Below, one piece after another: positions 1-64,000 of a stretch of 64,000 nt of DNA. The notes under the pieces were generated by a model. That model did not search any database and had not been told where the DNA came from. It saw only the letters and a program-made list of their open reading frames with translations. The stretch is taken from NCBI GenBank assembly GCA_964016885.1, contig OZ024748.1:22072001-22136000 (forward strand), written 5' to 3'. Each line of letters opens with the position of its first letter. Position 1 is the first letter of the stretch. Origin of the DNA: Eledone cirrhosa. Lineage: Eukaryota. A program made the translations under genes and the position numbers.

Positions 1-30
1 TTGAACTCAGCCGTCGGAGTCCTACTCGTT

Positions 31-71
<41 letters not shown>

Positions 72-304
72 TATTATTATTATGGTGGTCAGGGTCACCG
101 TGGCTTTTTTAGTGGGCTTTCTCCACGAATGTCCCTCGGAAGTCTCCCCTCTATTGGGGAATTTTTCATTGTTTCTTTTTTGTTACATCTTCTGTTTTTG
201 TTTTTTTACACGCAGAAATGCCCATTTGTACCGTCCTATATTGTCCTTAATGTTTTACTTTGTGTAAACCCTTGGGGTTAATAAATAAAGCATTATTATT
301 ATTA

Positions 305-486
305 TTGGCAGTGTCGGTAGAATGTCGAACGCCATGCTTTGACGCATAGAGTTATGGCCCTTGCCATTCTGAGTTCAAATCCCGCCGAGGTTAACTTTAT
401 CTTTCATCCTTACGGGGTCGATAAAATAAAGTACCAGTAATGCACTGGGTAATTGCTGGCCTTGTGCCAAAAAGTCGAAACAATTA
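305..486 (+). mobile_element. tRNA-derived SINE family A
   Basis: A-box-like tggcagt.tcgg, B-box gagttcaaatccc, body ctttcatccttacggggtcgataaaataaagtaccag, (ATT)n tail. Confidence 0.85.
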
Positions 487-542
487 TTATTATAAAAAAA
501 TCTGAGAGGCCATAATCAGTTGATTCAGGTTTATCTAAAACT

Positions 543-600
543 CCGGTATACATATTTCACCGAGTACTATTAGTTATGATAGCCTGAGCTCTTCAGACGG
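543..600 (-). ncRNA. Degenerate hammerhead motif inside a 27-bp inverted repeat (506-532 / 714-740)
   Basis: Minus strand: ccgt CTGAAGA gct...ggt GAAA T atgt A TA^ ccgg. Same GAAATATGTATA as the 15401 motif. Confidence 0.55.
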
Positions 601-634
601 CAAAACCTATAAAACTTGAAAGCATTGAAAGTCC

Positions 635-665
<31 letters not shown>

Positions 666-866
666 AACTTTAAATTTGAAAAAGAATCTTCGACAGCCGG
701 CCCCTGTATAAAAAAACCTGAATCAACTGATTATGGCCTCCGATCTTTTAATAATATATAATGCTCCGACTTGCACCCATTATACAGGTTGAGCGCTTCT
801 TTTTATCTGCTTCACAACCGACAGATCATAATGTGGTCTGTACATACCTGTACCGTTAACCCATAC

Positions 867-928
<62 letters not shown>

Positions 929-930
<2 letters not shown>

Positions 931-1117
931 CGAAAGAAATGTGGTAAGGAACCAGGTGGACCATAACGCACCAAAGTACTCAATAATTAGGGTAGTAGAG
1001 TGGGTAATAGGAACAAGTAAGACCCCGACGGCTGAGCTCAAGCCGTTTCGACGGCTAATTCTGGACCGAATTAGCCGTCGAAACGGCTTGAGCTCAGCCG
1101 TCGGGGTCTTACTTGTT

Positions 1118-1122
<5 letters not shown>
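929..1122. mobile_element. (TA)n-embedded fold-back element, family A (perfect 54-bp arms 1007-1060 / 1069-1122)
   Basis: Each arm carries the 3' half of the HHR seen at 26603-26699. Related copies at 1-35 and 26437-26785. Confidence 0.75.
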
Positions 1123-1175
<53 letters not shown>

Positions 1176-1203
1176 TAGTTCCACAACAGTTAGTTCACCA
1201 TAC

Positions 1204-1242
1204 CTAGAACAAATGTTTCACCTTATTTGGATCGTCAGCTCG
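1204..1242 (-). ncRNA. Minimal hammerhead motif
   Basis: Minus strand: cgag CTGACGA t CC aaataa GG t GAAA C attt G TT^ ctag. Confidence 0.55.
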
Positions 1243-1468
1243 AATGGGGTTCATTTTATACAACCATTCTATAAAATTCGCTACGATTCGCATCGTTACT
1301 GCTAAGAAGTAAAACAGTAATAGAAAATAGAATAGTTAAGGGGTGATTATATATAAGGGGTGGATATTTGGAATTATCGTGAGGTATTAGCAATTATGGG
1401 GTATATATATAGTTCAAAGAGACAACAAACAGAGGTACAAAAAGTCTTATTAGTTTCACGCTTTGTTT

Positions 1469-1502
1469 CACGACGTCTCGGGTTTAATCCCTTCTTCAGG
1501 AG
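1469..1502 (-). ncRNA. Degenerate minimal hammerhead motif (GAAA changed to GAGA)
   Basis: ctc CTGAAGA a GGG attaaa CCC GAGA CG TC^ gtg. Shares downstream gcgtgaaactaataa with the 60168 motif. Confidence 0.5.
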
Positions 1503-1586
1503 TACAAATAGAGACAGGATCACAATGGAGAAACAGAAAAACTGTAACAAAGCGCTAACTAAAGTTTGCAATCTGGGAATATTGGG

Positions 1587-1805
<219 letters not shown>

Positions 1806-2762
1806 ATATAAACTTGTGGTTAACTTAATCACTGATAAAATTTAAAAGGGAGTCGTCCAAACCGAAATGACCACAATAAAAGATATCCACTACAAATCAG
1901 TTAAGAAAATGATGTAAATCCTTTCTGGTGACGGAAAAAAGAGGATTTTATCAATTGTTATTTATAGTGATCAACCAGTTATGAACTATTATTATGGTCA
2001 TTTGCGTTGGGACGCATTTTGCTTTTTACAAATACATACACATGCACACATATAATGACTTCTGTTTTAGGCACGAGGCAGCAATTTTTAAAGGAAGGGA
2101 AAGTCGATTAAATCGATCCCAGTGCGTGACTGGTACTTTATTTTATCGACCTCTTAAGGATGAAAGGCAAAGGTAACCTCTCCGGGATTTGAACTCAGAA
2201 CGTAAAGGGGCATAACTCTATTCTGCAAAGAAGGGTGTCGGACGCTCTACTGATACTGCCAATCCACCACCACACGCACATATATAATAATGGTTCATTT
2301 TAAAATAATATTCTATGAAATATTTTTCATAGAATATAGTGACTTTATTTCAATAATCTGTCATCCCTGTGAAGCCCTCCACCCACCTCGCCCTATCATA
2401 TGAGCTACAGAGAAAACATAACTTCGATAAGGTTGGCACTATTTTTGCGACCGCCTAAGCAAGATGACTATTTATACAAGTGTCAACGCTAATTTGTCTG
2501 TTTTCTGGCTGTCAGCCAATGCAACACGAAATCTGATAGCGTTTTGTCTGCCGAAGTCTGGAAGAGTTCTGTAAGGTCGGCCGCTTCTTTACCATCTCTG
2601 ATAGTATTTGTCTGAGTATGTGTGTCTGTGTGTGTGTGTGAGTGCGCGCGCGTGTGTGTGTGTGTCCATTTTTGTGTGTGTAATTGTGTATATAAGTGTA
2701 TACGTTTGTGTGTATCAGTGTGAGTGTGAGCGTGTACCAGTGTGAGTGTGTGTGTGTGTGCG

Positions 2763-2795
<33 letters not shown>

Positions 2796-3512
2796 CAGTG
2801 TGTGTGTGTGTGAATGTGTGTGTCAGTGTGTTTGTGAGTGTATATGAGTGTCAGTGTGTGTGTGAGTGTATGTGAGTGTTTGTGTGAGCGTGTGTGTGTG
2901 AGCCTGTGCGTGTATGTGAGTGTGTGTATGTGTGTCCATGCTTGTGTGTGAGTGTAATTGCGTATATATGTGTATAAGTGTGTGTGTGTGCGTGTGTGTG
3001 TCTATGTTGCTTGTAGGACCTCCGTCGGTTCCGACGACGAATATTCCAATTGGTACACCCACGAAATTAGCTTACAAGTGGGCGAAAATATCACAGTGAC
3101 GTGTACCATTCATTTAATTCTCAGGGAGATTTACACACACAAATGTGTGTGTGTGTGTGTGTGTGTTCTTTTATTGCTCTCTGTTAATGGTTTCATTATA
3201 CTGCGGCCATGCTGGACAACTGTCTGAAAGGGATTAAGTCCATCATATCGACCCACTAGTACATATATGTATGTTCTGAGTACATACATTTTCCAAGTCT
3301 GAAATTGATTTAATCGCACTCTTTTTGTCGAACAGCTAAGTTACGGAAAATAAATGTAGGCACAAACGAAAACACACATACACACACACACACACACACA
3401 CGCACACACACATTCACACACACACAGACACATACACACAATTGATGACTAAATGCACACACACACACACACATATATATGTATATATATACACTCACAT
3501 AGATATATATAT

Positions 3513-3691
3513 AATTGTTTCTACTTTTGGCACAAGGCCAGCAAATACCCAGTACATTACTGGTACTTTATTTTATCGACCGCGTAAGGATGAAAGGCAA
3601 AGTTAACCTCGGCGAGATTTGAACTCAGAATGGAAAGGGTCGTAACTCTATGCGGCAAAGCATGGCGTCCGACCCTCTACCGATGCTGCCA
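3513..3691 (-). mobile_element. SINE family A (also 2060-2272, minus)
   Basis: Reverse complement of the 305-486 consensus. Confidence 0.85.
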
Positions 3692-3860
3692 AGCATGATG
3701 CACGTAACGTTTTACATCAGTGATCCGCAGTAGACAACTGATGAAGGGAAAATCTAGCCCGACTCTGTAATCAATGGCTCGTCGGACCTCTGTGGTAGTA
3801 ATGACAGAATGAATATACATGGCGGGTGAACCTACAGTAACTCCGCGTTACACTCCCTGG

Positions 3861-3924
<64 letters not shown>

Positions 3925-3926
<2 letters not shown>

Positions 3927-4463
3927 TGTTATGCTTTGGGAGGGTCATGTTGCCAATAAGAAACACACGCACCAGTTGCTTTCACTCCAATTTATTATAA
4001 ATTAAATTTATAAATTTATAAATTTATAAATTTCCAGTTGGTTGGTTGGTTGGTTCCACAACCGGACGGTTGTTCATATATTGTCAAAGTTCTTTCGTCA
4101 CACATTCTGTGACCTATTCAGTGATTAGGGATTCTTTTCTTTGTTTTTGTGCCTCTCCTTTGTTCTGTCCTACGCCATCCAGAACAAAGGAGAGGCACAA
4201 AAACAAAGAAAAGAATCCCAGTCACTGAAGAGGTCACAGAATGTGTGACGAAAGAACTTTCACAATATATGAACAACCGTCCGGTTGTGGAACCAACCAA
4301 CCAACCAACCGGAAATTTATAAATTCCTAAATTTATAATAAATTGGAATGAAACAACTGGTGCGTGTGTTTCTTATTGGCAACATGACCATCCCAAAGCA
4401 TAACAATATCAGTTTCAACACACCTTTTCAGATAAAGAATCTTGCTAAACAAAATCAGAAACG

Positions 4464-4466
<3 letters not shown>
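3925..4466. mobile_element. (TA)n-embedded fold-back element with ~235-bp arms
   Basis: Arms 3925-4167 and 4180-4407 with a 12-nt loop; HHR motif in each arm; (TA)n on both sides. Confidence 0.8.
4221..4263 (+). ncRNA. Minimal hammerhead motif in a fold-back element (mirror copy 4083-4125, minus strand)
   Basis: gtca CTGAAGA g GTCACA gaatg TGTGAC GAAA GAAC TT^ tcac. The mirror copy reads tgac in stem I but has core CTGAATA. Confidence 0.7.
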
Positions 4467-4498
<32 letters not shown>

Positions 4499-4526
4499 TG
4501 TAATAAACAACATAAGGCAATTATTT

Positions 4527-4579
4527 CATTTACCAGTGGTTTCTTGAAAGCAAACAAATTTTGCTTTCAATCATCAGAA
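4527..4579 (-). ncRNA. Hammerhead ribozyme, inverted copy of 6396-6450 with truncated stem I
   Basis: Reverse complement of the same core and stems II/III. The 5' strand of stem I is replaced by the minisatellite edge, leaving only 2 bp. Confidence 0.7.
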
Positions 4580-6395
4580 AAAATCAGTTACTCTTGCTGC
4601 CCATCAATGAAGTCTAAAATCACTAGTAGTAAAAATCAGTTACTCTTGCTGCCCATCAATGAAGTCTAAAATCACTAGTAGTTAAAATCAGCTACTCTTG
4701 CTGCCCATCAATGAAGTCTAAAATCACTAGTAGTTAAAATCAGTTACTCTTGCTGCCCATCAATGAAGTCTAAAATCACTAGTTGTTAAAATCAATTACT
4801 CTTGCTGCCCATCAATGAAGTCTAAAATCACTAGTAGTTAAAATCAGTTACTCTTGCTGCCCATCAATGAAGTCTAAAATCACTAGTAGTTAAAATCAGC
4901 TACTCTTGCTGCCCATCAATGAAGTCTAAAATCACTAGTAGTTAAAATAAGTTACTCTTTCTGCCCATCAATGAAGTCTAAAATCACTAGTAGTTAAAAT
5001 CAGCTACTCTTGCTGCCCATCAATGAAGTCTAAAATCACTAGTAGTTAAAATCAGTTACTCTTGCTGCCCATCAATGAAGTCTAAAATCACTAGTAGTTA
5101 AAATCAGTTACTCTTACTGCCCATCAATGAAGTCTAAAATCACTAGTAGTTAAAATCAGTTACTCTTGCTGCCCATCAATGAAGTTTAAAATCACTAGTA
5201 GTTAAAATCAGCTACTCTTGCTGCCCATCAATGAAGTCTAAAATCACTAGTAGTTAAAATCAGTTACTCTTGCTGCCCATCAATGAAGTCTAAAATCACT
5301 AGTAGTTAAAATCAGCTACTCTTGCTGCCCATCAATGAAGTCTAAAATCACTAGTAGTTAAAATCAGCTACTCTTGCTGCCCATCAATGAAGTCTAAAAT
5401 CACTAGTTGTTAAAATCAGTTACTCTTGCTGCCCATCAATGAAGTCTAAAATCACTAGTAGTTAAAATCAGTTACTCTTGCTGCCCATCAATGAAGTCTA
5501 AAATCACTAGTAGTTAAAATCAGTTACTCTTGCTGCGCATCAATGAAGTCTAAAATCACTAGTAGTTAAAATCAGCTACTCTTGCTGCCCATCAATGAAG
5601 TCTAAAATCACTAGTAGTTAAAATCAGTTACTCTTGCTGCCCATCAATGAAGTCTAAAATCACTAGTAGTTAAAATCAGTTACTCTTGCTGCCCATCAAT
5701 GAAGTCTAAAATCACTAGTAGTTAAAATCAGCTACTCTTGCTGGCCATCAATGAAGTCTAAAATCACTAGTAGTTAAAATCAGCTACTCTTGCTGCCCAT
5801 CAATGAAGTCTAAAATCACTAGTAGTTAAAATCAGTTACTCTTGCTGCCCATCAATGAAGTCTAAAATCACTAGTTGTTAAAATCAGTTACTCTTGCTGC
5901 CCATCAATGAAGTCTAAAATCACTAGTAGTTAAAATCAGTTACTCTTGCTGCCCATCAATGAAGTCTAAAATCACTAGTAGTTAAAATCAGTTACTCTTG
6001 CTGCGCATCAATGAAGTCTAAAATCACTAGTAGTTAAAATCAGCTACTCTTGCTGCCCATCAATGAAGTCTAAAATCACTAGTAGTTAAAATCAGTTACT
6101 CTTGCTGCCCATCAATGAAGTCTAAAATCACTAGTAGTTAAAATCAGCTACTCTTGCTGCCCATCAATGAAGTCTAAAATCACTAGTAGTTAAAATCAGT
6201 TACTCTTGCTGCCCATCAATGAAGTCTAAAATCACTAGTAGTTAAAATCAGTTACTCTTGCTGCGCATCAATGAAGTCTAAAATCACTAGTAGTTAAAAT
6301 CAGCTACTCTTGCTGCCCATCAATGAAGTCTAAAATCACTAGTAGTTAAAATCAGTTACTCTTGCTGCCCATCAATGAAGTCTAAAACCACTAAT
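4579..6395. repeat. 52-bp minisatellite, ~35 copies
   Basis: Unit aaaatcagttactcttgctgcccatcaatgaagtctaaaatcactagtagtt; period confirmed at 4601, 4861 and 5641. Confidence 0.97.
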
Positions 6396-6450
6396 CATTC
6401 TGATGATTGAAAGCAAAATTTGTTTGCTTTCAAGAAACCACTGGTAAATG
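6396..6450 (+). ncRNA. Type I hammerhead ribozyme, canonical core
   Basis: catt CTGATGA TTGAAAGCAAA atttg TTTGCTTTCAA GAAA CC act GG TA^ aatg: 4-bp stem I, 11-bp perfect stem II, short stem III, GUA cleavage triplet. Confidence 0.88.
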
Positions 6451-6954
6451 AAATAATTGCTTTATGTTGTTTATTACATAACTATTAAGCTCTGTAACCT
6501 ACACAGAGCACTCTTTTTTCCTGGACCTTTCCGACGGAATTACTTCATTCACACACACATATATATATATATATATATGCGAAACGTTTGTTTCTGTAAT
6601 ATTCTTGCTTAAGTCTGCTCTGGCAGACGTCTTGTTCGTCATCTTTCCATTCAGCTCTCTATAGAACAATAACATCTGGATGTTTATATTTAGATTTATT
6701 TTTGCTTGTTTTATACATGGATCAGAATTGTGATGATCCCTGGCCTGACTCAAGTTGAGGTGCCTCCCCCACACATCCCTCCCCCACACATCCCCCACCA
6801 TCACCACCTGTTGCACTGAAATACGTATAAGTAGCAAATCAACGGATACCACTGCTAATACAGCCATTAGTAGCAACAGCGCCACCATCATAACTCTTAG
6901 CAACATCACGAATTGACAGGCTTATACAACCCTCAAGCACACATTTACCACACG

Positions 6955-7081
<127 letters not shown>

Positions 7082-7083
7082 GG

Positions 7084-7168
<85 letters not shown>

Positions 7169-7169
7169 G

Positions 7170-7204
<35 letters not shown>

Positions 7205-7215
7205 GTATATATATG

Positions 7216-7287
<72 letters not shown>

Positions 7288-7313
7288 TATATATATATAT
7301 ATATATATATAGG

Positions 7314-7377
<64 letters not shown>

Positions 7378-7388
7378 TATATATATAT

Positions 7389-7431
<43 letters not shown>

Positions 7432-7441
7432 TTTATCTCTC

Positions 7442-7488
<47 letters not shown>

Positions 7489-7610
7489 CTATATATCTAT
7501 ATATATATCTATCTATCTATCTATATATCTATATATATATCTATCTATCTATCTATATATCTATATATATATACATATATATATATATAAATATATATAT
7601 ATATAAATAT

Positions 7611-7701
<91 letters not shown>

Positions 7702-7704
7702 CAC

Positions 7705-7789
<85 letters not shown>

Positions 7790-7893
7790 CATATGTATAT
7801 ACATATATATATATATATATTTATGTATATATATACATATTTATATATATATACATATATCTCTCTCTCTATATATATACACACACACACATA

Positions 7894-7934
<41 letters not shown>

Positions 7935-9463
7935 CATACACCCACTTACCCATACACACGCTCTTATATGTACACGTCGTATATAGTATTGCTTTGTTTC
8001 CAACATCAAAGTCTTTATTATTTATAGCTATACAGTTAGCTCTGTTGACTTCAAAGACGGGATGAATTAACTCTAACTGGGAATCGAAACCACATCGCTG
8101 GAAGCTAAGCTCTACTGTTAGAACTCAACTAACTAAAAAACATCAAATGACTATAATTTATGCTGGAATAGATTACAAGCAACCAGCGCTAGATTAGCCC
8201 TTTAGCATTTAAACCGGCCACATCCAGCTAGAATTCTCTCACCTGCTTCTGTTCAAACCGGACCTAACTGGCCGCTCATACTGACGCTAAGGTATTGTTC
8301 TCAAAATAAATAATATCAAAATCTCGTAGATTCGATATTATGTGAGATAATTATGTAAGATAAAGTCTTTACCACAAAAATACAATAGTATCTATAGAAT
8401 AAGGAAATGGCGACGTGTGACATTTACGCACTTCGCACACACTAAAAAATTGGAACACAATTCAATGCCTGGACTAGAGTTGTTTTCTGTCGATGTTGTT
8501 AAACCTAAAGTGTATTGTTGAAGAACAAAAATGTGCCACCGAGAATTAAACTCACGACTTCAGGATCGTGAGCCGAACCCTCTTAAGCCGCATACGTTCA
8601 CAGCCCAGTCTATTACTATTAAAAAAGTATGGCTGTATGGTTTAATTAACCGGTCTCAGCCATGACCACACAAGAAATACTATTTTGTTGACCTGCAATA
8701 CAAAATTTCAATTACATCCGCAGGAAAAATCTGCATTTAGACCAGCGTTTCAACCAAGGGAAGATTTACCTCTTTTACTTAGTGCCACAGAAAGCGGAGA
8801 TAAGTAAAAGCCATATGGATCCTTTTGAATTCGAAACAGATGAGCAGTTTATAGATTAGGGATAATGTGATACTTGGCAGCTAGGTGAACTGTATCTCCC
8901 ATATCGAACCAATTTACAACTATCTTTCCATGGTACTTTCAGCTAGTTGGAATGGGCTGCCGTGAATTGTCTTTGCCAACTGAGTCTAGCAACTGAGCAG
9001 GTAGTACCATGGCATACACATACATCATTATAATGACGTCACTTTGGTAAACAAGTCTTTCTGTAATTTGGCCCTAGTACTACATCTATTGCAAGACGTC
9101 ATGTTGGCACATAATTTTTTCGAATGTATTAAAAAAAAGGGAAAGAACTCGATCGTCAGATTGGACGAAAGAAAGTATATCTTTCTATTGCTGATACTAT
9201 CTATCGGTCGTAACTCCTGGCAGAAGAAGCAACAGGAAATTATTTAATTTGCAAAAGAGCAGAACACACCACCCGGTCCAATAATCGAACCCATGCCCTT
9301 ATGATCCTGAATTCAAGACAATGTATTCTAGTACAACATAAACGATGGTTTATCAATCTTAAACACCATAAGCAGGACATGGATTTGATCTCTGCTTGCC
9401 CGGTAGAACAAAACTAATAAATCAATTGTGAAGAGAAATATAAACAGAAAATAATGTTCTTAC

Positions 9464-9725
9464 CTGATCGTACTGAGCAATGAATATGGCTTCTTGACTC
9501 GTAGTAAACCCAGTCAAAGCCTGCTTCCACAGCTAAACGTGCCAGCATGCCATAGCGTGATCGAACCCGATCACTTGTAGTGATGTCCACAGCTCTACCT
9601 TCGTAGTGAAGCGATGTGGGTGCATGGTGACCCTGGGTATCCCAGGCTTCAGTCACACGTAATTTTACTCCTGGCCATTCATTCATGACTGCAATAGCCA
9701 GAGTGTTTAGCTTGTCTTTACATCT
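9464..9725 (-). CDS. hh: Hedgehog, internal coding exon (exon 2 equivalent; C-terminal half of the HhN signalling domain)
   Basis: Translates [87 protein letters not shown]. Acceptor ttcag|AGATG at 9726/9725, donor TCAG|gtaaga at 9464/9463. Length (262 nt) and phases (0/1) match the conserved Hh exon 2. Confidence 0.97.
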
Positions 9726-9784
9726 CTGAAATAATAATAATAATAATAACAATAACAATAATAGCAACAATAATCATAATAAAG

Positions 9785-9992
9785 ATTTCTACTTTAGGCA
9801 AAAGGCCAGCAATTTTGGGGGAAGGAAAAGTCAATTAAATCGACCACAGTGCATTACTGGTAATTTATTTTATCGATCCCGTAAGGATGAAAGGTAAAGT
9901 TAACCTCAGTGGGATTTGAACTCACAGCGTACAGAACCGTAACGCTATGCCGCGAAGCATGGTGGTGTCCGACGCTCTACCGATACTGCCAA
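9785..9992 (-). mobile_element. SINE family A immediately upstream of the hh acceptor
   Basis: Consensus match; its tail runs into the (TTA/TTG)n tract before the exon. Confidence 0.85.
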
Positions 9993-10550
9993 ATAATAGT
10001 AATCATCATGACAACATAAAAATAATTGTTTCTAATATAGGCACAAGGGCGCAATTTTGTGGGGGAAGGGAAAGTTTAAATATATTAGCAGGGATCGTTA
10101 ACATAGCCAACAGCAATACTACAGGGGACACAAAACAGCGAATCAAAGTGGGAAATTTGTGGTAGGTGAAAGAGTTAATAAATTCGTTGCTAGCAAACAG
10201 AGGCAGTACAAGTTGAAACGTAGAGGGAAAATTTCAATTATAATTTTTGGCTAAAGATTCATTGAAAAACGTCAGCGAATAAGGTTCTGCATAGACATGA
10301 GCACAGAGTACAAAAGAATTAATATAAATAAAATGAATAAATAAATAAAAACGCCTGCACTTTTACAAGAACGTATATGCATATATAGTGATACCGACAC
10401 ACACACACACACACACACAGAGCTCAGAGCTCACATACATACTTACACCGGTTACATGCACAGGTAATGGTATATATATGTGTGTGTGTGTATGTGTGTG
10501 TGTGTGTATGTGTGTCTGTGTGTGTGTGTTTATATATATGTATATATACT

Positions 10551-10583
<33 letters not shown>

Positions 10584-10603
10584 TTATATATATGTATATT
10601 TAT

Positions 10604-10634
<31 letters not shown>

Positions 10635-10700
10635 AGTATATAAGTATATATACAACTATATATATATATGTATATATATGTATATATTTATATATATATT

Positions 10701-10731
<31 letters not shown>

Positions 10732-10831
10732 CCGACTTAAATGACAAATGATTCGTCATGAAACCATCAAAGAGGGTATACACACTCATTCACAGACACA
10801 AACATAAGTATACAGACACACGCACACACCC

Positions 10832-10903
<72 letters not shown>

Positions 10904-11001
10904 ATACACATGTATACAGAAATCATTTGGACAGCTAACAATGGGAGTTTGAAAACAGCTTTAATATAGGGTACCATACATACACACACTCACATACACA
11001 A

Positions 11002-11048
<47 letters not shown>

Positions 11049-11165
11049 ATATTATATAATATATATTATATATATATATAAATAATAATAATAATATATA
11101 TATATATAATACATATTATATATATATATATAAATAATATACATACATATATATATATATATATG

Positions 11166-11223
<58 letters not shown>

Positions 11224-12481
11224 TCGCCTCACACCCCGATTCCTACATATGCAGCTACCCAAATTTAGTTTGCATTTGAAGCTTCTTAACTGCTTTCCGG
11301 TTTTTTCCCGTTTGTACCCCTCTTTTCAATTTTTAGCGATTCTTTTGAAACCCAATAACACTACATCCTGATATCTTATGCCCCTGATGTTCGTCCGCCT
11401 CTTCTTCCACCGCAAGAACCCGGCTCCCTATGTTCTCCACCCACCCCACGTTTCTCTTTTCCGAATAAAATATTCCTACAGTTTTCTCTTCGTTAAACTA
11501 CGTAGACTTTGTTGAACCTCGTAAAAACTCAGGTAAATTTCCAACGATTTAGGCTTGTAGTTAGGTTGTATTCACAGTTATAGCAATCTCACTTCTTACC
11601 AAAACAACTGGAGTAGACGTAGCATGGTTGAACTGTTGTGAAGTTCGCTTCACAATCATGATGTTCTCTGTTCGATCCTACGGCCGGCCATCTTGGAAAG
11701 GTTTCATTTACCATAGCCTCAGGTTAACCCATACCTCGTATGTTACATTGGGTAGACGGTAACGAGTTGGAAGCCCGGCGGATGGACTTTGTATCCCTTA
11801 TATTCAAAGGGTCAGCCTTGTCACACCACAATGTGGCACACAGAATCAGCCAGAGAATTACATTAATGGTACACGTGTCTGTGGAAATACCAGCCATTTA
11901 AACGTTAATTTCACGAGTAAGCGGTTTTGCTGCGATATGTCACACCACAGAGTGTCACGCTGTATCTGCCTGAGAATTTCGTTAAGGGTACACGTGTTTG
12001 TGGAATGCTTAACCACTTACACGTTAATTTCAAGCGTAAGCTATTTCGTTGATTGAACACCCGGAATATACGTCGTCGACATCGACGTAGATCCATTATT
12101 TCTGATATAACTAGAAAGATGTGGGCCTTTAAAGCTGAAGTAGAAGAACCTTATCACCATTGATGGATACTTTTAACCGCAACAATTAATCCCTGCAGAC
12201 CGTAGAATAATAAGGCAATAACATAAAGTAATTGCCTTACTTTGCCTACATTACTTATGATTGCTAATTTAGGCACAAGGCCACAATCTGAAGGAGGGGA
12301 CAAGTAAAAGAGAAAACAAAACAAAACGCATTCGCTTGAAATATTAGAATCACAAGGTATAGCATTTAAGAAAGGCGGCATTTTCAAAATGATGCTTCTG
12401 AATACAAAACAAAAGTCTATAGAAGAAGACGCAGTTGATAAAATGTCGAGTAAAGAAACATTAGAAACACTTTGGAAGTCT

Positions 12482-12770
12482 AGCAGCAACCTGGTGCAGT
12501 CTGCGACTAACCTAGGTTTTGCTGCACGTCGGACTGAGGAGGCCAAACTCCTCAAATACCGGTCGCTCTCCGACAGGTTTGCGGTTGTACCCTTGGCAGT
12601 GGAGACTTCTGGTGTCCTCGGCCCTAGGGCTACCTCCCTACTTACCACCATAGGTGCTGAGCTGGCCAGCCGCAGGTGTGAGCCCCGTGAGTTGGAGTAG
12701 CTTTTCCAGCGCGTCTCTCTTGCTGTCCTTCGGGGAAACGCCTTCTCCATCCTGTCCACCGGGGCTGTGG
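12482..12770 (+). mobile_element. 3' fragment of a CRE-like non-LTR retrotransposon (RLE domain)
   Basis: AARRTEEAKLLKY..FAVVPLAVETSGVLG..IGAEL..PRELE*LFQRVSLAVLRGNAFSIL; GC-rich island. Confidence 0.75.
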
Positions 12771-12930
12771 TGGGCGGGGGAGGGGCATCGCGTATCATTC
12801 CATATTTAAGTATGGTCAATGAAGAATATGTGCCAATAGCCGGCTGTGGTTGGATCTTTGAAAGTGAAGTTAAGTTGTAATAAAAACAATAACTGTATAG
12901 TGATTTCTACATTAGGCACAATGTCAGCAA

Positions 12931-13010
<80 letters not shown>

Positions 13011-13019
13011 TCCATTATA

Positions 13020-13663
13020 AAGGGTCGGATGCCATGCTTTGCAACATAGAGTTATTGACCTTTACGGCCTGAGTTAAAATCCCTCTGAGGTTAACTTTGC
13101 CTTTCGTCCTTACGGAATCGATAAAATAAAGTACCAGTAATGCACTGGGGGTAATTGCTGGCCTTGTGCCAAAAGTAGAAACTATAATAATTACTCCAAT
13201 ACTTCACACACACACACATAATTACAAACATATATATTCCCTCTGGTACAGCGACTCCCAAAGTAGACGACACGGAATCCAGTGTCCTTTAATAAAATTC
13301 AACAAAAAAATATCTACATTTCTATGAGTACATGATATATTCTCCCTATAAAATCTTTATCTCGATGGGATTTGAACTCAGACCGTAAACGGATGTAACT
13401 AAGCTAGAAAGGATGGCGTCACCCCCCCCTCTACCGATACTGCCAATTTACCGCCCTGTAGATAACTATAATAATTGTTTCTACTTTAGGCACAAGGCCA
13501 GCAATTATTCCAGTGCATTACTGGTACTTTATTTTATCGACTCCGTAAGGATGAAAGGCAAAGTCAACCTCGGCGGGATTTGAACTCAGATCGTAAAGGG
13601 ACGTAACTATGCTGGAAAGCAGGGCGTCCGACCCTCTACCGATACTGCCAATCCACCGCCCTT
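13020..13663. mobile_element. SINE family A cluster: 13020-13185 (+), 13360-13457 (-), 13472-13663 (-)
   Basis: Consensus matches. Confidence 0.85.
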
Positions 13664-14177
13664 GTAGATAACTATAATAATAGTTGATAAATGTAAATCG
13701 TTTAAAAAAGTCGGGTAAAATACCCCTGTCAACCTATTATCGATGTCTTATTAAACTTATAGTAGTGGGGATTCCACAATTTTGGAAAAAACGGAATAAG
13801 GGGTCCCACGATATTTGGAAAATCGTTTAAATGGTTCCACATCAAAATAAGTTTGGAAATTCCTGATTTAGACTCATAATTGAAATTGTTGAAACATCTG
13901 GCGTCTTGTTTAAGAGAGGAGTTCGATTCCATGTAAACCACCCACTGTTATTTTTCGGTATGTCTACACCTCTTTAGTAAGTTTAGTATCTCTCTATATA
14001 TTGAAACACACACACACACACACACACACGCGCATGTGCAAAGAGAGAGAGGGGAGGGGTTCATCTGCGCATTTGTACGAACATGCAAGCAATAATACAG
14101 ATACAAATATGTATATGGTCTGTGTATATACATGTAAATATATTTGCGTGTGTGTGTGTGTGTGTGTGTGAGTGTGA

Positions 14178-14216
<39 letters not shown>

Positions 14217-14221
14217 TGTGA

Positions 14222-14291
<70 letters not shown>

Positions 14292-14870
14292 ATATACACG
14301 TAGAGATATGTCTATCTGTGTGTAACTGTATAGATAAATAAATGTCTATGTATGTGTAAGTATCTGTATAAATATTTATCTCCATATATGGTCTATTTGG
14401 GAGGCCGGGTTAGACTGTTAATAGAAAAATTGATAATTCGCGATAAAATCTGTTATTTTCACTTGTCTATCTATTGCAATTTAAGCCAATATTTCCACTG
14501 GTTTATCGATTAGTATTTAAGCCAATATTTGGCACGGAATCAAATTTTCCAACCAATCAGTCCTTCAAAAGCAAACAAACAATCGGATTCCAGATGTGTA
14601 AATATTCACATCGACAGAATGACATCACATCTGCAGCGTGGTGAGTAATCACATCTCTCTTTTCTGAAATATATTCTGATATCTCATCTATAGCGTCACA
14701 TTACATGTATATTGTGACATTACACGTATATTGTGACATAACATATACATCGTAACAGTATCACAGCAGATATCTCTGTTGATCAACAGATTAACGTATT
14801 CTCTCTATATCTGAGTGTGGATATATATATTATATATTATATATATATATATATAAAATGTATATATGTG

Positions 14871-14952
<82 letters not shown>

Positions 14953-15160
14953 CAAATATATATATATATAAAACACATATATACATATATATATATAAAA
15001 CACACATATATATATATATATATAACACATATATATATATATAAAACACATATATATATATAAAACACATATATATATATAAAACATTTATATATATAAA
15101 ACATATATATACATTATGTATATATATATTTATATGTATATATATATAACACATATATAC

Positions 15161-15230
<70 letters not shown>

Positions 15231-15375
15231 ATGTATATATGTGTTATATATATATACATATAAATATATATATACATAATATATATGCAAAAGTTTTATT
15301 TAAAATTGTTGGGTTACAACAAGTAAATATTTTATAACTGATATAAAGCACTCGACAAGTTTTTGGAGTAGATAC

Positions 15376-15500
15376 ACGATATTAAACAAATGGAAACTAT
15401 CTGACGAAGGCATGCCATATTTTTAATATGGTATCCCTGAAATATGTATAATGAAATAAATATGGTTTTATAAATATAGTTTCCATTTGTTTAATATCGT
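15376..15500 (+). ncRNA. Hammerhead motif enclosed by a 25-bp perfect inverted repeat
   Basis: CTGACGA (15401) AGGcATGCCATAT tttta ATATGGTATcCCT GAAA T atgt A TA^ atg. Inverted repeat arms 15376-15400 and 15476-15500. Confidence 0.7.
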
Positions 15501-15522
15501 ATATACATAATGTATATATGTG

Positions 15523-15608
<86 letters not shown>

Positions 15609-15929
15609 TACATACATATATACGAACGTACATAGATAGTATAATGTGTGTGTTTATGTGTATGTGTGTTTATGTAACTAAGTAACTTAGGATGTAATAG
15701 TTCAGTAGAACTATAAAGACTTCTATAAAGCTACCTTCGGACAGGTATGGCCTTGTATCTGTACCTGGAAATATCCTCTCTAGGGAGAAGTCTATTTAAA
15801 ACTACTTTAAAGTTGACTACCACAGCTTGTTATTCTCTCAGGGTGTACTTCCATGACCTTTCTCGCAATCGACTCCCTAACGAAGCAGAAAGTCAATGAC
15901 GAGTATCTAGGCATAGAACCATCATTGTA

Positions 15930-16395
15930 GACTTGCAACCTGTATGTCTCTGGCCTACAGCTACTTATAGGGTCACAGCTCTTGTGACCCTAAACTCCGC
16001 CAGTTGCAGACTGCGCATTAACATGTGATATCTCTCTCGACAAAGTTCGATCACCAACAGCAGAATTCAAAGAGCAAAGATCAAGTCCAGTCCAAAAGTT
16101 GACATTGTCAAGTCATCGTTTTGGCTGCCGGCCTCTGCTTCTCTTACTAGCATAACCTATTCACACCACGAGTTGATCTTTTTATATGGCCGTATAGTTT
16201 GAGTACTCTTGACTTGACAATTGATGTAATTGGTCTAAGTTTGTTCATGTTGAGCAGCTCACTGATACAGATGCGGTCGCTGAGCCGCTTGCCAGTCATA
16301 AGTCTCATGATGTGGTTCTGGAATGTAGAGAGCTTCTGAAGTGACCTTGTCGTCTAATTAACACAGTCAAGACCATGTAACACAACTGGTAGGAT
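15930..16395 (-). mobile_element. RTE-clade LINE 3' fragment
   Basis: Reverse-complement homolog of 47822-48105 (FQNHIMRLMTGKRLSDRI..LYGHIKR..GKRSRG..KRWLDNV). Confidence 0.75.
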
Positions 16396-16539
16396 GGAAG
16401 TATTTCTACTTCCATGTTCCTAGTCAAATTAACGTACAACCGCTAAATAAGCAAGTTGCTGAGGGTAGCCTGGCTGAAGTTCCTTATCTCTTACTCGTTT
16501 TCCCCAACTTACATTAACCGACACCAGGGATGCAATCAC

Positions 16540-17076
<537 letters not shown>

Positions 17077-17502
17077 CCTCGCCACACGCATAATATACAC
17101 GCATGCTGCAATATATTGTAGTGTGATATAGGATGGTGTGGTGTGGTAGTGGCTATACTGTAGACATCTGCTTGGTTAAATAGGTTTTGATGTCGACTAG
17201 CTTATTCAAATATTACTAGGGCGAATACCTCGCAGGAGTTGCTCAAATACAACCGGCCAACGATCACACTACTCACCCCCTTTCTCTGTCTTTTCTCCAA
17301 CGAAAACGCCATATTGAAAGATAAATTGAAACAACTTTTCTCTTGGTTTATTTACTATTTGTTTTCCTATCTAAATACATGTTTCTCCTACCATCTTCAA
17401 TGCTCTCCACCCCCCCCTCTCTCTCTTATATATATATATATATATATATTTGTATATATATGTATATATGTATGTATATATATATATATATGTATATGTA
17501 TG

Positions 17503-17641
<139 letters not shown>

Positions 17642-17772
17642 GTATGTATATATATGTATATATATGTATGTATATATATGTATATATATGTATGTATATA
17701 TATGTATATATATGTATATATATGTATGTATATATATGTATATATATGTATGTATATATATGTATATATATG

Positions 17773-17869
<97 letters not shown>

Positions 17870-17976
17870 GTACATATGTATATATGTACATATATATATA
17901 TGTACATATGTATATATATGTACATATCTATATATATATATATATACACGCACACACATGCACAAACACACACATG

Positions 17977-18012
<36 letters not shown>

Positions 18013-18972
18013 CATATGTATATATATGTACATATGTATATATACACACACAAACACACACATCCACACACATATATATATATATGCATACATATATAAA
18101 TACACACACACACAAACACACACACACACACACGTATATATACATTATATACATACTTGTAACTTCTCTCATACATTTTTTTGCTTTCACACGTCCATGT
18201 TCTATCCCGTCTCTTTCTCTTTCTTTCTCCCCCTCCCCCTCTCTCTATCTTCCCCCCCCCTCTCTATCTTTGACAACATCAGAACACATTCAGCCATACT
18301 CAACTACCTTTATAGTGTCGCATTATTCCATCCATCCATCGTTGCTTTACCTGTCTTACAAATGTCGTCCATCTTCTCATTTCTTATTGTGAGCTATTCT
18401 ACCGAAGTCTCCCAGCCCCCATCCTCCCCATCACAGATTTTCTTTCGACATTTAACAACATTGACCATCATTCTGTTTGTCTGTCTCTCTCTTTCTCTCT
18501 GACTCACTTCTCTCAAATCAAAATTAACCATCACCACCCACCTGTCCTGCTCACGTCTGTGTGTCGCTCCTTTAAGAGGCTCATGTTTGTTAACACGAAG
18601 TCATGTCGCCGCCATGACACTTCCGGTATGTTCACACCGACATGACAAAGTTACTCCCACCGACAGCAAACACCTTGTTCATTAGTTTATTTTGCACATA
18701 AGACTACAAACTTTTGCCCCTAATTACTCTCCTGTTCCACCCCTATCATCTTTCCGTTCACCCACCGCTCTCTTCTAACTTCAACTATTACAAAAAATAA
18801 ATAAAACAAAATAAAGCAAAACACACACAAAAATCAACAAAACAATAGAAAAACAAAAATTAAAAAAATGAGTTTTCATTTCTTTCTCCTCTAATCTCTT
18901 CTTATCTTTTTCTCTTAACTTCTCAAAATCTCTCTTCCTCTCCTCACTCACATTTTCTTATCTTTTATTCGA

Positions 18973-19049
<77 letters not shown>

Positions 19050-19164
19050 TTATATATATTTGTTTCAAGACGGTGTTCTTATTTATAATTCATGGAACGT
19101 AACTAAAAGCAAGACTGAAAAGGGTATGGAACAAACAATACACCTTTGATAATATTGGTACAGG

Positions 19165-20185
19165 AGAAAGTGTCACAAACATGTGGCGTCCCACATTAGA
19201 TTGATTCAGGTGAAAGTGACCCAGCCCGTGGCGTCCCACATTAAATTGACACCAAAGAAAGTGTCCCAGCTCGTGACGGCCCTCATAAAATTGATACTAA
19301 AGAAAGTGTCCCAGCTCGTGACGGCCCTCATAAAATTGACACTAAAGAAAGGGTCCCAGCTCGTGACGGCCCTCATAAAATTGACACTAAAGAAAGTGTC
19401 CCAGCTCGTGACGGCCCACATAAAATTGATATTAAAGAAAGTGTCCCAGTTCGTGGTGTCCCACATTATATTGACACTGAAGAAAGTGTCCCAGCTCGTG
19501 GTGTTCCACGTTATATTGACACTGAAGAAAGTGTCCCAGTTCGTGGTGCCCCACATTATATTGACACTGAAGAAAGTGTCCCAGCTCGTGGTGTCCCACA
19601 TTATATTGACACTGAAGAAAGTGTCTCAGTTCGTGGTGTCCCACATTATATTGACACTGAAGAAAGTATCCCAGTTCGTGGTGTCCCACATTATATTGAC
19701 ATTGAAGAAAGTGTCCCAGCTCGTGGTGTCCCACATTATATTGACACTGAAGAAAGTGTCCTAGCTCGTGGTGTCCCACATTATATTGACACTGAAGAAA
19801 GTGTCCCAGTTCGTGGCGTCTATATATTGACACTGGAGAAAGTGTCCCAGTTCGTGGTGTTCCACATTATATTGACACTGAAGAAAGTGTCCCAGTTCGT
19901 GGTGTCCCACATTATATTGACACTGAAGAAAGTGTCCCAGTTCGTGGTGTCCCACATTATATTGACACTGAAGAAAGTATCCCAGTTCGTGGTGTCCCAC
20001 ATTATATTGACACTGAAGAAAGTGTCCCAGTTCGTGGCGTCTATATATTGACACTGGAGAAAGTGTCCCAGTTCGTGGTGTTCCACATTATATTGACACT
20101 GAAGAAAGTGTCCCAGTTCGTGGTGTCCCACATTATATTGACACTGGAGAAAGTGTCCCAGCTCGTAGTGTCCCTGGCGTCCCAC
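19165..20185. repeat. 45-bp minisatellite, ~22 copies
   Basis: Unit ttgacactgaagaaagtgtcccagttcgtggtgtcccacattata; two shortened units. Confidence 0.95.
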
Positions 20186-21403
20186 AGAAGCGAAAAGGTA
20201 CAAATCACCGACACCGTTACGCAAATAAAATATTATAGTTATCAGACATGTGGCTTGGTTAAGGGTAGAGAACATATTAAAATATCTGTGTGTAATCTAT
20301 AATAAACTATCGTATTGACGAGGAAGCACAATTATAGATTTTGTCTAAAATATTGAATTATTGTTATATGTTCTCAATATTATCGATTCGAAATATTTTT
20401 TTATTCTGGCATTTCCATTATTTAAACTCGTAACAAAATGATTTCAACGAATAAACTCCTAAAAAAAGACCGATTCTACTTTGTGAAGGCTTGTGGCTGA
20501 GTGGTTAGATATGTGGATTCGCAATCGTGGGGTTGTGCTTTCGATTCCCAGACCGGGCGATGTGTTATGTCCTTGAGCAAGACACTGTATTTCACGTTGC
20601 TCCTTCTGTCTGGCTTTGCGACCGATAGAGAGTATTAGCATTGGAAAGACCAATGGAAACATTGTTTCCTCGGTCCGATTTGACGAGCTCCACCCCACTC
20701 GTTAAGCGAATGAGATCTGGGATCTTGTCGATCGACTGTCGACATTTTCTAAGACTTATAAAATCAATTGTATTTGGCACCTTATCTAAATATCTTATCT
20801 TCTACATTTTTTTCACACTACTGTGCAACGGCAAATCAGCAAATTTCATTCTACCTCAGATAAGTTATTTTTCCCGCTCAGACGGAATATATAGATAAAA
20901 TGTAAGCAGGGTCTGATCATGCTCTGAATTGATAGCCAGAAAAATAAACAATGTATCGTTACAAAAGACAGAAGCAACCAACGTAAAATAGATAACTGGA
21001 AGAGTAAATTAAAAGTCCTGAATAGATGATATTCTACATAGCAAGGCAAGTAAAATAATCCAGATGATAGTTTATAAATCTTTTAGACAAAATAACTAAG
21101 ATATGAACAGTATGATGATTGAATATAACGTAAACAAACAGTAAACAAACACGGTTACAACAAATCGAATGTTTAAAATAAAACAGGAAAGTAAAACATA
21201 TCTACTTGAAATATTAGATTTACGAGATATAGCCATGAAGAAAACGTGATATTTTCCAAGTGATGCTTTTGAAAGCAAACGGAAAAAATTGTATAGACCA
21301 ATAACAGTAACAACACAGTAGTTGATAAAGAAACACACAGTTTTAATAAAACTAATATCTGTCTAAATTAAATAATAACTTCTACTTTAGGCACGAAGCC
21401 AAT

Positions 21404-22041
21404 ACTTTGGCTGCCTCATGTGTCTCAAGACGTAGACTATATTGATAGATGCAACTGACCATGGTCATTGGAGCACTTTGGCTGCCTCATGTGTCTCAAG
21501 ACGTAGACTATATTGATAGATGCAACTGACCATGGTCATTGGAGCACTTTGGCTGCCTCATGTGTCTCAAGACGTAGACTATATTGATAGATGCAACTGA
21601 CCATGGTCATTGGAGCACTTTGGCTGCCTCATGTGTCTCAAGACGTAGACTATATTGATAGATGCAACTGACCATGGTCATTGGAGCACTTTGGCTGCCT
21701 CATGTGTCTCAAGACGTAGACTATATTGATAGATGCAACTGACCATGGTCATTGGAGCACTTTGGCTGCCTCATGTGTCTCAAGACGTAGACTATATTGA
21801 TAGATGCAACTGACCATGGTCATTGGAGCACTTTGGCTGCCTCATGTGTCTCAAGACGTAGACTATATTGATAGATGCAACTGACCATGGTCATTGGAGC
21901 ACTTTGGCTGCCTCATGTGTCTCAAGACGTAGACTATATTGATAGATGCAACTGACCATGGTCATTGGAGCACTTTGGCTGCCTCATGTGTCTCAAGACG
22001 TAGACTATATTGATAGATGCAACTGACCATGGTCATTGGAG
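21404..22041. repeat. 71-bp tandem repeat, 9 identical copies
   Basis: Unit actttggctgcctcatgtgtctcaagacgtagactatattgatagatgcaactgaccatggtcattggagc. Confidence 0.97.
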
Positions 22042-23342
22042 GCTCATATGTCTTAAGACGCGGGGACCTCTATGTCTAAGTCTTCCCATTGCATTATAAT
22101 ATCTGGTCTTAGACATATTGTAAATGACTTTTGGAAGTGAAAAATTCTTGGCATTAACACCAATGAAAACGTCCAGGGGTTGTCGTTTGATGCACTGCTA
22201 GGTAACAACTATCTTCAACGCTTTCTTAAATACCCCCGAACCAAGGTATACGTAGCTCCTTGCCAACAAGACAATATTATTCAACAGATGAATCGTATAA
22301 CTACCTCTCCAGCAATTGTCTGTCATTAATCTTTAAGCAACTCCTCAAAATATTGTCCAAAAGAATTATCGAGTATTTACAAAAAAAAAAAAAAATAACA
22401 ACAAAAAAAGACAAAAAAGACAAACAAAACAAATACAAATAATATCGATCACGTCCCAGAAAATTGGTATACTAGGTTATATCAATATTGATAGGGCATT
22501 CTCACACGTCTTTTGCTGACCATTCGTTTCACAAGTAGTACCAAATTCTTGTTTTCAGATGTCGTACATTGCCTTTTCCAGTTACCTTTTCTAATTTACT
22601 GATTATCTCCCTTTCAAGTCTATTGTTTTCTATCGATATCTCGTTGCTATATCTTACCATTTCTAATTACTCTCTTCAGAGAGAGCGAGAGAGAGAGAGA
22701 GCGAGAGAGAGAGAGGGAGAGAGACCCACCATTGATTATTGACCTGCTCCACCCCCCACTCCACTCCGTCCACGGCTTCCCCTTAATTAATTCCGTCGCT
22801 GTAGGTTTTCTGCGCCGGGAACGACTCATTCATCTTCCAGTAGCTGGTTTTTCCACAGAGCCCCGCTAGAAACGTCAGTTAATAACAACAACAACAACGA
22901 CGACGACAACAACGACAACAACAACAACAACAGCACAAAACATAACAAAAACTAAAAACAAAGCGACAACAACAACGATAATAACGACATTGCAATGAAT
23001 ATTTATATTCATATAAATTTTATTAGAGACCTTTCAATATCTCTTTATCCTTTGCATTCTAAAAGACTCCAGTCTGAAAGAATCAATTTGAAAGTTGTAT
23101 GAATAAACCCCGCCCATTATTCATAAGTATCAGTGTATGGCAAAAAAGAAAAGAAAAGGAAAAGAAAAAGAAAACAAAGAAAGAAAAATAAAACTCCCGA
23201 CAGTGTTACCAACAATAACTATATGTGTAGGGTCCATTGACAGTTATGTTAGTGGCAAATGATGGCTGGAATAAAAAATATATATATATAGAGAGAGAGA
23301 GTGTGAGAGAGAGAGTGTGTGTGAGAGAGAGAGAGAGAGGGG

Positions 23343-23418
<76 letters not shown>

Positions 23419-23453
23419 TTATATATATATTTATATATATATATTTATATATT

Positions 23454-23486
<33 letters not shown>

Positions 23487-23536
23487 ATATATATTACATA
23501 TATATATATTATATATATACACACATACATACATAC

Positions 23537-23636
<100 letters not shown>

Positions 23637-24028
23637 AATATATAACGGGAAGCATCGTATGGTTTTTCAATCTTTAAGTCAATGTTACAAATCTACGGCA
23701 AACTTTGACAAAAGATCGCCAGGCTTAACATCTAAACAGACGCTCGCACATGAAGCGCCCAAGTCACCTTGAAGGCAAATAATGTTTAGATATAGTCAGT
23801 TGACAGATCAGTTGGCCTGAAAAGCCGGCGATTATCTTCTAGTCGCGTCTTTTTTTTATTATATTTTACCTCTTGTTCGCTATATAACAAAAATGATGCT
23901 TATATATATATATATATCCCCAAGTGATCAGTGAAAAAAACTTGGTACATCTACATATGTATACGTGTGTGTATTCATATACATACTAGTATTTCAGTAT
24001 ACATATATGGATGTACATCTTTGACTTA

Positions 24029-24068
<40 letters not shown>

Positions 24069-24105
24069 TCTCTCTCTCTATATATATATATATATACACA
24101 CACAC

Positions 24106-24171
<66 letters not shown>

Positions 24172-24338
24172 TGTGTGTGTATAAATGTATGTATATATAT
24201 ATAATGTGTGTGTGTGTGTGTCTAAGAGAAGATATGTATATATATATATATATATATATGAACGTAAGAACACATGTACACATATTTAAAGACACACACA
24301 CACAAACATACGCACATATATATAATGGAACGGGGTAG

Positions 24339-24375
<37 letters not shown>

Positions 24376-24407
24376 TAGGGAACGAGATAGATAAATAGAT
24401 AGATAGG

Positions 24408-24470
<63 letters not shown>

Positions 24471-24896
24471 AGAGAGAAGAGGTGTAGGTAATGTGATAGA
24501 CGTTTATTTTATTGTATTTCTTAATAAGACCTTAATCCTCTGCATGGTTACGATGGTATAAAGAGAAGAATTGGCCAGATTTACTTAGAAACTTTTCTCG
24601 CGCCGCTTTTAATCGCCGGGTTTAGCTAATGCACTAGTTTCACATCTCCTAAGCTAATGGAGATTTCTAAAGATCATTGAAGTCTTTGTAGTGTGGTTCC
24701 ACAATGGCAGACTGGACTATGTTGACAGTGAATGTAATGTCTAATGTCTGATGTCTACTATTGCAATGGTGATACTAGTAAGAAAGTCTAAAAGTGAATA
24801 TGAGTAATACGAATATTTGGTCGGTAAATACGAGCAACAATTGTCAGAATCGTCGATGTCAGATGAGGTTATGTCTCTTAAGAGAACGCCATGTTT

Positions 24897-25104
24897 TTGT
24901 CTTAAGAAATAGATATATTTCTTTATTAGCCACAAGGGCGCACAAGAAAAGGGGACAAAACAAAGACACATGCCGGGGTTTTTACATACAATTGTCTTAA
25001 GAAATAGATATATTTCTTTATTAGCCACATGGGCGCACAAGAAAAGGGGACAAAACAAAGACACATGCCGGGGTTTTTACATACAATTGTCTTAAGAAAT
25101 AGAT
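24897..25104. repeat. ~95-bp tandem duplication, LINE-3'-end-like on the minus strand
   Basis: ttgtcttaagaaatagata...ttacatacaa occurs twice; the minus strand ends cccttgtggctaataaagaaa. Confidence 0.75.
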
Positions 25105-25372
25105 AAATAGATAAACAGATAATTGTCGCGCCATGAGTGGGACAAGAGCATTGGAGCTCTGTGATATTAAAGAATACGCACAAATATATGTACACACACA
25201 CACATATATGTACACACACACACACACACACAAATATATGTACACACACATACATATATGTACTCACACACTTACTCACAAAATATATGTACACACATAC
25301 ATATGTTTGTGTGTGTGTGTATACATATGTATACAAACATAGGTGCACAGATACAAACACACACACACATGT

Positions 25373-25410
<38 letters not shown>

Positions 25411-25773
25411 GTACACACACACACAAATGTATATGCAATTTCATACACAAACATATGTATACACACACACACACACACACATACACACACAGGGACACAG
25501 ACATACATATGTATATGCATTTTCATAAACAAACATATGTACACACATACACACATATATGTATATGCATTTTCATACACAAACATAGGTACACAGATAC
25601 AAACACACACACACACACATGTGCACCACACACACACACACACACACGCACACACACACACACACACAGGGACACAGACATGCATACGTATATGCATTTT
25701 CATAAACAAACATATGTACACACATACACACATATATGTATATGCATTTTCATACACAAACATAGGTACACAG

Positions 25774-25845
<72 letters not shown>

Positions 25846-26009
25846 GTGTATATATATGTGTGTAGAGAGAGAGATGCTACTAGTTATCAACAAGATGACC
25901 ATTACTCAACAACTTAGTACTTCTTATTTAAGGATACCTGTGTAGATATTAGTTAGGATATAATCTCCGATGGTCAAACTGAAATCAAAATGTATGCATT
26001 CATGTATAT

Positions 26010-26071
<62 letters not shown>

Positions 26072-26079
<8 letters not shown>

Positions 26080-26412
26080 AGATCAAAAGATGGTTAAAGG
26101 AGTTCCATGTATTTTATTATGCGCATTTCAAAAACAAACATCATCATGCAATAATATTTGTGTTTTCATCAGATAAAACAGGAGAACATGATATGAAGGC
26201 TAAAAAACACTTGTGGATAGTGCAGTTTTAAATCAACATATTATTATTGCATGATGATGTTTGTTTTTGAAATGCGCATAATAAAATACATGGAACTCCT
26301 TTAACCATCTTTTGATCTTATATTATGTATACTCCAGTCCTACAAACTGTAGAGTGCTTCTTATCCGATATCTGCATTGCTTTATTGTACTACAATAAAA
26401 CTCACCTCCTAC
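26072..26412. mobile_element. (TA)n-embedded fold-back element with 85-bp arms
   Basis: Arms 26072-26156 and 26242-26326; the complete HHR overlaps the left arm. Confidence 0.8.
26112..26178 (-). ncRNA. Minimal type I hammerhead ribozyme, canonical core
   Basis: Minus strand: ttttat CTGATGA [16-position stem II with one mismatch and G-U pairs, loop GCAT] GAAA T gcgc A TA^ ataaaa. 6-bp stem I; palindromic stem III ATGCGCAT. Confidence 0.85.
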
Positions 26413-26436
26413 ATATATATATATATATATATATAT

Positions 26437-26785
26437 AACGAAGGAATTGTGGTAATGAACCAGATGGACCATAACGCACCAAAGTACTCAATACTTAGGG
26501 TAGTAGAGTGGACTGAATGCCCTGCTTTCGCCACTGATATGTATGTATGTCTGTACATATATAAGTGTGTATATATGTATGTCTATACGCAGAAAAAGTA
26601 TGACCCCGACGGCAGAGCTCAAGCCGTTTCGACGGCTATTTCTGGACTAAATAAGAATTTTTTAGCCTGGTAAATAAATAGCCGAACTTCTCAGGGGGGT
26701 ATTTCCTTATATGGGAAGATAGTAATTGTCAAGAAATAGCCGTCGAAACGGCTTGAGCTCTGCCGTCGGGCTCATACTTTTTCCT
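26437..26785. mobile_element. Fold-back element family A, longer copy
   Basis: Left part homologous to 929-1003; arms ~26592-26643 / 26732-26783. Confidence 0.75.
26603..26699 (-). ncRNA. Type I hammerhead motif with full stem III (core CTGAGAA, probably damaged)
   Basis: Minus strand: cccc CTGAGAA gtt CGGCTATTT...AAATAGCCG tc GAAA CGGC ttgagctct GCCG TC^ gggg. Confidence 0.7.
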
Positions 26786-27079
26786 ATATATATATATATA
26801 TATATGTTTAATGGTAGCTAAGATGCTTTCATAGTCGGTTGAAACAGCAGTAATTTTGCCCACGGGGCAGTGGGTGAGTGGCAGCTGACGCCCCGACGGT
26901 CAGCGGGCTGCTACAAGTGGTCAGAATAATGATGACGTCACTAACCAGTGACCAACCCAAGGACGCGCAAAGCGGATGAAGGTGGACGATATAGGCTTGT
27001 AGGGCCAGAAAACCCCAGGAAGAGGATATGATCCGAAATCAATAGACGCGTCCGAGGAACCTGCGAGCCTAGAGTCAGG

Positions 27080-27464
27080 TAGATCCACACCACCATCATT
27101 CGTCGACTACTGTCGAGATGATGGATCTCACTCTCATGCCCCAGAATCCCCTGTCCCTCATCGCTGCCCCCAGGTCCTGTCTGCTGATTCCCGTATCCCT
27201 AGAGATAACGTCAGGGAATGACAGCCTCCTACTCCTAGTCAGGCAGATTGGATGGCACATATACCCGCCGCTTAATGAGAGTGCAAAACCTATCCTGGAA
27301 ACGACATCCCACCTTGTCTAAAATCTATGGCAAACTCCCTCGAGCCTCTGCCCTTCTAAAATCCCGGAGAGCTCAATTTGCTGGCCACTGTCACCGTGCC
27401 AGCAATGAAATCATATCCGCTCTCTTGCTCTGGAACCCTGACTCCTGCCTGACTAGATCCACAC
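27080..27464 (-). mobile_element. RTE/RTE-X-like LINE 3' insertion with 5' inversion and 11-bp target-site duplication
   Basis: Minus 27245-27096 encodes the C-terminus CLTRSRRLSFPDVISRDTG..VVDE*; plus 27246-27456 encodes the preceding LDGTYTR..FAGHCHR..LLWNPDSCLTR. TSD tagatccacac. Confidence 0.85.
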
Positions 27465-27874
27465 AAGGATCGCACCTCAAGCTGTTCACCGGGGAAACAA
27501 TTGTAACACACAATCAATTGAGTTCCGATGCATCACTGATTTTTCGTTTTCCATTCTCTCTCTCTCTCTCTCTCTCACTCTCACTCTCTCTCTCTCTCTC
27601 TCTCTCATATATTCACCTAGCTTATGCTGACAGAATAACTATGAAGCTTGTTTCCTTCCTCTACGGTTAGCTCTACTCTTTGTTGTTTTCCTGTCTCACT
27701 CGCTTTACGCGTTTTAATTGTCCTAATAACTTAATTTAGTTATTATTGCACCGACGTGAGGTATATGATTTTTAATGCAATGAAATATCTATGATCGTCG
27801 GCAAATCACTGATGAGGGACTTATTTTATTACATGTTATCCATGTGCTACCAACAGTATTTTTCTCCCCATTTT

Positions 27875-27951
<77 letters not shown>

Positions 27952-28206
27952 TTATTTTCCACCTATTTATTTTACACCTAATTCTGTTTAATTGACTGTA
28001 TATCTGGGCGATTACGCTGTCGAAATATTCGATAATATTCCGTCGCAGCCGCGCGAAGGGCTGGTTTCGGTTATTTGCTGGAGATTTCTTCATAGAAGCC
28101 TTATTCTTATAGCCTGGTCTATTCGATTTTTTATATGGTTAATTATGCTAATTGGGAGAGGAAATGGTATATATTTTATCTGGTGATTCTATAGACATGT
28201 TTTATG

Positions 28207-28298
<92 letters not shown>

Positions 28299-28414
28299 GG
28301 TAATTCTGAAGGAAAAGCAAAGGAAAAAAGAGTGCTCTATGTATAGAAGAGGTCTATTTAATTAGAAAGTGAACAACACAAAATATAACTACTCCATAGT
28401 TATATTTTGTGTTG

Positions 28415-28508
<94 letters not shown>

Positions 28509-28753
28509 CTCTCTCTCTCTGGTACTCTTCTCTCACTCTCTCTCTCGCTCTCAATATATATATATATATATATTCAGTTATTAGGAGTATTCCAAAGCTT
28601 GGTAGAACAAGTTGTGAGGAAAGTTCTCAACATACGTTAAGGTGACTCGACAGGTTGGTAGGGATTCTGTAGTGGAAACACGAACAAACGAGGAGTGTAA
28701 TCAAAGAAGAGAAATAGGACGAAGGTAAACAGTTACAAAAGAATTTAATCCAC

Positions 28754-28854
28754 GTATTAACAATTGTTTCATCAGAGTTTCAGTCCATTATTGCTACACT
28801 ATGTTATAATAGGCAATCAAGAAAGATACTGTGGCATCCGAATTTTCAAAATAC
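28754..28854 (-). ncRNA. Hammerhead ribozyme, mirror copy of 28883-28983
   Basis: Left arm of the palindrome; core TTGAAAA, differing from the right arm only at N7. Confidence 0.68.
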
Positions 28855-28882
28855 AAAGTTGGAATGACCTCATTCCAACTTT

Positions 28883-28983
28883 GTATTTTGATAATTCGGA
28901 TGCCACAGTATCTTTCTTGATTGCCTATTATAACATAGTGTAGCAATAATGGACTGAAACTCTGATGAAACAATTGTTAATAC
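28883..28983 (+). ncRNA. Hammerhead ribozyme, U3-A8 core variant with long stem II
   Basis: gtatt TTGATAA t TCGGA...~60 nt...TCTGA t GAAA C aatt G TT^ aatac. 5-bp stem I; palindromic stem III ACAATTGT. Confidence 0.7.
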
Positions 28984-29033
28984 GTGGATTAAATTCTTTT
29001 GTAACTGTTTACCTTCGTCCTATTTCTCTTCTT

Positions 29034-29086
<53 letters not shown>

Positions 29087-29105
29087 TATATATATATATA
29101 TATAT

Positions 29106-29334
29106 CAGGGGCGAAGGGTCCGTGCATGCAACACATGCAGTGCATGCGTTATAGAATCTTGAGTTGATCAATTGCGTCGGTTGAAGCAAGCAGAATTTTG
29201 GCTGCTTACTAAATCGTATAGACACAAAAAAGATAACACACACACACACACACAAACACTTACACACAAACACACGACAGATTTGGGGGCAAGCAGAATT
29301 TTGACTGCTTACTAAACCGTAGACACATAAAAAG

Positions 29335-29378
<44 letters not shown>

Positions 29379-29497
29379 ATAACACTACATGCGGCTTTGA
29401 CCGGGAGGGTCATTTAGATGGAATTTTTTTCGGGGGGGGGGGGGGAGACTGCACAGCCCCACTTTCCGCCATGGCGATTGGACTGCTTTCGCCACTG
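29106..29497. mobile_element. Putative non-autonomous DNA transposon (MITE)
   Basis: Terminal inverted repeats caggggcgaa / ttcgccactg in a TA-rich context; internal ~100-bp duplication. Confidence 0.5.
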
Positions 29498-29944
29498 ATA
29501 TGTATGTATGTCTGTACATATATTTGTGTGTGTGTGTATATATATACAAGTGTGTATATATGTATGTATGTCTATACGCAGAGTCAACGGCCATCCAAAA
29601 GTGTGTAAATATGTATATAGACATGTACCGCGCGGTTAAACCACTGAGAGTGAAGGACCCCTAGCCTTTGTCAGGGCATTCTTCTAGGAGAAAGCAACTC
29701 AGGAAACTGGGATAACTCCGATATAAAACCTGCGGCTCAGTAGTTACTGATGATGTTGATCTTTTCTTCTTTTCGGGTTATAGCTACTGTCGCTCAGAGA
29801 GTGGGATTGGCTCAGTGCTCAGTCTTTCCTCACTTTAAAAAATATCTTCATGCACAGGCATTGCACGATAGAATTAATTGATAATTATTAATAATGGTAT
29901 ATCGTGCAGTGGCCATACTCGATAAGGAGGGGGAAGCCATCATC

Positions 29945-29977
<33 letters not shown>

Positions 29978-30024
29978 TGTATGTATGCATGTATGTTGTG
30001 TATGTATGTTGTGTATATATGTTA

Positions 30025-30435
30025 TGTCAGGTCGCTCTCGAGTGCTACTGGTAACATGTAACCCAGTAAACCTGTCTCATGGTCGGGTCGTCGGCGACTA
30101 AACCGGCAACCCCCACCAAGCTTGCTTGATGAGTAAGGTGATATTTGGACACCTTGCGGGATGAAATACAAGACTCGGCAAAGGTCGGAGGAACTCAGCA
30201 GAGTCAACGGCCATCCAAATAGCCTTTTTTTTTCACCTGGGAGTGAAAGGCCCCAGTTGTTGTCACAACACTTTTTTAGGAGAGGGAAACTCTGAAAGAA
30301 AAACCGGCGACTTCAGAAGTACCTAATGATGTTGACCAGTTCTCCTTTTCGGGTATTGTTTTCGATGCTCAGAGAGTGGGATTGGTCGAGTGCAAGGCCT
30401 TTCTCCACTTTAAAAACCTTCAAAGCACAGACATT
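30025..30435 (+). mobile_element. Interspersed repeat resembling an RTE-type 5'UTR (partial second copy at 29578-29860)
   Basis: Blocks gcagagtcaacggccatccaaa, taggaga..aactc and gctcagagagtgggattgg..cactttaaaaa are shared by both copies. Confidence 0.5.
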
Positions 30436-30494
30436 GCTTGTTCAGGATTTGTTACAGGTTTTTTTTTATAATGATAATAATAATAATAAAATAA

Positions 30495-30861
30495 TAACTG
30501 TTTCTACTTTTGGCACAAGGCCAGCAATTAGTCCAGTGTATTACTGGTACTTTATTTTATCGACCCCGTAAGGATGAAAGGCAAAGTTAACCTAGGCGGG
30601 ATTTGAACTCAGACCATAAAGGGCCGTAACTCTTTGCTGCAAAGCATGGCGACCGACGCTCTAATAATAATAATTGTTTCTACGTTAGGCACAAGGCCAG
30701 CAATTACCCAGTGTATTACTGGTACTTTATTTTATCGACCCCGTAAGGATGAAAGGCAAAGTTAACCTCGGCGGGATTTGAACTCAGAATGGCAAGGGCC
30801 GTAACTCTATGCGTCAAAGCATGGCGTCCGACCCTCTACCGATACTGCCAATCCACCGCCT

Positions 30862-30862
<1 letters not shown>
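30495..30862 (-). mobile_element. Two tandem SINE family A copies
   Basis: Consensus matches at 30495-30665 and 30672-30862. Confidence 0.88.
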
Positions 30863-30907
<45 letters not shown>

Positions 30908-33254
30908 ACACACACATTCACACACGAACGTATTCATATAGAGGAACTAATACACATATACACATATATACATATACGCAACTTTACATATATTTGTGTA
31001 TTGCTTCTCTGTGCGTATTTATTAATATTTGCATTATAGAATGATGTTTGCTATTACAGCAAGCTTCTTGGGATGCTTCTGGTTTGATAAAAGCTACTAA
31101 TAATTCTCTATATTATCAATATAGATTGTCACACCTGGTTGAGTTATCTATTGATCTCATGGCCGCCTCAGATATTTCCTACATAACTGAGAGCAAATAT
31201 ACTATTTAGCAGAAACGATAAAACATTCTTTTAAATTACTTATAGTATGTGTTTTCATATTTTTACACTACTAGCGTGAAAGCACGTGGCTTACTGGTTA
31301 GGGTGTTTTTCTTACGAACGTAAGGTCGTGTGTTCTGTTTCCACGCGTTGTGTCCTTAAGCAAGATATTTTAATTCATGCTGCTCCATTTCACTCAGCTG
31401 GCAAAAATGAAATGTATTTGTAATTCGAAGGGACAGCATTGTCACACATCGTGCCACGCTGAATCTCCCTGAGAATTGCGTTAAAAGTACACATTTCTTT
31501 CTATGGAGTGCTCAGTCACTTGTACATTAAATTCATGAGCAGGTTGTTTCGTAGATCAAACAACTGGAACTACCGGAGATACAACACACACATTATCAGT
31601 TTAAATTTCTTCGTTGTCAAATTTGCCTTTATTGAATCTGTACAGAGTCGAAAAATTAACCCTTTTGTGTGTCATGTATCATGTGTTTTCTTTGTGCCGG
31701 TTATTGGATGAACTGCTGTGCAGGGGAAGAAATATTTTGTATGTATGCACTATATGTCTTGTGTATCTAGTTGAAGTGTTACTTGACAGTAAGATATATA
31801 ATACTTTCAAGAGGCATTTGCTTTTCATAACAGCGAAGACCTCAATAGTCCGAGATAATTGCATTGCACTGTGTGTCCTATGTTGCACATTGAAGTGTTA
31901 TTTGCCTGCAAGATATACAATACTTTCACGAGGTGTTTGCCTTTTATAAGTAGGGAAGATTTTGATAGCTCACCAATAACATTGCCCTGTGCAAGCCTTT
32001 CTTGCATTTGATCTCTTTGTAACAACTATATACTGTTACAATCAGATAAAATGCCTGATCGGTATCCTGTTGAAGCTCATATTTCCGCTGTTCTTATTAA
32101 AAGGTTGCTGAAATCTGTGGTCTTCTGAAAATATTTGATTATAAGGAAGAAGAATTTACTCGCGACGGTAGATTTAACATAAATGTTATATAGTCGGGGT
32201 TCATCACAAGTTTTCTTGGTTTCTTAGACTTTCTAGGGCGGGCATTTATGTTGGCATTGTTGTTGGCGATTACATAATTTTTTCCTGATTGTAACGTATA
32301 TTTATATATATTTCATCATTTTACTGGCTTCAGTCGTTATATAGTGGCCATGCTGGAGCATCGCCTTCATTTAGTCGATCATATCGACCCAGTACTATTT
32401 TACCAAGTCTGGTACTTATTTCATCGATTACAGGACACAAATGCAGATACAAATCTAAACACAGACACGAACAATCAGGCATAAATACGTATAAATATAC
32501 ACACACAAAACATATACACATATATACACATGAAATTCTGAAATGTAAACGTCCCAATGCAAGAATGATCTTAATAATATTCGATCACTATAAATAATAG
32601 TTGAGAAAATCGTGTAAATTACATGGAAACTGAAAAAAAAGTGGACAGAGTTGAGTGCCTTAACCACGACACTTAAGAGCCATATTCGTTTACTAGTATG
32701 TCAAACAATATGCCCGATTAAAATTAGTTTTGTACCCTTGGATTACATTCCATCGGGATCTTATTTATTCTTCAAGAACATCAGTAGCTACAACGGGGAA
32801 ATAAATGAGCAACATTCACGCTTAATGCAACAAACATTGTAGTTTATTACAATATATATACATTCTTGTCCTCAGGTGACCTCACATGAGAATGAATGTA
32901 TTTGTTCTAGAGGAAAATAGACATTGTGATGTTTCTAACAAGACTGTTGTGAAAGGCAGGGAATTGGCAGAGTCGTTAGAATGTCGGAAAGAATGTTGTG
33001 CGATATTCGTTCCGGTTTTCTGCGCTCGGAGTTCAAATCCCACGGAAGTCAACTTTGTTTTTCATCCTTTTGAGGTCGATAAAAAGTGCTGGCTCAATTC
33101 TTTCTCTATATCTCTTTCTCATTGCCTGAGGGATGGGAGATGGAAGGTCTCCGCCAGATTTAAAGTGCCCAACACATGTTGTATATCACGCCGACTGTAA
33201 CGGGTGCATGGCTTCATCTACGCATTCTTTCGCACACATGTTCATACAAACATA

Positions 33255-34890
33255 CACATGTACAGACACTCACATGTACACACACTCACATGTACAGACA
33301 CACACATGTACAGACACTCACATGTACAGACACCCACATGTACAGACACTCACATGTACATACACTCACATGTACAGACATACACATGTACACACACTCA
33401 CATGTACATACACTCACATGTACAGACACCCACATGTACAGACACTCACATGTACATACACTCACATGTACAGACATACACATGTACACACACTCACATG
33501 TACATACACTCACATGTACAGACACTCACATGTACACACACTCACATGTACAGACATACACATGTACAGACACTCACATGTACAGACACTCACATGTACA
33601 TACACTCACATGTACAGACATACACATGTACAGACACCCACATGTACAGACACACACATGTACAGACACTCATATGTACAGATACTCACATGTACAGACA
33701 CTCATATGTACAGACACTCACATGTACAGACACTCACATGTACACACACTCACATGTACAGACACTCACATGTACAGACACTCACATGTACAGACACTCA
33801 TATGTACAGACACTCACATGTACAGACACTCACATGTACAGACACTCACATGTACAGACACTCACATGTACAGACACTCACATGTACAGACATACACATG
33901 TACAGACACTCATATGTACAGATACTCACATGTACAGACACTCATATGTACAGACACTCACATGTACAGACACTCACATGTACACACACTCACATGTACA
34001 GACACTCACATGTACAGACACTCATATGTACAAAAACTCACATGTACAGACACTCACATGTACAGACACTCACATGTACAGACACACACATGTACAGACA
34101 CTCACATGTACAGACACTCACATGTACAGACACCCACATGTACAGACACTCACATGTACAGACACTCACATGTACAGACACTCACATGTACAGACACTCA
34201 CATGTACAGACACACACATGTACAGACACTCACATGTACAGACACTCACATGTACAGACACCCACATGTACAGACACTCACATGTACAGACACTCAGATG
34301 TACAGACACTCACATGTACAGACACTCACATGTACAGACACACACATGTACAGACACACACATGTACAGACACTCATATGTACAGACACTCATATGTACA
34401 GACACTCACATGTACAGACACTCACATGTACATACACTCACATGTACAGACACTCACATGCACATACAGCCACATGTACAGACACACACATGTACAAACA
34501 CTCACATGTACAGACACTCATATGTACAGACACTCACATGTACAGACACTCACATGTACAGACACACACATGTACAGATACTCACATGTACAAACACTCA
34601 CATGTACAAACACTCACATGTACAGACACTCACATGTACAGGCACTCACATGTAAAGACACACACATGTACAGACACTCACATCTACAGACACTCACATG
34701 TACAGACACCCATATGTACAGACACTCACATGTACAGACACTCACATGTACATACACTCACATGTACAGACACTCACATGCACATACAGCCACATGTACA
34801 GACACCTACATGTACAGACACTCACATGTACATACAGACAGATGTACAGATACAGACATGCACATACAGCCACATGTACAGATATACACA
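33255..34890. repeat. 16-bp minisatellite (cacatgtacagacact), ~100 copies
   Basis: Direct reading; explains the 480-595 aa pseudo-ORFs. Confidence 0.97.
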
Positions 34891-34905
34891 TTTAAAGACT
34901 CACTA

Positions 34906-35412
34906 ATCGGCGGGATTTGAACTCAGATCAAAAAGGGCCGTAACTCTATGCTGCAAAGCATGGCGTCCGGCCCTCTACCGATACTGCCAATCCACCACCC
35001 TGTAGTATAATAATAATAAAAGGCATGCTTGCTGGGAACAGCAAGAAACCTCCGATACGTCCTGAATATCTGAGGCTGCAGGCAGCGGTTTGATGTTCAT
35101 TTGAACAAACTTTCCAGTTAAATAACTATTTCTACTTTAGGCACAAGGCCAGCAATCACTCAGTACATTACTGGTACTTTGTTAAATAACATCAATGAAT
35201 GAGACTCCAATAATAATAATAATAATTGTTTCTACTTTAGGCACAAGGCCAGCAATTACCCAGTGCATTACTGGTACTTTATTTTATCGACCCCGTAAGG
35301 ATGAAAGGCAAAGTCAACCTCGGCTGGATTTGAACTCAGATCGTAAAGGGAGGTAACTATGCTGGAAAGCATGGCGTCCGACCCTCTACCGATACTGCCA
35401 ATCCACCGCCCC
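34906..35412 (-). mobile_element. SINE family A copies 34906-35001 (partial) and 35223-35412
   Basis: Consensus matches. Confidence 0.85.
35019..35210 (+). mobile_element. Extreme 3' fragment of the same Dong-like element, in (TAA)n
   Basis: Matches 42069-42195 (KACLLGTAR.LRYVLNI* plus 3'UTR); interrupted by a 54-bp SINE piece. Confidence 0.85.
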
Positions 35413-35768
35413 TGTATAATAATAATAATAATAATAATGATTTATAATAATAATAATAAAAATAATAATAATAGCGACTATAATTTTATTTCGTTTTCTC
35501 CACATCCAGTCAACATAGTATATCTGTACATGAACAATAACAAGAGAAATAAAGTTAAAGATCAGGAATGCATCCTTATCCGACCTATTAAACTTATTTC
35601 CAACTCGAGTCAAACAGTCGCTGATGTAAAATCAAAATTGATGTCCAGTAAATGAATTTCATGTTATTCCAAAGATGGCTTCATAATAAAATGTTATCGT
35701 ATTAAGAGCGGTCAACTTCAATTGTTACACAAATGTAGGAATGCACATAAAGTACGAATTCCCTGGTT

Positions 35769-35864
<96 letters not shown>

Positions 35865-35918
35865 TATATATATATATAGGCATAAAAACATGCATACATA
35901 GATATGCATATATCTTTA

Positions 35919-35955
<37 letters not shown>

Positions 35956-35965
35956 ACACACACAC

Positions 35966-36048
<83 letters not shown>

Positions 36049-36114
36049 GGCATAAAAACATGCATGCATATCTTTATATATGTATATATATATATATATA
36101 TACACACACACATT

Positions 36115-36171
<57 letters not shown>

Positions 36172-36191
36172 GCATACACACCCACATATAT

Positions 36192-36224
<33 letters not shown>

Positions 36225-36308
36225 AATACTTATGTACACAGGCTTAAAAACAAGCATGCATATATACATCCATGCATACATATATATCTTTATCTATCTA
36301 TCTATCTA

Positions 36309-36415
<107 letters not shown>

Positions 36416-37368
36416 GTGTGTGTTCTGTGTCTGTGTCTCTGTCTGTACTGTATATAAATGATTCCTACAATTACACCCAAGTTCTCTGTTTCACCGTCAG
36501 GCGTAAGAACGCTGTATTTTATGTGTAAAGTACTTTAATAGCAGCAATTATCTCTTGTGGTTTACCATAACAGCCATGGACTTCCGTCGGTTTAGATGAT
36601 GTCTCTTCCAGTTGTTCATGAAATTAACGAGCAAGTGGTTGAGCATTTCACAGACACGTACACCATTAACGTAATTCTCAGGGAGATTCAGCGTCACAGA
36701 TTGTGTGTAGTGACAAATATTTAAATTACTCAACCAATTAGTTTCATTCCAGAACCTACCAGAACCTTCGAAAACCTATCAGAACCTTCCATAATCTTCC
36801 TGAACCTCCCAGAACCTTCCAGAACCTTCCAGAACCTTCCAGTATATCTATGTATTTGGAACGGTGTACAATACCTTAACGACTCCAGCTTAAAGTATTT
36901 TACCTTTCATGTATTACTTGTAACATTGGGAAAGGTATTAATATCAGAATGGCCTTGCTTCTACATATATATATATAATCTGAAATAAGGCCTTACACAT
37001 ACAGACACACCTACACATATACAACACAATCTCTCTTTCTCTCTCACTCACTCACTCATACATACACACGCACACACACACACTCTCTCTCTCATACACA
37101 CACACACACTCTCTCTCATACACATACACATTTCTTTCGTACATAGAAACGACTTCTGCAAGACTAGACTAGAACTGTTTCATTTGTATGAAATTAGCGA
37201 GATTGTCGTTCATACGAATGAAACAGTTCTAGTCCTGTAGTAGTCATCTCTATGTAAAATAAATATGCTTCTTCTCTAACTACTAACGTATTGGGTAGTT
37301 TATTTAACTGTTTTTTTTTTCCGATTTCTCTCTCTGTCTCTGTCTCTCTCTCTAGCTATATATATATA

Positions 37369-37458
<90 letters not shown>

Positions 37459-37550
37459 ACCGATAACTTAGACTTTTTCATATGTATATATATATATATA
37501 TATATGCATATATATATATATATATATGCATATATATATATATATATATA

Positions 37551-37584
<34 letters not shown>

Positions 37585-37684
37585 TATATATATATATATA
37601 TGCATATATATATATATATATGTGCATATATATGCATATATATATATATATGCATATATATATATATATATATATGCATATATA

Positions 37685-37717
<33 letters not shown>

Positions 37718-37832
37718 CCGATAATTTAGACTTTTTCATATGTATATATATATATATATATATGCATATATATATATGCATATATATATATGCATATATA
37801 TATATATATATGCATATATATATATATATATA

Positions 37833-37892
<60 letters not shown>

Positions 37893-37974
37893 TATATATA
37901 TATATATATGCATATATATATATATGCATATATATATATATATGCATATATATATATATGCATATATATATATA

Positions 37975-38038
<64 letters not shown>

Positions 38039-38083
38039 GAAATATGAAATATAAGAATCAAAGAACTGTTCAAAACATTATTG

Positions 38084-38130
38084 TGCTTACAGCTGTTTCC
38101 TCCAAACCGAGGTTTGGATTCTTCGGAGCA
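38084..38130 (-). ncRNA. Minimal hammerhead motif (U4C change)
   Basis: Minus strand: tgct CCGAAGA a TCCAAAC ctcg GTTTGGA g GAAA C agct G TA^ agca. Confidence 0.72.
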
Positions 38131-38338
38131 ATTTATTAATGCATGGACAGTTATATGACCTCCTTTTCAGCCGCGAGACATACCAATACATATTCAAACA
38201 TTGATACATATTCAAACATTGTGGGTCAACATTCATTACAAAATTTAGAGTGGCAGTACACACTTCGACAGTCAAGTTTGCAATTTTCAACTGTTTTCCA
38301 CAGTTGAAAATTGCAAACTTAACTGTCACCACATATTA

Positions 38339-38377
38339 TGAACCTGAAGATTGCGAAAGCATGAAAGTACTTGTTCA
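38339..38377 (+). ncRNA. Minimal type I hammerhead ribozyme
   Basis: tgaac CTGAAGA t TGC gaaa GCA t GAAA GTAC TT^ gttca. 5-bp stem I, GNRA-capped stem II, palindromic stem III AAGTACTT. Confidence 0.8.
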
Positions 38378-38579
38378 ATTAACACTTAGAATTTAATATT
38401 CTATCATACTATTTCATTATAATACCATTATAAATTTTAAAGGATTGTAAATAAAACGAGTAAATCAGACAAAGTTGGAATTCCTCTTATTAATATAATC
38501 TTCTATACACAATCATACACACCCGTGTATATTTACCTATATATATATATATATATATGCATATATATATATATATATA

Positions 38580-38645
<66 letters not shown>

Positions 38646-38669
38646 TATATATATATATATATATATATA

Positions 38670-38751
<82 letters not shown>

Positions 38752-38761
38752 TATATATATA

Positions 38762-38809
<48 letters not shown>

Positions 38810-38833
38810 TATATATATATGCATATATATATA

Positions 38834-38965
<132 letters not shown>

Positions 38966-38989
38966 TATATATATATATATATATATATA

Positions 38990-39062
<73 letters not shown>

Positions 39063-39401
39063 TTATATATATATACACATGAAAAAAGTCTAAACTATCG
39101 GTTACATGTGAGAAATGCAGCCGATGATTTAGACCTGGTTTGTCATGAAACCACTGGTTGTACTTAGTTAAATCCATCTGTTAATATAAATACTTAACCT
39201 CCACATTGATTGTTCATTTCTTTCATTCGGACCCACAACTGTGGAAAACTAGAAACGTAGTATATAATATAAGATGTACTGAGGGGCAGTGTATGAATAA
39301 GAACATATATAGGTGAAAGGGCCCGTAGCATAGGAGAAAGAATAAATGAAAACTGGCGGGAACTCCAAGATGGGAAAAACTCATCAGTCCTCCACCAACA
39401 T

Positions 39402-39442
<41 letters not shown>

Positions 39443-39445
<3 letters not shown>

Positions 39446-39793
39446 GGCACATGGCTTAGTGGTTAGAGCATTGGCCTTGCAATCGAAAGGTTGTGAGTTC
39501 AATTCTCAGACTGGGTGATGTGTTGTTTCCTTGAGCAAGACACTTTATTTCACATTGCTCCAGTTTACTCAGCTGTAGAAATGAGATGATAGGGACTGGG
39601 GTCCATATCATTCCACTGCAAAGTGGTCGTGGAGGTGCCACGGCAAAAAAGCACCCAGCACTCACTGTAAAGGAGGTTGGTGTTAGGAAGGGCATCCAGC
39701 TGTAGAAATCAAGCCAGCATCAGTTCCCGTCCCACCCTTGCAAGCAGGGAAAAAAGCGGACGTAAAATGAAATGATGATGATGATGATGATGA
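39443..39793 (+). mobile_element. tRNA-derived SINE family B, long form with (ATG)n tail
   Basis: tggcttagtggttagagc..gagttcaattctc..ccttgagcaagacact; near-identical inverted copy at 44458-44800. Confidence 0.88.
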
Positions 39794-39958
39794 TATATAT
39801 ATATAAGTTAACAAGATATCGTTTAAGGTAATCCAAGTCGAGGCTATGAGTCCTCTGTGTCGAAGATAGTTTTAACGTTCGGCATTGTTTGATTCAACAA
39901 GAAGTGTCCTTAATGGGGTGGCCGGTTTAAGAAAGTTCCTAGGTTAGCAGTTCTTGGA

Positions 39959-39989
<31 letters not shown>

Positions 39990-39991
<2 letters not shown>

Positions 39992-42201
39992 GGGGCAGGC
40001 CAAAAAACTAACCAACTGGAAATCACCAGGCCCAGATGGTGTGCAGGGGTATTGAATTAAAAATATAATATCCCTCCACCCGAAACTGACAACCATGTTC
40101 AATGACTGCTTGATGTCAGGTGAGGTACCAGAGTGGTTGACAAAAGGTACCACAGTTCTGGTAATGAAGGACCGAATCAAGGGTAATGATGTTACCAACT
40201 ATAGACCTATCACATGTCTGTCCGTAATGTGGAAACTGTTGACAAGCATTATGTCTGAGGAAATCTACCATCACCTCCACACAAACAACTTGTTACCGGA
40301 CGAACAGAAAGGATGCCGAAAGAAGTCCCGTGGTACAAAGGACCAGTTACTTATTGATAAGATGGTAATGAGGAATTGCAAGAGGAGACACACTGGTCTT
40401 GCCATGGGATGGATAGACTAAATAAAGGCATTTGACATGGTGCCTCATTCTTGGATCACCAAAAGCCTAGAGATCTTCAAGGTGGCAGATAACATCAGAC
40501 AGTTGTTGGGCAAAAGTATGAAGTCCTGGGAAACAGAGTTAACATCAGCTGGAGAATCCTTGGGAGGCGTGAAGATCAAGAGAGGTATCTTCCAGGGAGA
40601 TAGTCTGTCCCCCTCTGTTGTTTGTTCTTGCCCTGATGACCCTGACCATTATACTGTGAAAAGTGAGAGCAGGATACAAGTTGGGAAAGGGAGAGCTTAC
40701 TCTCAATCACCCCCTCTTCATGGACGATCTTAAGCTCTTCGGGAAGAGCGAGAAGGAGTTGGATGTGCTTGTTGACACTGTCCGTATTTTCAGCAATGAT
40801 ATATATATGCAATTTGGTATTAGTAAGTGTGGAGTCCTTGTGATGAAGGGGGGTAAATTGAGCAGAAGCAACGGAATCCAGGTACCAACAGGTGAGATGA
40901 TAAAGGAAATTGACACTGAAGAAGGATACAATTATTTGGGTGTTCTGGAGGCTGATGACATCAAGAACAAAAAAATGAAGGAATTGATAAGAACTGAATA
41001 CATTCGGAGAGTAAGGAACGTATTAAAGTCACATCTGAACAGTAGGAATGCCATAAGTGCAGTAAATTCCCGAGCTGTGTCTATTATTAGGTACAGTGCG
41101 GGAATTCTGAGATGGAATGTTGCTGAACAAAAAGAAATTGATAGGAAGACTAGGAAATTATTGACTATCTACAACATATTCCACAAGAGGAGTGATGTCG
41201 ATAGACTCTACTTAAGGAGATCTGAAGGTGGAAGAGGTCTTATCAGCATAGAGGACTGTGTTCAGATGGAGAAAAACAACCTACACAAATACGTGACTGA
41301 TAGTAAGGAGCCAATGCTCAGAATTGTACTGAAGGAGAGGACAATAGACCAGGGGATGTCCAGGGAGGAAATAACAACAAGGAGAAAGAGCAGCCTTCAG
41401 GAAAAATCCCTTCATAGTACCTTCTTTGAGAAAACTGAATTCAGGGATCCACAGACATGGAACTGGTTGAAAAGAGGAGACCTTAAAAAGGCTACAGAAG
41501 GAATGTTAATGGCTGCGCAAGAGCAGGCCCTCAAAACGAAGTGGTTGAAACACCATATTTACAAGGAGGAGGCTAGCCCACTGTGCAGGATCTGTGGAGA
41601 GAGAGAGGAGACTGTGGCTCACATTGTATCCGAGTGTAAACACCTAGCCCAGACTCACTATAAGGGCTGGAGACATGATGTGATGGGCAGGGTGATCCAC
41701 TGGCACCTATGCAAAGTAAACAATTTACCACATTCTGAGAAGTGGTATGAGCATAAGCCAGAGTCGGGATTTTAGGATACAGACGGACAAGAAACTGGAA
41801 CACAATAGACCTGACCTAGTGGTTTTGGACAAAGAAAAAAGATCGTGCATGATTGTGGATGTGGCCTGCCCATTCGACACGAGAGTGCAAGAGAAGGAGA
41901 GGGAGAAAATTAACCGATACCGGGACTTAAAGAGGGAGGTAAAAAGGATTTGGAACTGCCATGAAGTCAAAGTGGTCCCGAATGTCATAGGCGCACTAGG
42001 TACTATCTCAAAAAGTTTCCAGGGATGGTTAAAGAAAATTGGCCCCTTCACGCTTTTTGGAACGCTTCAAAAGGCATGCTTGCTGGGAACAGCAAGAACC
42101 CTCCGATACGTCCTGAATATCTGAGGCTGCAGGTAGTGGCTTGATATTCATTTCAACAAACTTTCCAGTTAAATAACATCAATGACTGAGACTCAAAGAA
42201 C
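39990..42201 (+). mobile_element. 5'-truncated, disrupted non-LTR retrotransposon of the R4/Dong clade (RT, CCHC knuckle, restriction-like endonuclease)
   Basis: Motifs NWKSPGPDG, NYRPITCL, EQKGC..GTKDQLLID, GIFQGDSLSP, FMDDLKLF, CRICG..ETVAHIVSEC..RHD and NRPDLVV..D. Stops at ~40053 and ~40419, frameshifts at ~40612 and ~41765; (TAA)n on both sides. Confidence 0.9.
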
Positions 42202-42308
<107 letters not shown>

Positions 42309-43685
42309 CATTTCGTCATCACCATAACAGAAGTCCGATGAGCTTTTGATTCCAGAGACGGGCCCGATCGATACAGATCGAACTTTGAGCTGATCAATTG
42401 TAAAAGGTGCGTCACACCCCAATAAATGTAATCATCATTATTTCACTCTACTTAGTACAACACCAATATACCTACTGGAAACTACGCATCGGGTGTTCAC
42501 TTTGGTGAAACTACAGTAACTTGACCTTACAATTCCTAAACTATAAACACACACACACACACACACACATATATATGTATTTATGTATTTATGTATTTAT
42601 GTATGTATGTATATATGCATGAATGTATATTTGTATGTATCTATGTTTGCATGTATGTATGTTCTGGTTTTATATTTTCACAAGTTTTTACCAATAGAGA
42701 GAGAGTCGGTTTCTAACATAGTTACAAGACTCTCTCATTGGAATTTACACAGCATCAACTAGGTAGATATGTATGTATGTCTGCATGCATGTGTGTGCAG
42801 GTATGTATGTTATTGTATGTGTGGATGTGGATGTTTTGAGTTGTATGTGTACATGTGTATATGCTTTGTATTTGTACATGTGTATATTAGTTATTAGATG
42901 TAGAAGTTTTGGAATGTTTTACATATTTTTACTGTTCCATTAATGGATTGTACTTGTAATTTCCTGACTAGTTGTGTTCTTTCTGTTCCTGTGAAGCCCA
43001 GTTTCTCAAAATTTGTATTGAGTCAGTTACTAACATACCCCAGTGCCCCAATAATCACAGGTATAAATTTGAAGGTATAATCAGGGTTGAGTATCTGTAT
43101 GTATGTATGTATGTATGTATGTATGTATGTATGTATGTATGTATGTATGTATGTATGTATGTATGTACGTACGTATGTTTGTATGTATGTATTTATGTAT
43201 TTATGTATGTATGTACGTATGTATTTTTGTATGTATATATGTTTGTATGTATATTTGTATGTATGTATGTATGTATGTATGTATGTATGTATGTATGTAT
43301 GTATGTATGTATGTATGTATGTACGCACGTATCAGATATCCTATATCAGTGTTTGTATTAGATATCTGTTCACAGAGATATGTTGGGTGCATATATGTGG
43401 GCTTGTTTGTATGTGTGTATGTATGTATGTATGTATGTTTGGATGTATGTATAGGAATTCTTATGTATGAAAAGATGCTGGAGATCGTCTGTGTGTGTGT
43501 GTGTATGTGTGAGTGTGTGTGTGTGTATGTGAGTGAGTGTGTGTCTGTGTGTGAGTGTGTGTGTGTGTGTGTGAGAGTGTGTGTGTGAGCTGCTTTTGGT
43601 AGCCAGACTGTGCGCATGGTGGTTTAGGTTGAATGAACAAGTCAAAGGTAACTTCACTTTATAGAATGAGGGGTGAGAGATGAGA

Positions 43686-43762
<77 letters not shown>

Positions 43763-44035
43763 AGCGGGACAAGAAAGGAATATGCATATCCATATACACA
43801 CAAGTACACTTAGTTGGCAATATACACATGAAGAAGTACGGAGAAATACGGTGAGAAAGTGAGAGGAGGAGGTGGAGGATAAATAGAGATAGCAAGAGGC
43901 AAGAGGATGAGTGAGAGGAAGATATTGAGAAGGGTGAGAGAGAGAGAGAGAGTGTGGGGAGGGAGGGAGGGGGTCAACGAACTAGAGAGAGAAAGAAACA
44001 GAAAATGAGGCCAAAAGAGATATAGCTAGAATATA

Positions 44036-44081
<46 letters not shown>

Positions 44082-44120
44082 ACATATATATGTATATATA
44101 CATATATATTATATTATTTA

Positions 44121-44312
44121 TAGGGCGGTGGATTGGCAGTATCGGTAGAGGGTCGGATGCCATGCTTTGACGCATAGAGTTACGGCCCTTGCCATTCTGA
44201 GTTCAAATCCCGCCGAAGTTAACTTTGCCTTTCATCCTTACGGGGTCGATAAAATAAAGTACCAGTAATACATTGAGTAATTGCTGGCCTTGTACCAAAG
44301 GTAGAAACAATT
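44121..44312 (+). mobile_element. SINE family A, full length
   Basis: ggcggtggattggcagtatcggtagag...gtagaaacaatt. Confidence 0.88.
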
Positions 44313-44423
44313 ATTTATATTATATTATACATATTGTATATATATTATATTATATATATATGACATATATATATTGTATATATATTAAAGAGATTAATTA
44401 TATATATTTCCCTATATGTGCTT

Positions 44424-44457
<34 letters not shown>

Positions 44458-44459
<2 letters not shown>

Positions 44460-44800
44460 TCATCATCATCATTTCATTTTACGTCCGCTTTTTCCCTGCT
44501 TGCAAGGGTGGGACGGGAACTGATTCTGGCTTGATTTCTACAGCTGGATGCCCTTCCTAACACCAACCTCATTTACAGTGAGTGCTGGGTGCTTTTTTGC
44601 CGTGGCACCTGCACGACCACTTTGCAGTGGAATGATAGGGACCCCAGTCCCTATCATCTCATTTCTACAGTTGAATAAACTGGAGCAATGTGAAATAAAG
44701 TGTCTTGCTCAAGGAAACAACACATCACCCGGTCTGAGAATTGAACTCACAACCTTTCGATTGCCAGGCCAATGCTCTAACCACTAAGCCATGTGCCTCC
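44458..44800 (-). mobile_element. SINE family B, long form
   Basis: Reverse complement of 39443-39793; flanked by duplicated ctatatgtgcttgtttatatata. Confidence 0.88.
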
Positions 44801-44948
44801 TTTCTATATGTGCTTGTTTATATATAAATATATATATATATATATATTTATATATAAACAAGCACATATAGGGAAAGAGAGAGAGCGAAAGAGGGTGAGT
44901 GTGTGAATGAGTGAATGAGTGTGTGACTGAGAAAGTGTGTGAGAGAGA

Positions 44949-45012
<64 letters not shown>

Positions 45013-45154
45013 CTGCATGAAATAGCTCAAGTGCGTAAAGAAGGAATGAGTGAATGATAACAGCAAAGACATAAACATTATTATTGCTGCTCCTGCTGCT
45101 ACAACAACAACAACAACAACACCTACCACCACCTCCACCACCACCAACACCACC

Positions 45155-45234
<80 letters not shown>

Positions 45235-45683
45235 CAGTTGCGTTGCTGTGACGCTGCTGCCACCTATATTACTCATCAGTAGTTGTATTGTAGCAATAAT
45301 AATGATTTCTTTGATTGGCACAAGGCCACACTAATTTCTAGGAGAGAGAGAGGGGACACACACACTCAAGTGCTGCTCATCTTCTTACCCTATGGTGGTC
45401 GTTCGAACTGCTAGAAACAACACCTAAATTACCTAAATTTCCTTCAAAATCTTTCTAAACTGTTTTCGAAACTAACGTATCAAAGAAAAAAATAAATGTG
45501 TTGTATTCCGGTGTTACACTATTCCTGAATATAATCGAGATGGTCGTGGCTGGAATGTCTTTTATATCCTAGACACTGCTGATTCAGGTTCTGACCTTGG
45601 TGTGTGCATGCTAAATATCAAACTTTAATTGTTAAATGGACGTAGTATAGCCAAATGGTCAAAGAGTTCGCTTCGCAATCATT

Positions 45684-45976
45684 AGGTGTTGGGTTCGATT
45701 CCATGGTGTGGTATGTTAAGCAAGTGTCATTTACCACAGCCTCGGGTTGAACGATGTCTTGTGAGGGTAGACGGAAACTGTTTGGAAGCCCGTCAGATGT
45801 ACTGTATCTGTAATTCAAAGTGTTAGCCATGGTGTTGGGTTCAATCCCATGGTGTGGTATGTTAAGCAAGTGTCATTTACCACAGCCTCGGGTTGAACGA
45901 TGTCTTGTGAGGGTAGACGGAAACTGTTTGGAAGCCCGTCAGATGTACTGTATCTGTAATTCAAAGTGTTAGCCAT
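45684..45976. repeat. ~147-bp tandem duplication inside a SINE
   Basis: 45684-45830 is repeated at 45831-45976. Confidence 0.9.
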
Positions 45977-46742
45977 GTCACACACTGTGCCATTCTCTAT
46001 CGTCCTGAGAATCACCTTAAGGCTATACTTCTCTACAGAATGCTCAGCCACTTGCATGTTAATTTCATAAACTGGTTGTTTCGATGATCAAACAACTGGA
46101 ACACTCATCATTCTAATATATGATACGTGAGAAGTCGACATTGGTCAGGTTTGAACTCGGTTTGCCAACACATGGTGTCAGGGTGTTTCATAAATTCCTG
46201 CATCCACTGCCTTTACCACCATTAATTATTTCAAGCAATAAATACTGATTTCACACTTTGACACAAGGCTAGAAGCTGCAGGAGGTGGTGTGGGTGTATG
46301 GCTGATCAATGTAATCAATTCAATGAAAGATTGATAGTTATTTCATCGAATTCACTACGGAAAAAAGGAGACAAGACTTTTGAGTTCATATCCTACCAAG
46401 GGATCGACATTACATTTTCTTTTCTTCTGAGTTCAATAAATAATACCGGACGTTAACTGATCGATTCATCGATTCATCGATTCAGTCAACTGCTTTTGTA
46501 AATTGTAGCCTTGTATCAATAAGAGAAGCCATTATTTATGAGTTCAAATCCCGCTGAGGTCAACTTTGTCTTTCATCTTTTTTAGGTAGGGGTCGATACC
46601 ATATGTACCAGTCAAGTACTGGGGTCGATATAATCAAACTTCTCCTTTCCCCCAATTGCTGGCCTTGTGCCAAACGTAGAAACAGTTATTATTACATCCC
46701 TCCTCCTCATCCTCCTAGCGCCGCCGCCGCCACCACCGCCAT

Positions 46743-46790
<48 letters not shown>

Positions 46791-46791
46791 C

Positions 46792-46823
<32 letters not shown>

Positions 46824-47642
46824 CACCACCGCTACTACTACTACCACCACCACCCCACCACCACCGCTACTACTAATACCCCCCCACACACCACCACTAC
46901 CACCACCACCACCATCACTACAACCACCACCACCACCACCACCACCACCACCACCACCACCACCACCACCACCGCTACTACTACCACCACCCCACCACCA
47001 CCACCATCACCACTACAACCACCGCTACTACTACTACCACCCCACCACCACCACTACAACCACTACCACCACCCCACCACCACCACAACCATCACTACCC
47101 CCCCCCCCCCGCTACTACCCCCTCCCCCCACCACAACCACCACCACCACAACCTGCGTTGCGTTTGGTTGTGCAGTAAGAAAAAACGCGATAAAATATAC
47201 TAGCGAAAAACTAAACAAACATATAATGAATTGATAATGAAGTAATTAGAAAGGTAATAGAGGTTAGAGAGAGACGGCTGGGAATAACAACGTATTCGAT
47301 ATAATGAAATACAATAGACTACAAAAGCCACCACTGAAATATATAACTAAACAGAAGTGGCAATGTAAAGCCCCTAGATTATATATTATCAAGTAAGACA
47401 AGATAAAACCAGAGATAAGTGTGAAAAACAGCCAAAATTGTCTCACTAAATCAGATGTTCAAAAAGTGGGCGCTACCACTCCCTGGGGGTCGCTGAGAAT
47501 GTCTTGACGGGGGGTGGGGGTGGGGGTGGGGGGGATAATGGATGGTAGGGGATCGGTAGAGATGATATAATAGTATATCAAATATCAAATAATACATATA
47601 TATGAATATAGTAAAATAAAATATATGTAATATTTATATATA

Positions 47643-47821
47643 TCATCATCATCATTCGTCGACTACTGTCGAGATGATGGATCTCACCCTCATGCCCCAG
47701 AATTCCCTGACCCCATCGCTGCCCCCAGGTCCCGTCTACTGATTCCCGTATCCCTAGAGTAAACGTCAGGGAATGACAGCTTCCTACTCCTAGTCAGACT
47801 GGAGTCAGGGTTCCAGAGCAA
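47643..47821 (-). mobile_element. Non-inverted 3' end of the same RTE-X-like LINE with a (TGA)n tail
   Basis: Homologous to 27096-27245 and contiguous with LLWNPDS. Confidence 0.8.
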
Positions 47822-48105
47822 GGTCACTTCAGAAGCTCTCTACATTCCAGAACCACATCATGAGACTTATGACTGGCAAGCGGCTCAGCGACCGCATCTG
47901 TATCAGTGAGCTGCTCAACATTACCAAACTTAGACCAATTACATCAATTGTCAAGTCAAGAGCACTCAAGCTATACGGTCATATAAAAAGATCAACTCGT
48001 GGTGTGAGTAGGTTATGCCTGGAAGGAAGGTTGGCTGGTAAGAGAAGCAGAGGCCAGCAGCCAAAACGATGGCTTGATAATGTCAACTTATGGACTGGAC
48101 TTGTA
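47822..48105 (+). mobile_element. RTE-clade LINE 3' fragment
   Basis: ORF 47860-48111: LKLYGHIKR..LEGRLAGKRSRGQQPKRWLDNV. Confidence 0.8.
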
Positions 48106-48503
48106 GTATAGACTATGTTAGAGATAGATGTAGTATAGACTATGTTAGATGTAGTATAGACTATGTTAGAGATAGATGTAGTATAGACTATGTTAAATGT
48201 AGTATAGACTATGTTAGAGATAGATGTAGTATAGACTATGTTAGAGATAGATGTAGTATAGACTATGTTAGAGATAGATGTAGTATAGACTATGTTAGAG
48301 ATAGATGTAGTATAGACTATGTTAGAGATAGATGTAGTATAGACTATGTTAGAGATAGATGTAGTATAGACTATGCTAGAGATAGATGTAGTATAGACTA
48401 TGTTAGAGATAGATGTAGTATAGACTATGTTAGAGATAGATGTAGTATAGATTATGTTTGACTTAGATGTAATATAGAATGTGATTTAGAGATAGATGTA
48501 ATA
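48102..48503. repeat. 27-bp minisatellite (tgtagtatagactatgttagagataga) with 21-bp variants
   Basis: Direct reading. Confidence 0.95.
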
Positions 48504-48508
48504 TGAAA

Positions 48509-48823
48509 TAATTGTTTCTACTTTTGGCACAAGGCCAGCAATTACTCCAGTGTATTACTGGTGCTTTATTTTATCGACCCTGTAAGGATGAAAGGCAAAG
48601 TTAACCTCGCTAGGATTTGAACTCTGGCTGTAAAGGGCCGTAACTCTATGCTGCAATGCATGGCGTCCGACCCATAGATGTAATATAGAACTGAATATAA
48701 GACAGTTTGTCTTTGAAAACCCCAAAAGTCCGTGAATTACAGATCGACACAAACTAGAAAAAATAGTATTATACATTATATTCTTTGTAGAGTTCTTTTA
48801 AATTGAATATATGAAACAGACCT

Positions 48824-48854
<31 letters not shown>

Positions 48855-49055
48855 CGCATATACACGGATACGTATATGAATATATACTCAAATAGAGATA
48901 CACATATACACACTCTCGCAGACAGATACACTTACATACACCCTTCGAAACACACTCATAAACATACACTTCAAGATGATACACTAGAAAATATCGCATA
49001 AGAAATAGGAACAACAACAACAACAACAACAACAATAATAATAATAATAATGATG

Positions 49056-49104
<49 letters not shown>

Positions 49105-50277
49105 CAATGAATTCTAATATAGACACAAGGCTACACATTTTCGAGCATGTGAGTAGTCGATTTAATCAGCCCCAGAAAATAAATGGTACTTATCTTAACA
49201 ATCAGGGATGGATGGAAGAAAAGGTCAACCTTAGTGTGATAAACACCTAAACACGTATATTCTCCACTAAACTGGTTGCTCAGCTGATGTATTATATTAG
49301 GTTACGAAAAGAGCAGAACGTATGTCATAAGTGTATAATGTACCGACAAAAATAAAAACACAATTTGGTAGAGCTGAAGATTATGAAAGACATCAAGGAA
49401 AGAAAAATACTTAAGCTTGGTATGGATTAATTAAGAAAAAAATCTTCGACAGCGTACTTCAATTTTTGTTATTATAGATACAGTATATAAACAAATTAGC
49501 CTTAATATTAAGAGAGTATATCAACCATGACATGGCAAATTATAAAATATACATTATATTACAAGACAAAGAATATATGTTAAGAACTTTGCCCTACATT
49601 GATAGTAAGAAGAAATTTTCAGCGAGAATCTGTATCCAAACGATCCTTCTGTTTTGTCCTAATATCATTAAGAAAACTTCTGGACAAATGACTAGGAATA
49701 GTCACAGTATATGGATGATTTAAATATTATGAGAAGAACGTCAAGCAGTTCAAGAATTTACTAAATTGAGATTATCATAATATAATTGTTTCTACTTTTG
49801 GCACAAGGCCATCAATTACCCAGTGCATTACTGGTACTTTATTTTATCGACCCCGTAAGGATGAAAGGCAAAGTTAACCTCGGCAGGATTTGAACTCAGA
49901 TCATACAGGGAGGTAACTCTATGCTTCAAAGCATGGCGTCCGACCCTCTACCGATACTGCCAATCCACCGCCTTTAAAGATTATCATAATATAATAATGA
50001 GATTATCATAATATAATAAAGGCAGGAGTGCAGGACTGCGTCCTGAATATAATTTTTTGTAAAATAAGTTGGATTACTTTGAATAAATAATTGTTTCTAC
50101 TTTTGGCACAAGGCCAGCAATTACCCATTGCATTACTGGTACTTTATTTTATCGACCTCGTAAGGATGAAAGGCAAAGTTAACCTCGGCGCGATTTGAAC
50201 TCAGAATGGCAAGGGCCGTAACTCTATGCTGCAAAGCATAGTGTCCGACCCTCTACCGATACTGCCAATCCACCCCC
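48509..50277 (-). mobile_element. SINE family A copies 48509-48675, 49782-49973 and 50089-50277
   Basis: Consensus matches; the sequence between them is unique. Confidence 0.8.
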
Positions 50278-51286
50278 CAATGAATGAATATTACATAATT
50301 TATGTACTAAATTTTATAACTCTTGATTAGATATAAATAATTTTAATGTTTATTTCAAGGTTCACTTCTTTTAAAATTTGCAAATGTCAATACTTCCGGT
50401 TATGATATAATGGACGCTATATCATATCGCTTATATTTCCGTCGCTAATTTTCTCCTTTTTCGTTTTCATAAAATTTTGCTGTGATGCAGTTTATATATA
50501 ATATCGTCTTTTTTAAATATATCATGGATTACTTTACCGATTACAGAAGACAGTGTAACACAGTCTCTCTTCAATTTCTGTGCATATTGTCAATTACGAT
50601 TTTATTTGACGTATCATATTTACATGTATATAATATCAATATGCACACTACACATGGTTTTTCTGATAGTATAAATAAATGTGCCAAAGCTAACAAAGAA
50701 AAGGCGGATTGATAAAACTGTGATAATATGTCGACATCAACAACCATGAATATAGACAATCAGAAATAGTTGAAACAGGTAGCATACGACATATTGAAAT
50801 GAAGGACATGATATAAGTGTTTACTTATATAAAAGCCTCAACCAATCTTGGGAATAAGATAAATAGTTTTATATTGAAGCTCAATCGGTTCCAATGACGA
50901 CTGTTCTAGTCGTTCGATCAACAAATAAGACTGTTCGTGAAATTGACGTGCAAGTGACTGGAGATTCTAAAGATACGAGCACTTGTTCTTAGGGGGTTCG
51001 GTGTGATACAATGTGGGACATGGCTGTCTTTTCGAATCACATGTACAACTCATATTTACCAGACAGGTGGACTGAGTAACGTGGAATAGTGTCAGCCTTA
51101 ACGACACAACAACCCACCGGGGATCGAATTCACAACTATAAGATCGAAAGCTGAACACGCTAACCACTAAGCCACACACTTTGACAAGCTACTTGGTATA
51201 AATACAATTCTCTCTCAGGTATGAATTGTAGATTCAGTATAATATAGAAACTGAAGAACTTTAATTCCATTCCGAATACATTCTGT

Positions 51287-51800
51287 CAAGTCTTAAGTAA
51301 AGTCTTATAAACGTTTTAAATAAAGCCTTGTAGGCGTCTTATAGAAGTCTTAAGTAATGTCTTATAGAAGTCTTAAGTAATGTCTTATAGAAGTCTTAAG
51401 TAATGTCTTATAGAAGTCTTAAGTAAAGTCTTGTAGACGTCTTAAATATAGCCTTATAGATGTCTTATAGAAGTCTTAAGTAATGTCTTATAGAAGTCTT
51501 AAGTAAAGTCTTGTAGACGTCTTAAATAAAGCCTTATAGATGTCTTATAGAAGTCTTAAGTAATGTCTTATAGAAATCGTAAGTAATGTCTTATTGAAGT
51601 CTTAAATAATCTCTTATAGAAGTTTTAAGTAAAGTTTTATAGAAGTCTTAAGTAATGCCTTGTAGAAGCCTTAAGTAAAGTCTTATAGAAGTGTTAAGTC
51701 TTGTAGACATCTTAAGTAAAGTCTTATAGACGTCTTAAGTAAAGTCTTACAGACGTCTTAAGTAAAGTCTTATAGACGTCTTAAGTAAAGTCTTATAGAA
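51287..51800. repeat. 23-bp minisatellite (aagtcttaagtaa[a/t]gtcttatag)
   Basis: Direct reading; built from 11/12-bp sub-units. Confidence 0.9.
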
Positions 51801-54689
51801 ACAGAAAGAAGAATGCATTTCCACCAGTTTCGACGATGAGTGTTTGAGTTGTTTGATCAAAGGAACAACTTACTGATGTAAGAAACGTATAAGTGACAAA
51901 TCAATAACAGACACCTGTTCCCTTAATGTAATTCTCAGGGAGAATTCAACCTGACATTGGGCAATAAGGTTGGTCCTGTGAATTTCAGGTACAGTCCACC
52001 CGACGGACTTCGAAATAGTTTCCGTCAACCAATTTCATTCAAAAGGTGTAGGTCACCCCGTGGCTATGGTAAATAAAACTTGCTCCAAACGATACTCAGT
52101 AAGATCGAACTCGGAACCTAACTATTGCGAAACGAATTTCTATAGTGGACTATTAAACTAGCCAGAATGGATCTACATTGTACTGAGAAAAAAAAGAAAA
52201 GAAGTAAAGTTAGAATGATTAGCATAATAGAAGTGGAAATATATACTCTGTGTATACGGAAATAATTAGAAGATAGTCAAATACAATGAGAAACATAATT
52301 TGTATAGATAAAATATAAAATATATTAACAAGAAAAAAGTGAGAAGTAGTCAAAATATATTAAAGAAAATGTGAAGAAAATAACTGCTGTGTCTCTCTCT
52401 CTCCATGGCCATTAGCTGACATAACTGGGTAGAGGAAGAATAAGCAAACAATGGCGGCTTAAAATCTGTAAACTAAAGACAGAAATAAATTTATGCTACA
52501 TAAGGAGAATGCCAGGCCACTAGCAAATACAAAAACAAGACGTTAATATCGACTGCAGACTGTATTCAAAAATCAAGAAACAAAAATTATCTAATTTTTG
52601 CATGACTAATTCTAAAAAAGATGGAATATATTCACAAACATGGCCGACTGCATAACTGCATTTATTGGGCGTTCTGGCGCCATTTTTAAATTAAAATTGA
52701 AATTAGGGAGTATGACAATACTAAAGATGCAATAACATAGATTAAAATTGTATAGACTGAATAAGAGATCAAGGCATATTGTTTAGATATCTCAATCAAA
52801 GACCTGTGCACTCAGATAAAGACCTCTCCCTCTTCCAAACCAAATATCGAATGCAAGCCACTAAAACATTTGAAAAGATGTCTAAATGGAAACAAGCAAG
52901 TTTGGGGCAATATGTGTACAAAACTGTATACAAATTGTTTAATTAAAAAGAATGAAATCATCTAAATAAAATAGGTCGAATGTGCTGATGGCATAACTTA
53001 AGGTATGATGTACATATAAAATTTTCAATTTATTGAAATTTTGTTTTAAGAATAAGAAAAGTGAAAACCTTGGGGTAATTGTTAGAGACTCTCAAAGAAA
53101 AGGGAAGATAATTTCATTGAATTTGACAAAATTGTTTTACATCTCAGTGCAAAATCTGACATTTGTTTGCAAACAATGGGACCGATACGGGCATGTTTCG
53201 GTATTATCGAACATCGTTAGCATAACATGGTTTATGCAAGCTATATTTTACCAAACGACAAAGCATATTACATATAGAAATATAGCTACATAGTGTTCTA
53301 GACTTTAGTAATTTGCATGATCAAAATATTACAGGACCTAAGGAAAATAACTCAAATGTGCTAATGACAAGAATTTAGTGAAAGGAATTATGAGGTTATC
53401 TACTGAATGATGTACGCAAAACATAATTAATTGAAATCCTCTTTCAGTTGGAAAAAGAAAACAAAGGCTTAGTTTTTAGTAATTGTTACTGGCTTTCGGA
53501 GAAATATGTTGACGAGATTCAATAAGACTGAAAATTGTCCGTAGTTAACCTCCTTGCTTACATACTTCAGATTTTAAATACATTTTGTGAATTTGATTCT
53601 TAATATTTTAAAATTATCTTCCCCTCTCATTGTGAGTTACCGTAAGGTTTTAGATCTCTATTAAAGAAGACTATTGACGCAACAGGTCAATACTTCAAGA
53701 GTTAAATACATAGAGGAAAACAAAAGTTATTAGAAATCAATATTTTATTCTAGCTAACCCAGTAATAACTTGTAATTATAATTAGATGCTGAACGAATTA
53801 ACACAGCTAGACAAAATAATGGGACAACTGTCTACAGATAGAATACATCACCAACAGATATAGAAAGATAATACTGGTAATGAATACAGGGAGATAGGGG
53901 CCATATGCAGCTAGATATCTATTGTAAAGAATATATTTACCGTGAATATAGAAAATTAGGGATCACGGCAAATTAGAAACATATTTTAGTAAAGAATAAG
54001 GATCTTTAACAGAAATAGGTACAAAATATTTATACGGAAAAAAAGAAATGTTTTCTGTCTTGAAATAAAAAGCAAATAGAGAGAAAATTGAGATTGAAAT
54101 TACAAAAGAAAACACAGAGTTTGTATCCAGACAGTGTTTGTTCCAAGACAGTGTTTGTATCCAAGACATACAGAGCTCCATTCGGATATATACAGTGAAA
54201 ACACGCAATATATATTACATAATAATTGTATCTACTAATAATAGGTATAATACGTAAGAACAGTCTCAACAGACACGATAAAATTATCTATGATGACATA
54301 CTCAGTTTATCCTGTAAATAAATATACACAACAAGTTGCTTTCTGAACTTATAAGCACTTACACAGGATGTGTGGGTGTGTGTAAATTTATATATAGTGT
54401 ATGATTTATTTCTTGATAAGACAAATGCTAATACAATTCACAATATCGTTTTTAGTCTCACACACACATACCACTACACACACATACATACATACAGAGG
54501 CACACATACACACACATACCACTATACACACACACTTTCATACGCACACAGACACACAGACGCACACAGACACACAGAGGCACACACACCGAGGTTTGTC
54601 ACTCCCACCATTGGTGAAGTTATAAATACCAGGGTTTAATTTCTCATCACTTAGAACTCTTCGGCCCCATATCTATATATGTGTAGAGC

Positions 54690-54722
54690 ATACATATACA
54701 TACATATACATACATACATACA

Positions 54723-54756
<34 letters not shown>

Positions 54757-54900
54757 CATACTTATATACATACATGTATATACATACATATATATACATA
54801 TATACATACATATATATATATACATACATATATATACATATATACATACATATATATATATACATACATACATACATACATACATACATACATACATACA

Positions 54901-54966
<66 letters not shown>

Positions 54967-55000
54967 CATACATACATACATACATATATACATACATATA

Positions 55001-55034
<34 letters not shown>

Positions 55035-55078
55035 CATACATATATCTCTATATATACATACATACATACATACATACA

Positions 55079-55137
<59 letters not shown>

Positions 55138-55170
55138 GCATGCATACATATATCTATATATATACATACA

Positions 55171-55206
<36 letters not shown>

Positions 55207-55494
55207 TACATATATACATACATATATCTATATATATACATACATACATACATACTTATATACATACATGTATATACATACATATATATACATATATTCA
55301 TACATATATATATATACATACATATATATACATATATACATACATATATATATATACATATATATACATATATACATACATATATATATATATATACATA
55401 CATATATATACATATATACATACATACATATATACATACATACATATACATACATATATACATACATACATATTTATATACATACATATATACA

Positions 55495-55525
<31 letters not shown>

Positions 55526-55607
55526 GTACATACATATATACATACATATTTATATAAATACATATATACATACTTATATACATACATACATATACATACA
55601 TATATAC

Positions 55608-55652
<45 letters not shown>

Positions 55653-55653
55653 C

Positions 55654-55684
<31 letters not shown>

Positions 55685-56055
55685 CATACATATATACATG
55701 CATACATATTTATATACATACATATATACATACTTATATACATACATGTATACATATATATATATACATAGATACACACATATATACATACATATATACA
55801 TACATATATACATATATATTTATATAGATATATATGCACACATATATACATATATACATATATGCATACATATATACATATATACATACATACATGCATG
55901 CGTACATACATAAGTACATACATACAAACATACATGTATACATACATACACACTTATATTGAAAACACACACGCACGCACATATTTATATGTATATATGT
56001 ATGCTTATACTTATAACCATATGCATATATATATATATATACATATATAAATGTG

Positions 56056-56086
<31 letters not shown>

Positions 56087-56195
56087 ATCTATATATATAT
56101 ATATATATATACATATATACACACACATATATATATATACATATATATATATACATATATATATACATATATATACATATATATACATACACATA

Positions 56196-56281
<86 letters not shown>

Positions 56282-56920
56282 AGCGTATGTGTGTTGATGT
56301 AAGCGAGCGTGTATAAATATCAACACACTGATGTATATATGACAGACTTGGTTTCTACGTCAACCACATGACATACAACACTAAATATAATAGGAAACAA
56401 CAGTAAAAACACCACCACCACCACCATCACCACCATCACCGCCATCACCATCACCATCACCACCACCACCACCATCACCACCACCACCATCACCATCACC
56501 ACCACCATCAGCATCACTACCCCCACCCCCACCAATACCACCCCCACCACCACCATCACCGCCATCACCACCACCACCATCATCACAACCACCACCATCA
56601 TCACCACCACCACCACCACCACCATCACCGCCATCACCACCTTCATCACCACCATCATCACCACTACCACCACCACCACGACCACCACCATCACCGCCAT
56701 CAACACCATCACCACCACCACCATCATCACCATCACCACTACCACCACCACCAACACCACCACCACCACCACCACCACCACCATCACCACCACCACCATC
56801 ACCAACACCACCACCACTACCATCATCATCACCACCACCACCACCACCATCACCATCACCACCACCACCATCACCACCACCACCATCACCAACACCACTA
56901 CCATCATCATCACCACCAAT
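54690..56920. repeat. Compound microsatellites: (ATAC)n/(TA)n, then (CAC/CAT)n
   Basis: Direct reading. Similar large tracts at 6960-7935, 14820-15290, 17427-18150, 25180-25860, 35772-36420, 37358-39075, 43097-43590, 46720-47155 and 57055-57800. Confidence 0.95.
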
Positions 56921-57068
56921 CATAATATAAGACCACACAGAATGTTTAATGTAAAAGATTACACCACTACAAATATTATACATTGTCACCAACACTACGC
57001 CCTACCTATACTGACTTACCACTGCTCCACTTAAAATATGTGTGTACACACGCGTATATATATGTATA

Positions 57069-57212
<144 letters not shown>

Positions 57213-57267
57213 TACATATATATATACATATATATATATGTATATATATATATACATATATATATAC

Positions 57268-57355
<88 letters not shown>

Positions 57356-57484
57356 GCATACATATATACATACTATATATATATTTTGTATATATATGTA
57401 TGTATATGTAAATATATATATATTTATGTATATATATTTTATGTATACATATGTATATCTATTTATATGTATATGTATATATAC

Positions 57485-57536
<52 letters not shown>

Positions 57537-57574
57537 ATAAATATGTATGTATATATATATATATATATGTAAAT

Positions 57575-57627
<53 letters not shown>

Positions 57628-58207
57628 ACAGTGTCAACACAACACGATACTACTATCAAAATCAAATTTAGGACACTATCGAAAACACCACCACCGCCGC
57701 CACCACCACCACCGCCACCACCACCACCACCACACCACCACCACCGTCACCACCGCCACCACTACCACCACCACCACTACCACCACCGCCACCACAACAA
57801 CATTCAGGACTACCCTATATCATACTACGCTACAAACAAAACAGAAAATATTGGTTTGATAATGAAGGCAGACGGCGTGCAATTTTGAGGGAGATATATC
57901 GACCTCAGTATTTGACTGGTACTATATGTTTTATTCATCCGGGGAGGATGAAAGATAACTTTGGTTGAGCTCAGCGGGTTTTGAACCCAGAATTTAAAGA
58001 GCCGGAACAAACACTGCTTAGTTCAACGCTTAAACGGCTATTCCAATCCAAAGAACGAGTGGACAGCGTAACTTATTTGTAGTTAAATGATTTGCTAGAA
58101 ATAGCAGCAAATAACATAGTACCAAAAACGGGAAAGTGTGCAGCGAAGGATAATATAGAGAGATAAATATATACTATGATGGCATGGTCATATCTGGAAT
58201 GCTTTTA

Positions 58208-59141
58208 ATAATTGTTTCTACTTGTTGGCAAAAGGACAGCAATTTGATGTGAAAGAAAAAGTCGATTAAATTGACAAGGGTGTGTTTACTGGTACTTTAT
58301 TTTATTGACCCCCCCGTAAGGATGAAAGGTAAAGTTAACCTCGGCGGCATTTGAACTCAGACAGTAAAGTGCCGCAACCACATGGCACAAAGCATGCTGT
58401 CCGACGCTCTACCGATTATTGCCCATCCCCCACCATCAACGCCTATGATAATAATAATGATTTCTACTATAGGCACAAGGCCAGCATTACTAGTGCTTTA
58501 TTTTATCGACCCCGTAAGGATGAAAGGCAAAGCTAACCTCGGTGGGATTTGAACTCAGAACGTAAAGGGCCATAATTCTATGCCACTAAGCATGGCGTCC
58601 GACCCTTTACCGATACTGCTAATCCTCCACCAACAAGATCTATAATAATAATTGTTTCTATTTTTGGCAGACGGCCAGCAATCACCCAGTGCATTACTGG
58701 TACTTTATTTTATCGACCCCGTAAGGATGAAAGGCAAAGTTAACTTCGGCGGGATTTGAACTCGGAATGGCAAGGGCGGTAACTCTATGCGTCAAAGCAT
58801 GGCGTCCGACCCTCTACTGATACTGCCAATCCACCACCATAATAATAGGTCAACTCGATCAGTAATCTGTTGTTCGCCATAAACATTAACATGTTACAAA
58901 ATATTGCGTGGGAAATTCAAATTTTCTCGATAAACAAACCGGGAGTATTCTTCTGTTCTATTATTGGTTATTGTTCACTAGACTGCGGCCATGCTGGGGC
59001 AACGTTCTCAATTATTATATATTTAAATCTAGTACTTATTTTATTGTTCTCTATTTGTCGAACTGCTAGTTGCGGGAAATTAACAACAGCAATCGAACAC
59101 AGACACACACGTACATGCATACACGCACACACACACGCACA

Positions 59142-59202
<61 letters not shown>

Positions 59203-59766
59203 TCATATATATACGACAGACTCCTGCGCAATTTCTGTTAACCAAATTTTTCTCATAAGGCGTTCATCAAGCAGGGACTACTGTAGAAGACATTTGCCCA
59301 AAGTGCCACTCAGTAAAGATTAGATATAAAACCATCATGTTACGAAGTGGACTCCTAAACTATTCAGCCTTCCATTGAGAATTGAAAATCGGGGTTTCTA
59401 AATGTCTATATATTCGACTGAATCAGCACATGAACCCATAAGAAACATGTTAACTACATTGTTGACCACTGTAGCTTGGATGAATCGGTAGAGCGCCCGA
59501 CAAAATGTATTACTGTATCTATTTAAGGCACTTTACGTTCTGAGTTCAAATAACGGCGAGGTGAACTTTGTTAGAAATAATAATTATTATTATCAATTCC
59601 ATTAGAGGGTCGAACGCCATGCTTTCCAGCATAGTTACGTCCCTTTACGATCTGAGTTCAAAACCCGCCGAGGTTGACTTTGCCTTTCATCCTTACGGGG
59701 TCGATAAAATAAAGTACCAGTAATGCACTGGGTAATTGCTGGCCTTGTGCCTAAAGTAGAAACAAT
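58208..59766. mobile_element. SINE family A cluster: three minus copies in 58208-58840; plus copies 59470-59575 and 59604-59766
   Basis: Consensus matches. Confidence 0.82.
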
Positions 59767-60053
59767 TATTATTAATTCCATTAAGGATTAGAAATCAGAT
59801 TCAGATAGAAAATTGAATTAACTACTTGTTTGTTATTTATCAGTTACAAGACAAGGGACTGATTGGAAATTCGACAAGTGATAGATTGCATATATGATTG
59901 ATCTGGTATTGAATTAGTTTAAAAACAAAGGGGTTAAGATGATAAAGTTGTTTTTATTGTGTGTATGTATGTAAGGATATATGTGTATATGAACTAATGC
60001 ATTTCATATATACGTAGGTATACATATTGTAAAATAGAAATCATGTATTTGTG

Positions 60054-60092
<39 letters not shown>

Positions 60093-60167
60093 AAAATGGA
60101 AGGGGAACAAAATAGAGAGGCAGTACGAACAAAGGTTTATTAGTTTCACGCTCTTGAGATTGGGGGG

Positions 60168-60203
60168 GGGGGACGTTTCGGGCATAAGCCCTTCTTCAGG
60201 CGA
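60168..60203 (-). ncRNA. Minimal hammerhead motif, stem I disrupted
   Basis: CTGAAGA a GGGC ttat GCCC GAAA CG TC^, followed by a poly-C run. Confidence 0.6.
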
Positions 60204-60457
60204 AAAGTGTGTGGGCAGAGAGTTCCGAGGGTGTGTAGGGGAGTGGAGGAGAGACATTTAGAAAAAATGGGGGGAGAGAGGAAAGGGAGGAAACACGGTG
60301 GAAGGGGTACAAAAAAAAAAAATAAATAAAAATAAAAATAAACATGAAGATAAATATATATATATATACGAAATTGTCTAGACAGAGGTATCCATATGTG
60401 CATGTTTGTAAAATTACATAGGTACAATGGCATAAGAAGATCTGAGATCGATTCTTA

Positions 60458-60507
<50 letters not shown>

Positions 60508-61011
60508 ACAAGTTTTTTGACTTGCTATTCGAAAAATCGGATAGCAAATCAAAGAACTTGTGTTACTGCTCCTCATGAAAATTCCCAAATTTTATATTAG
60601 TGGAGCTGTCTTTAAGTTTTAATAGTGACTATCTTTAGGACTTTGGTTAACGTATACTTTTGTCTCACAATATAATTTATAATTTTACGTATTAATCAAT
60701 ATATATATATACGTGCTCAAGTATAGCTCTTTTTACAAAACGGTTTTTTTTCTATCTCAGGTAGACGACTGCCATTATCCACTTTTCTAAAAAACAAATC
60801 ATACACAAAACGCCAGCACCAACACTTTTGCAAGAGATGTCAACATGAATGGACCTGTTATTTTTATCTAAAGACATTTTTTCCAATTCCAACCCGCCCC
60901 TCCCCTCAATGTATTTTATTTCTCATTCTTTCTTCAGAAATAACAACACAAGCAGTACAGTATCTGCAAGGAATATATTAGTTTAACGCTTGAAATAGCA
61001 GGAAGAGGGTT

Positions 61012-61045
61012 TTAACGTTTCGGACTCTAGTCCTTTATCAGAAGA
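61012..61045 (-). ncRNA. Degenerate minimal hammerhead motif (G8A) in a diverged fold-back (60798-60935 / 61041-61157)
   Basis: tt CTGATAA a GGAC taga GTCC GAAA CG TT^ aa. Confidence 0.5.
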
Positions 61046-61173
61046 AAGAATGAAAAATTAGAAAGATTGAAGGGATGGGCGGGTGGAATTGGAAAAAATA
61101 TTTTTAGAGAAAAATAATAGGTCCATTCATGTTGTCCTCTCTTGGAAAACTGTTGATGCTGGCGTTTTGTGTA

Positions 61174-61260
<87 letters not shown>

Positions 61261-61619
61261 TATATAAGCAAGTATTGCACTCAAAAAAATATCGAAGTCG
61301 GCGAGAAAGAAGAGTAAGTATTTATATATATATGTATATAGTGTTATGAAGTTTACAGAGTTCATGGTTGTCAACTGCAATGGTCATCTGATATATGTTT
61401 AGTGTTTAGTGTTTATTAATGCATGTTGGTTATTGTTGACCAATATTTTGTTTTTGTTTTTTTGCCATGCTTGTGTTTTGGTAATATATCTATTAAAACG
61501 TGTTAATCATTTGGTACAATGCAAGTCTTTTGTTTTATATGATGCATATGGTCATGAATCTTGGGTAATGACCGAAAGAATATGATCGCGAATACAAGCG
61601 GCCGAAATGGTTTTTGGAG

Positions 61620-61957
61620 TAACGTCACTCAATAAAATGCGTAGCTCGGAAATTAGAAAGTCATTCCAGGTAGAGACGCTACCTCTCCGAATGGACAGAT
61701 TTTACGGGCAAAAACCAACAGGTAGGAGACCCAGGGGTAGACCCTGAACAAGGTGGTTGGATAACATCCATGAGCTTAGCTGGTCAGGCTTGGGGATCCA
61801 GCCGGATCAGTTGGAGATGGTTGCTTCTGACAGGACTCATCGGGGGGGGGGGATGTTGGAGGACTCTGCCTCTACGACCCTCTCAGGAATAAGTGGGCGA
61901 AGAAGAAGAAGAAGAAGAAGAAGAAGAAGAAGAAGAAGAAGAAGAAGAAGAAGAAGA
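61620..61957 (+). mobile_element. Decayed RTE-like LINE 3' end with (GAA)n tail
   Basis: KMRSSEIRKS.. and KPTGRRPRGRP*TRWLDNI..LEMVASDR. Confidence 0.65.
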
Positions 61958-62832
61958 CGAGTGACGAGTTTTTCATGTAATATACTTTCTATAGGCGGCG
62001 AATTAGAAATCGAATTCGAATTATTTCGAATTATTATGTTCCAGCTGATTGTGTTCTCAGTTCAAATGCTGCTGAGGTCAACTTTGACTTCCATCTTTTC
62101 TGAGATAAAGTCCCAGTCTAGTACTGAGATTAATTAATGATTCTCTTTCTCTCTCCGGAAGAAATCGACTGTCTTCCGACCTGGAGAGGGATGGGCTGCT
62201 AACGACGAAATGGCATGCCGTGTGTTAGGACGGCGTCCTTACGACTCCTGTGGGAGTTAAAGGTCCACTTTTACCTTCTTATATTTTCTGTGAGGTTTGA
62301 TGTTGGATGTGTGTAGTTTACACCCCCCCCCCCCCCCACACACACAGAGTAACTGCCACTAATAACCACTTCTTCCAGAAGAAGTGAATGAGAGGGGTCC
62401 TATGCGTTAGCTTAATTTGCTATATATAACAGTTAAGATTCGTTCAAATCACACCCTGCTATCTTAAAAAGCAGAACACATTGGACAAAAGTGGTCCATG
62501 ATATACAAAATATACAGGAAGTCTAACTGAACTGCCTTTGATAATGTTTTTGCTCGAACAGGCCTGACCTAGGGTTGAACAACAAAAACAACAGTGAAAA
62601 CAAATACAATGAATTAATCGAAAAGATAAGAGCGATAAGCAGGGTTGGATTAAGAGGAAATAATGTCCTAAGCTCAGTCCAACAATAGTACTCTCGACTC
62701 TCCCATTGTCTAACTGACAAGACGTTAAGACATAATAACTTCTGAATGTGAAATAATAGATTAAAAATTCAATATTCTCCCAGGTCATCTCAAGAGCAGA
62801 CCTCACACCTCTCTTCATCATTATAATCATCG

Positions 62833-62863
<31 letters not shown>

Positions 62864-62874
62864 AATCATCGTAG

Positions 62875-62932
<58 letters not shown>

Positions 62933-63310
62933 TATCACTATCATAATCACCACCATCATCAGTGTTTAACGTCTATTTTCCATGTTTGCATGGGTTAGAC
63001 GAACGATCACGTTATGAGGCCGGACAGTTCAGGTGAAATCACGCTCATATACTCTGTTAGTATCTTCATTTTCTACGGCTAGATGCTCTTCCTAACACCA
63101 TCCACCATACAGGATGGACCGTGAGCATCTTACAGGGTGGACTGGGTGTGCTGGATGTACCAGCAATTATGTTAATCCTAACATACTTTTAATTCTAATA
63201 TATTATTGAACATTAAATAAAATGTGAAATTTTGTGAATCTTTGTGAATCTTTGTGAAGCTACAAATGATTCTCAGTCACAAACACATACACACTCATAC
63301 ACATGATTAG

Positions 63311-63347
<37 letters not shown>

Positions 63348-63738
63348 AAAACATATATACACTCAAACATTACATACATGCATGATGATGACTGCAACTC
63401 GATTTCGAGTAATGCCATCGATTGATACTTAATCATGAGCATAACGGACGTGGCTTTTTTAGTCCTTGCCTATGGCCAACCATGCCATGCACCACAAAAT
63501 ATGTCACATATCAAGCGATGCCTGTGTTTGAATCTTTTTTAAGTGAGGAAAGGCTTTGCACAGGGCCAATTCCAATCTCTGAATATCGATTACATTTGCC
63601 CCAAAACATGAACTGGTCTACATCATTGGATTCAAACGAAGCTCTAGGTTTTATATCAGAGTGGCCTTCTCCTAGAGAGATGTCTTAATGAAGACTAGGA
63701 GTCTCTCGCTCCACAAAAAAAAAATATACATACATACA

Positions 63739-63769
<31 letters not shown>

Positions 63770-64000
63770 TTGGTGGCTGCCAACTCGTTTTCGAGTACGA
63801 CCACTACTTTATATCCATGTAGGAGAACTCCTACCGATGCGCTGAACGAGTGTGACTTTTTAGACCAGCCAGCGACTTGAAAACTCTGGTACAAACACTA
63901 CACCTGTGACAATTATTGACACATAGTGCTGGGCCCATGGTACCAAGTGACGACAAGTGCAGAGAGATCTCCAGATATAAAGCAATGCCTGTGCCGTGAA

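Follow-up and report, generated by a model that had tools for sequence, protein, structure and literature searches.

The locus raises the question of how a minisatellite of 52-bp units came to lie between two hammerhead ribozyme motifs that face away from it. The question was addressed in a window of 64,000 nucleotides, i.e., the whole stretch of Eledone cirrhosa DNA that was analyzed (contig OZ024748.1, positions 22,072,001 to 22,136,000). Within it, a Penelope-like retrotransposon (PLE) of Hydra type has inserted once, at positions 4492-6549, into a (TA)n run; the insertion is non-coding. The arms, the tail and the 52-bp unit all come from one element family, and apart from its internal minisatellite, which occurs only here, the element is of a known kind. 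Its parts are the following:

4466-4494, no strand: (TA)n target microsatellite, left flank (AT x14.5)
4492-4579, minus strand: inverted partial pLTR of the short-end class (+85 from the core), truncated 2 nt before the ribozyme core
4526-4579, minus strand: left hammerhead, with its core at 4577-4571, a cut predicted at 4531/4530 and a stem I of 2 contiguous pairs
4580-6394, plus strand: 52-bp ORF-slice array of 35 head-to-tail copies
6395-6451, plus strand: right hammerhead, type I with a short stem III as in the Hydra clade (core at 6400-6406, stem I formed by 6395-6399/6447-6451)
6395-6485, plus strand: 3' pLTR arm, which has 1 base in common with the ORF slice at their junction
6486-6549, plus strand: one-sided "tail" (long end) of ~64 nt, equal to the 5' UTR start in full-length copies
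6550-6577, no strand: right flank, (CA)5 followed by (TA)9

The minisatellite of about 35 units reported in the preliminary description was recovered by the tandem-repeat scan (4580-6393, period 52, 34.9 copies, 97% matches, the length being the assembly figure). No indels were found between its units. The natural unit start falls at 4626+52k, unit 1 lacks its first 6 nt, and the last unit extends 1-2 nt into native ORF sequence. The head-to-tail junction is blunt and, save for point variants, identical in all 34 joints. Variants recur across units (in 12, 3 and 3 of them), in part in register; the commonest is a C at unit position 15 (12/35 units). Furthermore, units 17-21 equal units 26-30, two rare variants included (p 0.025 and 0.018 in 5000 shuffles; these permutation statistics were picked after the pattern was seen and are modest). 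That the tandem array is an assembly artefact is hardly conceivable. Among the matches listed for the best-matching run (X1), no contig spanned the second tandem junction, and the RAD reads of run X6 did not cross it; such gaps in read-run contigs carry no weight as proof, and the RAD-seq runs X6 and X7 yielded only family copies and a few flank reads. No RNA run was among the matching runs listed. By contrast, an 82-nt contig of run X4, which has another sample, study and organism label, comprises the whole tandem cycle at a depth of 5.7, and the units hold structured point variants. Owing to this contig, the tandem junction is regarded as real outside the assembly.

The inverted arms that had been described as bounding the array were confirmed: 4492-4579 and the reverse complement of 6398-6485 are identical at 87 of 88 positions, and each arm holds a ribozyme core, with CTGATGA at 6400 on the plus strand and at 4577 on the minus strand. 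In both arms, 11 complementary stem II pairs are followed by GAAA-CC-ACT-GG-UA. Stem II is better read as 10 pairs, since the outer U-A pair is not conserved in the family. The plus strand cut is predicted after GUA at 6446/6447, in agreement with the position given earlier. Seven core-like matches were found window-wide, with more than 4 stem II pairs in just the two arm cores; the 52-mer holds no ribozyme core. The hammerhead pattern is that of File S2 of Craig et al. 2021 (PMC8557442).

Stem I has 7 pairs in 90 of 117 family copies. At the window locus, 5 contiguous pairs (TCATT/AATGA) are left in the right copy and 2 in the left copy; thus, both ribozymes are clipped at the array edge. The right ribozyme, previously called textbook, has an intact core, but its stem I is 5 contiguous pairs shortened from 7 rather than the 4 bp stated. 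Likewise, the left copy is indeed clipped at the array edge, as had been noted, but has kept 2 pairs and not lost its stem I altogether. With so short a left stem I, cleavage of a minus-strand transcript appears doubtful. The hammerhead fold is not the predicted minimum-energy fold: it exceeds that minimum by 2.2 kcal/mol in the right copy, 7.4 in the left copy and 3.9 in the native ribozyme. Rfam returned no hammerhead match at the gathering threshold. One compensatory stem II change was present in 8 subfamily copies. An older-looking PLE subfamily (L122-L132) has linked 52-mer changes and a different stem II, whose pairing is kept by compensatory change.

The arms belong to a young family that is dispersed in the genome (at least 48 matches at 98-100%; best 40 scored of 850 candidates), and the 47-nt ribozyme core has 191 exact copies. 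In the full-length copies L067 and L073, a short 5' UTR and the ORF come after arm and tail; the arm occurs again downstream of the 3' UTR, which is rich in microsatellites and about 1.2-3.5 kb long. The arms are the pLTR of this multi-copy PLE, and direct pLTRs were seen in natural copies. Their ends fall into two classes, +85 and about +150 from the core, with 40 of 107 ends at +85 and 43 of 107 at +153/155. Diverging arm pairs combine one short and one long end in 31 of 38 cases (window included); in the window, the short end is on the left and the long end on the right, and the tail at 6486-6549 has no counterpart on the left side. Both kinds of end adjoin TA runs (63/67 long ends, 76/89 short ends). 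An inverted element segment lies upstream in 41 of 80 ORF loci, and an inverted partner arm within 3 kb in 14 of 29 other arm loci. Insertions of this family normally combine an inverted short end with a direct long end. The outward-reading layout of the two ribozymes stands as first described, but the clamp role assigned to it does not: the layout is a normal by-product of PLE insertion, and the ribozymes are passengers of the pLTR without a dedicated array-clamping role. Runs of (CA)n, absent from the native template, follow 13 of the 67 long ends (e.g., 6550-6559 in the window) and none of the 89 short ends, a set that includes a few variant read-throughs. This suggests stutter of the reverse transcriptase (RT) at initiation, or later slippage.

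The ORF of natural copies is ordered as N-terminal part, YRDD, linker and endonuclease-like region, an order read from YRDD and GIY-YIG-like motifs. An RWK motif and the change of DKG to DKT are present in L062 and L064, and L064 has CSCRKPNKC (CxCX5C linker), CSLC (CxxC) and CCPH (CxH). A CCHH in the endonuclease core is absent, with no cysteines between the core halves in the ORF translations. The ORF has 349 homologues of 630-2000 aa, the best 120 of which are all unnamed or hypothetical. Pfam searches with 4 ORF pieces and 4 homologues gave no useful match, and neither did a PDB search with an alignment. The putative identity of the ORF protein as RT and endonuclease rests on its motifs. 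RWK, DKT, CxCX5C, missing CCHH, CxxC, CxH, (TA)n targets and the hammerhead are published as features of the Hydra clade (PMC8557442). The element carries the published motifs together with (TA)n targets and the hammerhead motif, and on these grounds it would be placed in the Hydra clade. Inverted 5'-truncated copies and one-sided tails are given as typical of PLEs in the same source, and its entry for Penelope-13_HM notes an inverted 5' copy and hammerheads on both strands.

Where did the unit come from? The 52-mer is part of the PLE ORF and encodes VVKISYSCCPSMKSKIT, in the linker between the YRDD (RT) region and the endonuclease-like end. It is single-copy per ORF, and the monomer-context pattern gave 134 exact matches. 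Thus, the earlier suggestion that the array arose inside the element is borne out: its unit is a slice of the PLE's own ORF. Outside the window locus, the 52-mer was matched as monomer alone and the tandem form was absent. Arrays at several loci, as expected of a dispersed satellite family, were not found, all 34 matches to the head-to-tail junction lying within the array. The arm-to-unit junction had one match, at the window locus, and the 52-mer array lay beside the ribozyme arm at none of 29 other arm loci, where the preliminary description had proposed to look for it. In 80 ORF-anchored and 60 ribozyme-anchored loci, no element-derived array exceeded about 3.5 copies, and none of these 140 loci held an intermediate of 4-30 copies of an element-derived slice (survey filter: period 15 or more, 85% matches, non-microsatellite units).

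These results bear on the alternative of a mobile or functional satellite carried as cargo between the ribozyme arms and freed as RNA from either strand, in a retrozyme-like manner. The right ribozyme, with its intact core and 5-pair stem I, would suit such a role. However, the array is confined to a single locus, its unit is ORF-derived and devoid of a ribozyme, and the left stem I is down to 2 pairs; moreover, no transcript would be cut at both ends because the arms lie on opposite strands. The cargo reading proposed earlier is accordingly dropped as very improbable.

As regards the origin of the array, it is probable that the slice was duplicated by a template jump at insertion and later lengthened by block duplication at the DNA level. 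The endonuclease would nick the (TA)n run, and a first cDNA would start at the long end and pass through the uncut ribozyme. From stem I it would jump about 2.5-4 kb upstream into the ORF and copy the slice at least two times. A second cDNA, started at the short end, would join in inverted orientation, and the units would expand afterwards by slippage or unequal exchange. Several observations in the family parallel these steps. At the right junction of the window copy, the ORF slice runs straight into the 3' pLTR, bypassing both the endonuclease region and the 3' UTR; ORF-to-3'-pLTR jumps also occur at L141 and L157, and 11 internal jumps were found in 80 loci. Junction duplications of 2-3 copies were seen at L133 (inverted arm, then ORF slice x2), L065, L136 and L017. 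The first 6 nt of the unit fall outside the left junction, on its 5' side; they cannot have been copied from the present locus, and the first duplication predates or accompanies that junction. From this we infer that template jumping at insertion produced the seed. The variants shared in register point to later growth of the array at the DNA level, and the abundance of unrelated minisatellites of 1-2 kb in the genome and near other loci speaks for the same. Iterative RT slippage, as proposed earlier, is likely for the seed and unlikely for the full array. The lack of microhomology at the tandem junction counts against template jumping followed by DNA-level growth, since short flanking repeats are usual for minisatellite seeds (PMC6947457). 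The missing intermediates of 4-30 copies in the 140 loci count against it as well, and an empty-site allele was not seen.

Growth at the DNA level could also account for the whole array if a longer copy had been inserted, its slice had expanded as DNA and two deletions had moved the arms to the array. A 6-nt microhomology (AAAATC) together with a 4-nt loss from the arm is one reading of the left junction, L172 holds a blunt 29-bp ORF duplication away from any junction, and minisatellites expand freely in this genome. This wholly post-insertional origin nevertheless requires two independent deletions, both ending at array edges no more than 5 nt from the ribozyme cores, and similar junctions in array-less copies look insertion-made; it is rated as rather unlikely. 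The window itself holds further minisatellites at 19183-20174 (45 x 22), 33255-34882 (16 x 102), 48102-48504 (27 x 15) and 51336-51800 (23 x 20), none of which matched the PLE ORF. At 21404-22041, nine units of 71 bp are 100% identical; this array was rejected as a second case, being a multi-locus family (274 matches) without arms. At L079, a 41-bp x 111+ minisatellite (oriented 1-4550) adjoins the 5' truncation point of a family copy, and its unit did not match the element.

Alternatively, the greater part of the array may stem from one insertion event, in which the PLE RT read a 52-nt piece of its own RNA over and over, either as a rolling circle or end to end; later DNA turnover would then have reshuffled no more than a few units. 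The reverse transcriptase of PLEs is a sister of telomerase RT. One-step synthesis would fit the blunt junction, with its 34 of 34 joints identical bar point variants, and an array of 1.8 kb is within the range of the hammerhead-bearing multimers seen near loci of the family (310-540 nt x 2-3). Junction stutters and the long-end (CA)n runs suggest a slippage-prone RT, and at L080 a multimer is fused to the family ORF at the inversion junction. It is the blunt junction and this multimer that keep one-step iterative synthesis under consideration. Yet re-reading a single RNA cannot give variants common to 12, 3 and 3 units, and the C variant does not come from a second subfamily: 11 of 100 listed ORF matches share the array's C, but all 11 of these dispersed copies carry linked changes missing from the array, so a template from two subfamilies was discarded. 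The unit ends carry neither splice signals nor a ribozyme by which a circle could be made; back-splicing was rejected because AG/GT is missing there on either strand, as was telomerase-type realignment, there being no repeat at the two unit ends within the ORF. The run-on of the last unit into 1-2 nt of native ORF favors a linear template, and no second case occurred in the 140 other loci. Synthesis in one insertion is therefore considered unlikely, if somewhat less so than a wholly post-insertional origin, and template jumping with later DNA-level growth is preferred.

The multimer at L080 (3370-4792; G000:C4:40557869-40559291) consists of 3.1 copies of 466 bp (99%) with a minimal hammerhead per unit on the minus strand. 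It starts in (TA)n, is fused to a 5'-truncated family ORF between inverted arms, and has the appearance of a retrozyme that was copied along with the element when it inserted. Tandems of 310-540 bp x 2-3 with hammerhead-like cores, retrozyme-like in appearance, were also noted at L139, L148, L152 and L167 (3' UTR regions) and at L252, several of them starting in (TA)n; at L072, L169 and L179, similar tandems were seen in which the core was not found. In the window, a neighboring palindromic insertion at 3925-4465 has arms of about 245 bp, a one-sided extension resembling the L027 flank, TA flanks and, at ~4222-4268, a different hammerhead-like motif; it is likely another PLE family. A weak tRNA match (29.9 bits) at 39450-39513 is likely a tRNA-derived SINE.

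An ordinary PLE copy by itself carries little weight. The locus matters as a minisatellite near its birth: its ORF source is known, its two junctions are preserved, and hundreds of sister copies without expansion serve as controls, so that the origin of a minisatellite becomes testable. In addition, the 31 of 38 inverted pairs with one end of each class support, from genomic data and in a clade other than Poseidon, the use of two RT start sites, one on each strand. Had the array been written by the RT in one go, it would tie PLE RTs functionally to telomerase repeat addition. The 1.8-kb minisatellite would then have arisen de novo and would document, in the genome, that a retrotransposon can synthesize repeats in a telomerase-like or rolling-circle manner; the retrozyme-like trimer at L080 would agree with this.

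In open-access text, titles and abstract starts, no report of PLE-ORF-slice arrays or reiterative PLE copying was found. The closest mechanistic parallel for the ends is the Poseidon element PAc of Anolis (Frangieh et al. 2024, PMC11167929), in which two RT start sites downstream of the hammerhead define an optional tail, matching the two end classes found here. Its two target strands are cut and extended, and uncut RNA is used for insertion; its hammerhead cuts only with protein and is dispensable for insertion. Poseidon belongs to another PLE clade, and the accessible text of that paper makes no mention of an internal slice being copied over several rounds.

Minisatellites derived from transposons are already known (PMC6947457). 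Like those derived from Alu, B1, MaLR and Ogre, the present array is a short internal transposon piece in tandem at one locus. It differs from the cases in the accessible text by its PLE coding source, by the absence of flanking 5-10-bp direct repeats and by a seed that likely came from insertion. Tandem repeats with type I hammerheads and a connection to PLEs are shared with non-LTR retrozymes (Cervera and de la Pena 2020, PMC7229834; bioRxiv 10.64898/2026.07.22.740005). As described in the available parts of these sources, however, retrozymes have a same-strand ribozyme in each unit of 150-450 nt. The 52-nt unit of the present locus has none and its two ribozymes face opposite ways; the locus is therefore not a retrozyme.

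The family is most similar to Hydra-clade elements such as Penelope-13_HM and Hydra-1_Obim (PMC8557442), with which it shares a hammerhead loop III of 1-3 nt and would share a single ORF with a putative C-terminal endonuclease. In that work, elements are given as generally <3 kb and tails as 30-40 bp, whereas the family here has a microsatellite-rich 3' UTR of 1.2-3.5 kb and tails of about 64-70 nt. In the window copy, the ORF is gone and only the amplified slice is left.
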